DNA from: a bacterium | GTDB taxonomy: Bacteria > UBA8248 > JACPRG01 > G963555815 | Assembly (NCBI GenBank): GCA_965261595.1 | Contig: CBDHDG010000005.1 | Coordinates: forward strand, 320,001-384,000 | Length of the DNA: 64,000 nt | Direction: 5' to 3' | In this document: positions 1-64,000 of the stretch, piece after piece | How positions within the stretch are numbered: position 1 is the stretch's first letter | How the letters are laid out: the number at the start of each line of letters is the position of its first letter | Translations under genes and position numbers: made by a program | The notes under the pieces: generated by a model | What the model saw: the letters and a program-made list of their open reading frames with translations, nothing else | Told to the model about the DNA's origin: nothing | The model's database searches: none

Positions 1-1026
1 GCCCCAATTGGGGTCTCGGCCGAACAGGGCGGTCTTGACCAGGTTCGAATCCGCGATGGCGAAGGCCGCCGTCCGCGCCTGCCGGTTGTCCGCCGCGCCG
101 CTCACCCGGACGGTGACGAACTGGGTCGCCCCTTCGCCGTCCCGCACAATGGCGTGCGCCATTTTCAGACAAACCGCGCTGACGGCCTCCTGAAAGGTTT
201 CCAGATCCGCGGGCGCGGACGCCCCGACGCCGGACGCCCCGTTGGCCAGGAGGAGGACCGTGTCGTTGGTGCTGGTCTCGCCGTCCACGGTGATGCGGTT
301 GAACGAATCGTCCGCGGCCCGGATCAGCGTCTTCCGCAAGTCCGCCGGGGCCACCGAGGCGTCCGTCGTCACGAAGGCCAGCATCGTGGCCTGGGGGGGG
401 GAGGGGGAGGGGGGCGCGCCTTCCGGCGCGGCGAGGCGGGGGCGGATCATCCCGGACCCCTTGGCCATCGCGCCCACGCGCACGCTCCCGCCGGAGAGCT
501 CCACCTCGATGGCGGCGGTTTTGGGGACGAGATCGGTCGTCAGGATGGCCTGGGCGGCCGCCTCTCCCCCCTGTGTGTCCAGGGACGAGACGGCGGCGGG
601 GATGGCGCTTTGGATCTTCGCCATGGGCAGCCGGCGGCCTACGATGCCCGTCGAAGCGACCAGGATCTGATCATCGCCGGCGAGCCCCAGGGCTTCCCCG
701 GTCCGTCGGGCCATGGCGAGGGCGTCCTTTTCCCCCGACTCGCCCGTGCAGGCGTTGGCGTTTCCGCTGTTGATGATGACCGCCCGCGCTTTCCCCCCGT
801 GGACGCGCTCGCGGCACAGACGGACGGGCGCGGCGGCCAGGGTGTTCCGGGTGAATACGCCGGCAACGGCCGCCTCGCGCTCGGAGAACACCAGGGCGAG
901 GTCCAGCCCCTCTTGTTTGATCCCCGCCCTCACGCCGGACGCCGTAAAACCCCCCGGTGCCGTGACGCCTCCTTCGACCCATCGGATGGGGGGGGGGGGG
1001 GGAGGAGAGATTTCTCCGGGGTTCAT
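1..1026 (-). CDS. argJ: Bifunctional ornithine acetyltransferase/N-acetylglutamate synthase (partial, runs off window start)
   Basis: Manual translation from ATG 1026 (ATGA overlap with argC stop): GVTAPGGF..., INSGNANACTG, AKGSGMI...ATMLAF, SFNRITVDGETSTNDT, IVRDGEGAT. Not in the ORF track because no stop lies in the window. Confidence 0.95.
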   Translation of the reverse strand, partial: MNPGEISPPPPPPIRWVEGGVTAPGGFTASGVRAGIKQEGLDLALVFSEREAAVAGVFTRNTLAAAPVRLCRERVHGGKARAVIINSGNANACTGESGEKDALAMARRTGEALGLAGDDQILVASTGIVGRRLPMAKIQSAIPAAVSSLDTQGGEAAAQAILTTDLVPKTAAIEVELSGGSVRVGAMAKGSGMIRPRLAAPEGAPPSPSPPQATMLAFVTTDASVAPADLRKTLIRAADDSFNRITVDGETSTNDTVLLLANGASGVGASAPADLETFQEAVSAVCLKMAHAIVRDGEGATQFVTVRVSGAADNRQARTAAFAIADSNLVKTALFGRDPNWG

Positions 1027-2063
1027 ACGGGGACTCCGGATTGGGCGAGGCCCGCGGTTTCCGGGAGCCCCGCCATCAGATTCATGTTCTGAACCGCCGC
1101 GCCGGCGGCGCCCTTGGTCAGATTGTCCAGGGCGGAGACCACCACGACCCGTCCGGTGCGGTCGTCCAGCGCGAAACCCAGGTCGGTGAAGTTCGAGCCC
1201 CGCACTTGGTCCGTGGAAGGGACCCGGCCCGAGGGCATGAGGCGCACGAAAGGCTCGCCGCCGTAGGCCCGCTCGAAGGACGCGTCCAGCTCGGCGGCGC
1301 CGACCCCCTCTTTACGCCGGGCGTAACAGGTGCTCAGGATCCCGCGGTTCATGGGGACCAGATGAGGCGCAAAGGTCAAGGTGACGTCCGACCCCGCGGC
1401 GCCGGAGAGCTCCTGCTCGATCTCCGGCGTGTGCCGATGGGCGCCGATGGAATAGGCCCGGACGCTCTCGTTGACTTCGCAGAAGGAAAACTCCACTTTG
1501 TCTTGTCTCCCGGCGCCGGAAACCCCCGATTTCGCGTCCACCACAATCGAGGCCGGCTCGATGAGGCCGTCGCGCAGAAGCGGCGCCAGGGCCAGGATGG
1601 CCCCGGTCGGATAGCACCCCGGATTGGCCACCAGGCGGGCGTCGCGAATCGCCTCCCGGTGAAGCTCGGGCAGACCGTAGACGGCCTCGTCCAGACGGGC
1701 CGCGTCGGTGTGTTTCGTCCCATACCAGGTTTCGTACACGTCCGGAAGCTTGAGGCGGTAATCGGCGCTGAAATCGACGACTTTTTTCCCGGACGCCAGG
1801 ACGGCCGGGACCGCATTCATCGCGGTTCGGTGGGGGAGGGCGGTGAAGACCAGATCGGCCCCTTCGCCGACGGTCGCCGGGTCCAGGGGCGCAAGCTTCG
1901 CTTCGATGACTCCCTGGAAGGCCGGCAGAACTTCGCCCAGCGTCCGGCCCGCAAACGTCTCCGAGGTGAGGCGGACGATCTCCACCTGAGGATGGGCGGC
2001 CAGGATACGCAACAGTTCGCCTCCCGCGTATCCGGTGGCGCCCGCAACAGCAATGCGCAGCAT
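1023..2063 (-). CDS. argC: N-acetyl-gamma-glutamyl-phosphate reductase
   Basis: GATGYAG Rossmann motif, ANPGCYPT catalytic Cys, SGVSGAG, DNLTKGAAG. Confidence 0.97.
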   Translation of the reverse strand: MLRIAVAGATGYAGGELLRILAAHPQVEIVRLTSETFAGRTLGEVLPAFQGVIEAKLAPLDPATVGEGADLVFTALPHRTAMNAVPAVLASGKKVVDFSADYRLKLPDVYETWYGTKHTDAARLDEAVYGLPELHREAIRDARLVANPGCYPTGAILALAPLLRDGLIEPASIVVDAKSGVSGAGRQDKVEFSFCEVNESVRAYSIGAHRHTPEIEQELSGAAGSDVTLTFAPHLVPMNRGILSTCYARRKEGVGAAELDASFERAYGGEPFVRLMPSGRVPSTDQVRGSNFTDLGFALDDRTGRVVVVSALDNLTKGAAGAAVQNMNLMAGLPETAGLAQSGVPV

Positions 2064-2123
2064 CCTTCCGCGATCCTTTACAGGGCGGGGTTCAGCCCTC
2101 CGAGCCCGGGACGGGCGCCGGTC

Positions 2124-2513
2124 TTATCGTTTGGAGAATTGGAAGCGGGCGCGCGCGCCTTTCTGACCATACTTTTTTCGTTCTTTGACGCGCGGATCGC
2201 GTGTCAAGAAACCGGCGCGCTTCAGTAAGATTCGGTGATTGGGGTCCGCTTCGACCAGGGCTTTGGCGATGCCGTGCCGAATGGCGCCGGTCTGACCTGA
2301 GAGCCCCCCGCCCTTGACGGTGATGAAGGCGTCATACTGGCCCCAGGTTTCGGTTGTGTTGAACACCGATTTCAGGGCCATCTGCGCCGTTTCCCGCGGG
2401 AAGTACTCCTCGATGGGGCGGCGGTTGACCATGATGCGGCCGGGTCCGGCGCTCAACCAGACGCGCGCGATGGCGGATTTTCGTTTTCCCGTGGCGTAGA
2501 AGCGGTCGGCCAT
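2124..2513 (-). CDS. rpsI: 30S ribosomal protein S9
   Basis: [18 protein letters not shown]-terminal ERKKYG...QFSKR. Confidence 0.99.
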
Positions 2514-2536
2514 AATGTCTCTCGCTGTCTTCTCTT

Positions 2537-2980
2537 TCAGGTCTCGAGCGGCTGCGGCTGCTGGGCCTCGTGCTCGTGGTCCGGCCCGGCGTACACTTTG
2601 AGTTTTTTCAGCATGGAGCGGCCGAGGGAATTTTTCGGCATCATCCCTTTGACGGCCATTTCGATGATCCGCTCCGGATGGGCGCCGGTGAGGATCTCTT
2701 CGGCCGTTCTGGCCTTAATCCCGCCCGGATACCCCGAGTGGCGGTAATACACCTTGTCCGTCCGTTTTTTGCCGGTCAAAACCACCTGTTCCGCGTTGAT
2801 CACGATCACGTGATCGCCCCCGTCCACGTGGGGGGTGTAGATCGGTTTGTGCTTGCCCCGCAAGATGGTCGCGATGCGGGTCGCCAGACGGCCGAGAACC
2901 TGACCCTTGGCGTCCGTCACGTACCACTTTCGCTCCTTCAGGGCGTCTTCTTTTCGCAACGAGAAAGTTTTCTGCGGCAT
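2537..2980 (-). CDS. rplM: 50S ribosomal protein L13
   Basis: LGRLAT...[41 protein letters not shown]. Confidence 0.99.
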
Positions 2981-3023
2981 GATCCCACCGACTCCACCGA
3001 ATCAATAAGAGACAAGAGAGGCT

Positions 3024-3051
3024 AATTTACTCCAGCCCCGGTTGATGTCAA
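3024..3051 (-). promoter_or_regulatory. Putative sigma70 promoter of rplM-rpsI
   Basis: Minus strand TTGACA-16 nt-TAAATT about 45 bp upstream of rplM. Confidence 0.5.
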
Positions 3052-3078
3052 GCGATTCAAGCCGTCCGGCTCAATTCC

Positions 3079-4026
3079 TTAGGAGAGGCTTGCGGCGCTT
3101 TGTTGGAACCATTCCACGGTTGTCCGAAGCCCGTTCGTCAGCCCCACGGCCGGTTCATAGCCCAAGATCTCACGGGCGAGGCTGATATCGGCCTGCGAGT
3201 CCCGGACGTCGCCCGGGCGGGCGGCCCCATAGTCCGCCTCGACGGAGGACCCGGTGATCTCCCGAAGCAGGGCGAGCAGATCGTTCAAAGAAGTCCGCGT
3301 TCCGCACGCCACGTTGAAGGTCCGGCCCGGGGCCTTCTCGGCCGCCGCCGCCCGCAGGTTCGCGTCCACCGCGTTGGAGACGAAGGTGAAGTCCCGGGTC
3401 TGTTCGCCGTCTCCGAAGACCATCGGGCGCTTGCCGCCGAGGTGGGCGCGAATGAAACGGGGGATGACGGCCGCATAATCGGAGCCGGGGTCCTGCCGGG
3501 GTCCGAACACGTTGAAATAGCGCAGCGCCACGGTTTCGAGGCCATGCAGGTTGTAATAGATCCGGCAGTACCACTCGCCGGATAGCTTGCTCAAGGCGTA
3601 GGGCGATAGCGGGTTCGGCGGTTGTTCTTCATGCTTGGGCAGGGTGGCGGTGTCGCCATAGACCGAAGAGGAGGACGAATAGATGACCCTTCGAACGCCT
3701 TCGGACTTAGCGGCTTCCAGGACCTGCAGGGTCCCCATCGCGTTGACCGCCTCCGACTCCAGCGGAAACTGGACTGAGCGCTGAACCGAGGGCAGGGCGG
3801 CCAGGTGAAAGACGCATTCCACGCCCCGGACCGCCCGTTTGAGGGCCGCGGGGTCCCGGATGTCCCCCTCGATGAGCTCGATCCCTTGGCCGAGATCTTT
3901 CAGGTTTTCGGAAGACCCGGTGGATTTGTTATCGAGGACGCGGACCGCGTCCCCGCGCTCGGCGAGCCGGGCGGCGAGGTGGGAGCCGATGAATCCCGCG
4001 CCCCCGGTGACCAGGTGATGTGCCAT
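3079..4026 (-). CDS. NAD-dependent nucleotide-sugar epimerase (WbpP/GalE-like SDR)
   Basis: Start re-set to MAHHLVTGGAGFIGSH (AGAGG RBS); SSSSVYG, YALSK, RYFNVFGPRQDP, GDGEQTRDFT. Confidence 0.93.
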   Translation of the reverse strand: MAHHLVTGGAGFIGSHLAARLAERGDAVRVLDNKSTGSSENLKDLGQGIELIEGDIRDPAALKRAVRGVECVFHLAALPSVQRSVQFPLESEAVNAMGTLQVLEAAKSEGVRRVIYSSSSSVYGDTATLPKHEEQPPNPLSPYALSKLSGEWYCRIYYNLHGLETVALRYFNVFGPRQDPGSDYAAVIPRFIRAHLGGKRPMVFGDGEQTRDFTFVSNAVDANLRAAAAEKAPGRTFNVACGTRTSLNDLLALLREITGSSVEADYGAARPGDVRDSQADISLAREILGYEPAVGLTNGLRTTVEWFQQSAASLS

Positions 4027-4094
4027 TTGTCCTCTTTCTTCACGGCCGCGCGACGCACCGCCTCTTTCGAGTCCGCCCCGACGGGGGGGAAGGC

Positions 4095-5390
4095 TCAGAG
4101 CTTGAAAATCTTGCGGTTTTTGAATTTCTTGAACGCGTTGCGTGTGTCCACGATGATTTTTGCGTCTTTGAGGAGGTCCTTCAGCGCGAAGGCCTTGTGA
4201 TCGGTGAGGAGGACGATGCAATCGGCCGCCCGTAAGACCGCCGGCCGGGCCTCCACCCCCTTGAGCCGCTTGTCGAGTACCCGGATTTCCGACACGAAGG
4301 GGTCGGTGTAAGACAACCGGGCGCCCCGCTCGGCCAGGAGGGTGAGGACATCCAGGGCGGGGGATTCCCGGATATCGTCGGTGTCCCGCTTGTAGGTGAC
4401 GCCCAGGGCGTGGACGCGGGAGCCCCGGACGCTCTTGCTGCGTTTGTTCAGGGCCTCGGTGACCTTCTCGACCACGAAGGCGGGCATCATGGAATTGACC
4501 GTGCCCGCCAGCTCGATGAAGCGGGCTTCAAAGCCGTTCATCTTCGCCTTCCAGGAGAGGTAGAAGGGATCGACCGGGATGCAGTGGCCGCCCAAACCCG
4601 GGCCGGGATAAAAAGGCATGAATCCGAACGGCTTGGTGCTGGCCGCGTCGATGACCTCCCAGACGTCGATCTTGAGCTGATTGCACAGCAGGGCCATCTC
4701 GTTCACCATGCCGATGTTCACGCTCCGGAACGTGTTTTCCAGAAGCTTGACCAGCTCCGCCACGCGCGTGGAGGAAACGGGGACGACTTCATCGATGCAG
4801 TTGCGATAGAGCGCGGCCGCCAGCTTGCAGCACGCCGGCGTGATGCCTCCCACCACCTTGGGGATGCTCCGGGTGGAGTATTCGGGGTTGCCGGGATCCA
4901 CCCGTTCCGGGGAGAAAGCGAGATGAAAATCCCGCCCGACGCAAAGCCCGGTCTCCTCCAGAATGGGCAGGACAATTTCCTCGGTGGTTCCGGGATAGGT
5001 TGTGCTTTCCAGGATGACCAGCAAACCCCGGTGCAGATGGTCTCGGACATTCTCGGTGGCGGCGATGACATAAGACAGGTCCGGATCCTTTGTCTTTCGC
5101 AGGGGGGTCGGAACACAGACGTTCACCGAATCCATCTGCCGAATCTCGGAATAGTCAACGGTGGCGCGAAGCCCCTTCTCCCGGACAGCCCGGCGAAGCA
5201 ACGCTTCGGACACATCGGGAATGTAACTTTTCCCCTTGTTGATCCGGCGGACCTTGTCGGCGTCGATATCGATGATGGTTACGTCGTACCCGGCCATGGC
5301 AAACTCCACGGCCAAGGGAAGGCCGACGTAGCCCGCCCCGATCACGGCTGAGCGAATCTTTCGGTTCTCGATGGCTTGAATCAGATTCAT
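4095..5390 (-). CDS. Nucleotide-sugar dehydrogenase (UDP-GlcNAc/UDP-glucose 6-dehydrogenase family, WbpA-like)
   Basis: GAGYVGLPLA, CVPTPL, LESTTYPGTT, FSPERVDPGN, GLGGHCIPVDP; start at MNLIQ. Confidence 0.93.
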   Translation of the reverse strand: MNLIQAIENRKIRSAVIGAGYVGLPLAVEFAMAGYDVTIIDIDADKVRRINKGKSYIPDVSEALLRRAVREKGLRATVDYSEIRQMDSVNVCVPTPLRKTKDPDLSYVIAATENVRDHLHRGLLVILESTTYPGTTEEIVLPILEETGLCVGRDFHLAFSPERVDPGNPEYSTRSIPKVVGGITPACCKLAAALYRNCIDEVVPVSSTRVAELVKLLENTFRSVNIGMVNEMALLCNQLKIDVWEVIDAASTKPFGFMPFYPGPGLGGHCIPVDPFYLSWKAKMNGFEARFIELAGTVNSMMPAFVVEKVTEALNKRSKSVRGSRVHALGVTYKRDTDDIRESPALDVLTLLAERGARLSYTDPFVSEIRVLDKRLKGVEARPAVLRAADCIVLLTDHKAFALKDLLKDAKIIVDTRNAFKKFKNRKIFKL

Positions 5391-5724
5391 GAATGGTCCA
5401 ATGACGGTGTCCAAACGCCTCATCGCCTTGCCATCCGCCGCGACATGTCGGACCGGTGGGGCGATGAGGCACACAGTATCACAATTGGTTCGGAAAGAAA
5501 CGGACCGCGCGGCCATCCGGGCTGTCGAGGGTCAAAATACGGTCTCAGCGATATTTTCAGAAAGGCGGTTTTGGGAAGTCGAAAGGAATGAACCTTTACA
5601 TCGGAAAGCTACGGCCGGACTGAGCATTTCGCCCTGATCGGCCTGAGAATCAGAGACTGCGCCGGGGAGGGAGGAGATGGGGGGGAGGGGGATTTCCACC
5701 AGGATAGGGGAGCGCCCCGGCTGA

Positions 5725-6204
5725 CTAGCGGCGGTTTTTCAAGTCCTTCATGATCTGGTCTTTCGCCTGCGCCTTGGCTTCCTTGATTGACGTCTTGACC
5801 TGGGATTCGATGACACTTGCCATCTTGCCTTCCAAATCCATGTTCAGGATCGCGTTGAGAATGAACGCCGCGAAGCCCACGGCCACCGTGATCCCCACAA
5901 ACATCTTCATCTGCCGCCTCATACCGCGCCGAATTCGCCGCCGACCCTTCTGGCTCGATGACCTCCTCGAATGGGACGGCCTCCTCGAAAGGGACGGCCT
6001 CCTCGAATGGGACGATTTTCTCGAACGGGACGGCCGATTATCCCCGGACGAAGACCTTCCCGGACTCGGGCTTGCCGATCTTGTATTGGCGGAGGTTCGC
6101 TGTGGAGGACAGGAGCCGCGGCGGGAGGAGGAACCGCTGGCTGCCCCGCGGGCCCCGGGGGCTCCGGGAGCCTTCGGCCTTCGCCTGGGCGGTGAGGAAC
6201 TCAT
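5725..6204 (-). CDS. Hypothetical Ser/Arg-rich protein with one transmembrane helix
   Basis: Low-complexity basic N-terminus, hydrophobic MFVGITVAVGFAAFILNAIL, coiled-coil-like C-terminus. Confidence 0.6.
   Translation of the reverse strand: MSSSPPRRRPKAPGAPGARGAASGSSSRRGSCPPQRTSANTRSASPSPGRSSSGDNRPSRSRKSSHSRRPSLSRRPSHSRRSSSQKGRRRIRRGMRRQMKMFVGITVAVGFAAFILNAILNMDLEGKMASVIESQVKTSIKEAKAQAKDQIMKDLKNRR
5962..6033. repeat. 18-bp tandem repeat, about 4 degenerate copies, inside the Ser/Arg ORF
   Basis: CCTCCTCGAA(T/A)GGGACGG units encoding SRRPSH/SRRPSL. Confidence 0.8.
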
Positions 6205-6579
6205 TGTCGGCGCTTCTCCCGAGAGCGATTCATGAATCGCGGCATAGGAACCATGGATGCCTCATACGCTGAATTTGAACCTTTTTCACAAGGCTTTTCA
6301 AGGGGAAAGCCAATGTAATCACCCTGTTACGCAATTCTCCCGAAGAGGCTGGACTCCAAGCCGATTGCGTAGCGGCGAACCATTTTCTTTCAATCTTGAA
6401 GCCGCGAGACCCACATCCGGGACGCAATCCGGAGCGGCGATTCATGAATCCGAGAAAAATCAGCGCGCGTCTAGGCTGAATCCGGCGCTAATCGAGCCCA
6501 TGTCGGTCATCAAACCGTGAAAAACCGGATATTTAACTTAATCGAGAAAATGTTCAATCTTTTTAAATTCTTGATGTTA

Positions 6580-6594
6580 TGGCATGAAAGTTGT
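6580..6594 (+). promoter_or_regulatory. Possible sigma54 -24/-12 promoter for the EPS export genes
   Basis: TGGCATGAAAGTTGT versus consensus TGGCACN5TTGC (-12 C replaced by T), preceded by an AT-rich tract. Confidence 0.35.
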
Positions 6595-6683
6595 GAAATC
6601 TTCTGAAGGTCCGCGCTTGATGGGGCGGGAGTGGAAATTCTTGATGGTGGATTCCCGACTTGATGGGGAGGAGAACGAAACGT

Positions 6684-9600
6684 ATGCGGAATGCCAAAAT
6701 TTTGATGCCCGCTTTCTTGGACGCGACCGGCCGATCGGCTTGGATCCGCCTCGGGGTGTTCGGTTTGTTCATGGCATTTCTTTTGATCGGCTGCAATTCT
6801 CACTTTATGAGGCCCTTCCGGGTCAAGTCGGACCCGAATGAAGTTCTTCTAGAGCTCGGTCCTCCAAGCGCGGGGCATTTCAAGGCCGTTGTCATGGCCG
6901 ATTTCAACGGAGACCGGATTCTGGATCTCGCCGCCGGCGACGTGCGGAACGGGCGGATTCTGGTCTGGTATGGCGGTCCCCGCGTCACATGGAAGCGGCC
7001 CATCGCCATCAAGACCGATGGAGAGGTCAGAGACCTCGTCGCCATCGACTTGAACGGGGACGGCCTCTCGGACATCGCCTACAGCCTGCGCGGCACCCCC
7101 GGAGGCGTCTATACCTTAATCAGCGCGCCGACCGAAAAGGCGAAGTGGCGCGCCGGGACGCCGGCCGCCCTGGAAGGTCTCTACGAGGGACTCAGCGTGG
7201 CGGATGTCAACGGCGACGGGAAGTGGGACTTGGCCGCGGCGAACGGCACGGCGGAACGGAACGGCGGGGTTCAGGTGTTCCTCGGCGACGGCCGGGGCGG
7301 GTGGTTGGGGGAGTCCGGCCCGACGCGCGGCGGCATATTTCGCGACGTGAAGCTTGTGGACTTGAACGGCGACGGCCTCACCGATTTGGCGGCCGCCGGC
7401 TGGGGCCCCGTGTCCGGCCTCCGAGTCTGGTTGCAGCGTGAGAAGGGCGGCGGTTGGAAGGGACTTCCGCTCATCGTCCGGGGCAACTTTTGGGGCGTCT
7501 GGGCGTCGGATCTCAATCGCGACGGCCGGATCGACCTGGCCGGCGCCACTTTTCAGAACGGTGTCCGGGTTTACTGGGGAAAAGGGGACGGCCAGTTCGA
7601 GAAGGGCAAGTCGCCGGTGCGGGATGGAAGCTTCTGGAGGGTCCGCTCCGCGGACATGAACGGCGACGGCGCCCCCGACCTGCTGGCCACCAGCATCGAC
7701 GGAGGCGGCGTCCGCCTCTGGCTCAATGACGGCAGGGGCCGGTGGGAGGCGGACCCGCGGTATCTGCCGAAGTTCGGGGTTTTCTACGGCCTCGAAGTCC
7801 GGGACATCGACCGGGACGGAAAGCTGGACGTGACCGTCGCCAGCCGGCAGGACGGCGTCAAAGTCTGGCTGCGGGGGCCGACCGCGCCTTTCGCGAATTC
7901 CGGCCTGCCGAAGGGCTTGGCGCGCGCCGCCGCCGTGGCAAGGATGCGGCACGATGTGCGCAACGGGGCTGACGCCGGGGCAAGACCCGTCCGCAAGGCG
8001 GTCTCCGGCGGCGGGCCGGTCCCGGACAACAAATCCATGTCTCGGCTTCACCCCGGTTTGTTCTATCCGGCCGACGCGGTGAACGGGCCTTTATCAAAAC
8101 GGAAAAGGCTCCCTTCCGCCGCGAAGGTGATTCCTCCGGTTTCCGTTGTCAAGGTTGCGCGCGCGGATCGTCCCGGCCGCTCCGTCCGTTTTCAGGGGGG
8201 GGCGGCCCCGGTCAAGGGCGAAGGGTCCGGTTTTCCGGACGGGACCCGGGTGGCTCAAGCAACGAGGAGGCGACGTCCGATACCGGCCGAAAAAGAGGGC
8301 TGGGAGCCTCCGGGAACACCCAGACCTTACAGAATCGGCGTCGGCGACCAGTTGGCCATTAACATCTGGCGGGGGCTGAAGGCGGACGTGAACCGGGTGC
8401 TCGTGGACGAGCAGGGCAAGGTCGGGTTTACGTTCCTGGAAAACGTACAGGCGGCGGGTCTGACGGCCACCCAGTTGGACGCGTCGATCTCCCGGCTGCT
8501 GAGGAAATTCATCAAAAGGCCCCGTCTGGATCTCCGCGTGATAGAGTTCCGCAGCCAACACCATACGATGCTGGGCGAGGTCGGGCGGCAGGGCCGCTTT
8601 CCCATCATGGGTCCGATTCGAGTTTTCGACGCCGTCATCGCCGCGGGGGGCGCCAAAACCGGATCGGACATCAAGCGCACCAGGGTGCTTCGCGGCGGCA
8701 AGTCCATCCCGGTCGCATTGAACAAGATCTTCGATGGCGACCAGAGGACGAACATCCTCCTCCAGCACGGCGACCAAGTCCTGGTCCCCAAGCTGGACAT
8801 TCGTCGGGGGGCGATCCGGGTCGTCGGACAGGTTCCGAGACAGGGGAGCTACCCTGCCGGGGAGGGGCTGCGCGTTTTGGACGCGGTCCTGAGGGCCGGG
8901 TGCTGCCGCCGGGTGTCTGGGGGCGACCCGCTGCCCGATATTAGCAGGACCCGCGTGATCCGCAAGGGCAGGATCATCCCGGTGGACCTGAATACGGTCA
9001 TCCTGCGGGGAGACCAGCGGCAGAACATCGTTCTGAAGGATGGGGACCAAGTGATTGTTCCCGGGGAGCCCAGGGGCTCCCTGACGGTGGTGGGGGAGAT
9101 CCGCCAGCCGGGCCGGTACAAGATCGAGGGCCGGACCCAGCTTCTGGACGTGATCCTGCTGGCGGGCGGACACCGGGACGCCGCGGACCTGACGCAGGTG
9201 AAGATATTCCGGGGGGGGGCAGACGATCCTGGTCAATCTGGCCCAGGTCCTTTTTCAGGGCGACGCCAAGCAGAACGTTCTCATCCGGGACGGAGATCAG
9301 ATCGTGGTCCCCTCCCTGCCGGCCGAGCGGCAGCGGAAGCTGGAAAGAGACCGCCGGATCTACGCCCTGGGGGAGCTCAAGAACCCCGGTTCTTACTCCT
9401 TCAGGCCGGATGTCCAGAACCTGAGTCTGCTCGATGTCCTGACGAGGGCCGGCGGGTTCACGAAATTCGCCGTCGGCTCGAGCGCGAAAATCATCCGCGG
9501 GGACATCGAGCGTCCGGTGATCCTGTCGGCGGACATCGATCGGCTGCTTGAGAAGGGGGACATCACGCAAAACCTCCCCCTCCAGGACCGGGACATCGTG

Positions 9601-9795
9601 TTTATTCCGCGAAGTTTCATTGGAGACGCCAACGACTGGATGGATAAGATCCGGCCGTTCCTGACATTCTTCTTGTTCCCCGGCACGTACCGGGACACCT
9701 ATGCGACCAGCACCGAGTCGCTTCGGGTGGATATCGGCGGGAAGAGAACGGAGTCGACCGGGGGGGCTCAGCAGACGATCGATTTGGCTCAGTAG
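6684..9795 (+). CDS. FG-GAP/VCBS repeat lipoprotein fused to polysaccharide export (Wza/Poly_export + multiple SLBB) domains; +1 frameshift in G9 run at 9211-9219
   Basis: Lipobox-like LLIGC; about 7 DxNGDGxxD repeats; PYRIGVGDQLAINIW Poly_export motif; repeated SLBB units. Removing one G joins ORF 6660..9551 to 9304..9795 (KIFRGGQTILVNLAQVLFQGDAKQNVLIRDGDQIVVP), about 1036 aa. Confidence 0.85.
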
Positions 9796-9815
9796 CGTCC
9801 TCCCGCTGGAGTTGA

Positions 9816-12311
9816 GTGATGGCGCAGTATGACATCAACATCCGGGATTACTGGAGGATCATCCGCAAGCGCCGGACGGTGATCATCTTCACAACGGTCT
9901 TGTTGGCGTTGCTCAGCTTTGTCTTCGGCAAGCTCAACGAACCGATTCCCATCTATTCCGCCGCTTCGGCGGTCAAGTTCCAGCGCAGCACGACGCTCGC
10001 CGGACTCGTGGCGGAAGCCTTCACGTTCGCCCCCACCGATGAAATGGCCACGCAGATGGTCATCGCCAGGAGCTACCCCATCATGGAGGGGGTGGCCAAA
10101 GGCCTGAAGCTGATCGATCCGGACCTTTCGTCGGAGAAGATTCGCTCCGACCGCCGCCTGGTCTCCACCGTCAACGGGCTGCGCAGGCAGGTCGCCGTCA
10201 CGCAGCAGGGCGAGACCAACATCATGACCATCCGCGTCACCTCCACCGACCCGAAACTGGCCTCCCGGATCGCCAACTTGGTGGCGCGCGTGTACCAGGC
10301 GCAGATGGCCCTCGATCGGAACAAGGAAACCCGCGAATCGCGCCTGTTCATCGAAAGCCAGCTCAAGCTGGTGGAGGGCAGACTCCGGAAGGCGGAGAAC
10401 CGGGTCAAGAAATTCCAGGAGACTCACCGGTTCTTTACCGTCCGCGGGCTGGCGAGCGCGATGACGTCGGAGCTGCAGAAACTGGAAAGAGACCTGGGGA
10501 ACCGGCGGAACAAGCTGATGGCGACGAGCCTGCTCTTGAAGCAGCTCCGGGGGATCAAGGCCTTGAAGGGCCACAGCAACGAGCGCCTGTTCATCGACGC
10601 CGGCTCGCCGGCCGCCCGGTTGAACGGCCGGCTGCTCGATTTCCAGCTCAAGCGGGACGCCCTGCTCCTCGTCTTCACCAACGATCACCCCGAGGTCATC
10701 GAGACCAACCGGCAGATCATCGACCTGCTGGATGAGATGGAGAACGAGTTGTCGGCCGAGGAGCGGATTCGAAAGCTCCGGGTGGGGGAGTTGGCAAAAC
10801 AGGTCGAATCGGCGAGGAAGCGGGCCGCGGAAGTTCCGGACATCGGCGTGCTGTACGGCCGTCTCCAGCAACAGGTGAAGGTCAACGGCGAGGTCTACAG
10901 CCTTCTGATCGGCAAGCTGCAAACGGCCCGGATCCGCGAGGCGGGGCTGACCAGTGAGGTGTCCATCGTCCGGCCCGCGTTCGAGCCGAACACCCCGATC
11001 AACAAGCCCTCCCTCATCCTCAACTCCCTCATCGGGGCCATCATCGGCATGGTGGTCGGGTTGGTCTTCGCGTTCCTGCTGGAAACGCTGGACACCTCCA
11101 TCGGCGCCATCGAGGACGTCGAGGAGTTTCTGGGCGTTCCGGTGGTGGGGATCATCCCCTACACCGATCCGGATTTCTTGTTCCGGGATTATCTCAACGA
11201 GAATCCGGGGAAGACGGAGAGTTTCGCCTCGGAAGTGTTTTACCGCCTGGCCTGCCATTTCATGCCGCGAACGCCCATGGCGGAGGCCTACCGCTCGCTG
11301 CGGACCAACATGGAGTTCCTGTCCCTGGAAAAGAGCGGCAACGCGTTCGTGGTGACGAGCTCCTCTCCCGGCGAGGGGAAGACCAATACGGTCATCAACC
11401 TGGCGTTGGCCTTTTCCCAGTCGGGCAAGCGGACCCTGCTCATCAGCGCGGACCTCAGACGCCCGACCATCTACCGGATCTTCGGCATCGAACGGGACCC
11501 CGGCCTGACCGATGTCCTCCTCGGAAACAACGAATGGCGCGAAGTGGTGCGGACCGTGACGGACATCATGATCGGAAAGTTCGACATGGAGGACATCATG
11601 TTGACCCCCGGTCTGGACAACCTGTCCATCATGACTTGCGGCCCGATCCCCCCCAACCCGGCCGAGCTGCTCAACTCCGCCACGATGAAGAACTTCCTCC
11701 AGGAGGTCTCCGAGGCTTACGACGTTGTCCTCATGGACACCCCCCCCATCCTCCCCGTCACCGACGCGGCCATCCTCGGCACGATGGTCCACGGCACCAT
11801 CCTGGTCTACCAGGTCGGTCAGGTCGCCCGGGGCGCACTACGGCGCGCCAAGGTGACGATGGACAACGTTCAGGCCCCGGTTTGGGGAGTCGTTCTCAAC
11901 TCCCTGCGAGTGGAAGATGACGAGGTGGATCCGGAGGAAGCCGGGCGGGTTGAGGACGAAGCCGATGATGATGAAGACGTGGAATACCGGACACCGCCGG
12001 GCGGAGGGAGGCGGAAGTCCTCCAAGACCCCGGCCGTCGGGTTCCTCTTGGGGGTTCTGGCCTTGGTGGGAGGGTGGCTCTGGCAGGAAGGGTATCCGAT
12101 TCCTTACGTGAAGGCCCGTCGCACCCTCATGGAACCCATCCGGAAGTCCGCCCCCGCGACGAAACCCGCCCGGCGGAAGGTGACGGGTTCCACCCTCCCG
12201 GCGCGCGACGAAGGCGCCCGTCTTTCCAACCGAAATGCGCGGTCTCCGTCCGGCGGGCCCAAGAGCCCATCCGCGACAAGGCCGATCGGGCCCGGTCCAT
12301 CCAGTCCGTGA
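9816..12311 (+). CDS. Polysaccharide co-polymerase/tyrosine autokinase (Wzc/GumC family)
   Basis: Wzz-like N-terminus with 2 TMs and coiled coil; AEAYRSLRTN, Walker A SSSPGEGKT, ADLRRP, GPIPPNPAELL, Walker B DTPP. Confidence 0.92.
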   Translation: MMAQYDINIRDYWRIIRKRRTVIIFTTVLLALLSFVFGKLNEPIPIYSAASAVKFQRSTTLAGLVAEAFTFAPTDEMATQMVIARSYPIMEGVAKGLKLIDPDLSSEKIRSDRRLVSTVNGLRRQVAVTQQGETNIMTIRVTSTDPKLASRIANLVARVYQAQMALDRNKETRESRLFIESQLKLVEGRLRKAENRVKKFQETHRFFTVRGLASAMTSELQKLERDLGNRRNKLMATSLLLKQLRGIKALKGHSNERLFIDAGSPAARLNGRLLDFQLKRDALLLVFTNDHPEVIETNRQIIDLLDEMENELSAEERIRKLRVGELAKQVESARKRAAEVPDIGVLYGRLQQQVKVNGEVYSLLIGKLQTARIREAGLTSEVSIVRPAFEPNTPINKPSLILNSLIGAIIGMVVGLVFAFLLETLDTSIGAIEDVEEFLGVPVVGIIPYTDPDFLFRDYLNENPGKTESFASEVFYRLACHFMPRTPMAEAYRSLRTNMEFLSLEKSGNAFVVTSSSPGEGKTNTVINLALAFSQSGKRTLLISADLRRPTIYRIFGIERDPGLTDVLLGNNEWREVVRTVTDIMIGKFDMEDIMLTPGLDNLSIMTCGPIPPNPAELLNSATMKNFLQEVSEAYDVVLMDTPPILPVTDAAILGTMVHGTILVYQVGQVARGALRRAKVTMDNVQAPVWGVVLNSLRVEDDEVDPEEAGRVEDEADDDEDVEYRTPPGGGRRKSSKTPAVGFLLGVLALVGGWLWQEGYPIPYVKARRTLMEPIRKSAPATKPARRKVTGSTLPARDEGARLSNRNARSPSGGPKSPSATRPIGPGPSSP

Positions 12312-12606
12312 TCAGCCTCCGGTGGCCTGGACCCTTTTGATCTGGAAAGCCGAAGCCGGTCAGAGCTTTGAAAAACAATTGAGTTTGAGTCCTCTTCTGA
12401 TTTGTATAAGACTTTACACTTGGCGGATTTCACCCCTAAAATGGCATAAAATGTTTCCTGGCGGAGGGCATCGCCCGGCTGAGCCGTAAGTCTTATCGCG
12501 GACGGTGGGTGGACGGGCGCTTCCGGGGGGGGTGATTCGGTTTGGGGCATTGCTTCGAGTCGGATGACTCCGCCTCATTTCTTTTAATAGCGAGAGACCG
12601 AGCCAA

Positions 12607-13839
12607 ATGACGCACCCGACGTTCAAGGACATGATGCAGGACGTGGTGTTCTGGGGGAGTTGTTGCGAGTGCGGATCGTGCGTCCTCGTGTGCCCCCACA
12701 ACGTCATCGAGTACGTGGGCGGCAAGCCCAAGCAGACGGCCAAGGCGGCGGCCGCCCACGACTACTGCGGGATCAGCGAAGGCATCGGCTGCGACGTCTG
12801 CGCGGCCGTTTGCCCCAGGCTTTATCCGAAGGAGTGGCATCTCAAGGACCTTCTGTTCGGAAACGACCGGCCCTACGAGGGAGCCTTCGGGACGTACCGC
12901 ACCATCCAGGTGGCCCGCGCCAAAGACCCCGGGATGCTCGCGGCGGGCGAGGACGGCGGCGTCGTGACGACCATCCTGGAATGGGCCATGCGGGAGGGCG
13001 TCATCGACGGGGCCGTCACCGCCTCGTTGGACGGGAAGCTTCCCTGCCAGCCTGCGCCCACCGTGGTCACCTCTGTGGAGGAGCTCCGGAAGACCGCCAA
13101 GTCCTGGTACACCTATGTCCCCAACAACCTGGGGCTGGAGGAGGTCAAGAAAAAGGGCCTCGAAAAGGTGGCCTTCGTCGGCGTGCCCTGTCAGATCACC
13201 CCGATCCGGAAGATGGAGCTCTGCGACCCGGACTTCATCAAGACGCCGGACAAGCGGCCCAAGATCGTCGAGAAGCAGGAAGAGTTCCTGAAGGGTTTCA
13301 GCCGGCGCGTCGCCCTGAACATCGGCCTGTTCTGCACGGAGGTCTTCAACTACCAGGGCCTGATGGTGGAGAAGATCCAGGGCGAGCTCGGCGTCCCCCT
13401 GTCCGACGTGGTCAAGTTCAACGTCAAGGGAAAGGTCCTTGTGTACAAGAAGGACGGAGAGACCGTCGAGCTCAAGCTGAAGGAGTGCGCCACGAAGTAC
13501 GGCCGGCCCGAGTGCCACCATTGCGGGGACTTTTCCGCCGAATTGGCCGACATCGCCTGCGGGGGCGTCGGCGCCATGGGGTGGACCATCGTCGTCACCC
13601 GAACGCCCAGGGGGGAAGAAATCTGGAACCGCGTGGAGGCGTCCGGCCTGGTCGAGGTGAAATCCATCGAGGACTTCGAGAAGTCCCTCCGGGTCCTCAA
13701 TATCCTCGCCGAGCGGCAGACCAAGCGGGTGCCGGAGGGGACGCGGCTGCGGGGCATGCCCCGCGCGCCCCTGGAAGGCGGCGTGGTCCAGCGAACGGGC
13801 ACGGAGCCCATCGAGACCGGGACGTTGTTGGACGCCTGA
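12607..13839 (+). CDS. Coenzyme F420 hydrogenase/dehydrogenase beta-subunit family protein (FrhB/FdhB) with N-terminal 2x[4Fe-4S]
   Basis: CCECGSCVLVCP and CDVCAAVCP; GEDGGVVT, FVGVPCQI, IGLFCTE, CHHCGDFSAELADI. Confidence 0.9.
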   Translation: MTHPTFKDMMQDVVFWGSCCECGSCVLVCPHNVIEYVGGKPKQTAKAAAAHDYCGISEGIGCDVCAAVCPRLYPKEWHLKDLLFGNDRPYEGAFGTYRTIQVARAKDPGMLAAGEDGGVVTTILEWAMREGVIDGAVTASLDGKLPCQPAPTVVTSVEELRKTAKSWYTYVPNNLGLEEVKKKGLEKVAFVGVPCQITPIRKMELCDPDFIKTPDKRPKIVEKQEEFLKGFSRRVALNIGLFCTEVFNYQGLMVEKIQGELGVPLSDVVKFNVKGKVLVYKKDGETVELKLKECATKYGRPECHHCGDFSAELADIACGGVGAMGWTIVVTRTPRGEEIWNRVEASGLVEVKSIEDFEKSLRVLNILAERQTKRVPEGTRLRGMPRAPLEGGVVQRTGTEPIETGTLLDA

Positions 13840-13969
13840 TTCGGGTGAAGCGCCGGCCCGCGGGCGTTTGAAAGGCGGTGTCGCCGGACTGCCGTGTTGA
13901 TTGCGCTCCTCGTGATCGGGCCTATGTGTGAAGCTCGGGAATTCCACTTGAACCGGGAGGGTTGATGCC

Positions 13970-14824
13970 GTGGTGAAAGAGCTATTCCGCCCCGCGACCC
14001 CGGAGGACGCCGTCGCCCTCCTCGCGGAGCACAAGGGCAAGGCCAAGGTGCTGGCCGGCGGAACGGACCTCGTCGTCCTGATTCGCGCCGGGAAAATCGC
14101 GCCGGAGGTGATCGTCAGCCTCAACGGGATCGCCGCGATGCGGTCTCTGTCGTTCAACCCGGACGACGGGTTGCGGATCGGGGCGTTGACGACGCATTCG
14201 GAGCTCCTTGAAAACGGGGACGTCCAGGCACGGTATCCGGTTCTGGCGGAGACGGCCCGGGCCCTCGCGGGTCCGCCCGTCCGCAACGCCGCTTCGGTGG
14301 CCGGGAACCTGTGCCACGCGGCTCCGTCGGCCGACTTCGGGCCCCCGCTTCTGGCCCTGGGCGCCTCGGTGGCGGTCCTCGGACCCGGGGGGGAACGGAT
14401 GGTTCCGCTCACGGACTTCTTCAAGGGGCCCAACCGGACCGACCTGGCCGAGGACGAGATCCTGACGGAGATCCGGGTTCCGACCCCGGCCGAGGGTTCC
14501 GGGGCCGGTTACCAGAAGCTGGGAGTCCGGAGCGCGATGGAGATCGCCATGGTCAGCGCGGCGGCTTCCCTGACGAAGACGAACGGCTCCTGCTCGGACG
14601 TGCGCGTCGCGCTGGGGGCGGTGGCCCCGGCGCCGTTTCTGGTGAAATTGGCCGCGGCGGCCGTCGAGGGCAAGGCCCCCTCGGCGGAGGTCTTCGCCCG
14701 GGCGGGCGCGGCGGCGGCGGCGGAAAGCCAACCCATCTCGGACATCCGGGCTTCGGCCGAGTACCGGAAGAAAATGGTCGCGGTCCTGACGCGCCGGGCG
14801 CTCGCCCGCGCGGCGGGACTGTGA
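13970..14824 (+). CDS. Xanthine dehydrogenase family FAD-binding subunit (CoxM-like)
   Basis: LAGGTDL, VRNAASVAGNL, PISDIRASAEYR. Confidence 0.93.
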   Translation: MVKELFRPATPEDAVALLAEHKGKAKVLAGGTDLVVLIRAGKIAPEVIVSLNGIAAMRSLSFNPDDGLRIGALTTHSELLENGDVQARYPVLAETARALAGPPVRNAASVAGNLCHAAPSADFGPPLLALGASVAVLGPGGERMVPLTDFFKGPNRTDLAEDEILTEIRVPTPAEGSGAGYQKLGVRSAMEIAMVSAAASLTKTNGSCSDVRVALGAVAPAPFLVKLAAAAVEGKAPSAEVFARAGAAAAAESQPISDIRASAEYRKKMVAVLTRRALARAAGL

Positions 14825-14838
14825 GAGGAGAGGCGGCG

Positions 14839-15303
14839 ATGGAATGCACGCTCAACATCAACGGAAGGTCGCACATCGTCTCGGTCCGGCCCGATGAGAC
14901 GCTGCTGGACGCCCTGCGCGAAAGGCTCAACCTGACCGGCTCGAAAGAGGGCTGCGGGGAGGGCGACTGCGGGGCCTGCACGATCCAGGTGGACGGCCGG
15001 GCGGTCAACGCCTGCCTCCTCCTGGCCGCGGACGCCGAGGGCCGGGCGATCCGGACCATCGAGGGCCTGGCCGAGAACGGCGAGCTGAGCCCCATTCAGC
15101 GGGCCTTCGTCGAGAACGGGGGCATCCAGTGCGGGTTCTGCATTCCGGGAATGCTCATGTCCGCCGACGCCCTGCTGCAAAAGAATCCCAATCCCTCCGA
15201 CACGGAGATCCGCGAGGCGCTGGCGGGGAACCTTTGCCGCTGCACCGGCTACATCAAGATCTTCGAGTCGGTGAAGGCCGCGACGGAAGAGACGGCGGGA
15301 TAA
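14839..15303 (+). CDS. Xanthine dehydrogenase family 2Fe-2S subunit (CoxS-like)
   Basis: Start MECTLNING after GAGG RBS; GCGEGDCGAC, QCGFC, GNLCRCTGY. Confidence 0.95.
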   Translation: MECTLNINGRSHIVSVRPDETLLDALRERLNLTGSKEGCGEGDCGACTIQVDGRAVNACLLLAADAEGRAIRTIEGLAENGELSPIQRAFVENGGIQCGFCIPGMLMSADALLQKNPNPSDTEIREALAGNLCRCTGYIKIFESVKAATEETAG

Positions 15304-15365
15304 CCAACCCCCGATGACCGGCGGGCCCCGCGCGCGGCCGCCGGTTCCACGGAAGGAGAGAGACC

Positions 15366-17681
15366 ATGGCGCAGGCTTCCATCGGGACAAGGGTTCCCCG
15401 GCTGGACGGCGGCGAGAAGGCGATGGGCAAGGCCCAGTACCTGGCGGACCTGAAGCTGACGGGGATGACGCAGGTCCGGTTCGTCAAGTCCCCCCTGGCC
15501 CACGCCCGGATCAAATCCATCGACACCTCCAAGGCCGAGGCCCTTCCGGGCGTCGTGGCCGTCGTCACGCACGAAGACGTCCCCGACACGCTCGTCGGCG
15601 AGGTCGTCATGGACCAGCGGCTCTTCGCCAAGGAGAAGGTCCGTTACGTAGGCGACATCGTGGCCGCGGTGGCGGCGGAGGATCTGGACACCGCCAACCG
15701 GGCCGTCGAGCTCGTGAAGATCGATTACGAGGAGCTGCCGGCCGTCTTCTCGGTCGAGGAAGCGTTGAAAGAAGACGCCCCCGAGCTTCACGAGGAGTAT
15801 CAGAGCTACGAGACCATCCCGCCCGCGGCGGATCCGCACAAGATGATGACCGGCCGGAACATCTGCTGGAGGGGGATGATCAAGAAGGGGGACGTCGAGA
15901 AGGGGTTCAGCGAGGCGGACAAGGTTGTGGAAGACCACTTCGACATCCCGGCCGCCCAGGGCTCTCCCATCGAGACCCACGGCGTCGTGGCGGAGCCGGC
16001 CCGGGACGGTCGGGGAGTGACGGTCTGGACCTCCACGCAGGTGCCCTTCGGCGTCCGGGAGGTGACGGCCCACGGCCTCCACCTGCCCATTTCGAGCGTG
16101 CGCGTCATCGCCCCCACCGTCGGCGGCGGCTTCGGCTCCAAGTGCCAGCCCTGGGTGGAGCCGATGGTCGCGGCCGTCGCCATCAAGGCCGGCCGGCCGG
16201 CCCGGTACGTGATGAGCCGGGAGGAGGAGTTCGAGATCACCCAGCCGCGGCACCCGATGACGGTGATCGTGAAATCCGGGGTGATGAACGACGGGAAGAT
16301 TGTGGCCCGCCACGTCCGCATCATGATGAACACCGGCCACAGCGTGATGCTGGCGCCCATCATGGTGTCTCTGGTCGCCCATGTGGGCGGAGCGCCTTAC
16401 AACATCCCCAACCTGTGGGTGCAGTGCGTCGCCGCGTTCACGAACCTGCCGAGCTTCTCCCTTGTCCGGGGGCCGGGCGGACCCCAGGCGACCTTCGCCG
16501 TCGAGCAGCACACCGACCGTCTGGCCGACGCCGTCGGCATGGACCGGGTTGATTTCCGGATGAACAACTGCGTCGGCCCGGGCGACAAAGGCCCCTCCGG
16601 ACAGGAGCTGGGCGGCGTGGGTCTCAAAGAGGCCCTCCAGAAGGTGAAGGAATCCATTGGGTGGGGGCAAGACCGGCCCGAGGGGCGCGGCGTCGGCGTC
16701 GCCATCGGCTGGTACTCGACCCTCATCGGGATGGGCTCCTCGGCCACTGTGTCCCTGAACGAGGACGGCTCGGTCAAGGTGACGACGGGATTCGTGGACC
16801 ACGGGACCGGGAATGTGTACGGCGGTCTGCCCATCTTCATCTCCAACGAGCTGGGCGTGGACATGGACAAGATCCACATCACGAGCGGCGACACCGAGAC
16901 GGGGCCCTGGGACTACGGGACCGTGGGCAGCCGCTCGACGTACAACCACGTCCGGGCGGTGGGCGCGGCCATCGAGGATATCAAGGGGCAGCTTCGCGAG
17001 CGGGCCGCCGGCATGCTCGAAGCCGATCCCAAAGAGATGGACATTCAGGACGGCAAGGTGTTCGTCCGGAGCACGCCGGACAAGGCCATTCCCGTGGGTG
17101 TGCTCTGCGCGACGGCGGGCAAGCCGGGCTTCCCCGGCCCCATTGTCGCCAACGGCTCCTACAACGGGACCCCCTGGCCGCCCGGGGAGGACGTGGAGGT
17201 CGCGTTGGCCCTCACCTCTTTCGGGGAGCCCCCCTTCGTGGCCCAGGCCGCGGAGGTCGAAGTCGACCCGGAGACCGGGAACATCAAGGTCCTGAAGATC
17301 GCCTCGGCCGTGGACGCCGGATTCGCCCTCAACCCCATCGGCCTGGAAGGGCAGGTCGAGGGCGGGACGATACAGTCTCTGGGCCAGGCCCTGACCGAGC
17401 GGATGGTCTTCGACGACAAGGGCCGCCTGCTCAACGCGAGCTTCCTGGACTATAAGCTCCCCCTGGCCCCGGACATCCCGGAGTTCGACACGATTGTTGT
17501 CGAGAGCCAGGCCGATCAGGGAGCGATGGGGACGAAGGGGGTCGGCGAGGCGCCGGTCGTGGCGACGGCGGCAGCCATCGCGGGCGCGGTGAGCGCGGCC
17601 ACGGGCGCGACGTTCGACAAGCTCCCGCTGATGCCGGAATATGTCCTGGAACGCATCGAGGCCGCATCAGCTACGGTGTAG
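15366..17681 (+). CDS. Xanthine dehydrogenase family molybdopterin-binding subunit
   Basis: HARIKSID, GGGFGSK, VRGPGGPQ, GQVEGG, KGVGE. No AYxCSFR motif, so not form I CO dehydrogenase. Confidence 0.93.
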   Translation: MAQASIGTRVPRLDGGEKAMGKAQYLADLKLTGMTQVRFVKSPLAHARIKSIDTSKAEALPGVVAVVTHEDVPDTLVGEVVMDQRLFAKEKVRYVGDIVAAVAAEDLDTANRAVELVKIDYEELPAVFSVEEALKEDAPELHEEYQSYETIPPAADPHKMMTGRNICWRGMIKKGDVEKGFSEADKVVEDHFDIPAAQGSPIETHGVVAEPARDGRGVTVWTSTQVPFGVREVTAHGLHLPISSVRVIAPTVGGGFGSKCQPWVEPMVAAVAIKAGRPARYVMSREEEFEITQPRHPMTVIVKSGVMNDGKIVARHVRIMMNTGHSVMLAPIMVSLVAHVGGAPYNIPNLWVQCVAAFTNLPSFSLVRGPGGPQATFAVEQHTDRLADAVGMDRVDFRMNNCVGPGDKGPSGQELGGVGLKEALQKVKESIGWGQDRPEGRGVGVAIGWYSTLIGMGSSATVSLNEDGSVKVTTGFVDHGTGNVYGGLPIFISNELGVDMDKIHITSGDTETGPWDYGTVGSRSTYNHVRAVGAAIEDIKGQLRERAAGMLEADPKEMDIQDGKVFVRSTPDKAIPVGVLCATAGKPGFPGPIVANGSYNGTPWPPGEDVEVALALTSFGEPPFVAQAAEVEVDPETGNIKVLKIASAVDAGFALNPIGLEGQVEGGTIQSLGQALTERMVFDDKGRLLNASFLDYKLPLAPDIPEFDTIVVESQADQGAMGTKGVGEAPVVATAAAIAGAVSAATGATFDKLPLMPEYVLERIEAASATV

Positions 17682-17689
17682 AGGCAAAA

Positions 17690-17958
17690 CCGCGGGGGGC
17701 GCTTTTTGAAAGGCGCCCCCCCGCACCCCCCCGCAAAACTTGCTTCTTGCGAAAGAGGGCGGCGCCATAGGCGCCGCCCTCTTTCGCAAGAAGCAAGGGG
17801 CTGGACGGCCCCAAATGCGTGCTTATGATGTAGGGGCGGGTCCCCGTCCCCGCCCGAAAGTTCCGCGCGGCAAGATGAGTCGTTAGCCGTTCCATGTGCC
17901 GCCGCAAAAAGTTTTCCGGGGGGTGTGGGGGGCCGGCTTTCAAAAAGGCCCCCCACGG
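17690..17958. repeat. MITE-like element: about 50-bp imperfect terminal inverted repeats with a perfect 27-bp internal hairpin
   Basis: Left CCGCGGGGGGCGCTTTTTGAAAGGCGCCCCCCCGCACCCCCCCGCAAAACTT versus reverse complement of right end CCGTGGGGGGCCTTTTTGAAAGCCGGCCCCCCACACCCCCCGGAAAACTT; stem 17740-17766/17770-17796; GTAG-REP at 17830. Confidence 0.8.
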
Positions 17959-17967
17959 TCTTGCTTT

Positions 17968-18753
17968 TTATTCTCCTCGAAACTCCGGTTTCCGCTTCTC
18001 GGCGAAGGCCGAGGTCCCTTCTTTCGCGTCTTGCGTGCCGCGCAGGAGCGTGAACAGCGTGTTCTCGAAGGCCAGACCGTCGGCGAGGTTCATCTCCGCG
18101 CCCCGGCGGATCGCCTCCTTGGCGAACCGGACGCCGAGGGGGGCCTTCCGGCAAATGTTCTCGGCCAGCTCCCGCGCCGTTTTCATCAGCTCGCCGGGCG
18201 GGACGACGCGCGTGACCAGTCCGATGCTGAGGGCGGCGCGGGCGTCGATGCGCTCTCCCGTCAGGACCAGGTCGAGCGCGCGGGCCATGCCCACGATGCG
18301 CGAGAGCCGCTGAGTCCCGCCGGCGCCCGGCATGATCCCGAGGGACACTTCGGGCAGGCCGAGGCTCGCCGTTTCCGACGCGATCCGGATGTCGCAGCAG
18401 AGCGCCAGCTCGAGGCCGCCGCCGAGGGCGTACCCGTTGACGGCGGCGAGGATCGGCTTGGTCTGGTTTTCCAGGGCGTGGCAGACGTCCCGTCCGCCGA
18501 GGTGGGACTTGCGCTGAACCCAGGCCGATTCGTCCAGGACGGAGGCGATGGTCTTCTTGATGTCGGCGCCGGCGCAGAAGGCCTTCTCTCCCGCGCCGGC
18601 GAGGATGGCCGCCCACAGGCCGTCATCCTCCCTGAAGTCGTCGAAGACCTCCCGCATCCGCGATTCGGTTTCCGGGTCGAGGGCGTTGAGCGCCTCCGGG
18701 CGGTTCATCGTCACCGTCAGGATCCGGCCGGTCTTGTCCACATCCAGGCTCAT
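17968..18753 (-). CDS. Enoyl-CoA hydratase/isomerase (crotonase)
   Basis: AFCAGADIK, GGGLELAL, GLPEVSLGIMPGAGGTQRL; start MSLDVDK after AAGGAG. Confidence 0.95.
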   Translation of the reverse strand: MSLDVDKTGRILTVTMNRPEALNALDPETESRMREVFDDFREDDGLWAAILAGAGEKAFCAGADIKKTIASVLDESAWVQRKSHLGGRDVCHALENQTKPILAAVNGYALGGGLELALCCDIRIASETASLGLPEVSLGIMPGAGGTQRLSRIVGMARALDLVLTGERIDARAALSIGLVTRVVPPGELMKTARELAENICRKAPLGVRFAKEAIRRGAEMNLADGLAFENTLFTLLRGTQDAKEGTSAFAEKRKPEFRGE

Positions 18754-19041
18754 CTTGGGGATCTCCTTTCGTCGTCGGGGTCGGGGGGGGGGGGGGAGCG
18801 CCCGATCGTTTGATCGCCGGAGAGGGTCAATGCGGATCGGCGATTGTGACAGAAGCCGGGGAGATGACACCAGAGGTTGCGGGTCTCCGTCAAGGGCTTC
18901 CACGGGAGGGGGAGAGGGAGAGAAGGGGGAGGACGGCGCGCCGGTTGACGGAAAGGGCGGCGAGGCCGGATACTCCGTACGGTTGATTCGGGGTCCGTGT
19001 CGGAATTTCGCGGACTTTCAGCGTTGGACAGGAGCGGCTTG

Positions 19042-20307
19042 ATGAAAAACCGCTGGGTCATCGTTTTCTCCGCGGCCGTCATCACGACGGTGGGCTTCGG
19101 GAGCCGGGGCGTTTTCGGCGTTTTTTACGTCGAGATGTTGAGAGAGTTCGAGTGGAACCGGGCCGACCTGGCGGGGGTGTATTCCCTGGGTCTGCTCATC
19201 ATGGGGGCCGGGGGCGCGTTGGCGGGCGCGCTCGTGCGGTTTCTCGGCCCGAAGCGGTTCTATCTCCTCGGCGGGCTCCTCGTCGGGCTGACCTTCTACC
19301 TGGCGAGCCGGGTGGAGTCCCTGCTCGACGTGTACCTCGCCTGGGGGGTGTTGGGCGGATTGACCCTGGCCGCCTTGGGGCCCGCTTCGGCCCAGGGGCT
19401 GGTGGCCCGGTGGTTCACGACGCGGAGAGGGCTGGGCATCGGCCTGGTCGGGGCGGGGACGGGGGGCGGGAGCCTCATCCTCGCGCCGTTGGCCCAGACA
19501 TTCATCGACTCGTACGGCTGGCGCGGCGGTTTGGTGGCCGTCGGCGTGATTTCGTTCATCGTGGTTGCCGTCGTAGGCGTGGTGTTCATGCGGGAGCCGC
19601 CGACTGAGATTGCCTCGCAGTCTCCGCCCAAGCCCGAGACCGGCCCGCCCGCCGGAGGGGAGGTGAGGGGGGGAAGCCCGGCCGCGGAGTCCGCCGCTGT
19701 ATGGACCCTGAGCGGCGCCCTTCGGACCGGCCCCATCTGGACGATCTCCATCGCGTGGCTCGGCCTGGCCACATCCATTCATTTCATCGGAACGCATTTT
19801 GTCGCGTTGACCGTGGGTGTGGGGCATCCGGCGCTGTTCGGGTCGACCATCCTGGCGCTCAGCGGCGTGATCTCCATTGTGAACCGTGTGGTCGGCGGGG
19901 GGCTCTCGGACCGGATCGGGCGCGTGAAGACCTTTGTGACCGGGGCGTTCGTGGCGGCCCTCGGCCTGGCCGTCCTGTTTTTCCACCAAACGCCGGATCG
20001 GGTGTGGGACCTCTATCTCTTCGCGGTTCTGTTCGGCGGGGGGATCGGCGCGATGACCGGGCAGACGACGGCCCTGGCGTCGGACATGTACCGGGGAAAG
20101 AATTTCGGGACCATCCTGGGGTTCATCACCATCGGTTTCGGCCTCGGCGGCGCGGCGGGCGCCTGGCTGGGCGGGCTTGTCTACGACCTCACGGGCGGCT
20201 ACCGCGTGGTCGTCGCGTATGAATTCTTCGCCCTGATCATCTCGGCCCTCTTCTTCATCGCCGCCGGCCGGGCTATCCGGAGGTATCAGGGGGTGTCACG
20301 GGTGTAG
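19042..20307 (+). CDS. MFS transporter (OFA/MCT-like)
   Basis: About 12 hydrophobic helices, WFTTRRGLGIG, LSDRIGR motif. Confidence 0.9.
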   Translation: MKNRWVIVFSAAVITTVGFGSRGVFGVFYVEMLREFEWNRADLAGVYSLGLLIMGAGGALAGALVRFLGPKRFYLLGGLLVGLTFYLASRVESLLDVYLAWGVLGGLTLAALGPASAQGLVARWFTTRRGLGIGLVGAGTGGGSLILAPLAQTFIDSYGWRGGLVAVGVISFIVVAVVGVVFMREPPTEIASQSPPKPETGPPAGGEVRGGSPAAESAAVWTLSGALRTGPIWTISIAWLGLATSIHFIGTHFVALTVGVGHPALFGSTILALSGVISIVNRVVGGGLSDRIGRVKTFVTGAFVAALGLAVLFFHQTPDRVWDLYLFAVLFGGGIGAMTGQTTALASDMYRGKNFGTILGFITIGFGLGGAAGAWLGGLVYDLTGGYRVVVAYEFFALIISALFFIAAGRAIRRYQGVSRV

Positions 20308-20515
20308 CCGCCGGAAGCCGAATTTCGCGGGCAGGCGATGGGGGTGGCGTGTGCAAGATTGGACAACATCTTCATGTTTGGACCAATAACAGACAAACGA
20401 GGTTTGTGGTTGTAATCGAGATGTAACCGGTTGATTTATGGTTCCTCATAAGAATCTGTGCACGAGTTTGGGTTTCGGGAGCTTGCCGAGACAGTGATAC
20501 AGGGCAGTGATGTAG

Positions 20516-20866
20516 GTGCGGGCGGTCGAGATCAGGATCCAATACATTGGCCCACTTCGGCAAATCATGACTTGCAAGGAGGAAACCCTCCAAGTCGAGC
20601 CGCCCGTGACGGTGCGAACCGTCCTGAATTGCTTGATTCAAGGTCATGGGGGGCGCCTGAAGAATGTGTTTTACAATACACAGGGCTGGCTCGATTCGAG
20701 TATCCTGTTTGTGATTGACGGTCAAAGGCCGGAGGCGCGAGAAGGGCTCGACACCCCGATTTTCGGCGACGAAGAAATCCAGATCGCCATGGGGATCCCC
20801 ATGTCCGGTGGTGGACCCGGATTCCGGGTAGTCCACCCCCTCCCCCGACATGCGCTTGCGGTGTGA
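20516..20866 (+). CDS. MoaD/ThiS ubiquitin-like sulfur carrier with an extension after the GG
   Basis: Beta-grasp pattern (GLDTPIFGDEEIQI...PMSGG) followed by 17 extra residues. Confidence 0.65.
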   Translation: MRAVEIRIQYIGPLRQIMTCKEETLQVEPPVTVRTVLNCLIQGHGGRLKNVFYNTQGWLDSSILFVIDGQRPEAREGLDTPIFGDEEIQIAMGIPMSGGGPGFRVVHPLPRHALAV

Positions 20867-20914
20867 GGGCGCTATGCTCCGATACGCACAAACCAGATAT
20901 GGAGGTCAGCACAG

Positions 20915-21664
20915 ATGAGCGGAGACGTCGTGAATGATTTTCTGAAGACCTTCGGCAGAACGCCGGATGAGCTTTTCGAGGGAGAAAAGGAGTTCATCGA
21001 AGATTGGCACAAGGACTACAACACCGACCGGCATCACGCTTTCGAGATTCAGGAGGAAGAGTGCGCCCTCATTGTGGTCGACCTCCAAAATGACTTCGTC
21101 GCCCCGAACTCGCCCATCTGGGTCCCCGAGGCCCTGCGGCAGATTCCCCGAAACAAGAGGTTGATCGAAGCCGCCCGCCGGCTTGGCGTCCCGGTCATCT
21201 ACACCGCCCACACCTTCAACGCCGACTGCTACGCCGATTTCCGAGAGTTTTCGGATGCGCACCGCGATGGCGCCCTCATTGAGGGTTCCAAGGGAACTCA
21301 AATTTATCCGGAAGTCTCCCCGGAGGAAGGGGAGCGCGTCATCGACAGCAAGCACAACTACGACGCCTTTGCCGGGACCGATCTGGATTATGTCTTGCGC
21401 GACCACGGAACGAAGACCTGCGTCGTCTGCGGAACGGTGACCAACTTCTGCTGTGAGTCAACGGCGCGCAGCGCATACTTCAAGAACTACCATGTCGTCT
21501 TCGTGGAGGACTGCGTCTCATCTGACAATCCCTACGCCCACGAGTCCACCATCCGCACCTTGCGGCGTGGTTTCGCCCGGGTCTTGAAGAGCGACGAGTT
21601 AATCAACATCTGGACGGAAGGCGATGACCTTTACGCCAAGGCCCGGAAGGCTAGGGAGACCTGA
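20915..21664 (+). CDS. Cysteine hydrolase (isochorismatase/nicotinamidase family)
   Basis: D-K-C triad: VVDLQNDF, SKHNYDAF, GTVTNFCCESTAR; GGAGG RBS. Confidence 0.92.
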   Translation: MSGDVVNDFLKTFGRTPDELFEGEKEFIEDWHKDYNTDRHHAFEIQEEECALIVVDLQNDFVAPNSPIWVPEALRQIPRNKRLIEAARRLGVPVIYTAHTFNADCYADFREFSDAHRDGALIEGSKGTQIYPEVSPEEGERVIDSKHNYDAFAGTDLDYVLRDHGTKTCVVCGTVTNFCCESTARSAYFKNYHVVFVEDCVSSDNPYAHESTIRTLRRGFARVLKSDELINIWTEGDDLYAKARKARET

Positions 21665-23567
21665 TTTTTCGGCCGGGACCTTTCTGCGGATCCATGCATC
21701 CAACGCGTCTCCTCTAGGCCGGCCCTTCTTTTTCTCTAAGTCCCTTCAGGATTTTCTGAGGCGTGACAGGCAGGTCCTTCAAGCGGAGGCCGACAGCGTC
21801 GTAGACGGCGTTGGCAATCACGGCACCGCAAGCGTTCAAGGCGCATTCGGAGCAGCCTTTCGCGCCGAAGGGGCCGTTCGGGTCGTTGGACTCCACAAGG
21901 ATGGAGGTGAAATTCGGCAGCCCCTCCGCCTTTGGCACGGTGTAATCGGCCAAGTTGCCATTGACAAACTGCCCGCCATCCAGCACGGGATGCTCGAATA
22001 GGGCCAATCCGAGTCCCTGAGCGATTTCTCCGTGAATTTGGCCCTCGACAGTGAGCGGATTGATGGCTCGGCCGAGGTCGTCGGCCACGACAATGTCCAC
22101 CAGCCGGACCCCTCCCGTTTCCGTATCCACCTCGACAACGGCGGCGACGCACGCGAAGGAGGCGGCGGCCGTATTCCTGCCGTAATGAGTCTCCGAATCG
22201 GCCACCTCGGTCGGCGGATCCCAACTTGCCTGGACGGAGACGCGATCCCCCCCTGGATGAGAGCGGTCCCCCATAACGACCTCGCTGAGGAGGATCCTCT
22301 TTTCAGGAGCGCCCTTGTTGAAGATCACGCCCCCCTCGATTGCCAGGTCTGCCGGGTCGGCCTCGAGTTGCTCCGCCGCCATCCCGAGCAGACGTTCCCG
22401 GCAGGCAATGGCTGCCTTCCGGACAGCGTTTCCCGCGATCATGGTCAGACGGCTCGCGTATCCCCCAAGGCAGAAGGGTGCGTTTTCCGTATCCGCTTCC
22501 GCGACCTCTACGTCCTGAAAATCCAGGCCCAGCTCTTCGGCCGCAATTTGCGCAAGAACCGTCTTGGCCCCTTGACCCAGCTCCCCTTCGCCGCAGATGA
22601 TCTTGGCCAGGCCGTCTTCGGTGACCTCCACGATCGCCGCTGAACCGTCCCACCCCTCCTCGGCTTCCACGCTGACGTGCTGCCGGATGGAAGTCGAGTG
22701 GATGGCGCATGCCAGGCCCACGCCTGTCCGAAGCGTCCCTTTTTTTAAGGCTGACCGACGTTCCTTCCAGTTCACGGCAGTCATCGTCTTGCGAATGCAC
22801 TCGTCGATCGCGCAGCTCTCCATCTTCCAGCCGTGTATGCTGGTGTCTCCCTGCCGGATCACGTTTCGGAGGCGAATCTCTGCGGGGTCCATTCCCAGTT
22901 TTTCCGCGAGCACATCCAGGTGGGATTCCAGGGCGAAGGCCATCTGCGGGTTGCCGAATCCCCGGAAAGCCCCCGCCGGAAGGAGATTGGTATAGGCCAG
23001 ATAGGCATCGGTTCTGATGTTCTCCATCCGGTACAGGGAATCTATCCGCACGGCCATGTGCATGATGACCTCCGGCGAAAGGCCCGAACAAGCCCCGTTG
23101 TTGCCGTAGATTCGCGTCTGTTTTGCCGCGATGGTTCCGTCTTTGCGAAGCCCCATCTTGAGGTAGGTCTTGGTGGGCATCCGGGGCCGCGAGGCCCCGA
23201 AATCATCCAGCCGCGTATTGAGGAACCGCACAGGCCGGCCCGTCTTGAGCGCAATGAAGGCGGTGATCACGGCCGTCGCGTCCTCGTTCAGCTTCCCGCC
23301 GAATCCTCCTCCGATGTGGGGCTGGATTACCCGGAGCTTCGTGGGGGGGAAATTCAGGGCCTCCGAGACTCGTGCGCGCGTGAAGAAGATGGACTGGGTG
23401 GGCGCATAGAGGGTCAGGCGGCCATGGCTGTCGATATCCGCCAGGGCCCCAAGGGGCTCCATGTAGGATTGAAATCGTGATTATGCCTTTGACGCAGTAA
23501 GACACAAGATATAGGTGCGATTTTGAGACACTACATGTTGTGGTTATCCAACAGGAGGGGGTCACTT

Positions 23568-23783
23568 TTAGGGACCCGTGGAACCACATATCCTCCCATT
23601 GATGATGGCTGGTGGCCCGACGTAAGAGCCCCGAATTTCGAGTGGGATGCGTTTCTTCGGCGGTTTCTTATTCCTTATCCCCATCAAGTAGAAACCCGCA
23701 TAGAAGAGAAGATCAATAACCCTAGAGGCTGCTTCGGAGATGAACCATTCAAAAACGTCAAATCCTTCGCATTTTGCTTCCAT
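23568..23783 (-). CDS. Small hypothetical cargo protein (71 aa)
   Basis: Strong Shine-Dalgarno GAAGGAGG 9 nt before ATG; hydrophobic stretch then basic KKPPKKR. Confidence 0.5.
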   Translation of the reverse strand: MEAKCEGFDVFEWFISEAASRVIDLLFYAGFYLMGIRNKKPPKKRIPLEIRGSYVGPPAIINGRICGSTGP

Positions 23784-23822
23784 TGCCCCAGTCCTCCTTC
23801 AAGGTTGGGTGGTGATGGAACC

Positions 23823-23854
23823 GCAGCGCCAGGGGCGGGATCCCCTGGCGCTGC
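23823..23854. terminator. GC-rich hairpin between the two cargo ORFs
   Basis: GCAGCGCCAGGGG-cgggat-CCCCTGGCGCTGC, perfect 13-bp stem; no clear U-tail on the minus strand. Confidence 0.45.
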
Positions 23855-23876
23855 ACTTGTAAATCTTATTTTCCAC

Positions 23877-24227
23877 TTATTTGCACGAGATGAACTCGCA
23901 CAACGTCTCAAAAACCTTGAATTCCCCTTCAAAACGGAAAGTCGTAGAGCCAGGGATGCTCTTCAGGTATTGGAATCCTTTTGGATGCTCACTCACCATG
24001 AAAATACGCCATTTCTCCTTTGCGTTTCGGTATCCAAGTTTATACAAAGCTACCAAATCGCGATCGTCCAACATGCGAAGTATGAGTTTTCTTCGTTCCA
24101 AATCCACATAAGCGGGGCTGTACACCGCACCTTTTCCGATAAAACAGGCCTTGTTGGATTCTCCAGCCATGACGGCGGAAGATGCGATGAGGGCAGTTGT
24201 AAGTATGCAACCGCCGATAGTACGCAT
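23877..24227 (-). CDS. Hypothetical exported cargo protein (116 aa)
   Basis: Internal ATG gives MRTIGGCILTTALIASSAVMA, a signal-peptide-like N-terminus, then a globular-looking domain. Confidence 0.6.
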   Translation of the reverse strand: MRTIGGCILTTALIASSAVMAGESNKACFIGKGAVYSPAYVDLERRKLILRMLDDRDLVALYKLGYRNAKEKWRIFMVSEHPKGFQYLKSIPGSTTFRFEGEFKVFETLCEFISCK

Positions 24228-25373
24228 GGGCAGACCCCCAGAAAATCGAGGTTGACACGGGCTTGGGGATTTGCTACAAGGAGGGTCTGTGAGGTCCTCT
24301 CTTGTAGCAACGCCCCGGGGTTCCCTCGGGGCTTCCACCCTTTGAAGTTCCATATACCACATGTAGTGGGTCGGATTCAATTTTCGAGGGACCACCATAT
24401 CTTGTGTCTTACTGCGTCAAGGGCATAATCACGATTGAAATTGGTGAGGCGTGGTGTAGCTGTCCTCGTGGGTGACAGCCGATTCCGCGAAGCCCCGCTC
24501 GACATCGCCCCGGCGGATTCGGACCTCCCGGGCGAGGTTCTGACTCCCTTCGTTGACCTGCGGCGCACTGGGAGCGAGGGCCTCCTCGGGGTCAAAGACG
24601 GCGGGAAGCTCCTCATAGTCAACTTCCAGCTGCTCCAGGGCCTCTCGGGCGGCTTCTTCGCTCTTGCCCGCCACCGCCGCCACTTCCTCACCCACATATC
24701 GGACCTTGCCCGACGCCAGGACCTTTTGATCCTTATGAAAGACGCCCCACCGGGTCTTCGGCGCGTCTTCTCCCGTGAGGATGGCCACCACCCCAGGGAC
24801 CCGGGCGGCCTTCTCCGTATGGATCCGCAAGATCCGCGCATGGGCGTGAGGGCTTCGAAGGACCTTGGCATGAGTCATCCGGGGAAGGGCCATGTCGCCG
24901 ACATAACCGGCATTTCCAAGAGCTTTCTCCGGTGCGTCGATTTGCGGGATAGGCCTGCCGACGACCTGTAGCCTCTGCATCCTTATGCTCCTACGCGGAA
25001 TTCCTTCTCTTTGGACATCGAATCACGCAACAGTCACGACTCTCCCCTTGGGTTCAGAGACACCGCATAACCGTCTCTGAATGCTCTTTGTTCCTTCGAA
25101 ATGCGGGATTGATGTGGCGGAATGATAGCATATTCGACGAAGGGTCTCGACTTCTTCCTTCCGTGGGTGAAGTACAAAAATTTGTGTAGAATCTTCGACA
25201 GGGTGTCATCCTATCGGGGCAAGCTCGACCCGGTCCTTCATCAAAAAAATGCCGGGATTGACGCGGCGGCCAAAACAGAGGAAGCTGAAAAATTAACGAA
25301 TGCCGCCGCTAGATTTCAAGAAGAAACGGGACATTCCCGACCCCGTTGCGGCATCGACGTTAAGGGGATTGCG

Positions 25374-26180
25374 GTGATTCGCAGAGACTACCAAGGAGAT
25401 TGGTTTCTCATCACCCAACCCGAGCACGCACGCCTCTCCGGCTTCCTGGCCGGCCATTGGGGAGGGGGAGGGGGGGACTTTGTCCGCTCCGAACCCTGGG
25501 ACGAAGTGTGTCTGGCCGCCGCCGAGCATGACAACGGTTGGCGCGAATGGGACGACCGGCCGAGCCTCAACCCCGAAGGCGCGCCGGCCTACATGTACGA
25601 GAACCCTATCGCCGAAGTCTTCAAGATCCTCCACCGCGGCGCCGGGCGGCTGATCGACCGGGGGCATCCTTACGCGGCCGCCCTGATCAGCCTGCATTAC
25701 GTCAACTGGGCCACGGACGTCCTGACGGGCGTCCGCAGCGGGCAATGGCCCGTTACCCCCCGATTGAGAGCCGAGATTGAGGCCTTCAAGGCCGAGGAAG
25801 AGGAGAGGCGGGACGCTGTTTGCCGCCGCCTCCGGGAGCGGCCGGGGTTTGAGGAGGCCGCCGCGCCGGAGGGAATCCGCCGCAACGGCCGGCTCGTCTG
25901 GACGTTCGATATGTTGTCTCTTATCGTATGCTGCCGCTGGCCCCACGTGGAAAGCCTTGAGGCCGTTCCGTCGGGGGACGGCTTCGGCGCGCTGGCCGTC
26001 GAGTTGGTGGATGACGTGACCCTCCAGGTGAATCCCTGGCCCTTTGATGGCGACGCCTTGGAGTTCGCCGTGCGGGGACGCCGCCTTCCCCCGAAGCCTT
26101 TCCGCCGGGCGTCGGATTTTTGGGACGTTCTCAACCGTGTTCCCGGGTCGGAAATCGTCTTCCGGTTCGCTCCGGCCTGA
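25374..26180 (+). CDS. DUF3891 family protein
   Basis: GTG start; ITQPEHARLSGFLAGHW, AAAEHDNGWREWD, AALISLH. Confidence 0.85.
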   Translation: MIRRDYQGDWFLITQPEHARLSGFLAGHWGGGGGDFVRSEPWDEVCLAAAEHDNGWREWDDRPSLNPEGAPAYMYENPIAEVFKILHRGAGRLIDRGHPYAAALISLHYVNWATDVLTGVRSGQWPVTPRLRAEIEAFKAEEEERRDAVCRRLRERPGFEEAAAPEGIRRNGRLVWTFDMLSLIVCCRWPHVESLEAVPSGDGFGALAVELVDDVTLQVNPWPFDGDALEFAVRGRRLPPKPFRRASDFWDVLNRVPGSEIVFRFAPA

Positions 26181-26371
26181 GGCCTGATGCGTGGACGTAG
26201 GCTAACGGCGGGCGCCATTTGAAAGGCGCCCGGGAATCCCCCTGGGGGCTTATTGGGAGCGCCCGTATTCCTGCGACAGCCGAGGCATCTGCCCAATGAG
26301 CCGTTGAGGGGTCAATTTGAGGCCGACGGGGAGAGGGAGTTTTGTTGTCCACAGACCTCAAAAGAAGACAC

Positions 26372-26401
26372 TTGACAGACTCGGGTTCCTTTTGTTAGCT
26401 T
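26372..26401 (+). promoter_or_regulatory. Putative sigma70 promoter of the ABC operon
   Basis: TTGACA-18 nt-TAGCTT with extended TG. Confidence 0.4.
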
Positions 26402-26558
26402 TAATTCACTCCGAAATGAGAGGACTTGGAAAAGTCGCTCAGCCCGGAAAATCCGTGTGGGCGATTCTAGGCCGGGAAACATTCGAGTCGTCCGGGTCTC
26501 CAATATCGGAATTTTTGGAGAAATCCCTGGTCCATCCAGGCAACCAGCAAGGGGGTGC

Positions 26559-27629
26559 ATGATGGGACGGAAAATATTTTGGGTAATATTCGCGTCGCTT
26601 TTTGCCCTATTTCCTGTTGTTGCGGGAGTCGCGCAAGGACAAACCAAGACCGGCGGGAAATTTGTATGGGAGGGCGTAGACGACAGCGGCAAAAGGTCTC
26701 CTTATCAAGTCACCCGGCCAACACCCAAGAAGGCATACCATATCGGCGTTTCCTTTCCTCACCTGAAAGATCCGTATTGGGTGGATCAGGCGTATGGCGT
26801 TATCAAAGAGGCGAAGGAGCTCGGACTCAAGATCACAATCCTGACTGCCGGAGGCTATCCCTATCTGAGCAAACAGATCGCTCAGATGGAAAACCTCCAG
26901 CAGATGGGAGTGGACCTCATTATTGCCGGCCCTATCAGCTTTAAAGGGAACGTCGCTGTAACGGACGAAATCGTGAAGAAGGGGACGCCTGTCGTCAATC
27001 TTGGCCAGACAAGTGATACGAAGTCATGGACGACCACCGTTTTGGCTGAGGACTACAAGATGGGGGAGATTATTGGGAACTGGATTGTGAAAGATGCCGG
27101 CGGAAAACCCGCCAATGTCGTTATGCTGAGCGGACCCGCCGGTGCCACGTGGACGATGGACCGTTCCCGTGGTTCCCGCGAAGTTTTAAAACAGCATCCC
27201 AACATCAAGATCCTGGCTGAGCGCTGGGCGGATGAAGACCGCTCGGTTCAAACGAAAATCATGGAAAACCTGCTCCAGACATTTCCCAAGATCGATTATG
27301 TGATCGGAGTCGCGTTCCCCGACACGGCCGGCGCCGCGGACGCCATCCGATCGGCGGGACGCGAGGGGAAGGTCAAGATAGCCGCCTCCAGTCTTGATCA
27401 GGCCCTTGTTCCCTTTATGCGAGAGGGGCAGGTCCACTATGCCATCGCAAAGCACATGATCCTCACGGGGCAGGCGATCGTCAGGATGGCGGTCCATCTT
27501 CTGAATGGCCAGAAAAACATTCCGAGACTCATCTATTCCTCGATGGAGGGATTTACGCCGAAAACCCTGAAGGATCTGGATCTAAAGAACGAATTTCCAC
27601 CGAAGAACTGGCGAGTTCCACTTCGCTGA
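26559..27629 (+). CDS. Periplasmic binding protein type 1, TorT-like
   Basis: Signal peptide; FPHLKDPYW...AYG...AGGYPYLSKQIAQ resembles TorT (LKDSYW...AGGY..L..Q..Q). Confidence 0.85.
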   Translation: MMGRKIFWVIFASLFALFPVVAGVAQGQTKTGGKFVWEGVDDSGKRSPYQVTRPTPKKAYHIGVSFPHLKDPYWVDQAYGVIKEAKELGLKITILTAGGYPYLSKQIAQMENLQQMGVDLIIAGPISFKGNVAVTDEIVKKGTPVVNLGQTSDTKSWTTTVLAEDYKMGEIIGNWIVKDAGGKPANVVMLSGPAGATWTMDRSRGSREVLKQHPNIKILAERWADEDRSVQTKIMENLLQTFPKIDYVIGVAFPDTAGAADAIRSAGREGKVKIAASSLDQALVPFMREGQVHYAIAKHMILTGQAIVRMAVHLLNGQKNIPRLIYSSMEGFTPKTLKDLDLKNEFPPKNWRVPLR

Positions 27630-27654
27630 AACCACGTCCTGGATTCTGCGCCGA

Positions 27655-29193
27655 ATGGTCAATTCCGAGCCTCTTCCCGCTCAGTTGAGAGCGGAGAAGA
27701 TCACGAAACGCTTTCCGGGCGTCGTTGCGCTTCGGGACGTCTCCTTCGATCTTCTCAGAGGTGAGGTGCATGTCCTTGTCGGCGAAAACGGCGCCGGCAA
27801 GTCCACGCTGATTAAGGTCTTGTCGGGTGCACACCGTCCGGATGAGGGAACGATCTTCATTGGCGGAGAGCCCGTTAAAATCAGGGAGCCCCGTCATGCC
27901 CAGAATCTCGGCATCTTCACAATCTATCAAGAGCTCCCCCTAGTCCCCCAACTTACGGTTGTGGAGAACGTCTTTCTCGGCCGGGAACGAGGGCTGTCGG
28001 CCCTTTCCATTCTGGCTGCGAAATCCGCCCAGTTGGCCCGGACCCGCGAGGTGCTGGAAAGGCTTGAGTACCCCCTCGACCCGAACGCGCAAGTGCAGGA
28101 CCTTCTCATCGGCGAGCAGCAAATGGTGGCCATCGCCAAGGCACTGGTCAACGACGTCCGGATTCTGATCTTGGATGAACCCACCTCGGCATTGACGGAC
28201 CGTGAGGTCAAGGTCCTTTTTGGAATCATTCGGCGTCTCAAAGAGAGCGGCGTTTCGGTGATCTATATCTCCCACCGCCTGGAGGAAGCGAAGGAAATAG
28301 GCGACAGGATAACGGTTCTCCGGGACGGAAAGACCATCTCGACGATGCCGATAGCCGATGTCGAGCTGACGGACGTCATTCGAATGATGGTCGGGCGGGA
28401 CATCAAAGATAAATTTCCAAAGCTCGAGGTCCCCATTGGAAGACCCTTGTTGGAGGTAAGGGATCTAAGCCGCGGAAAATTCTTTCGAGATGTCAGTTTC
28501 GATCTGCACGAAGGGGAGATCGTTTGTCTCACGGGATTGGTGGGATCGGGTACGACTGAGTTAGGGCGTTCGCTTTTCGGGATTGAACCCGTGGAAAAGG
28601 GAACGCTCAGATTGCGGGGTCAACCGGTGGAGATTCGATCCCCCCGGAGAGGGATTCGCCTGGGCTTCGGCTACATCCCACCTGACAGGAAGCGTGAGGG
28701 CGTCATCAACATTTTAAGCGTAAGGCAGAACATTTCCCTTCCAATTCTTCGCCGCCTGAGTCGGTTCTTTTGGCTCCGTGATAAGGAGGAAAAGCGAATA
28801 TCCGAGGACTTCAGACGCCGCTTGAATATCAAGGCCCCCACGGTGGACACGGTGGTTCAAAACCTGAGTGGCGGAAACCAGCAAAAGGTCGTTCTTGCCA
28901 AGATACTGGCTACACAGGCGAGTTGTTTCATTTTCGATCAGCCTACCGCCGGTATTGACGTCGGCGCGAAGGCTGACATCTACCAATTTGTTGCGGAACT
29001 TGTTCGGGAGGGGGCCGGCGTGATTCTCATCTCTTCGGAGATTCCGGAATGCCTCGCGATTGCCGACCGGATTTTGGTCTTCTATGCAGGTTGCATCGCG
29101 GGGGAATTAAATCGGGAAGAGGCCACACAGGAGCGCATCTTGAACCTGGCCTTCGGCCACGGGCCTGGCCAAATGAGGGAGGTGGCCTCGTGA
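27655..29193 (+). CDS. Sugar-type ABC transporter ATP-binding protein (RbsA-like, tandem NBD)
   Basis: GENGAGKST, ILDEPT, ISHRLEE, LSGGNQQKV, DQPTAGIDVGAK. Confidence 0.95.
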   Translation: MVNSEPLPAQLRAEKITKRFPGVVALRDVSFDLLRGEVHVLVGENGAGKSTLIKVLSGAHRPDEGTIFIGGEPVKIREPRHAQNLGIFTIYQELPLVPQLTVVENVFLGRERGLSALSILAAKSAQLARTREVLERLEYPLDPNAQVQDLLIGEQQMVAIAKALVNDVRILILDEPTSALTDREVKVLFGIIRRLKESGVSVIYISHRLEEAKEIGDRITVLRDGKTISTMPIADVELTDVIRMMVGRDIKDKFPKLEVPIGRPLLEVRDLSRGKFFRDVSFDLHEGEIVCLTGLVGSGTTELGRSLFGIEPVEKGTLRLRGQPVEIRSPRRGIRLGFGYIPPDRKREGVINILSVRQNISLPILRRLSRFFWLRDKEEKRISEDFRRRLNIKAPTVDTVVQNLSGGNQQKVVLAKILATQASCFIFDQPTAGIDVGAKADIYQFVAELVREGAGVILISSEIPECLAIADRILVFYAGCIAGELNREEATQERILNLAFGHGPGQMREVAS

Positions 29194-30167
29194 CAGGCCA
29201 CCCGGAGGTCCAACGGGGTTTCTGGGCCCGGAACAAACGGTTATTCTCCTTCGGCGATGTCGGCTACCTGCCCTTATTCATCATATTCCTGTTCCTCCTT
29301 TTTGCGTTTCTTCAACCCAGGTTTGCCACGTTCGCGAATCTCCAGAATGTGAGCCGCCAAGGGGCTTTCCTGGCCATCGTGGCATGTGCCCAGATGTTCC
29401 CCCTGCTCGGCGGGGGATTTGACATCTCCGTGGGCGCGAACATTGGACTGGTCAGCGTCATTACATCCATTGCGACGTTGCAATTCGGCATGGCCATTGG
29501 TTTACTCTCCGGGATTCTCTGCGGGGCGTTTGTTGGACTGATCAACGGCACGGTCGTTTCAATCTTTCGTGTTTCCCCTTTCGTTGCAACACTTGCGATG
29601 ATGTCCGCCGCACGCGGCGCCGGCCTCTTCATCACAAATGGACAACCTATCTTCGGGCTCCCGAAATCCTTTCTTTACATCGGGACCCGGTATATCGGAC
29701 CTTTTCCCATCCCCGCCCTAATCGCCGCGTTTGCATTCCTTTTGACCTACCTAATCCTCAGGAAATTCTTTTTTGGCAGGTACTTTTATGCGATCGGCGG
29801 AAACGCGGAAGCGGCAAGGCTTTCAGGGGTCAACGTAACGGGCTATCGCCTGTTGTCCTATGTCATTTGCGGCACTTTGACGGGGATCGCAGGCGTGACG
29901 ATCACGTCGCGGATAGGCTCAGGCGAGCCCATGACGGGTGCGGGATTGGGCTTGGAATCCATCGCCGCCGTAGTGGTGGGCGGTGTTGCGCTCACGGGCG
30001 GCAAAGGCACGGTTTTGGGGGTGTGCCTTGGAGTGATCACACTGGCTCTTATATCGAACGGGCTGGATCTCATCAATGTATCATCTTATCTCCAGATGGT
30101 CGTCATCGGCGCCATCATCGTCTTCGCAGTCATTGCGGACCAGTTCAGGACCGGCAAGAAAGGGTGA
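29190..30167 (+). CDS. Sugar-type ABC transporter permease (RbsC-like)
   Basis: GTGA overlap with ATPase stop; DISVGA, PFVATL, GRYFYAIGGNAEAARLSG, LESIAAVVVGG. Confidence 0.93.
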   Translation: MTGHPEVQRGFWARNKRLFSFGDVGYLPLFIIFLFLLFAFLQPRFATFANLQNVSRQGAFLAIVACAQMFPLLGGGFDISVGANIGLVSVITSIATLQFGMAIGLLSGILCGAFVGLINGTVVSIFRVSPFVATLAMMSAARGAGLFITNGQPIFGLPKSFLYIGTRYIGPFPIPALIAAFAFLLTYLILRKFFFGRYFYAIGGNAEAARLSGVNVTGYRLLSYVICGTLTGIAGVTITSRIGSGEPMTGAGLGLESIAAVVVGGVALTGGKGTVLGVCLGVITLALISNGLDLINVSSYLQMVVIGAIIVFAVIADQFRTGKKG

Positions 30168-30246
30168 TTCGCTCGAATCGATCCCGTTGAGCAGATGGCT
30201 TCGCAGATTCCGGACCAAAGGGGTGAGGCCCCAAGGGCGGCCTGAC

Positions 30247-30453
30247 ATGTCGAAAGAAACCAGCATCCACGTCTCGCCTGGCCAAGGGCGGTCGTTCGAG
30301 GCGAAAGCCGGCCAGTAGGTTTCGGTGATCAACCTGCAAGGCAGGCAAGTTGGGGATTTGATCGCCTTCAACGCCGCCGACGGCAGAAAGACATGGGGTC
30401 AGGTTTCATATTCAAACATCTTCGAAATTGCGATTGATCCTGGGAATGCATGA
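30247..30453 (+). pseudogene. Degraded DUF1989/urea-carboxylase-associated family gene fragment
   Basis: MSKETSIHVSPGQGRSFEAKAGQ*VSVINLQGRQVGDLIAFNA matches the family N-terminus; TAG at 30316-30318, then similarity is lost. Confidence 0.7.
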
Positions 30454-30608
30454 CCTGCCGGAAACACGTTTATCCTGCCCCTGAATCAGCGATACGTATG
30501 TTCTCGCCGAAGACCGCGGTAGCGAAGCACGATCTCGTTCTCATAGACATCGTCATGGAAGAGGGATCGTCGGAGGTAAGGCAGATACCGCTCTGCGCCG
30601 AAATCTTC

Positions 30609-30622
30609 GTGAGAAATGCGGG
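30609..30622. repeat. Solo IS/MITE-like terminal repeat
   Basis: GTGAGAAATGCGGG is identical to the right end of the element at 48151-48502; sits at the right edge of the AT-richer island. Confidence 0.55.
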
Positions 30623-31774
30623 TCAAGCATCCCCCAAGTCATCCAGATACTCGAACCGCTCTCCGGCGAAGTTCCTGAAGACGATGTGGCCGTCCTCGGA
30701 CGCCTCCCGGTACTCGGGCAACAGCGGGACCTTCCCCCCGCCGCCCGACAGGTCCACGGCGAACTTCGGGACGGCGTACCCGGAGGTGTGGCCGATGAGG
30801 GTTTTCATGAGGTCGATGCCCTTTTGGAGCGGCGTGCGGAAGTGGGCCGTGCCCTCGATCTGGTCGCACTGGAAGAGGTAATACGGCCGCACCCGGAGCC
30901 TCAAAAGCCGGCGCATGAGGGTCCGCAGCGTCTCTTCATCGTCGTTGATCCCGGCCAGCAGCACGCTTTGGCTGCCGACGGGAATGCCCGCGTCCGCCAG
31001 CCGCGCGCAGGCCCGCTCGACCTCGGGCGCGAGCTCCTTGGGGTGGACGACGTGGAGGCTCACGAAGAGGGGATGGAGCCGCTTCAGCCCCCGGACGAGG
31101 GCGGGGGTGACACGCTGGGGCAGGGTGATGGGAACGCGCGTTCCGATGCGGAGAACCTCGACGTGGGGAATCGCCCGGAGCCTCCCCAGGAGTCCCAGGA
31201 GCCGGTTGTCCGAGAGGGTCAAGGGGTCGCCGCCCGATACCAGGACGTCCCGGATGGCCGGGTTCGAGGCGACGTAGGCCAGTCCCTCCTCCCACTGGGC
31301 CGCCGTGACGGCCCGCTCCGGGTCTCCCACCATCCGCTTGCGGTTGCAGTACCGGCAATACGAGGAGCACACGTTGGAGGCCAGGAAGAGCACCCGGTCC
31401 GGATAGCGGTGGACGACGGCGGGCGCGGGCGAGAGGTCCTCTTCCCCCAAGGGGTCCGGGAAATCGGCCGGCGAGGGCCGGGCCTCCTCCGCGCGGGGGA
31501 TGAACTGGCGCCTCAGCGGACAATCCGGGTCCTCCGGGTCCATCAGGCTCGCGAAGTAGGGCGTCAGACCGGCCCCGAAGCCCCCCCCGTTTTCCCCGCC
31601 CCCCCTCTTGCGTTCGGAGAGGGCGATCCCCTCTTCCTCCTCCGGGCAGAGGGAAAACCGGCGGCGGAAATCCTCGATCCGAACCATCCGGTTCTTCATC
31701 TGCCAGCGCCAGTCGTCCCACTCGCGCTTCGTCGCTCCGTATTCCCGCCACGGTCTCGCGATCAATTTCCTCAT
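30623..31774 (-). CDS. KamA family radical SAM protein (lysine 2,3-aminomutase-like)
   Basis: WDDWRWQ, HRYPDRV, CSSYCRYC, SGGDPL, RPYYLFQCD, PLP Lys in GGGGKVP. Confidence 0.93.
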   Translation of the reverse strand: MRKLIARPWREYGATKREWDDWRWQMKNRMVRIEDFRRRFSLCPEEEEGIALSERKRGGGENGGGFGAGLTPYFASLMDPEDPDCPLRRQFIPRAEEARPSPADFPDPLGEEDLSPAPAVVHRYPDRVLFLASNVCSSYCRYCNRKRMVGDPERAVTAAQWEEGLAYVASNPAIRDVLVSGGDPLTLSDNRLLGLLGRLRAIPHVEVLRIGTRVPITLPQRVTPALVRGLKRLHPLFVSLHVVHPKELAPEVERACARLADAGIPVGSQSVLLAGINDDEETLRTLMRRLLRLRVRPYYLFQCDQIEGTAHFRTPLQKGIDLMKTLIGHTSGYAVPKFAVDLSGGGGKVPLLPEYREASEDGHIVFRNFAGERFEYLDDLGDA

Positions 31775-31793
31775 GTCGGTTTACCGATCCTCG

Positions 31794-31985
31794 CCAGGAG
31801 GGCTTTTTTGAAAAACCGCCCCCCTGGACCCCTCCCAGGGGTTGGGAACCCCCTGAAAAACTTTCTGCGGCCAAGCCGGAGGCTTGGCCTTTCTGGGGTG
31901 GGTGTGGGTTTGGCTGAGCAGTCCGTCTGTGGCCAATGGGCCAGGTTACTTGCGATAGCGTGCGACCCTGAAGAAGGCCATGCGC
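31794..31985. repeat. Truncated copy of the MITE-like family seen at 60346-60661
   Basis: CCAGGAGGGCTTTTTTGAAAAACCGCCCCCCTGGACCCCTCCCAGGGGTTGGGAACCCCC...AAAACTTTCTGCGGCCA..GGCTTGGCCTTT and GCGATAGCGTGC shared; no right TIR found. Confidence 0.8.
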
Positions 31986-32193
31986 CGGAGAGGTTCTGAG
32001 GAGCGTAATGTATTCCAACCGCAATTTGGTCGGCACGCAAGCGCCCCGTTCGGCCTCGTCTCAATATAGCCTTGAAGAATGAAAAAGTCGCTTTGTCCAA
32101 GGGCGTCCACCCGCAGACCCCAGTGATCCCCGGTTTTCATCGGCTTTGCGGCGCCGGCGATCGTGAGAACAGGCGAACGTCCACCCCGAGCCT

Positions 32194-32395
32194 TCATTCC
32201 CGCGCAGGCGGGAATCCAGTGTTCTGAGCTGCGGGTCCATTCTCCTGCCAACGTGATCCTTGCGTTGAAAAGTATACAAGAGGGAGAAGGGCCTTCGGCG
32301 CAGCCGGAGATTGGAATCATTGGGACCGATCAGAAGCACTTCTGGATTCCCGCCTGCGCGGGAATGACAATCGGGGCGCGGGAATGACAATCGGG
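32194..32395. repeat. Inverted pair of ATTCCC-N8-GGGAAT (dRS3-like) palindromes plus a 20-bp tandem duplication
   Basis: ATTCCCGCGCAGGCGGGAATCCAG at 32196 and CTGGATTCCCGCCTGCGCGGGAATGAC at 32342; GCGCGGGAATGACAATCGGG twice (32356, 32376). Confidence 0.85.
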
Positions 32396-32659
32396 GGGCG
32401 TTGCGGAATAACGGCGGGCTGTCAAGGTTAAGGGGATCGCTCGTCGGGGCGGGAATCACGACTGATCCTTCGGGGCTTCGTTTCTTCAGGCGCCGAAAAC
32501 TGGGGATCACTGAGCCCGCGGACCCCATGAGGGCGGAGCATGCTAGACTGGTTGATATCCAAAAACGATTCGCGCCGCGGGCGCTTCGGCCTTTGGCGAG
32601 GCGGCCGGGCGGTGCAAGATTCGGTTCAGCGTCCTGCTTGATAGGGGAGGGAGTCTCCA

Positions 32660-33640
32660 GTGAAGGCAATCAGGGTTCACGAGTTCGGCGGTCCGGAGAA
32701 CATGGTGCACGAAGACGCCCCCGACCCGAATCCCGGAGAGGGCGAAGTTCTCGTTCGGGTGAAGGCTGCGGGCGTGAACCCCGTGGACATGGCCATCCGC
32801 TCCGGCAAACATCCCGCGTCCGCCATGATGAGCCTTCCCTACATCCCCGGCGTCGACGCGGCCGGCGTGGTGGAGGCGGCGGGTCCGGGCGTCACCGGAG
32901 TGAAAGAGGGGGAGAAGGTCTACGGGCGGGTGGCCGGCGGGAGCTATGCCGAGTTGACGCGCATGGCGGGGACCGAGGTTTCGCGGATCCCGGACGGGTT
33001 CTCGTTCGAGGACGCGGCGGGCGTCCCCATCGTCTTCATGACCGCGTGGCAGGCCCTGTTCAACAAGGCGGACCTCCAGGCCGGCGAGACCGTCCTCGTC
33101 CAGGCGGGCGGCGGGGGCGTGGGCACGGCGGCCATCCAGCTGGCGAAGTGGAAGGGGGCCGAAGTCCTCACGACCGTGGGCTCCGCGGAGAAGGCCGAGC
33201 GGGCCAAGGCCCTGGGCGCGGACCACGTTATCCTCTACAAGGATTCCCCCTTCGATGAAGAGGTCAAGCGGCTGACGGACGACAAAGGGGTGGACGTCAT
33301 CATCGAGACCGTCGCGGCGGACAACATGGCGCGGGACCTCTCGGCCCTCGCCCTCTTCGGCCGGATCGTCCTGATCGGAAACGGAACGGGCAAGGGGCCG
33401 GACGCCACGTTCCCCGTCGGCGCGGCCCTGTTCAGGGACCTGCACTTGTTCTCGATGACGATGTTCAACGCCGGACCGCAGGTGTCGGGCATCCTGAAGG
33501 GGCTGGCGGAGGCGTTCGCCGGGGGCGAGGTCCGGCCCCAGGGCGGGGCCGCCTTTCCCCTGAAGGAGGCCGCCGCCGCTCATGAGGCCCTGCTGGCCGG
33601 GAAGTTCTTCGGGAAGGTTGTCCTCTCCCCCATCGAGTGA
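32660..33640 (+). CDS. NADPH:quinone oxidoreductase (zeta-crystallin-like MDR)
   Basis: MKAIRVHEFGGPE, GVNPVD, PGVDAAG, AGGGGVGTAAIQ. Confidence 0.93.
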   Translation: MKAIRVHEFGGPENMVHEDAPDPNPGEGEVLVRVKAAGVNPVDMAIRSGKHPASAMMSLPYIPGVDAAGVVEAAGPGVTGVKEGEKVYGRVAGGSYAELTRMAGTEVSRIPDGFSFEDAAGVPIVFMTAWQALFNKADLQAGETVLVQAGGGGVGTAAIQLAKWKGAEVLTTVGSAEKAERAKALGADHVILYKDSPFDEEVKRLTDDKGVDVIIETVAADNMARDLSALALFGRIVLIGNGTGKGPDATFPVGAALFRDLHLFSMTMFNAGPQVSGILKGLAEAFAGGEVRPQGGAAFPLKEAAAAHEALLAGKFFGKVVLSPIE

Positions 33641-33886
33641 CTCGACGGCGTGTACCCCCCCCCCCCTTCTTCGGTCAAGACGCCTGTCGCGCGGGAGCCG
33701 GCGGGGGGGGGCGCGCAAACGCTTCTTCTCCCCGGATTCCTCCCCCTGCCGGACCGCCTGAAATCAAAATCTTTCTTCTCACACGAACTTTTTGAAATAT
33801 CCGATGTCCAAATACCTGTAAAAGGAAGATATTGACAAATGGAAATCAGTGAAACGGTTCAAAGTCCATCAGGAGGAACCATAGAC

Positions 33887-35606
33887 ATGATACGATTCGG
33901 TCCATTTCGCTGGAGGCCCTCGATCTCCGGGATTCGCGGCATCCTCCCGGCCTTCGTCGGCCTGTCTCTTCTCTTTTCCCTCGCGGCGACGGACGCCCGG
34001 GCCGCCAACAGCATGGCGGGCTTCACGCGCGTTTACCAGACGGACGGGACCCTGATTGTCAGCGCCAGGTTCAAGTACGACGGGGCAAAGGGAGACAAAG
34101 TCTTCGTCGGCGCCTATGCCCTGGACGGCCGCAACCGGAAGGTCTTCACGGGCTACCGGCCCTGGATGATCTCCCGGGGGTCCGGGCGCGTGTACGTGCA
34201 GCTTGCGTTACACCGGGTCCCGACAGCTCAAGTCCAAGAAGATCCGGCTCACCATGTACGTCGGAGGCCGCGCCTCCTTCTATTCAAAGGTCTTCAACCT
34301 GAAGAAGACCTGGAAGAAGTCCAAGGACCTGATCAAGGCCTGGACCTTCCGCTCCCGGAGCGAGAACGCCAAGGACCTGACCTTCAGCATCCGCTTTGAC
34401 CTGAACTCCTCCCACAGCCGAAAGGTGCGAATGGGCGCGATGTCCCTTCGCAAAGGAAAGGTTTCGCGGAAACACGGGTTCGGGCCTTCGAAGCGCCTCA
34501 AGCGCGGCAAGAACAAATCCACGCGGGCGCGGCTCTCCTACATCAAGAGCTCGTGGGCCAAGAGCGACGCCATCCTCGTCGGGCTGTACGAAGAACAAGG
34601 CAAATATTTCTCCCTCGGCCTCGTGCCCAGGGTGAAATACTGGTCCAAGAAGAAAAAAGACCGTGACCACGACGGCATCAGCGACGTGGTGGAGGCGGCG
34701 CTTCGGACGAACCCCCGGAAGAAAGACACCGACGGCGACGGCCTGCGGGACGGCTGGGAGCTGGAAGGCTACCGGCCGGGCGGCTACGTCCACACCAACA
34801 CCAACCTGCCCCTCATGGGCGTCCATCCCCGGAAGAAGGACCTCCTGCTGGAGATCGACTGGATGAAGACCAGCGGGCACAACCACAAGCCCAGGAACGG
34901 GGCCTTGACGACGCTGCGAAGCATGATGGCCTCCGCGCCGGTCTCCAATCCCGGCGGAAGCAACGGGATCCGGGTTTACATCGACGTCAATGGAAAGGTT
35001 CCGCACCAGAATGAAGTCGATTTCGGCTCGGGCAGTCCCCGGAAGTTCAGCAAATACAAGAAGGATTATTTCTCAAAGCGTAGGAAGAAGCTCTTCCACT
35101 ACATCCTGTTCGCCCACAAGCGGGTGAGCACCACCTCCTCCGGGCGGGCGGAAATCCTGGGCAATGACGTGATCGTTTCCCTGGGCGCCTTCACGGGACA
35201 GATCGGGACCCTGAACCAGCAGACCGGAACGCTGATTCACGAGCTGGGTCACAACCTGAACATCCGCCACGGCGGCAATGAAAACCGGAACAACAAACCC
35301 AACTACGTGAGCGTCATGAACTACGACTATCAGTTCCGGGGTGTGGACACGAACTGCAACACCACCCCGGACGGCGTTTTCCGCTATTCCCGTGGACGCC
35401 TGGCCGCCTTGAACGAGGCCCGCCTGAACGAGCCCCGGGGAATGTGCAACAGCGTGGCCATCGATTGGAACGGAAACGGTTCGAGCAACCAGACCGGCCT
35501 CCGCTTCGACATCAACGGCGACGGCGGGATCAACACCATCCGCGATCACAACGACTGGGGCCGTCTCCGTCTGGATTTCCAAGGCAGCGCCAATGCCGCG
35601 GACTGA
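33887..35606 (+). CDS. Secreted Zn-metalloprotease-like protein with Ca-binding DxDxDG repeats; +1 frameshift near 34203
   Basis: AGGAGG RBS, signal peptide ending ARA; removing one base gives VYVQLRYTGSRQ, about 572 aa; DRDHDGISD, DTDGDGLRDGWE, HELGHNLNIRH, Met-turn SVMNY. Confidence 0.8.
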
Positions 35607-35634
35607 TTTCTTCGCCATGAAAGGAAAACTTCCG

Positions 35635-36381
35635 ATGAATGCAAGGAAGCGATTCAATCGAAACGTCGGCGGGCGAACCGGATCCCGGATTGCCCTGCTC
35701 GCGGCCCTTCTCTCGGGTCTGATCATCGCGGCCGGTCCGGCCGCCGCGCAGAAGGCCCCCAGGCTTCAGCTCAAGGCCCTGCCGAAACTCCCCATGCTGA
35801 GGTTTCAGGCGAAGCTGGGCCGGAAGGCCCTCATCGGCCGGAAACTGATCCGCGGGCGGTGGAAGACCCTGCGGGGCAACCGTATCGTCCTCACCGACCA
35901 AGCCAGCAAGAAAGACCTGGTCCTGGACTACAACCTGCCGCGCGGCATCACCCTGCCCACGAAGAACGTCGGGCGCAACATCACCCTGCTGTTGAACAAG
36001 ATTCAACGCCCGGCGGCGTTGGTGGAGGCCATGCGTCTCACCGACGAGAGGGGTCTGGTCTTCCTGACGGAAAACCGGGGCGTCCGCTCCGTATTCACCC
36101 GCGCGGAAAAGTCCGGGTTCTCCTTTGTCCAGAGGCGCCGGGCGCAAGGCAAGGCCGTCTTCAAGGACGCCTGCATGGAGATCTACAACGTCCCCGTCAA
36201 GGTCAAGCTGGGCTCGCGGGAGCTCTCCATCGCGGCGGGACGCAAGCAGAACATGCAAAAGGGCGGCAACCGCTTCGAGGTCCAGGTGGTGACGAGCCAG
36301 TACGTCAAGGAAATCCCCTGCCGCTACTCCTTCGAAGAGGCGCCCCTGCGTCTTCAGTACGTCGTGAAGCGGACGAACTGA
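35635..36381 (+). CDS. Hypothetical exported basic protein
   Basis: Signal-like IALLAALLSGLIIAAGPAAA; typical codon use; followed by a terminator. Confidence 0.75.
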   Translation: MNARKRFNRNVGGRTGSRIALLAALLSGLIIAAGPAAAQKAPRLQLKALPKLPMLRFQAKLGRKALIGRKLIRGRWKTLRGNRIVLTDQASKKDLVLDYNLPRGITLPTKNVGRNITLLLNKIQRPAALVEAMRLTDERGLVFLTENRGVRSVFTRAEKSGFSFVQRRRAQGKAVFKDACMEIYNVPVKVKLGSRELSIAAGRKQNMQKGGNRFEVQVVTSQYVKEIPCRYSFEEAPLRLQYVVKRTN

Positions 36382-36407
36382 TCGCCCGCTTCAGCCGGGG
36401 TTAAGAT

Positions 36408-36444
36408 AGGGGCCGGAGAAGAGGATCTTCTCCGGCCCCTTTTT
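36408..36444 (+). terminator. Rho-independent terminator
   Basis: AGGGGCCGGAGAAGA-gga-TCTTCTCCGGCCCCT then TTTT. Confidence 0.85.
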
Positions 36445-36467
36445 ATTTTCCAGCCGGGAGACGAACG

Positions 36468-36659
36468 ATGGACGGATGGACGAAATCGGCCCTTTGGCTT
36501 ATCGCCATCGCTTTGTGGGGAATCCTGCTTCGGCCCCTGATCGCGCCGGCGCCGGCGGGCGCGGCCCGCGAGAAGATCGACGTCAACATCGCCGCCGTCG
36601 GCGGCTCCAGGCTGGGATTCAACGGTCCCATTCCGGTCGCCCCGGTTCGGGCGAAGTGA
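36468..36659 (+). CDS. Small membrane/exported hypothetical protein (63 aa)
   Basis: GGGAG RBS; MDGWTKSALWLIAIALWGILLRP hydrophobic N-terminus. Confidence 0.65.
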   Translation: MDGWTKSALWLIAIALWGILLRPLIAPAPAGAAREKIDVNIAAVGGSRLGFNGPIPVAPVRAK

Positions 36660-36710
36660 TTCCCAAGAATCACCGCGCGTTCAGGTCGGGTTTTTATTTG
36701 AGGGACCGGG

Positions 36711-38393
36711 TTAAAACAGCCCCGTGATCTTCCCGTCCGAGTCGATATCCATCCCCGCGGCGGCGGGGGTTTTCCCGAGGCCGGGCATCTGCATGATGTT
36801 GCCCGAAATCGCCACGACGAACCCCGCCCCGGCCGAGACATAAGCGTCCCGGACATTCATCGTGAACCCCCTGGGCCGGCCCAGAAGCTTGGGGTTGTCC
36901 GACAGCGAGGCCTGGGTCTTGGCGATGCACACCGGCAGCGCGCCGTAGCCGAGCGTCTCCAGCCGCTCGAGGCTCCGGGCCGCGGCCGTCTCGAAGGCCG
37001 CCGCGCCGGCGCCGTACACCTTCTTTGCGATCGTCTCGATCTTTTGCCGAAGCGGCATGTCCAGCGGATAAAGGGGCGTCTGGGGTTTATCCGCCGGCCG
37101 GGCGAGGTCGTCGGCCATCTCGGCCACCTCCAGGTTCCCCTCGCTCCCTTTCCCGTGAAACTCGTGCACGCCGCAGGGCGCGCCCATGTCCGCGGCCCGC
37201 GCCTTCACCCGCTCCACCTCGGCGTCGGTGTCCGAGGCGAACCGGTTGACGGCGACGACGACCGGCACGCCGAAACGGCCGAGGTTTTCGATGTGGGCCT
37301 CCAGGTTGGCGAACCCTTCATCGACTGCTCCGACGTCCTCTCTTGCCAGGACTTTCTTGTCGAAGGGGACGCCGCCGTGCAGCTTGAGGGCGCGAATCGT
37401 CGCCACGAGGACGACCGCGTGGACGGTGAAGCCCGCGGCGCGCGCGGTGATGTTGAAGAACTTCTCCGCCCCCAGGTCCGCGCCGAAGCCCGCCTCGGTC
37501 ACGACCAGGTCCCCCAGCTTGAGGGCCAGGCGGTCGGCGATGATCGAGTTCGTGCCGTGGGCGATGTTGCCGAACGGCCCGCCGTGGATGAAGGCCGGCG
37601 AGCCCTCGAGGGTCTGGACCAGATTGGGCTTGAGGGCGTCCTTGAGCAGGAGCGCCATCGCCCCCGAGGCGTCGAGGTCGCCGGCGGTGACCGGCGCGCC
37701 CCGGCGCGTGTAGCCGACGACGATCCGGCTGATCCGCTCTTTCAGGTCCACCGGGTCGGAGGCGAGGCAGAGCAAGGCCATGATCTCCGAGGCGGCGGTG
37801 ATCATGAAGCCGTCCTGGCGGGGAGCCCCGTGGGATTTTCCGCCCAGGCCGACGACGATGTTGCGAAGCGCCCGGTCGTTCATGTCCATGACGCGCTTCC
37901 AGGTGATCTGGTTGATGTCCAGATCGAGCCCGTTTCCATGAAAGACGTGGGCGTCGAGCAGGGCGGAGAGCAGGTTGTGGGCGGAGGTCACGGCGTGGAT
38001 GTCGCCGGTGAAGTGAAGGTTGATCTCATCCATCGGGAGGACCTGGGCCTTGCCGCCGCCCGCCGCCCCGCCCTTGACGCCGAACACCGGGCCGAGGGAA
38101 GGCTCGCGCAGGCAGATGACGCTTCGCTTCCCCATCCGCGCGAACGCCTGGCCGAGTCCGACTGTGGTGAGGGTCTTGCCCTCGCCGAGCGGTGTGGGCG
38201 TCATCGCCGTGACCAGGATCAGGCGTCCGTCCTCATCGCTGGACCGCCGCTGAAGCGCTTCCAGGCCGACCTTGGCCTTGAAGCGGCCGTAGGGTTCGAT
38301 CTCGTCCGGTTCCAGACCGAGCTCCCCGGCTACTTCCGCGATGGGTTTCAGATCAGCCGCTTGGGCGATTTCTACGTCGGACGCGATGGCCAT
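36711..38393 (-). CDS. fhs: Formate--tetrahydrofolate ligase
   Basis: TPTPLGEGKT, GVKGGAAGGG, INLHFTGD, HGGPFGNIAHG, TEAGFGADLG; start MAIASD. Confidence 0.98.
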   Translation of the reverse strand: MAIASDVEIAQAADLKPIAEVAGELGLEPDEIEPYGRFKAKVGLEALQRRSSDEDGRLILVTAMTPTPLGEGKTLTTVGLGQAFARMGKRSVICLREPSLGPVFGVKGGAAGGGKAQVLPMDEINLHFTGDIHAVTSAHNLLSALLDAHVFHGNGLDLDINQITWKRVMDMNDRALRNIVVGLGGKSHGAPRQDGFMITAASEIMALLCLASDPVDLKERISRIVVGYTRRGAPVTAGDLDASGAMALLLKDALKPNLVQTLEGSPAFIHGGPFGNIAHGTNSIIADRLALKLGDLVVTEAGFGADLGAEKFFNITARAAGFTVHAVVLVATIRALKLHGGVPFDKKVLAREDVGAVDEGFANLEAHIENLGRFGVPVVVAVNRFASDTDAEVERVKARAADMGAPCGVHEFHGKGSEGNLEVAEMADDLARPADKPQTPLYPLDMPLRQKIETIAKKVYGAGAAAFETAAARSLERLETLGYGALPVCIAKTQASLSDNPKLLGRPRGFTMNVRDAYVSAGAGFVVAISGNIMQMPGLGKTPAAAGMDIDSDGKITGLF

Positions 38394-38579
38394 TGTCTCT
38401 CCCGGATGGAATTTCGGCGTTTTCCCAAAGGGGCCGCTGCCGGCCGCGGGCGCCTCTCGATGTCCTGAAGACCATCGTTCAACCTTTGATCCAGAGAAAT
38501 TTCGGACGGGCCGACCCGTGTGCGGGACATTCGCCGCCGCATCGGCCGCCTGGGCGGCTCGCCCGAGAGGCTTCAATCC

Positions 38580-38744
38580 TCAGGATTTTGAATCGGTGTA
38601 CGAGGAAACGGACGTAATGACGCGTGTGACCTTCCGGCTCTTGCATTTGGGGCAGACGGGGCGCTTCTTTCCGTACTCGGTGATCGACGCCTGAAAAGAA
38701 AACTTCTTCCGGCATTTCTCGCAGCGGAATTCATAGAGTGGCAT
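38580..38744 (-). CDS. FmdB family zinc-ribbon protein (54 aa)
   Basis: Manual translation MPLYEFRCEKC...CPKCKSRKVTRVITS...DSKS*; AAGGAG RBS; below the ORF-track cutoff. Confidence 0.9.
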   Translation of the reverse strand: MPLYEFRCEKCRKKFSFQASITEYGKKRPVCPKCKSRKVTRVITSVSSYTDSKS

Positions 38745-38808
38745 ACGGTCCTACTCCTTCTCGGTTACGGTGGAAACGGTGCTTTCATCCACTTTTCCGT
38801 GGCGTTTT

Positions 38809-39480
38809 TCAATCCGCGGGGGTCTCGACTCCGCGGCGCGGCAGGTTGAGGTCAGCCGGCAGGTCCTCGGGCCGTTGGTAATCCGGCGGCTCTCGCTGTC
38901 CGGGACCCCGGGGGACCGGGTCCGGGGCTTCGGCGGCCCATTCCTCGACCCACTCCCCGGCCGTCTTTTTTTTCCGGCCCAGCTCCTTCGCCGGCTCGTG
39001 AAAATCCTTTTTTTTTTGCGCCCCTTGCAGGTTGTACGGGCACACCATGAGGCAGAGTTTGCACCCATCGTACTTCTTAAAGTAGGGCAGGCACGCCTCG
39101 GTGTCCACGTGCCAGATCCGTTTCATCTCGTCGAAGGTCATCTTCACGCCGAAGGAGATGACGGCTTCGTGAGGGGGCGGCTCGGTGTCGGCGAAGAAGA
39201 ATTCAGGGACGAATTCGCACACGTCCACGATGTCGGCCCCCCACTCGAGGAGGGTCTCCTCGAGGTGGCGGGTCAGGCCCCCCGGGTTGTCCACCTCCAT
39301 CCGGACGGGGTTCACCGGCCCGTCGAACAGGCCGCGGTCCTCGAAGTCCGTCCGGAGCCAGCGGTGGCGCATCACCTCCGGGTGGCGGGTCTTATACCAC
39401 CCGGGCATGTTCATGAAGACCTCGCCGGGCGTCCCCCGCGTCGGGCGCTCGGCGGTCTCCGGGATTTCGGCGTAAGGCAT
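38809..39480 (-). CDS. Reductive dehalogenase/QueG-like Fe-S protein, apparently internally deleted
   Basis: GADIVDVC...AVISFGVKM followed directly by WHVDTEACLPYF...GCKLCLMVCPY; AAGGAG RBS. Confidence 0.55.
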   Translation of the reverse strand: MPYAEIPETAERPTRGTPGEVFMNMPGWYKTRHPEVMRHRWLRTDFEDRGLFDGPVNPVRMEVDNPGGLTRHLEETLLEWGADIVDVCEFVPEFFFADTEPPPHEAVISFGVKMTFDEMKRIWHVDTEACLPYFKKYDGCKLCLMVCPYNLQGAQKKKDFHEPAKELGRKKKTAGEWVEEWAAEAPDPVPRGPGQREPPDYQRPEDLPADLNLPRRGVETPAD

Positions 39481-39824
39481 GGGTCTCCTTGACCGATGAG
39501 CCGCGTTGATCCCCTGTCCGGGGGGCCGCCGCAGAGCCCGGCGCCGGCCATCGGTTGTTTCTCCGTCGCCGCGCTTCCGGGGAAGACGGGGAACCTTACG
39601 GCTTGAAGCCCGCCATTATGCGGCGGGTCGTGGCCGGATTCCAGGCGCCGGCAGGGCTGTCCGGTCCGGACAGGGCGAATCCTTTTGGCTCGCCTCGTTT
39701 TTCGCGTCCCTGAAGGCGTCTTTTCTCACCCCCGGACCGCAATCCGGACGGCCGTTCATTGACTCGTTCCCGGAGCCGTGATAACGGTATTCGGGTCCAT
39801 CGGACGCAGGGGAGATGAACCACC

Positions 39825-41189
39825 ATGGCGCAAGACCTCCGCACCTTTCTCGAACAGGTCCGATCCGGCGCCCCCGAAGAGTACGAGGTGGTGGAGCGGG
39901 AGATCGACCCGAAGTTCGAGATCACGGCCCTGACCGAAAACCTCGAAGCGGCCCGGCGGCGGCCCATCCTGGAGCTGCGCGGTGTGAAGGGGACGGATTT
40001 CACCGTCGTCACCAACGTCTTCGCCAAACGCTCCCGCCTGGCCTTCGCCCTGGGGACCGATGTCCAAGGGGCCGCGGCCGAGTTCGACCGGCGCGGCCGA
40101 AACCCCGTCCCCCCCAAAGAGGTGGGCGCCGGGCCGGTCCAAGAGGTGATCGAGACGGGGGACGCGGTGGATCTTCTCAGGCTGCCGCAGATCCACCACC
40201 ACGCCACGGACGCCGGGCCGTACATCACCGGGGCCATGGCCATCACCCGCGACCCGGAGACCGGCGACCTGAACGCCAGCTTCAACCGCCTGATGATCAA
40301 AGGCCCGAGGAAGACGGGCATCCACCTGACCCTCGCCAAGCACCACTGGGAGTTTTACCGGAAGGCCGAGCGGCGCGGCGAGGCCCTGCCCATCGCCCTT
40401 GTCCTCGGCCTTCACCCCCTTTGGGCGCTCGGGACCCTGCACGTGGGCGCGGCCGACGAGGACGAGCTTTCGGTGATCGGCGGACTCCTGCAAGAGCCCC
40501 TGGAGGTGGTTCGCGGCGTGACGGTGGACATCCCCGTCCCGGCCCGGGCCGAGATCGTGATCGAGGGGGAGATCCCGCCCGGCGTGCGGGAGCCCGAGGG
40601 GCCGTTCAGCGAGTTCACGGGTTACTCCCTGGGCGAGCGGATGCGGGAGGTGGTCGAAGTCAAGGCCGTCACCCGGAGAAAAGACGCCCTCTTTCACGAC
40701 ATCAACGTCGCCCACGCGGACCACATGGTGCTCTCCACCATCCCCATGGAGGCCAACCTCCTCAAGGCCGTCCGGGCGGCGGTTCCTTCCACGCGGGCGG
40801 TTCGCGTTCCGGCCCCTTTCACGGCCTATCTGTCCATCGAGAAACGGATCGAGGGCCAGTCCATGAACGCCCTCCTGGCCGCTTTCGGGTCCGAGCTCTA
40901 CCTGAAGCGGGTGGTCGTCGTGGATCACGACGTGGATGTCTTCAACGATTTCCGCGTCCAATGGGCCATCGGGACCCGCTGCCAGCCGCACCGGGACCTG
41001 CTCATCATTCCCAACGCCCGGGGGTCGGACCTCGATCCCTCTTCCGAGCCCGACGGGTTCACGTCGAAGGTCGGCGTGGACGCCACGGCCAAGCCGACCC
41101 TGGCGGAGTTCGCGAACCCGAATCGAATCCCCCCCGAGGTCTTGGAGCGCGTCCGGCCGGAGGATTTCCTCGGCGGTTCCGGCGGCTAA
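39825..41189 (+). CDS. UbiD family (de)carboxylase
   Basis: DLRTFL, DAGPYIT, EGPFSEFTGY, VVVVDHDVD, LDPS. Confidence 0.95.
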   Translation: MAQDLRTFLEQVRSGAPEEYEVVEREIDPKFEITALTENLEAARRRPILELRGVKGTDFTVVTNVFAKRSRLAFALGTDVQGAAAEFDRRGRNPVPPKEVGAGPVQEVIETGDAVDLLRLPQIHHHATDAGPYITGAMAITRDPETGDLNASFNRLMIKGPRKTGIHLTLAKHHWEFYRKAERRGEALPIALVLGLHPLWALGTLHVGAADEDELSVIGGLLQEPLEVVRGVTVDIPVPARAEIVIEGEIPPGVREPEGPFSEFTGYSLGERMREVVEVKAVTRRKDALFHDINVAHADHMVLSTIPMEANLLKAVRAAVPSTRAVRVPAPFTAYLSIEKRIEGQSMNALLAAFGSELYLKRVVVVDHDVDVFNDFRVQWAIGTRCQPHRDLLIIPNARGSDLDPSSEPDGFTSKVGVDATAKPTLAEFANPNRIPPEVLERVRPEDFLGGSGG

Positions 41190-41248
41190 AAGGACGACGA
41201 CCCGTTCCCCTGAGTCTCGGCCCCTCTTCACGTCCTCATGACCGGCAT

Positions 41249-42574
41249 ATGACACGGCCCCCTCCCCCCCCCTACTGGAAGCGTGAGATCGAGACCGCCT
41301 CGCCCGAGGCCGTCCGGCGTCTGCAATGGGAAAGGCTGCGGCCGCTGCTTGCGTACGTCTTCGAAAAATCCGGTTTCTACCGGGAAAAGTATGAGCGCGC
41401 CGGCGTCCGCCTCGGGGACGTCCGCTCCATGGACGACCTGCGAAAGCTCCCGCTGACCACCAAGGAAGAGTGGCTGGAGGAGCAGGCCGCCCGCCCGCCC
41501 TTCGGCCGGAACCACACCGAGGCCGCCGAGGATTACATCCGGATTTTCCAGACTTCCGGGAGCAGCGGCCGATACCTGCGGGTGATGGAAACCCGGCAAA
41601 GCTGGGACTGGCGGCTTGAGACAGCGGCCTACCTGTACCGCTCGGCGGGGGTTTCCGAGCGGGACCGGGTCTTCTTCGCCTTTCAGTTCGGTCCCTTCGC
41701 GGCTTTCTGGACGATCTTCGGCGGCGCCGAGCGGCTTGGCGCGGCGGTCATTCCCAGCGGCGGCTTCTCCTCCGAGGAGCGGCTTCGGCTGATCCTCGAC
41801 CTGGAGGCGACGGTCCTGGTCTGCACCCCTTCTTACGCCATTCGGCTGGCCGAAGTGGCCCGAAACGGGGGGATGGACATCGCCGGCTCATCGGTCCGGC
41901 GGACGATCCATGCGGGCGAGTCGGGGGCGTCGATCCCCGCGACGCGCCGAATGATCGAGGAGGCGTGGGGGGCGAAGAGCTTCGAGTTCGCCGGGATGAC
42001 CGAGGTGGGGCTATTCGCGTATTCGTGCGACGAGCAGAGCGGCGTTCACTGCCTGGAGTCGGAGAACTTCCTCGAAATCCTGGACCCGGTGACCGGAGAG
42101 CCCGCCGGCGAAGGGGAGTCCGGCGAGCTGGTCGTCACGAACTTCGGCCGGCACGGCTACCCGGCTGTCCGGTACCGGACGGGCGACCTCGTCCGGCCCG
42201 CGGGGCGGGATTGCCCCTGCGGCCGGAAGTTCTTGCTGCTCGGCGGCGGCATCCTGGGCCGGGTGGACGACATGCTCATTGTCCGGGGCGTCAACGTTTA
42301 CCCGACGACGGTGGAGCGCGCCCTGCGCGAGTGCGTCCCGGTGGACGAGTGGCAGGTGGTTCTGGCGAAGGATGCTTCGGGCGTGGATGAGATCACCGTC
42401 CGGTTCGAGCCGAGCGGGGGCGGCGTCGGAGGGGAGGATCTCTCCCGGGAGGTCGGTCAGACGCTGAGCCGTTTGCACGGCGGGCTCCGGTTCAATATCG
42501 AGGTCGCCGAGCCGGGGAGCCTCCCCCGTCACGAGTTCAAGGCCCGGAGGGTTGTGGACCGCCGCGTATCTTGA
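41249..42574 (+). CDS. Phenylacetate--CoA ligase family protein
   Basis: QTSGSSG P-loop, CTPSYA, HAGE, GMTE, RYRTGD, GRVDDMLIVRGVNVYP. Confidence 0.92.
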   Translation: MTRPPPPPYWKREIETASPEAVRRLQWERLRPLLAYVFEKSGFYREKYERAGVRLGDVRSMDDLRKLPLTTKEEWLEEQAARPPFGRNHTEAAEDYIRIFQTSGSSGRYLRVMETRQSWDWRLETAAYLYRSAGVSERDRVFFAFQFGPFAAFWTIFGGAERLGAAVIPSGGFSSEERLRLILDLEATVLVCTPSYAIRLAEVARNGGMDIAGSSVRRTIHAGESGASIPATRRMIEEAWGAKSFEFAGMTEVGLFAYSCDEQSGVHCLESENFLEILDPVTGEPAGEGESGELVVTNFGRHGYPAVRYRTGDLVRPAGRDCPCGRKFLLLGGGILGRVDDMLIVRGVNVYPTTVERALRECVPVDEWQVVLAKDASGVDEITVRFEPSGGGVGGEDLSREVGQTLSRLHGGLRFNIEVAEPGSLPRHEFKARRVVDRRVS

Positions 42575-42839
42575 GTGGACCGCTCGTTTCTGGCGCCGAC
42601 ATTGAGCGGCGGCGCCCAGCTCGAAGGTGCGCGACGTTGCGCTCTGCCGTGCCGCCGCGATCGGCGGGCGCCAATTTTTTCTTGACGGGAAGGTCTATAC
42701 AACCCCAAGCAAGACCCGGGGGAGGGGGAAGGGGGAGGGGGGTTTGTTCAACTTGAAATGGATATCCTGTTTCGAAGATGTAATTTGTAAAAGGACTTTG
42801 ATTGGATAGCGGAGTCAGTCGATTGAAGGGAGAGAGGAC

Positions 42840-43577
42840 ATGACCACGGGAACGACAACGGACCTTTATTCCGAGTATCTGGAAATCGTCCGGCGCCGGC
42901 ACACCAGCCGGAAGTTCAAGGAAGAGACGATTGGAAGGGAGGTTTTCGAACAGGTCGTTGAAGCGGGCCGCCACGCCTGCTCGGGTGCCAATTCCCAGCC
43001 CTGGGACTACATCGTCGTCGAAGACCCCAAGCTCAAGGAACAGATCGGCGAATACTTTATCCAGGAGGCCCGGTCCCGCGCCAAGCTCAAGATGGGATTT
43101 CCCACGCCCAACTACAACGGTATGAAGACGGCCCCCGGCCTGATCGTGGCCCTCGTCGATTACCGCTACGTGAACGCCTTCCCCGTCCTGAACGACGGAA
43201 GCGACCTGGACAGGATGTACCAGGAAAACGCCCAGCGGATCCTGCTTCAGAGCCTGGCGTCCTCGGTCATGAGCATGCACCTGGCCGCCGCGGCTCTGGG
43301 GTATTCCTCCTGGTGGGTCACGGCCATCGGCCAGGAGAAGGCCCAGAAAGCCCTGAAGCCGATCCTGGGCGTTCCCGAAGTCCTTCACGTCATCGACATC
43401 CTGTGTTTCGGCCATCCGGAGAAGGAACCCTACGTCCGTCAAAAGAAGCCGCTGGAGGAAATCCTCCACTGGGGGCGTTACGACGCCTCGCACGAGAAAT
43501 CGGACGAGGAAATCCAGGACTGGATTGAAAACCGCCGGCACAAAGTGATGTACCGGGACGAATCGAAGGTCGATTAA
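42840..43577 (+). CDS. Nitroreductase family flavoprotein
   Basis: RRRHTSRKF, ACSGANSQPW, MHLAAAALGYSSWW. Confidence 0.9.
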   Translation: MTTGTTTDLYSEYLEIVRRRHTSRKFKEETIGREVFEQVVEAGRHACSGANSQPWDYIVVEDPKLKEQIGEYFIQEARSRAKLKMGFPTPNYNGMKTAPGLIVALVDYRYVNAFPVLNDGSDLDRMYQENAQRILLQSLASSVMSMHLAAAALGYSSWWVTAIGQEKAQKALKPILGVPEVLHVIDILCFGHPEKEPYVRQKKPLEEILHWGRYDASHEKSDEEIQDWIENRRHKVMYRDESKVD

Positions 43578-43703
43578 GTCGGTCCGGGGCATGCGGGATA
43601 AGTCCTTGTGGGATGAGTCCCTCAAGGAGATGGGTCCGGCCCTGTTCTGGATGGACGGACGCGCCGGCTTTGGGCCTTTGCGCGGTATGTGGGGAGGCGC
43701 GGG

Positions 43704-44996
43704 TTGTTCTTCGCAAAGGATATCGAAACGGCCAAGCGTGAGGAGTTGACCGCGCTCCAGGTCGAAAAGCTTCGGGGGCTCCTCGACGCGATCCACGGCC
43801 GGAACGGCTTCTACACGAATAAGCTGAACGCCGCCGGCGTCAAGCCCGGCGACGTCCGGGGCTTGGACGACCTCCGCCGGATTCCCTTCACCTTCAAAGA
43901 CGAGCTGGTCCGCGACCAGGCGGAGAATCCCGAGTTCGGGTCGAACCTCACCTTCCCGGAGGCGGATTATATTCGCGTCCACCAAACCTCCGGGACGACG
44001 GGCCGGGCGCTCAGGTGGCTGGATACGGCCGAGAGCTGGGAGTGGTGGGGAACGTGCTGGGGATTCGTTTTCGCCGGGGCGGGTCTCACGGCCCGCGACC
44101 GGGTGTTCGTGGCATTTTCCTTCGCCCCGTTCATCGGGTTTTGGGCGGCGGTCGAGGGCGTCCGGAGGATCGGCGCGATGCTCATCCCCGGAGGCGGGCT
44201 TTCCACCCGGCAGCGCGTCGAGGCCATCCTCGAATCAAGGGCCACGGCCGTGGTCTGCACGCCTACGTACGCCCTGCGGCTGGCCGAGGAGGCGCGGGAA
44301 ATGGGGGTGGAGCTGGCGAAGTCTCCCGTCCGGGTCACCCTCCACGCCGGAGAGCCGGGGGCCAACATCCCCTCCACCAAACAGCGCATCGAGCGGGCCT
44401 GGGGCGCCCGGTGCATCGACCACGCCGGGGCGACCGAGGTCGGGGCCTTCGGTTTTGAAGGGGTGAACCGGCCGGGCGGCATGTTCTTCAACGAAAGCGA
44501 ATTCATCTGCGAGGTCCTCGATCCCGACGGCGATCGCCCCGCGGGCCCGGGCGAGGAGGCGGAGCTGGTTATCACGAACCTGGGGCGGACCGGGATGCCG
44601 GTCATCCGGTATCGGACGCGCGATCTGGTGAAAATCTCCTCCGAGCCGGACCCGGAAGGACGGACGTTCCTGTGGGCCGAGGGCGGGATCATCGGGCGCG
44701 CCGACGACATGTTCATCGTCCGGGGGGTGAACGTTTACCCGAGCGCCATCGAAAACATCGTCCGGGAGTTCGAGGAGGTGAGCGAGTTCCGGATCGAAGT
44801 GGAGACCGTCCGCGAAATGGCCGAGCTGAAGCTGTGTGTCGAGTGCGGGGCCGGCGTGTCGGCGGCCGCCGTTTTGGATCGGCTCTCGGGCGAGATTCAA
44901 TCGAGACTCGGCGTCCGCGCCCTCATCACCCCGGCCGAGCCGGGTTCTCTCCCGCGCTTCGAGTTGAAGGCCCGCAGGGTGCGGAGAACCCCTTGA
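43704..44996 (+). CDS. Phenylacetate--CoA ligase family protein (second paralog)
   Basis: TTG start after GGAGG; QTSGTTG, CTPTYA, HAGEPG, GATE, GRADDMFIVRGVNVYP. Confidence 0.92.
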   Translation: MFFAKDIETAKREELTALQVEKLRGLLDAIHGRNGFYTNKLNAAGVKPGDVRGLDDLRRIPFTFKDELVRDQAENPEFGSNLTFPEADYIRVHQTSGTTGRALRWLDTAESWEWWGTCWGFVFAGAGLTARDRVFVAFSFAPFIGFWAAVEGVRRIGAMLIPGGGLSTRQRVEAILESRATAVVCTPTYALRLAEEAREMGVELAKSPVRVTLHAGEPGANIPSTKQRIERAWGARCIDHAGATEVGAFGFEGVNRPGGMFFNESEFICEVLDPDGDRPAGPGEEAELVITNLGRTGMPVIRYRTRDLVKISSEPDPEGRTFLWAEGGIIGRADDMFIVRGVNVYPSAIENIVREFEEVSEFRIEVETVREMAELKLCVECGAGVSAAAVLDRLSGEIQSRLGVRALITPAEPGSLPRFELKARRVRRTP

Positions 44997-45066
44997 TGCG
45001 AAGGGAGGGGGAGGGAAGGGCGGAGCCGATCCCGCCCCAACCTCGCGTGAGCCTCATGGTGCGCCG

Positions 45067-45348
45067 ATGAAAATCCAAGTCATATTGACCAGTGTGCTGA
45101 GAGACGCCGTGGGAGCGGAGCGGCTGGAGCTTTCGTTGGAGGGGGAAGAAACCGTCCGGCGGGTCCTTGAGCGCCTGAAGACCGATCACCCCGCGCTGGA
45201 GAAGGATCTGTTCGACGCCGACGGCGAGTTGGAGCCTCATATCTTCGTGGCCGTCAACGGCGCCCAAGTCAGCCGGGACGGAAGCCTGGAGCGCGCCCTG
45301 CATGACGGCGATGAACTGGCGCTGATGATCTCCTTCGCGGGAGGATGA
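45067..45348 (+). CDS. MoaD/ThiS family sulfur carrier
   Basis: Beta-grasp pattern ending ...ISFAGG. Confidence 0.9.
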   Translation: MKIQVILTSVLRDAVGAERLELSLEGEETVRRVLERLKTDHPALEKDLFDADGELEPHIFVAVNGAQVSRDGSLERALHDGDELALMISFAGG

Positions 45349-45429
45349 CGGGCGGGGGCGGCGGGACGGGTCCCTCCGGGACGGGTCCCTGCGGGATGCG
45401 CATAAACCCGGCTGTTTGATTATGTCTGA

Positions 45430-45445
45430 ATTTATATATATAAAT
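45430..45445. promoter_or_regulatory. AT-rich palindrome upstream of padR (candidate operator)
   Basis: Perfect 16-bp palindrome ATTTATATATATAAAT in a GC-rich context. Confidence 0.45.
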
Positions 45446-45492
45446 GTTCTTCACAGCTTGTGGCCCATCATCGGGGCGATTGGAGGTGAATT

Positions 45493-46098
45493 TTGCTGAA
45501 ATACGCCATTCTTGGGCTTCTCAGACGAAAGCCGCTGACCGGTTATGACATCAAGAAGCGGTTCGAGGAATCCCTGACCTTCTGCTGGCACGCCGAGCAC
45601 AGCCAAATCTATCCCGAGCTGAAGAAGATGGAAGACCGGGGGCTCGTCAAGTCCCGCCAGGAGATTCAGACCTCCCGGCCCAACCGGCGGGTCTTCGAGA
45701 TCACCGACGCGGGCATCGCGGCGCTCAAGACGTGGCTGCGGACACCTCCCGGTCCGCTCAAAGTGAAGGACGACTTGGTGCTGCGCCTTTTCGCCGTGGA
45801 CATGATGGACACCGAAGACGCCGTCAACGTCCTCCGGGAAGCGAAGACCCTGCACCAGGAGCGCCTGGACGCGTACAACACCATTCTGGACAGACTGGAG
45901 AAGGAATACGGCCACCTGCCCGACTCGGAGCACGCCTCGCTCTTCGGTCCGTATCTTTGTCTCCGGCAAGGCATCGAATGCGAGCGGTCCTACGTGGATT
46001 GGTGCGATTGGGCCGGGAAGGAATTCAAGAAGTGGCGGAAGTCGGGAGAACGTGCCGGGGAGGGCGAGCGGGTTGATCTCTACGCCTCCGGCGCGTGA
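45493..46098 (+). CDS. PadR family transcriptional regulator
   Basis: LKYAILGLL, TGYDIKK, SQIYPEL, RRVFEITDAG; GGAGG RBS with TTG start. Confidence 0.93.
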   Translation: MLKYAILGLLRRKPLTGYDIKKRFEESLTFCWHAEHSQIYPELKKMEDRGLVKSRQEIQTSRPNRRVFEITDAGIAALKTWLRTPPGPLKVKDDLVLRLFAVDMMDTEDAVNVLREAKTLHQERLDAYNTILDRLEKEYGHLPDSEHASLFGPYLCLRQGIECERSYVDWCDWAGKEFKKWRKSGERAGEGERVDLYASGA

Positions 46099-46211
46099 CC
46101 GACGCTTCCCGCCGGGACGGGCGGTAACGCCCCGGCCCCGGCTGAACAAGGCGAAACCGGAGGGGTCCCCGCGGCATGACGTCCGCCGGGATCTCCCGGG
46201 GGAGATTTCAG

Positions 46212-48077
46212 ATGGATTACCAGGGTAAGGTCCTGTTCGTCGATCTGACGACGCAACGGATGCGTGAAGAAGAGGTGCCCGAGGTCCTGGTCCGCTCGCT
46301 GCTGGGCGGACGCGGGATCAACGTGTATTACCTCTACAAGATGCTCCCGCCCGGCACAGACCCGCTTTCGCCCGAGAACCCCCTGATCATGGGGCTGGGG
46401 CTTCTGACCGGCACCAAGGCCCCGAGCACCTCCCGGTTCAACATCACGGCCAAGTCCCCGGAATCGTTGATCCTCGGAGATTCCAACATCGGCGGCCACT
46501 GGCCCGCCTCCATCCGGAACGCGGGCTACCAGTATCTCATCTTCACCGGCCGGGCGGAGAAGCCCGTCTATCTGCATCTCGAGAAGGGCCACGCCGAGCT
46601 CAAGGACGCCGCCCACATGTGGGGGATGAACGTCCACGATTTCCTGGCGCTCCTGGAGCGGGATTTCGGCAAGGGCGCCAAGGCGGGGTTCATCACCCGC
46701 GCGGGCGAGCGGCTCGTCCGCATGGCGGGCATCATGGGGGGGAAGAAGGCCATCGCCGCCCGGGGCGGCCTGGGGGCGGTCATGGGGTCGAAGAACCTGA
46801 AGGCCGTCGTTTGCTCGGGGCGGGGCAAGGTCGAATACTTCGACGAGCCGGCCGCCGGCGCGCACCGCAAGGAGCAGAACGCCTACCTGGTTCAGGCCAA
46901 GGTGATCGGCACGCTGGGCCGGTACGGCACGCCCCTTCTCTACCGGCCCAGCAACATCCTGGGCGCCATCCGCACGAAAAACAGCCAACTCAATGCCTGG
47001 GACGAAAGCCTGGTCGCCGAAGAGATCGACAAGCACGTTACGAAGATGGCCTCCTGCTTCAACTGCGTGGTCCACTGCCGCGCCCGGAACAGCGTGGACG
47101 ACGGCCTCGGCCATAAGGGGGGAGAGGGGCCCGAGTACTCCAGCATCGGGACGATGGGCTCGAACCTGGGCATCACCGGCGCGGAGAACGTCATCCGCCT
47201 CTCGAACATGTGCAACGAGCTGGGCCTCGACACCTCATCCGCGGGGTCGATCATCGCCTGGGCCATCGAGCTCTACGAGAAGGGGATCGTCACCGATGAG
47301 ATGACCGGCGGCCGGGCGCTGCGGTTCGAGGACTACGACCTCGTCGTGGACCTCCTTCAGGACATCTCCGAGCGTCGCGGCTTCGGCGACCTGCTGGCCG
47401 ACAGTACGCAGGCCTGGAGGCATTTCGGCGAGGCGTCGAAGGATTACCTGATCGCCTCCAAGGGCCTGACCCAGACCGACCCCCACGACCCCCGCATCCT
47501 CAAGGGCTTCGCCCTGGGCCTGGCCGTGTCCTCGCGCGGGATGGACCACCTCCGCAACCGCCCCACGCTGGAGATCTTCCGCCTCCCCAAGGATGTGACG
47601 ACGAAGCTTTACGGTCAAGAGGTCGACCCGGACTTCACGGCGTACGACACCCGGGAGATCCCCGTCGCCTGGAGCGATGAGATCTATGCCGTCAACGACG
47701 CGGTGGGCTCGTGCCGGTTCGTGTCCCACGGCTTCAACAGCCCCCGGATGTTCGACTATCCCCACTATATGGAAATGATCCGGGACGTGACCGGTCTGAA
47801 CTTCGGCGAGGACGAGCTTCGGGAGATCGGCCGCCGGATTATCGACATCGAGCGGTTCATCAACATGCGCGAGGGCGTCACCCGCGACGACGACACCCTT
47901 CCCAAGAAATACTTCGACGAGGGCCTGCCGCTCAAGGAGTACGCGGGGCACCGGATCGACCGAGAGGAGTTCGAGAAGATGAAGACCCGGTACTACCGGC
48001 TGAGGGGGTGGAGCGACGAGGGCGTCCCGCCCCAGACCCGAATGGAAGAGATCGAAGGCTTCCTCGCGGCGGTGTAA
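46212..48077 (+). CDS. Aldehyde:ferredoxin oxidoreductase family (W/Mo) protein
   Basis: LLGGRG, KSPES, RGGLGAVMGSKNLKA, CFNCVVHC, EGPEY, CNELGLD, RGMDH, DDTLP. Confidence 0.95.
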   Translation: MDYQGKVLFVDLTTQRMREEEVPEVLVRSLLGGRGINVYYLYKMLPPGTDPLSPENPLIMGLGLLTGTKAPSTSRFNITAKSPESLILGDSNIGGHWPASIRNAGYQYLIFTGRAEKPVYLHLEKGHAELKDAAHMWGMNVHDFLALLERDFGKGAKAGFITRAGERLVRMAGIMGGKKAIAARGGLGAVMGSKNLKAVVCSGRGKVEYFDEPAAGAHRKEQNAYLVQAKVIGTLGRYGTPLLYRPSNILGAIRTKNSQLNAWDESLVAEEIDKHVTKMASCFNCVVHCRARNSVDDGLGHKGGEGPEYSSIGTMGSNLGITGAENVIRLSNMCNELGLDTSSAGSIIAWAIELYEKGIVTDEMTGGRALRFEDYDLVVDLLQDISERRGFGDLLADSTQAWRHFGEASKDYLIASKGLTQTDPHDPRILKGFALGLAVSSRGMDHLRNRPTLEIFRLPKDVTTKLYGQEVDPDFTAYDTREIPVAWSDEIYAVNDAVGSCRFVSHGFNSPRMFDYPHYMEMIRDVTGLNFGEDELREIGRRIIDIERFINMREGVTRDDDTLPKKYFDEGLPLKEYAGHRIDREEFEKMKTRYYRLRGWSDEGVPPQTRMEEIEGFLAAV

Positions 48078-48150
48078 CGCGTTTCTCTCACCTCTGATTT
48101 TGTCTTTCGGTCGGACGCCGATCAGGATCCGCCGCAAGCCATCTCTTTAG

Positions 48151-48502
48151 TCCGCATTTCTCACCAACGCGATTGCCCGAACGGGGTGGATCGAGCGAGC
48201 GGATTGTATCTGAATCGTTTATCCAGCGGACGGGTATCGCCTCGTGTCCTGATTGAGTAATTCGTTGATGAACTCAAGGGAGTTTGTCTGCCCATTGAGG
48301 CCGGGCTGGAAGCCCGGCCTACCGAGCGGCGGGGCCGTTTCCAAACGGGTAGGGCGGGCATCTTGCCCGCCTGCCTTGGGTGTTTGGTGACTGGACGCAC
48401 GGGGACGCGCCCCTACGGCACACGGCGTTTTTCGTCGTAGGGGCCGGACGGCGCCACCGCCTCGGTGGTCTCCGTCCCGTCACACTTTGTGAGAAATGCG
48501 GG
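48151..48502. mobile_element. MITE-like element with 14-bp TIRs and TTAG target duplication, containing GTAG-REP units
   Basis: TTAG|TCCGCATTTCTCAC ... GTGAGAAATGCGGG|TTAG; REP-like hairpins at 48300-48322, 48349-48371, 48401-48416, 48437. Confidence 0.7.
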
Positions 48503-49958
48503 TTAGCAAAGACGCCCCCGTCTTCGAGGACCTCCCGGAATTTTTCAGCCACCTTCCGGCGAAGCTCTTCCGAGGCCTTGTTGACGAGAGGGAACTTATC
48601 CTTCCAGCTGAAGGGCCGGCAGGCGTTGATGATGAAGCGGTTGTTGGTCAATTCCCGGGCGTTCGCCGTTCGCCGGACCTCCGGGGAGTGGATGGGGTCC
48701 ACGCCGGAGCTGTAACCGTCCCGGATCAGCTCATAATCGTCCGGGGCCCTCGCCCGCGTCACCACCGCCCAGATCACTTCATCCAGGTCCGTGATGTCCA
48801 CGTCCTCGTCCACGACGATGATCCACCGGGCGCAGTACGCCGCGCCCTTCGAGCCCGCGGTGATCAACCCCGCCGCCTTGGCGTGGCCGGCATAGTGCTG
48901 CTTGATCGCAACGACCGTAATGAAACTCGATGTCCCGTACTGCCAGACGCCCTTGACGTCCTGGATGCCGGAGGACTCCAGCGTGTCCCAGGCCGAGGCC
49001 GCCCAGAACGGGACCGCGCTCAGCTCCGCCAGGGGCGGGCGGAACGGGGGTGCCCCGTAGATGATGGGATCGTCCCGGTGTATGAGGGCGTTGACCTTGA
49101 CCACCGGGCGGGGGAGGCGGTCCCCGGCGTAGTACCCCGTCCACTCGCCGAAAGGGCCTTCCTCCCGCTGGTCCGTCTCGGGCGGCGGGATCTCCCCCTC
49201 GATGGCGATCTCAGCCGTTGCCGGGATGGGCAGCCCGGTCCGCTCCCCTTCAATCACCGGGATCGGCTCGCCCTTCAGCCAACCGGCGAACTCCAGCTCG
49301 CTGTGGGAAGGGGGAAGAAAGGTGCCGGCGGCCATGAAGATCGCCGGCTCGTGGCCGAAGGTCACGGCCACCGGCGCGCTTTTCCCTTGGGCGTGATATT
49401 TGCGGACCAGGAGGTCCCCGTCTTTTCCGGGGATGATCAGGATCCCCAGGGTGTTCTCGTCGTGCACCATCATCCGGTAAGTCCCGACGTTCACGTTGCC
49501 GGTGTCGGGTCCCGCAGGATAACGGCGCATCCCGTTCCCAGAAACCGCCCGCCGTCGTTTTCGTGCCACCGGGGAGAGGGAAACCGCCACAGGTCCACAT
49601 CGGCGCCGCTCTGGACGTTTTCGAGGACGGGGCCTTCCCGAACGATCGCGGGGGGAACAGGCTGAAAAGTCCCCATCTTGATCCGCCAGTGCCGCAGGAC
49701 ATCCAGGCCGGGGGTGTCTTCGGGAAGGCCGAGGGCGATGGCGGTGCGCGGGATGGTGGAAATCGAGTTGCTGAGGACGCGGTGTCCCCGCGGATGACCG
49801 GGAATGTTGTCGAACAAAAGAGCGGGGTGGTCGGGCCGCTCGATGATCAGCTCGGTGAGGGTTCCGATCTCCAGGTCCCAGTGAGCCCCGTCGATCCGCT
49901 TCAAATCGCCCCGTTCATCCAGACGGTCGAGAAACGCTCTGAGGTCCGCGAAAGACAT
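48319..49958 (-). CDS. UbiD family (de)carboxylase; one base missing near 49508; 3' end reads into a MITE
   Basis: MSFADLRAFL..., GTGCAVILRDP then DTGNVNVGTYR after adding one base; EGPFGEWTGYY; IIVVDEDVD. Confidence 0.88.
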
Positions 49959-50123
49959 GCTCGGTTCTCCTCCCCCCCCTCCTCGCCTCCGCGCCGGGGG
50001 GGGGCGCGTCCGGCGCCGGCCAATCCGTGTGGTGAAAAATTCAGCGCGCCACCCGATTCCGGGTAGCGAATTCAGAAGGTCCCGCAACGCCCCCTCTTTC
50101 CCCCGCCCTTCTCCCGGAGGGTT

Positions 50124-51769
50124 TCACCCCACGGGCAGGATGAGGCGGGAGGCCGCCGTGGCCACGAACAGCGTGATGACGCGCTGGTCGATCAGCGCTG
50201 CGTCGCCCGGTTGCGCGCCCGTGCCCGGGTTGATCGCGTAGGCCGGAAATCACGCCCCGGCCAAGCTCAGGCGGAGTCTGCGCCCACGTGGGATTCGGCA
50301 GCAGATCGCACGGAGGGAGAGCCTCAACGGCCCGGTCCGCGCGCCTTCTTCGATCCGCGAATGGCTCTGGGTCAGGGTGAACGCCCGCCCCTCGGGCGTC
50401 ACCTCCGAGACGACGGCCGACAGGTCGAAGTCCGGTACGTCGGACCGGAGCCAAACCTCCAGCGTCACGTCACCGGCCAGGTGCAGGTCTTCTTCCAGCG
50501 GCTCTGAGGTGTAGGTCAGCACGTCCGGCCGCCCATCCACGCCGGACCGCTCCGCGGGGCCGGCCGGGGCGCCAAGGCAGCCCCCCACCGCGGGAACGGG
50601 CCGCCAGGGGTCGAACACCACCGCGTCCTCCCCCCCCCCTCCCCCGTCTCGGGCCCGGGGGCCAGCCCGCCGTTCGTGAGGTCGATGGCCGCCCGCCCGC
50701 CGCTGGTTAGATAGCGGGAGCTGCCTGGCCCGTCCGGCCAGCGGTCGAAAGCGCGCCAGCGCTCGCCGCCCATCTCGTAGAGCAGAACGGGGGGCTCGTC
50801 CAGCAGGCCGGTGTCCACCCCTTTGAGCCAGTGGTCGAACCAACGGATTTGAAGCCGGTCAATGGGGCTCACGGCGCTCGGCCCGTAATCCCGGTCCCCC
50901 GCCTTCGGGCTCCAGGGGGTGTGGACCCAGGGGCCGATCGCCAGGCGCTGGGGACGGCGGCAGCGCGCCGCCCAGTCCCGGTGGCACGCGAGGGTTCCGG
51001 GAAGGAAGGCGTCGAACCATCCTCCGATATGAAGAGCGGGCAGGTCGATGCTCCGGGCGGCGGTCTTGGGGGAGATCCGCTCCCAATAAGGTCCGGGCTT
51101 GGGGTTTGAGACCCAGTCGTCGTAATGACAGTATGCGGCGAACCGCTCGAGCGCCTCGGGCCGGGCCGGCGTCATCCCGTCAAGGGGCAGAGAGCGGGAG
51201 GCGGCGAACAGGGCTTGGTGCGCCTCCGCGTCTCCCTTGCGGCGGGCTGTTTCCGCGGCGAGCTGGACGGCCCAGGCCATGACCAGCTCCAGGCGGAGCG
51301 CTCCGCCCTCGTAGGCGAAGTGTTCGTAGACGTCATAGGCGATCATCGCCGGGCAGATGGCCTTGAGCGCCGGGGCGCCCGAGGCCGCGGCGAAGACCTG
51401 CGCCATCCCCTGATAGGAGAACCCGTACATCCCCACCTCCCCCGTGGCGCCCGGCAGCGCGGCGGACCAGGCGACCGCGTCAAAGCCGTCGTCAAGCTCC
51501 TGGGCCAGGAGATCGAACTCCCCTTCCGAGGTCCCGCGGCCGCGCACGTCCTGAATGACGACGATGTAGCCGTGCCGGGCGTACCAGCTCGGGTGGGCGT
51601 GAGAGACGGTGGAGGCGATGGTCCGGCCGTAAGGCTGGCGCATCAGCAGGACGGGAAAGGGCCCGTCGGCGTCGGGCCGGTGGAGGTCGGCGTCCAGGCG
51701 CACACCGTCCCGGGTCCGCATGGAGACGGTCTCGCGGGGACGAAGGTTGTAGGGTGCGGGGGCGCTCAT
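50124..51769 (-). pseudogene. CocE/NonD family serine hydrolase with a frameshift in the poly-C run (about 50630-50645) and an in-frame TGA at 50250
   Basis: RDGVRLDAD, QDVRGRGTSEG, GFSYQG nucleophile, IGGWFD, IGPWVH; continues EDAVVFDPWRP...RLSLAGA*FPAYAINPGTG...LILPVG*. Could be intact if these are sequence errors. Confidence 0.8.
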
Positions 51770-52155
51770 GCGGGCGGCCTCCGACGCGCGTGCTTCTTGA
51801 TGGGGTCTCCACGGCGGAAACCGCTCCATCCCGCCGGGCGGGGCGTCGCGTGGATCATATCATTTCCCCATCCCTCTCACGGGAAGGAGGAGGGGAGGGC
51901 GGGCTCGACGAAAACCCTGTAAAAAGAGGGGGCGATTCGGTATAATTCTGTCTTCATCAGGATTGTGAACGTCGTAGTCGAAGCAGGTGGGGGACCCTCG
52001 ACGCATCCGATGGCTGTGAGGGTTTCAGGTCAACGCGGCGAAATCCAGCGGAGGGTTGGATTCGCCCGAAGCGCGGATTCCGCAAAATCGCTCCCCGATC
52101 CCGGGGAGTCCGGTTCGAGCGGAACGCCGTGCTTGATCAGAAAGGGGAGAATGCG

Positions 52156-53174
52156 ATGTTGAAGAGAATCGTCCAACGAACCGCGTCTCGCTTGATCTGG
52201 AAGGCAGTCCTGACCGCGTTCTTCGTCCTCGTGGCGGCGGGCGCGGCGTCCTCGGCGGAGCGGGTCAGGTTCATGACCAACTGGAAGGCCCAGGCCGAGC
52301 ACGGGGGCTTCTACCAGGCGATCGCCACGGGGATTTACAAGAAATACGGCCTGGACGTGAAGCTCCGCATGGGCGGACCGGGGGCCAACAACTCTCAGCT
52401 TCTGGCCGGGGGCGCGATCGACATCAACCTGGCCACCAACACCTCCCAGGCCTGAACTTTCTGAAGAACAACGTCCCCATGATCACCGTCGCGGCGATCT
52501 ACCAGAAAGACCCGCAGGTCCTGATCTCCCATCCGGGGCAGGGCAACGACTCCATCGCCGCCATGCAGGGCAAGCCGATCCTGATCTCGACGGCCGCCCG
52601 GACGACCTGGTGGCAGTTTTTCAAGATCAAGTATGGCTTCAAGGATCGTCAGATCCGCCGCTACACCTTCCAGATGGCCCCGTTCCTGGTGAACAAGAAG
52701 GCCATTCAGCAGGGGTATGTGACCAGCGAGCCGTTTTACATCAAAAAGGAGGGGGTTGACCCGATCGTCAACCTGATTGCCGACGCCGGCTGGCCGAGCT
52801 ACTCGGCGATGCTCACGACGTCCAAAGACTGGGTTGACAATAAGACGGACGTGGTGCGGAAATTCGTGAACGGGAGCATCGAGGGCTGGTACAGCTATCT
52901 CTATGGCAATCCCGCTCCCGCGAACGTGTTGATCCGGAAAGACAACAAAGAAATGAAAGACGCGCAAATCGTATTCGGCATCGCCCAGATGAAAAAGCAC
53001 GGGATCGTCGATTCGGGCGACGCCAAGAAGCTGGGCATCGGCACCATGACGCAGGCGCGCCTCAAGGCCTTTTTCGAGGTCATGTCCCAGGCCGGGCTGT
53101 TCGACAAGAACCTGCCCTATATGAAGGCCTTCGATCTGCGCTTCGTCAACAAAAAGCATGGCATGAAGATGTAG
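52156..53174 (+). CDS. ABC substrate-binding protein, NMT1/THI5/SsuA family; one base missing at about 52453
   Basis: Signal peptide; TNWKAQAEHGGFYQA; adding one C gives SQALNFLKNNVPMITVAAIYQKDPQ; QQGYVTSEP. Confidence 0.88.
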
Positions 53175-53272
53175 CGGTTTTTCGGTGTCCGCCGGCCGGC
53201 GCGGTCCATCCGCCGGCTGGCGGACTGTCCACCATGTTCCCGCACGCGGCGGGGGAGGGGTTCCACCGAGCC

Positions 53273-54049
53273 ATGGCCGGACCCATCGTGACCCTTTCGA
53301 ACGTAGACAAGGTCTATTCCAACGGCGTCGTGGCGCTGAGGGACTTTGACTTGGCCGTCGCCGAGTCCGAGTTTGTCAGCCTGTTGGGCCCCTCGGGTTG
53401 CGGCAAAAGCACCGGCCTGCGCCTGATCGCCGGATTGGGCGATTTGACCGGCGGCCGGATCGACTGGTCCGAGACCGCGCGCGAAACGCGGAACGGGAAC
53501 AGCCGGAACATCGGCTTTGTGTTCCAGGAGCCTACGCTGATGCCCTGGGCCACGGTGTTCGACAATGTACGGCTGCCGCTCAAGCTCGGCGGCGTCCCGA
53601 AATCAAAGGCCGGGGACCGGGTGAACGAAGTGCTCGGGATGGTTCACCTGAACGGGTTCGAGGGGGCCTATCCGCGCGAGTTGTCGGGGGGGATGAGGAT
53701 GCGCGTGTCCATCGCCCGGGCGCTCGTGACCCGGCCCGACATCCTCCTCATGGATGAGCCTTTCGCCGCCTTGGATGAGATCACGCGCTTCAAGCTCAAT
53801 GCCGACCTGTTGGAGCTTTGGAGCGGCCAGCGCCTGACCGTTATCTTCGTGACCCACAGCGTGTATGAGTCCGTCTTCCTGTCGAACCGGATCTGCGTCA
53901 TGGCGGCGCGGCCGGGAAGGGTGATCCGGGAGATTGCGATCAACGCGCCCTATCCGCGCGATGAGGGCTTTCGCACCTCCCCGGTTTACAACGATTTTTG
54001 CCGCCAGGTGTCCGGCCTCCTCCACGAGGCCATGGGGGCCGGCGGTTGA
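53273..54049 (+). CDS. ABC ATP-binding protein (NitT/TauT family)
   Basis: GPSGCGKST, LSGGMRMR, LLMDEPF, VTHS. Confidence 0.95.
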   Translation: MAGPIVTLSNVDKVYSNGVVALRDFDLAVAESEFVSLLGPSGCGKSTGLRLIAGLGDLTGGRIDWSETARETRNGNSRNIGFVFQEPTLMPWATVFDNVRLPLKLGGVPKSKAGDRVNEVLGMVHLNGFEGAYPRELSGGMRMRVSIARALVTRPDILLMDEPFAALDEITRFKLNADLLELWSGQRLTVIFVTHSVYESVFLSNRICVMAARPGRVIREIAINAPYPRDEGFRTSPVYNDFCRQVSGLLHEAMGAGG

Positions 54050-54063
54050 AGCATGATGAGCCG

Positions 54064-54973
54064 ATGACGGCCAACCCGCAAACGCTCACGGCCGAGGCCC
54101 CGAAGGCCCGGCGGGATTTCGAGGACCTGCCGCCCGTGCGGAAGGAAGATCGGCGGATTCTCGGCGTCCGGGTTTCCCTGTTCCCCAAAATTTTGGCCCC
54201 CATTGTGGTGGGGGTGCTCGCCCTCATTGTCTGGCATCTGATCGTTGTTTTCTTCGATATGCCACACTATGTGCTGCCCCGCCCCTGGTTGGTGATTCAG
54301 ACGTTGTTCAAGGACTGGGGCACGCTTTCACCCTCCTTGTGGGTCACGCTCAGGATCACGGGGTTGGCCTTCCTGTGCGCCGCCGTCGGGGGGTTGGTCA
54401 TCTCCGTGCGGTTCACCTTGTCCAAATGGGTGGAGATGAGCTTCTTCCCGTACGCCGTGACGCTTCAGGTGACGCCCATTGTGGCCATCGCCCCGTTGAT
54501 CATCATCTGGGCCGGGAATGTGTTTCCGGATCGGGGCATCGATATCGCGCTGTTGATTTCCGCCTGGATCGTTGCCTTTTTCCCCATCGTCTCGAACACC
54601 ACGCTCGGACTCAACAGCACCGATCACAACCTCCTGAACCTGTTCCAGCTCTACGGGGCGTCGCGGTGGCAGATTCTGTGGCGCCTGCGCCTGCCCAACG
54701 CGCTGCCCTACTTCCTGGGCGGCCTGCGGATCAGCGGGGGACTCGCCCTGATCGGCGCGGTGGTGGCGGAGTTCGTGTCCGGAACCGGCGGGGACGCCTC
54801 GGGGCTGGCCTATCGCATCCTGGAATCGGGTTACCGGCTCAACATCCCGCGCATGTTCGCGGCGTTGTTCATGATCTCCCTCTCCGGCATCCTGATCTTC
54901 CTTGTCCTGACGCTTCTCCAGCACCTGTTGCTCCGGCAAGTGGCACGAGAGCGCGGTGAAACGGGAAAACTAG
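54064..54973 (+). CDS. ABC permease (NitT/TauT family); +1 frameshift at about 54933 creates a false fusion with the next gene
   Basis: LQVTPIVAIAP, LRLPNALPY, GAVVAEF; removing one base gives the family-typical end LLRKWHESAVKREN* (TAG 54971-54973). Confidence 0.88.
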
Positions 54974-55023
54974 AGCGCCCTGGAAGGGCCGGTCCGGCCT
55001 GGAAAAATGAGGAGGATGGCGCC

Positions 55024-56445
55024 ATGCGCCCGAAACGGAAAGAGATCGACTGGGAGGCCTTCGCCCGGGCCCTGGACGGCGTGCCGGCGAGTCTCGACCC
55101 GGCCCTGGTTCGGCAGAAGTCCCGCGACTACTACTGGTTCAGCCCAATCCTCAAGTGGACCCTGAAAGACAAGATCGGCGACATCGTGATCACCCCCCGC
55201 GACGAGGAAGAGGTCGTCCGGGCCGCCCGTACCTGTGTGGCGTGGCGGGTTCCGATCACGGTCCGGGCCGGCGGCACGGGCAATTACGGCCAGGCCATGC
55301 CGACCGAGGGCGGCGCCATCCTTGACGTCACGCGGCTGAACGCCGTTAAATGGATCAAACCGGGAATCATCCGGTGCGAGGCGGGGCTGATGCTGGACGC
55401 ACTGGATGAAGAGGCCCGGAAGACCGGCTGGGAGATTCGCCTCTATCCGTCGACCAAGCGCACGGCGACGGTCGGCGGCCACGTGGCCGGGGGCAGCGGG
55501 GGCGTGGGATCCATCCGGCACGGCCTGCTCCGCGACCCGGGCAACGTCAACGTCGTTCGCGTCGTGACGCTGGAGGACGAGCCCCGGATTCTGGAGTTGC
55601 GGGGGCGCGACATCAACAAGGTGAATCACGCCTACGGAACCAACGGGATTGTCACCGAGCTGGAGATGCCCCTTACGCCCGCGTTCCCCTGGGCCGACCT
55701 CATCGCGGTCTTCGGCGACTTCATGACCGCGGCCCGCTTCGGCCAGGCCCTGGGTGAAGCCGACGGCGTCGTCGTCAACGAGTGCAGCGTTTTCGCCTGG
55801 CCGATTCCCGAGTACTTCAAGCCGCTGGGCGAATTCATCCCCGACGGGAGCGCGACCGCCTTTTGTCTGGTCGCCGAGTCGTCGGTAGAATGGTTCGAGT
55901 GCCTCGTGGCCGATTTCGGGGGGTCGGTGTGTTACCACAAGAGCGCGGCGGAGTCCGCCCGGACCACGCCACTCTACGAATATACCTGGAACCACACCAC
56001 GTTATACGCCATCAAGGCGGACCCCTCGATGACCTATCTCCAGACCCTGTTCGAGCCCGGCCGCAGTCTGGAATTGGCCGAGCGCTTCTACGAGCACTTC
56101 GGCGACGAGACCCCGATGCATCTGGAATTCGTCCGGCTGGGCGGGAAGGTCGGGGCCTTCGCCGTGCAACTGGTTCGCTATACGACCGATGAGCGGATGG
56201 ACGAGATCATCGAATACCTCGAAGAGCACGGCGCGCCGGTGTTCAACCCGCATACGCCCGTTTTGGAAGACGGCGGGATGAAGGTCGTGGACGTCGAGCA
56301 GCTCGAATTCAAGAAGGTCGCCGACCCTTATGGTCTCTCCAATCCCGGAAAAATGCGCGCCTGGTGGGAGGAAGGCCGGGCGGAGATCCGGAAGGAGGGG
56401 GCCCTGTATCCCGTCCGCGAGGGGGGCAAGGTTTTCGAGGGGTGA
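55024..56445 (+). CDS. FAD-binding oxidoreductase (GlcD/FAD_binding_4 family)
   Basis: Own GAGGAGG RBS; SRDYYWFSP, RAGGTGNYGQ, HAYGTNG, DPYGLSNPGK. Confidence 0.9.
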   Translation: MRPKRKEIDWEAFARALDGVPASLDPALVRQKSRDYYWFSPILKWTLKDKIGDIVITPRDEEEVVRAARTCVAWRVPITVRAGGTGNYGQAMPTEGGAILDVTRLNAVKWIKPGIIRCEAGLMLDALDEEARKTGWEIRLYPSTKRTATVGGHVAGGSGGVGSIRHGLLRDPGNVNVVRVVTLEDEPRILELRGRDINKVNHAYGTNGIVTELEMPLTPAFPWADLIAVFGDFMTAARFGQALGEADGVVVNECSVFAWPIPEYFKPLGEFIPDGSATAFCLVAESSVEWFECLVADFGGSVCYHKSAAESARTTPLYEYTWNHTTLYAIKADPSMTYLQTLFEPGRSLELAERFYEHFGDETPMHLEFVRLGGKVGAFAVQLVRYTTDERMDEIIEYLEEHGAPVFNPHTPVLEDGGMKVVDVEQLEFKKVADPYGLSNPGKMRAWWEEGRAEIRKEGALYPVREGGKVFEG

Positions 56446-56510
56446 ACGGTCCGGCTTCAAGGATCGGCGAGGCTCCCCCCCCCCAGTCATTCGGCCCGAG
56501 GAGGGTTTTG

Positions 56511-58802
56511 TTGACCGGCGTTCGATACATCGGGGCGGATGTGCCCAGAGAGGACGGGAGAGAGAAGAGCACCGGCGCCGCCCGGTACGCCACCGATTTC
56601 TATCCCGAGGACGCCCTCCATGTGCGGATCGTGCGGAGCCGCAGACCGCACGCCCGCATCCGCTCCATCCGGACCGAGAACGCCCGGCGCGCCGCCGGCG
56701 TCGAGACCATCGTCACGGGTCGGGATTATCCGGACTTTTATTGGGGAACCTTCATCCGGGACCAGACCCTGTTCGCCGTGGACAAGGTGCGTTACGTGGG
56801 CCAGCCCGTCGCGGCGTTGGCGGGAGGCGACGGCGACGCCCTGGCCGAGGCCGGGGATCTCATCGAAATCGAGTATGAGGACCTCCCGGCCGTTTTCAAC
56901 GCGCCGGACGCCCTGTCCGCCGGGGCGCCCATCCTCCATGAAGATCTCGGGAGCTATGAGCGCGTTCCCGGGATTGTCTTCCCCTCGCCGGGCACGAACG
57001 TGTGCAACCACTTCAAGCTCAGAAAGGGAAACGTCGAGGAAGGGTTTGACCGCGCCGATTTCGTCTTCGAGGACGCCTACCGGATCCCGATGGTGCAGCA
57101 CTGCCCGATGGAGCCGCACGCCTGCGTCGCCCTGTTCGAGACGGGCGGAAAGCTGACCCTCCACACCTCGACGCAAGGGCCGCACTTGGTGCGGAAGCAG
57201 GTGGCCGAGGCCCTGCGCCTCGATCTGTCACAGGTCCGGGTCGTGGCGCCTTACTGCGGGGGCGGATTCGGCGGAAAAATCAGCGCCGTCGCCGAGGTCC
57301 TGAGCGCCTCGGTCGCCCTCAAGCTCCCGGGCCGGCCGGTGCGGTTGATCTTCGACCGGGAGGAAGAGTTCGGAAGCTCCTTCGTCCGGCAGGAGTTCTA
57401 CGCGGAATATAAAACGGGCGTGATGAAGGATGGCGTCATCGTGGCCCGCCGGGCGAAGCTGATCTGGGACGCCGGGGCGTATGGGGACTATGAGGCGTCC
57501 GTCGCCCGGACGGCGGGTGCCAACGCCGCCGGCCCGTACCGCATCCCCAACGTCTGGATCGATTCATACTGCGTTTACACCAACAAGCCCGTCGCGGGGG
57601 CGTTCCGGGGGTTCGGTGTCTCGGAGGTCTGCTTCGCCTACGAGCAGCAGCTCGACCGGATCGCCGCGGCGCTGGGGATGGACCCCCTGGAGATCCGGAT
57701 GAAGAACGCTGTGCGCGAGGGCGACGAGCACGCCACGGGACAGGTCCTCAAGGGTGTGGGTCTCGATGAATGTCTCCGGAGGGTGAGCCGGGCGCTGGGG
57801 GCGATCGGCGACGCCCTGGACGGCTCGGCCGGGACGAAACGGCGCGGACGCGGTATCGCCTGCATGACGAAGTCCACGGTGGCCGAGGTTCAGGCGGATG
57901 CGGAGATCGTGGTCCGGGAGGACGGATCGGTCCTCCTCAAGACGAGCGCCATGGAGCACGGACAGGGGGCCCACACCGTTCTGAGGCAGATGGCCGCGGA
58001 GGAGCTGGGGTGCGACGTGGCCGACGTGATGGTGGATGTCGTGGATACGGATACGAGCCCGTATACGTCTCAGACATCGGCGAGCAAGACGACCTTCTTC
58101 GACGGCAACGCGGTCCGGATGGCGGCCGCGGAAGCCAAGCGTCAGCTTCTGGGGAGGGCCTCGCGGGCGCTCGAAGCGGACCCGGAAGACCTCTCCGTCG
58201 AGGGGGGACGCGTTCATGCCCGGGGAGCGCCCGGGCGGAGTTTTTCCATCGCGGAGCTGGTGGACGGGGAGGGACCGATCGTCGCCCGGGAGAGTTTCAA
58301 ACTGGAGGACGCCACCGGCATCGATCCCGAGACCGGGCAGGGGAAGCGGCCGGCGGCCTTTCAGATGTACGCGGCGCAGGGGGCCGAAATCGAGGTCGAC
58401 CTCGAGACGGGCCGGATCGAAGTGCTGAGACTGGCGGCGGCGCACGACGTGGGACGGGCGATCCACCCGAGGGGCTGCGAAGGCCAGATCGAGGGCACCC
58501 TGATTCAGGGCGTGGGGACGGCGCTGTTCGAGGAGCTGCGGTGCGAGGACGGCGCGCCCGTCAACGGAAACCTGGGCGATTACAAGATCCCGTGCGCCCT
58601 CGACGCGCCCCGGATGGGGCCGATCCTCGTCGAAGCCGCGATCCCCGACGGCCCCTGGGGGGCGAAGGGCGTCGGCGAGCCGGGTCTTGTGCCGACCGCG
58701 GCCGCCATCGGCAACGCCTTTTTCTCGGCGACCGGCCGGCAGCTCAAGGCTCTGCCGTTCATCCCGGAAAAGGTCCTGGCGGCGTTGGGCGGGGACGGGT
58801 GA
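56511..58802 (+). CDS. Xanthine dehydrogenase family molybdopterin-binding subunit
   Basis: TTG start after GAGGAGG; HARIRSI, QHCPMEP, GGGFGGK, AFRGFG, GQIEG, KGVGE. Confidence 0.93.
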   Translation: MTGVRYIGADVPREDGREKSTGAARYATDFYPEDALHVRIVRSRRPHARIRSIRTENARRAAGVETIVTGRDYPDFYWGTFIRDQTLFAVDKVRYVGQPVAALAGGDGDALAEAGDLIEIEYEDLPAVFNAPDALSAGAPILHEDLGSYERVPGIVFPSPGTNVCNHFKLRKGNVEEGFDRADFVFEDAYRIPMVQHCPMEPHACVALFETGGKLTLHTSTQGPHLVRKQVAEALRLDLSQVRVVAPYCGGGFGGKISAVAEVLSASVALKLPGRPVRLIFDREEEFGSSFVRQEFYAEYKTGVMKDGVIVARRAKLIWDAGAYGDYEASVARTAGANAAGPYRIPNVWIDSYCVYTNKPVAGAFRGFGVSEVCFAYEQQLDRIAAALGMDPLEIRMKNAVREGDEHATGQVLKGVGLDECLRRVSRALGAIGDALDGSAGTKRRGRGIACMTKSTVAEVQADAEIVVREDGSVLLKTSAMEHGQGAHTVLRQMAAEELGCDVADVMVDVVDTDTSPYTSQTSASKTTFFDGNAVRMAAAEAKRQLLGRASRALEADPEDLSVEGGRVHARGAPGRSFSIAELVDGEGPIVARESFKLEDATGIDPETGQGKRPAAFQMYAAQGAEIEVDLETGRIEVLRLAAAHDVGRAIHPRGCEGQIEGTLIQGVGTALFEELRCEDGAPVNGNLGDYKIPCALDAPRMGPILVEAAIPDGPWGAKGVGEPGLVPTAAAIGNAFFSATGRQLKALPFIPEKVLAALGGDG

Positions 58803-58891
58803 GGTGAAGCGGGCCGCCCCGCTCCTGTTGGATTGAGCTATGATTTGCGCCAGTCAACCCTGACGCTGTTCCGGATGAAGGAGGTCCGACC

Positions 58892-58915
58892 GGTAGGCCG
58901 GGCATCTTGCCCGGC
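58892..58915 (+). repeat. GTAG-type REP
   Basis: GGTAGGCCGGGCATCTTGCCCGGC, near-identical to the unit at 48348-48371. Confidence 0.65.
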
Positions 58916-59030
58916 GCAAGGAACAATTTGAGTCTCGAAGGGTAAAGCCGTTTGCGAGAGATTTCGCTGGCGGGTCCCGATCCATCCGGACGTGTCCGGC
59001 ATCACACGATGATCATCCTCGGGAGGCAAG

Positions 59031-60326
59031 ATGAAGACAGACCGGAAGTTGTTGGAAAAGGTCTGGTCGAAGGTCGATCAGAAGGAGCTGGTTTCGCTGG
59101 CGATGAAGCTTGTCGACATCCCCAGCACCACGGGAAGCGAAGAACCCGCCGCCCGGCTTTTGGTGGACTGGCTGAACGAGCGGGACATCCCCGCTTTCTA
59201 CCAGGAGGTCGAGCCGGGCCGCGGAAACATGGTCGGCCGCCTCAAGGGGTCCGGCGACGGGCCCACGCTGATGTTCAACGGCCACCTGGACACGGCCCTT
59301 TCGAGCGATCCGCAGGACGCCCTGTTCGCGGGCCGCATCAAGCCCGAATGGATGGCCCATGCGCGCAAGGTCAAAAACCTTATCTACGGCAGCGGGATCG
59401 TCAACGACAAGGGGCCGCTCTGCTGCTCCCTGATGGCCGCCTACGCCCTCAAGAAGTCGGGGGTCAAGCTGAAGGGCGACATTGTTTTGACGGGGGTTTG
59501 CAGCGAAATCGGCCGGGCGCCCATCGATCAGTACCAGGGCGCGCCCTACCGGGGTAAGGGCATCGGGATGCGGTACATGCTGACCCACGGGGTAGTGGCC
59601 GACTACGCCATCGTCGTCGAGCCCTCCCGCCTCGGGATCACCTGGGCTCAGGCGGGGGCGGTGTTCATCAAGATCACCGTCTGGGGCGAGCCGATGTATG
59701 CGCCCTTCGTCCAGCACCCCAAAGACCTGTCGAAGAGCAAGAACGCCGTCGTCAAGATGAGCACGCTGATCGAGCCGCTCGAAGCGTGGGCGCGCCGGTA
59801 CGAGAAGGAGCACACCTATAAGTTCGGCGCGGGCAAGCTCGTGCCCAAGGTCAACATCGGCGCCATCATGGGGGGCGCGCCGTTCAAGCCCAACTTCTCG
59901 CCAGCCGTCTGCAACCTGTACGTCGAGGCCTTCACGAAGCCGGGGACGCGGCCCATCGATGTCCTGCGCGAAGTGGAAGAGGTCCTTCAGGCCACGGGCG
60001 TGGAAGCCGATTCGGAGCTTTATCTTTCGGTGCTGGGGTATGAGGCGAAAGGGGCCGAGCCGCTGGTGGAAGCCATGCGGGGGGCCTACCGGGCGGTGCG
60101 GAACCGAGCGCCCAAGCCGATGCAGACCGAGCTGAACAGCACGTATGCCGACCTCACCATCCTGGTGGAGATGGGCATCCCGGCCATCAAGTGCGGACCC
60201 GCGCCGGAAGACCCCAACCTCAGACCGGCCACCGGGGAGGTCCAAAGGGTCGAGGACCTGGTGGACGCGACGAAGATGTACTGCGCGGCCGCCATCGAGG
60301 TCTGCAACCACCTGCCGAGGACGTGA
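59031..60326 (+). CDS. M20/ArgE/DapE family metallo-hydrolase (atypical ligands)
   Basis: IPSTTGSE, MFNGHLDT, YGSGIVNDKG, IVVEPS. Confidence 0.88.
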   Translation: MKTDRKLLEKVWSKVDQKELVSLAMKLVDIPSTTGSEEPAARLLVDWLNERDIPAFYQEVEPGRGNMVGRLKGSGDGPTLMFNGHLDTALSSDPQDALFAGRIKPEWMAHARKVKNLIYGSGIVNDKGPLCCSLMAAYALKKSGVKLKGDIVLTGVCSEIGRAPIDQYQGAPYRGKGIGMRYMLTHGVVADYAIVVEPSRLGITWAQAGAVFIKITVWGEPMYAPFVQHPKDLSKSKNAVVKMSTLIEPLEAWARRYEKEHTYKFGAGKLVPKVNIGAIMGGAPFKPNFSPAVCNLYVEAFTKPGTRPIDVLREVEEVLQATGVEADSELYLSVLGYEAKGAEPLVEAMRGAYRAVRNRAPKPMQTELNSTYADLTILVEMGIPAIKCGPAPEDPNLRPATGEVQRVEDLVDATKMYCAAAIEVCNHLPRT

Positions 60327-60345
60327 TGGATCGAGAACCGAAATT

Positions 60346-60661
60346 CCAAGGGGGACTTTTTTGAAAAACCGTCCCCCTTGACCCCCCGAAAAACTTTCTG
60401 CGGCCATAGCCTGCGGCTTGGCCTTTGGGGAGTGGACGTCTGATTGGCTATGGTGGTCGGCTGTGGCCCGCGACGCTTTTGATCTTTGGCCGGATGCCCG
60501 TCTGCCTGCGGCAGCCGCAGCATCCGGCCAACCAGCCAGTTTTTCTGCGATAGCGTGCCGCCCGAAGGGCGGCACGCTATCGCCTAATGAAAGTTTTCGA
60601 GGGGGGTTCCCAACCCCTGGGAGGGGTCCAGGGGGGCGGTTTTACAAAAAAGCCCCCTTGG
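60346..60661. repeat. MITE-like element with long imperfect TIRs and a 17-bp internal hairpin
   Basis: Left CCAAGGGGGACTTTTTTGAAAAACCGTCCCCCTTGACCCC..AAAACTTTC; right-end reverse complement CCAAGGGGGCTTTTTTGTAAAACCGCCCCCCTGGACCCC..AAAACTTTC; stem 60547-60563/60567-60583. Confidence 0.85.
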
Positions 60662-60700
60662 CGATCTTTTTGTGTCCCCATCTGTGAGGAAAAAACCCGC

Positions 60701-61846
60701 ATGGACTTCGAGCTTCCCGGGGAGTTGAAGCTTCTTCGCGACATGGTTCGGGACTTCGTCAAGAAGGCGTTGCTGCCCCTGGAGGACCAGGTGGAAGAGG
60801 CCGACGACGTTTCCCCCGACCTCCTGCGGGAGCTCCGCGTTCAGGCTCGGGACCTGGGCCTTCTGGGGCTTTGCATTCCCAAGGAATGCGGCGGGGCCGG
60901 GATGGGGATGCTTGCCAACTGCGTCGTGCGGGAGGAGCTGGGGCGGACGAGTCTGGCCATGTCCTACACCGTCCGGGGCCCCTCGCCGATCCTGTCGTTG
61001 GGCACGGCCGAGCAGCGGGAGCGGTACCTCGCGCCGTGCCTGCGGGCCGAGAAGCGGGACTGCTTCTCCCTGACCGAGCCCAACGCCGGCTCCGACGCTG
61101 CGGCCATTCAGAGCACCGCCGTCCGGGACGGGGACGACTTCATATTGAACGGGACAAAGATCTTCGTGACCGACGGCGTGAAGGCGGACTTCGTGATCGT
61201 CTTCGCCGTGACGGACAAGGAGAAGCGGGCGCGGGGCGGGATCACGGCCTTTCTGGTGGACAAAGGGACGTCGGGGTTCGAGGTGGGGTCGGTGTTCAAG
61301 AAGATGGGCTGGCGGGGAACGGACCTGGCGGAGCTGGTCTTTATCGACTGCCGGGTTCCGGCGGCGCAGGTGCTGGGTGAGGTGGGTCAGGGGTTCGCGC
61401 TGGCGATGAAGTGGATCGACACCGGCCGGCTGGGGATAGCGTCGGCCGCCCTGGGGACGGCCGAGCGGCTGTTGGAGATGGCGACCGATTACGCGGGCCA
61501 GCGAGAAACGTTCGGCCGGCGGCTGGCGGAGCGTCAGGCGATTCAGTGGATGATCGCCGATTCGGCGACCGAGCTCAAGGCGGCGCGGCTGTTGGTCTAC
61601 CAGGCGGCGTGGAGCGGGGAGCAGGGGCGGGACACGCGTCAGGCGGCGGCGATGGCGAAGCTGTACGCCACCGAGATGGTGGGCCGGGTCGCGGACCGCG
61701 CGCTCCAGATCCACGGCGGGATGGGGTACATGAAGGACCTCCCCATCGAGCGCATGTACCGCGACGTCCGATACACCCGGATCGCCGAGGGGACGTCGGA
61801 GATCCTTCGTTTCCTCATTGCCCGGGGGATTTTGAAGGGGGGATAG
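60701..61846 (+). CDS. Acyl-CoA dehydrogenase
   Basis: Start MDFELP; FSLTEPNAGSD, NGTKIFVT, RETFG, QIHGGMGY, RIAEGTSE. Confidence 0.95.
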   Translation: MDFELPGELKLLRDMVRDFVKKALLPLEDQVEEADDVSPDLLRELRVQARDLGLLGLCIPKECGGAGMGMLANCVVREELGRTSLAMSYTVRGPSPILSLGTAEQRERYLAPCLRAEKRDCFSLTEPNAGSDAAAIQSTAVRDGDDFILNGTKIFVTDGVKADFVIVFAVTDKEKRARGGITAFLVDKGTSGFEVGSVFKKMGWRGTDLAELVFIDCRVPAAQVLGEVGQGFALAMKWIDTGRLGIASAALGTAERLLEMATDYAGQRETFGRRLAERQAIQWMIADSATELKAARLLVYQAAWSGEQGRDTRQAAAMAKLYATEMVGRVADRALQIHGGMGYMKDLPIERMYRDVRYTRIAEGTSEILRFLIARGILKGG

Positions 61847-61985
61847 GCCGTAATTAGCACAAATATTTCGTTACAGGCGCGTGTATGATCGGCGCTTGGA
61901 TTGTTGGCCAACGCATCGGGGCGAGAGTCGGTGGGCTCCCGTACCCGCCCCCCCCGACGGCGGCATCACCCGCGATACGCCTCGC

Positions 61986-63692
61986 TTATCTCTCCTCCCC
62001 CGCACCATCATCGATCTCGATTCCATAATCCGCCCGGGCCTTTTCCGGGGAGAGGATGCCGTCCCGGATGTCCTGAAAGACCTTGGACGGGTCCCGCCCG
62101 GCGGGGTCTCCCCATCCGCCGCTGCCCGCGGACAGGACCCTGAGGATCCCGGGGCCGACTTCCATCACGCCGTAAGCGGGAAGCGCGCCTTCCGCCTTGC
62201 CGTCGGGACGAAACGAGACCCGGGCGGGCGCGCCGGCCTTGCCGCCGGAGGTCCCGTACCCGCTGGGCGCCCCCTGGCCCTCGCCGCGCAGACACAACGT
62301 CCCCGGGGCCAGGAGCTCCACCTGATAATCCACGCCTGTTCCGCCCCGAAACTCCCCCGGTCCGCACGAGTCCCGCCGGACCTCGTGCCGGAGGAACCGG
62401 ACCGGGTTGAGGTGCTCGAGGGACTCCAGGTTCGGGATGATCATCCCGCCCATGTTGATGGGGGTCCCGATCTGGTCCGTGCCGTCCTTTCCTTTCGCGG
62501 CGCCCGCGCTGGCCAACCCGGCCAGGTTGAACAGGACGAACACCCGCCCATGGCGGTCGAGCCCCGAGAAAGTGGGGTTGGCCATCTTCCCCCAGCCGGC
62601 GCACACCCGGTCCGGGTCGGCCACCGCCAGGGCCTTCCAGCAGCAGTGCATGATCTCGTGGGCCGGGTGGATGGTGGCGAAGCCGACGGGCGCCGGCTCG
62701 GTGCAGTTCACCACCGTGCCCTCCGGGGCGATGACCCGAATCGTCCGGTGCATCCCTTCATTGTGCGGGATCTGCGGGTCCACCACCGTGGCCAGGGCCG
62801 CGTAGACGGCGGAGTAGGTGTTGGGCAGGTTGCTGTTCTTATAGGCGGGGATCTGCGGGTCCGTCCCGGTGAAATCCGCCTCGATCTCGCCGCCCCGGAC
62901 GGTGAGGCGGAGGCGGATGGAAACGCTCCGGTCGGAGAAGCAGTCGTTGTTCATGGTCTCCGCCGCCTCGTAAACGCCGTCGGGGATGTTCTCCAGCTCC
63001 AGCCGCATCCGGTGCTCCCCGTAATCGAGCAGGGCGTCGCAATACGTCCGAAGCCGGTCCCAACCGTGTTCCTTCAGGAGGTCTTCGACCCAGCCGAGGC
63101 CCTTCTTGACGGAGCCGACCATCGCCCCCAGGTCGCCGGCCAGGATGTCCGGACGGCGGCTGTTGGTCTTGAGCAATTCCAGGACGTCGGCTCGCGGGAC
63201 GCCGCGGTCCTCAAGCTTGAGCGGCGGGATGCGCAGGCCCTCGTGGAAGATTTCCTTCGCCTCGGGGTTGTACGTGCCCGCCGCGCCGCCGCCGATGTCG
63301 AGCTGGTGGGAGCGGATGCACGTGAAGGCCACCGGGTTGCCTCCGGCGAAAACCGGGGCGAAGACCGTCCAGTCGGGCAGGTGGTTGCCGCCGGCGGTGT
63401 AGACGTCGTTCGACACGAAGATGTCGCCGGGGCGGATGTCCTCTCCGAAAAAATCCAGGAGGGCGCGCACGGCGAACCCGCCGCCCCCGGTGTGGATGGG
63501 AATGCCTTCGGCCTGGGAGAGAAGCCGCGCCCGGACGTCGGTGAGGAAGCAGGAGAAGTCATGCGCCTGGCTGGCGATGGCGCTCCGGGCCGTCCGGGTC
63601 ATGACGGCCCCCATCCGGTGGGTGATGCCGTCCAGCTTCTGCTGAATGATCGTCAGCGTCGCCGGGTCGATGGCCGCGCGTCGGGCGGTCAT
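61986..63692 (-). CDS. Hydantoinase B/oxoprolinase family protein
   Basis: RTARSAI...DFSC, NDVYTAGGNHLPD, HQLDIGG, EGLRIPP, DSCGPGEFRGG, GGWGDP. Confidence 0.93.
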   Translation of the reverse strand: MTARRAAIDPATLTIIQQKLDGITHRMGAVMTRTARSAIASQAHDFSCFLTDVRARLLSQAEGIPIHTGGGGFAVRALLDFFGEDIRPGDIFVSNDVYTAGGNHLPDWTVFAPVFAGGNPVAFTCIRSHQLDIGGGAAGTYNPEAKEIFHEGLRIPPLKLEDRGVPRADVLELLKTNSRRPDILAGDLGAMVGSVKKGLGWVEDLLKEHGWDRLRTYCDALLDYGEHRMRLELENIPDGVYEAAETMNNDCFSDRSVSIRLRLTVRGGEIEADFTGTDPQIPAYKNSNLPNTYSAVYAALATVVDPQIPHNEGMHRTIRVIAPEGTVVNCTEPAPVGFATIHPAHEIMHCCWKALAVADPDRVCAGWGKMANPTFSGLDRHGRVFVLFNLAGLASAGAAKGKDGTDQIGTPINMGGMIIPNLESLEHLNPVRFLRHEVRRDSCGPGEFRGGTGVDYQVELLAPGTLCLRGEGQGAPSGYGTSGGKAGAPARVSFRPDGKAEGALPAYGVMEVGPGILRVLSAGSGGWGDPAGRDPSKVFQDIRDGILSPEKARADYGIEIDDGAGEER

Positions 63693-64000
63693 GGCTTCGC
63701 CCCCTTTTTCGTCAGGACGAGATTGCCGTAGGCATCCGCCTCCACCGTGTTTTCGGGGGCGACCCATAACGTTGTATTCGGCTGTACGATCACCGCCGGA
63801 CCGGAGAGCGGTTGTCCGGGCGCCATCGAGCCGCCGGGGATCACGGGCGTGGAGACGGCCGGACCCGGAGCGTCCGGGAACACGTCGCGGCGCGCCGACT
63901 TCGCCCCGTCCGGCGTCTCCCGTTTCCGGACCGCCAGGGGCGGCGTGGCCGCGGTGGCCGTCACCCGGAGGCCCGAGAAGTCGATGGCGCTTTCCGGGTC
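63689..64000 (-). CDS. Hydantoinase A/oxoprolinase family protein, C-terminal part (runs off window end)
   Basis: ...GPAVIVQPNTTLWVAPENTVEADAYGNLVL* with ATGA overlap onto hydantoinase B. Confidence 0.85.
   Translation of the reverse strand, partial: DPESAIDFSGLRVTATAATPPLAVRKRETPDGAKSARRDVFPDAPGPAVSTPVIPGGSMAPGQPLSGPAVIVQPNTTLWVAPENTVEADAYGNLVLTKKGAKP

Follow-up and report, generated by a model that had tools for sequence, protein, structure and literature searches.

A probable non-autonomous mobile insertion cassette derived from the IS1595 family interrupts a Mo-hydroxylase gene

Introduction

Mobile insertion cassettes (MICs) were described in the Bacillus cereus group, where the transposase of the parent IS has been demonstrated to move MIC231 in trans (Chen et al. 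1999; De Palmenaer et al. 2004; accounts in PMC3913671 and PMC3129680, with trans-mobilisation in PMC3913671). A second group, the "transporter IS", consists of IS1595-family elements that carry passenger genes (Siguier, Gagnevin and Chandler 2009, as cited in PMC3129680 and PMC8101967). According to PMC8101967, IS1595-family elements encode a DDE_Tnp_IS1595 transposase, which in most cases has a Zn ribbon at its N-terminus. MITEs are non-autonomous, multi-copy elements with IS-derived ends that depend on a cognate transposase (as outlined in PMC3129680).

Here we describe a 958-bp cassette that interrupts a Mo-hydroxylase gene in a 64,000-nucleotide stretch of bacterial DNA (the window, whose numbering is used throughout). 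As in the published accounts of MIC231, the cassette has IS-type inverted repeats, a target-site duplication, no transposase gene and a modular content of genes unrelated to transposition. The parent family differs (IS1595, with an 8-bp duplication, versus IS231/IS4), and mobilisation in trans, demonstrated for MIC231, is something we infer for the cassette. Unlike MIC231 as described there, the cassette carries orphan small proteins and combines a conserved leader and a small chassis gene with one exchangeable slot. It has the end type and 8-bp duplication of the transporter IS, to which three resident elements (Y, W and V) correspond. However, no frame of the cassette encodes a DDE_Tnp_IS1595 transposase, and it is thus a derivative of the IS1595 family and not a member. 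MITEs share its non-autonomy, multiple copies and IS-derived ends, but are short and non-coding, whereas the cassette has 958 bp and genes conserved at the protein level. The MIC is an already known kind of element, of which this is a clear example. New are the exchangeable slot with paralogues, the small gene (p71) and structured leader in the chassis, cargo for which searches found no relatives, and a stop-free opposite strand.

Structure and insertion site of the cassette

The cassette, its ends and the interrupted gene comprise the following features:

23476..24433, unstranded: whole cassette, 958 bp, MIC-1 type A (49.5% G+C, versus 63.0% in the genome)
23476..23512, plus strand: left terminal inverted repeat (TIR), 37 bp
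24397..24433, minus strand: right TIR, 37 bp
23468..23475, unstranded: target-site duplication, left copy, 8 bp, ATTGAAAT
24434..24441, unstranded: target-site duplication, right copy, ATTGAAAT
23529..23541, unstranded: subterminal inverted motif (partner at 24356-24368)
24429..24980, minus strand: Mo-hydroxylase large-subunit gene, 5' fragment, 183 aa (PF01315, 3.2e-31)
21714..23462, minus strand: Mo-hydroxylase large-subunit gene, 3' fragment, 582 aa (PF02738, 2.6e-67; PF20256, 1e-71)

The TIRs pair at 36 of 37 positions, and the sole mismatch lies at position 13 (T versus C). This bears out the original prediction, made from the DNA letters alone, of 37-bp TIRs with one mismatch flanked by a perfect 8-bp duplication. 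A repeat finder reported 9 bases at the duplication, since a G precedes both copies of ATTGAAAT; we took the duplication as 8 bases because all other copies in the genome show 8. The end pattern C.TGATT / atTAT is one that we take to be IS1595-type, following the ISfinder consensus. The subterminal motif contains a 14-mer identical to one in the ends of a 908-bp sister cassette family.

The 183-aa ORF ends in ...HQFQS at a TGA stop within the right TIR, and the 582-aa ORF begins with MEP. Removal of the element together with one copy of the duplication restores ...HQFQS-YMEP... in frame, as had been predicted. We considered whether host frames read through the element (958 + 8 = 966 = 3 x 322) and rejected this, as every frame is stopped within the first 37 bases.

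We observed the empty site in contigs from two different studies (6219 bp in run X6; 10312 bp in run X7). In both, position 23466 is fused to 24433, which skips 966 bases (958 + 8) with 9 bases shared; the left flank shows 0 differences and the right flank 2-3. The insertion is polymorphic among near-identical strains, in agreement with the earlier suggestion that it is recent. The site is filled here and empty in other samples, which documents an active transposase-less cassette of the IS1595 type. The Mo-cofactor domain has 74 matches in the genome (~74 Mo-hydroxylase paralogues), and one paralogue, 6 kb from the interrupted gene, is intact, so the cost of the insertion to the host is probably small. 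RNA run X20 contained one 204-base contig, which covers only the flank (24509-24712).

Copies in the genome and sister cassettes

The genome contains six full 958-bp type A copies, five of them identical and one with a single substitution that is synonymous in p71. Type B (1315 bp, three identical copies) holds both genes in the slot, and type C (one copy) differs in the middle, where another gene occupies the slot. The sister cassettes with the same TIRs and other cargo that had been anticipated are thus present. Of the 10 full copies (types A, B and C), 9 are flanked by a perfect 8-bp duplication that is distinct each time; G or C makes up 22 of the 72 bases in these duplications, versus 63% in the genome. 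These data show that the cassette recently multiplied in this genome. Chance is ruled out because 958 bp recur six times and contigs from other studies skip exactly 966 bases.

More distant relatives were also observed. Element X, whose ends match those of the cassette at 32 and 30 of 37 bases, carries a DNA methylase/Mrr gene. A diverged element (D) holds a broken p71 copy that is 43% identical. The 908-bp family, with 11 copies in the same genome, resembles the cassette in its 8-bp duplications, lack of a transposase and related ends (24-26 of 37 bases). It differs in those ends, in its cargo (one membrane-protein gene) and in having neither p71, the shared leader nor an end-to-end open antisense frame. 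A genome of another genus of the same family (G006) contains a cassette with IS1595-like ends and a different, 103-aa gene. A tRNA seen by eye in that cassette was rejected, as neither ARAGORN nor Rfam confirmed it.

Comparison of the whole element with 50 further genomes of the phylum gave a single match, G006, which was confined to the leader. A 26-base end pattern gave 0 matches in JGI metagenomes, and a 19-base end pattern, run against one genome per species, gave 8 matches in unrelated taxa where we estimate ~9 by chance.

Transposase genes and the proposed mode of movement

Pfam (E<=1) returned nothing relevant for the 173-aa, 71-aa and 301-aa ORFs of the cassette, and NCBIfam (E<=0.01) gave no match for the cassette ORFs. 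When three resident transposases were run by tblastn against every frame of types A, B and C, the best E value was 0.12. The original prediction had likewise recognised no DDE transposase, and these searches revealed no similarity to a decayed one, the case that it had set against itself. An ordinary decayed IS, with an internal deletion and transposase leftovers as ORFs, would have the same IS1595-type ends and 8-bp duplications, and the size is near that of a minimal IS. We consider this origin extremely unlikely, because no frame resembles a transposase, the slot paralogues are conserved as proteins despite unalignable DNA, and the element is still multiplying (identical copies at different sites; an empty site).

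Elsewhere, the genome has 54 matches to the IS1595-transposase domain PF12762, of which 52 are above the cut-off. Elements Y, V and W each combine an IS1595 transposase with one passenger gene and an 8-bp duplication. Their transposases score 200-209 bits against NF033547 (cut-off, 75 bits), and Y matches PF12762 (6.5e-37) and PF12760 (2.2e-12). The ends of Y, W and V agree with those of the cassette at 24-30 of 37 bases; the closest are those of Y (30 and 28 of 37, with the outer 18 identical). The cassette's exact ends were found on no transposase-bearing element in the genome. An autonomous IS1595 element with the same ends had been expected, and this holds for related elements and not for identical ends. 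Because the ends match at just 24-30 of 37 bases, a Y/W/V-type transposase is a candidate for the cognate enzyme.

We favour, at a probability of about 0.85, the reading of the element as an IS1595-derived MIC that is non-autonomous. The sister cassettes, the empty site and the lack of a transposase support this reading, which was also the original one. The cassette would retain the recognition ends of a DDE transposase of the IS1595 type, its own transposase gene being absent. A transposase from a resident, related full-length element (Y, W or V type) would bind the 37-bp ends and insert the cassette at A+T-rich targets via 8-bp staggered cuts. The chassis is fixed, and the single slot holds different small genes, here that of the 116-aa pA. 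Such cassettes move small genes whose uncharacterised products look exported within a genome that has dozens of IS1595 transposase genes. Several points fit this reading less well: the best transposase-bearing ends agree at only 30 and 28 of 37 bases, the promoter scan and the searches for relatives of pA and pC (see below) gave nothing, the evidence for constraint on p71 is weaker than for pA, and the stop-free plus frame described below is left unexplained.

Minus-strand genes, chassis and slot

Between the TIRs, the minus strand carries two small genes and a leader:

23877..24227, minus strand: slot gene pA, 116 aa, hydrophobic N-terminus (residues 3-22)
23568..23783, minus strand: p71, 71-aa ORF with a GGAGGA Shine-Dalgarno sequence
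23823..23854, unstranded: G+C-rich hairpin between the genes (13 perfect pairs, 14 in the fold, z -4.17)
24228..24396, minus strand: conserved leader from the right TIR to the slot gene (hairpins at 24265-24316 and 24312-24332)

The two co-oriented ORFs, the strong Shine-Dalgarno sequence and the intervening hairpin of the original prediction are all present. It had described both small genes as cargo, which stands for the 116-aa gene; the 71-aa gene, common to types A, B and C, belongs to the conserved chassis and is not variable cargo. The leader is 73% identical to that of the G006 cassette, which has other cargo. The cassette has a fixed chassis (ends, ~170-nt structured leader and p71) with one slot for differing small genes. 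It shows that IS1595-type cassettes of this sort have a conserved chassis and a slot in which small genes are exchanged.

pA has a ~90-aa domain bounded by Cys, and its open frame runs further upstream, to 24398 (173 aa). pA and the type C slot protein, pC, are paralogues with 41% identity and hydrophobic N-termini. Their minus frames align at 66.6 bits, versus 25.8 and 25.0 bits for two plus frames, and the codon-aligned BLOSUM62 score is 195 (minus) versus 63 (plus). The genes are conserved as proteins, and their DNA has diverged beyond alignment. The hydrophobic N-terminus suggests that pA is exported or membrane-anchored. A surface or phage-exclusion type of accessory function is a tentative guess, prompted by the defence-type genes of sister elements.

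For p71, comparison with the diverged copy in element D gave 63.9 bits (minus) versus 48.9 bits. In the variant contigs of runs X6 and X7, the p71 frame has 2 synonymous versus 6 non-synonymous changes and 1 versus 9, respectively. Because these changes are mostly non-synonymous, the case for p71 as a constrained protein appears weaker than that for pA.

Consensus scans of the element gave 0 promoters (mean of 0.8 in shuffles) and no terminators, and the hairpin between the genes has no U-tail. Rfam returned only sub-threshold miRNA and CRISPR-repeat noise for the element.

Searches for relatives of the cargo

No relatives of pA and pC were found among 5.8 billion clusters, and a two-sequence pA + pC profile had 0 matches among 1.84 billion representatives; these negatives are weakened by the fact that the sequence collections contain the plus-frame ORF instead of pA. 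The cargo proteins are absent from protein databases because gene callers annotate the antisense frame and miss the small genes. The p71 homologue search returned p71 itself alone, and PADLOC and PHROGs had no match for pA, pC or p71 at E<=0.1. NusG, the sole match of pA/pC among PDB sequences (E 0.073), was taken as chance. An hhalign probability of 0.07 also led us to reject kinship of p71 with the small conserved ORF that, in V, W and Y, is divergent to the start of the transposase gene. The AlphaFold2 model of pA + pC was unusable (pLDDT 43.5). The Atlas search gave a best score of 0.85 for pA/pC (recognition 1761), which is a lead only.

An open frame on the opposite strand

One plus-strand frame is open from TIR to TIR:

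23523..24428, plus strand: antisense open frame, 301 aa, codon-aligned with both minus-strand genes

Its stops all fall within the TIRs (element positions 3, 15 and 951), and the remaining plus frames have 11-19 stops. The frame is also open in type B (420 aa) and type C (301 aa). An AGGTG lies 4 bases upstream of its TTG start, and it is this frame, in place of pA, that gene callers annotate. The cargo genes use TTA, CTA and TCA at 0 of 305 codons (11.8 expected), compared with 33 of 813 in comparable passenger genes. The non-coding parts are also stop-free in this frame (P ~0.004, shuffling).

With the exception of the AGGTG, these observations would all fit an autonomous element whose true gene is the 301-aa ORF (a new transposase, for example), the ORFs on the minus strand being by-products. 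We regard this as very unlikely. The plus-frame proteins of types A and C align at 25.8 bits, which is the out-of-frame level (25.0), whereas the minus frame reaches 66.6. The plus frame matches nothing in Pfam, NCBIfam or the Atlas, and its best similarity to a resident transposase has an E value of 0.12. It has stops in the resident copy C6:948396 and in a variant from run X7, and is broken in the G006 relative. Its sole outside "homologue", P0005, is biased evidence, recovered because its frame is open; the DNA of P0005 was detected in none of the 50 further genomes of the class that were searched, nor in JGI metagenomes.

The same stop and codon statistics could also arise if the minus strand codes and selection holds the plus frame free of stops. 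The reasons proposed are ribosome cover in both directions, with less Rho-dependent polarity, or an antisense product with important constant ends. This possibility agrees with the minus frame being clearly conserved at the protein level and with the AGGTG before the TTG start. Nevertheless, we consider it unlikely: the pattern was recognised post hoc, the chassis is largely common to types A, B and C and so offers few independent stretches, single mutations break the frame in the resident copy and the environmental variant, and the 908-bp sister family has no such frame.

In its fullest form, which we hold doubtful, the cassette would be readable on both strands, with cargo under selection to avoid the three closing codons, and would be a designed gene-delivery platform and not a chance deletion derivative. 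On this view, the plus frame would represent an overlapping antisense gene or, alternatively, would serve to hold ribosomes on transcripts that traverse the element in whichever orientation, making insertions less polar.

An insertion cassette splits a Mo-hydroxylase gene

The cassette is 958 bp long and has 37-bp inverted-repeat ends (36/37 bases matching) with the octamer ATTGAAAT on either side. It lies between the two parts of a Mo-hydroxylase large-subunit gene. A 183-aa minus-strand ORF carrying the a/b-hammerhead domain of aldehyde oxidase/xanthine dehydrogenase (PF01315, 3.2e-31) enters its right end and is ended by a TGA within the repeat. A 582-aa minus-strand ORF carrying both Mo-cofactor-binding domains (PF02738, PF20256) begins 14 bases past its left end. 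Removal of the cassette and one octamer joined ...HQFQS and YMEP... in frame. Cassette G+C was 49.5%, compared to 63% for the genome. The end match, flanking octamer and in-frame rejoining bear out the original prediction of a 958-bp cassette in a Mo-hydroxylase gene: the finding is real and its first reading was right.

Features of the window around the split gene
15366-17681 (+), intact 771-aa paralogue of the split gene, 6 kb off
18997-20307, MFS transporter gene, between paralogue and split gene
20915-21664, isochorismatase-family gene, between paralogue and split gene
23476-24433, cassette

We compared window positions 23100-24800 with assembled contigs of four public sequencing runs. In contigs from two studies (6219 bp from run X6, 10312 bp from run X7), which as contigs give presence and not frequency, 23466 abuts 24433. 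These contigs skip 966 bases, with 9 bases assignable to either side, and differ from the window at 0 positions in the left flank and 2-3 in the right. Near-identical strains thus have the gene intact, and the insertion is precise and, as the first reading had proposed, recent. X6 and X7 also contain variants (85-95% identical) of the ends, leader and p71 (71-aa ORF) region, and a contig of a third run, X5, contains the genomic copy at C6:948396 including its private substitution.

Losing this Mo-hydroxylase gene probably matters little to the host. At E<=1e-20, the Mo-cofactor-binding domain MoCoBD_1 matches 74 times in the genome, and the N-terminal fragment has >60 matches in each of three relatives (G001, G003, G006). 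Large subunits of this xanthine dehydrogenase family show a very large expansion in all four genomes.

The cassette is one of several related forms

The window corresponds to C5:320001-384000 of a 6.17-Mb genome in 7 contigs, which contains six copies of the 958-bp cassette sequence (type A), five identical and one with a single base difference. Three identical 1315-bp copies (type B) and one 958-bp copy with a differing middle (type C) are the sister cassettes anticipated earlier. Incomplete copies are also present: a right-end fragment of 221 bp, a left end standing alone (57 bp) and a diverged left end, D, that an IS3-type element has cut. Of the ten full copies, nine are each flanked by a distinct and perfect 8-bp duplication; the site of the tenth is locally rearranged. 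The duplicated octamers are 22/72 G/C (manual count), compared to 63% G+C in the genome.

From the right end on the minus strand, the order is repeat, leader, slot gene with a 3' hairpin, Shine-Dalgarno and p71 (the chassis gene), and left repeat. The leader (~170 nt) is 99-100% identical among types A, B and C. The slot gene encodes pA (116 aa) in type A and pC (118 aa) in type C. These proteins share 41% identity across 85 aa (E 8e-20), and their DNA is no longer alignable. Their hydrophobic N-termini (pA residues 3-22, pC residues 1-22) and Cys pair, one at the domain start and one near its end, suggest that both may be exported or membrane-anchored. Type B is a chimera: type A through the fifth codon of p71, then pC lacking its hydrophobic N-terminus, then type C, with 6-base microhomology at the junction.

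Further forms occur elsewhere. The plus frame matched a database protein, P0005 (227 aa), encoded on a 44-kb contig from a different assembly; its flanks are those of the cassette, and its middle is a third, shorter one. G006, of the same family and another genus, has a ~770-bp cassette (locus L032, about 948-1716) with IS1595-like ends, a leader 73% identical to positions 776-865 of the window cassette, and an unrelated 103-aa CxxC...CxxC ORF. A second G006 copy (L031) is interrupted by an IS3-type element. One leader hairpin has a G-C pair changed on both sides to A-T in G006 (read by eye), and leader folds had z-scores of -3.1 on the minus strand and -2.2 on the plus; two leader sequences are too few for us to call this a structured RNA.

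Related transposases reside elsewhere in the genome

The 173-aa, 71-aa and 301-aa ORFs matched no relevant Pfam family at E<=1 and no NCBIfam family at E<=0.01. When every frame of types A, B and C was searched by tblastn with three resident transposases, the best E was 0.12, in agreement with the predicted absence of a transposase. DDE_Tnp_IS1595 had 54 matches in the genome, 52 over the cut-off. A genome-wide end scan (at least 24/37 bases matching the cassette end, plus ORF lists) identified three types of element that encode a transposase, all flanked by 8-bp duplications.

Transposase-bearing elements found by the end scan
Y, 1751 bp, ends 30/37 and 28/37, outer 18 bases identical to the cassette
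W, 2101 bp, ends 28/37 and 25/37
V, 1815 bp, 3 copies, ends 29/37 and 24/37

Each encodes a 295-296-aa protein (NF033547, 200-209 bits, cut-off 75; 73-81% identity among themselves) and carries one passenger gene. The cassette's exact ends were on no transposase-bearing element in the scan; Y, W and V are related candidates for the autonomous IS1595 partner of the original prediction. Divergent from each transposase start is a 51-56-aa ORF (57% identity among V, W and Y) with no similarity to p71.

Small divergent ORFs
L054, 46-213 (-)
L055, 60-212 (-)
L056, 1539-1694 (+)

IS1595 elements are described as having 8-bp duplications and one transposase gene with Zn-finger and DDE domains (PMC8101967). 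Mobile insertion cassettes (MICs) are described as having inverted repeats and a target duplication without a transposase, and as being moved in trans by a cognate IS (PMC3913671, PMC3129680). Every MIC feature testable in silico was found in the cassette, which is an MIC of the IS1595 family, a known kind. The useful additions are the filled and empty alleles, the layout of a chassis with one slot, and a puzzling antisense frame free of stops.

The minus strand is favoured as the coding strand

The minus-strand ORFs lie antisense to a plus-strand ORF of 301 aa, with their codons in register. Independent alignments of the type A and C middles scored 66.6 bits in the minus frame, compared to 25.8 for the long plus frame and 25.0 for a second plus frame; codon-aligned BLOSUM62 scores were 195 (minus) and 63 (plus). 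Differences at codon positions 1, 2 and 3 numbered 64, 43 and 74. Aligned with D, the p71 region scored 63.9 bits in the minus frame and 48.9 in the plus; the p71 gene of D contains a stop in frame and is interrupted by an IS3-type element. The one base that varies between 958-bp copies leaves the p71 protein unchanged and puts a stop in the plus frame. Judged from these sequence comparisons, the evidence favours minus-strand coding. Constraint on p71 appears weaker than on pA, because changes in the X6 and X7 variants are mainly non-synonymous (synonymous versus non-synonymous, 2 vs 6 and 1 vs 9).

All stops of the long plus frame (element positions 3, 15 and 951) lie within the repeats. TTA, CTA and TCA occur in 0/305 codons of pA, p71 and pC (11.8 expected from positional composition), compared to 33/813 in passenger genes of similar A+T richness (those of V, W, Y and a 908-bp cassette), and 17/2963 in seven host genes. 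This frame also runs without stops through the non-coding stretches (product of shuffle probabilities 0.0043). The boldest reading, selection for an open antisense frame, is nevertheless unlikely: the plus-frame protein lacks conservation; the frame is broken in the G006 relative, one resident copy and one environmental variant; types A, B and C have their chassis in common; P0005 came to light through its open frame; and the pattern was noticed post hoc. The plus-frame protein had no Pfam, NCBIfam or Atlas match. Element Y contains a weaker echo, a 306-aa ORF (L056, 638-1558, +) wholly antisense to the Y transposase gene, in which TTA, CTA and TCA are absent (4.8 expected).

Sister elements carry defence-type genes and other cargo

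Protein-collection, PADLOC, PHROGs and PDB sequence searches returned no relatives of the cargo proteins, a result weaker than apparent because the collections contain the plus-frame ORF in place of pA. The W passenger gene (C6:703409-705509; L055, ORF 1302-2051, minus) matched the PADLOC candidate PDC-S42 (1.1e-40), DUF7946 and phrog_3243. This makes it a candidate defence gene carried by an autonomous IS1595-type insertion sequence. Element X (C5:447433-450663, L057) has the ends closest to the cassette's (32/37 and 30/37) and no flanking duplication; its cargo, a DNA methylase (PF01555) with an Mrr-type nuclease domain, is interrupted by an element of IS3 type. By analogy with these genes on W and X, its sole basis, a surface or exclusion role for the cassette cargo is a guess that we hold doubtful.

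Outside the window, we observed a second transposase-less IS1595-type cassette family (907/908 bp) in 11 copies, at C3:129361-130268 and ten more places. It carries an ORF for a membrane protein of 160 aa. At several copies the two flanking octamers do not match each other but pair up with those at another copy (C6:1667271 and C7:905605 are one such pair), a pattern suggesting that recombination between copies rearranged the genome.
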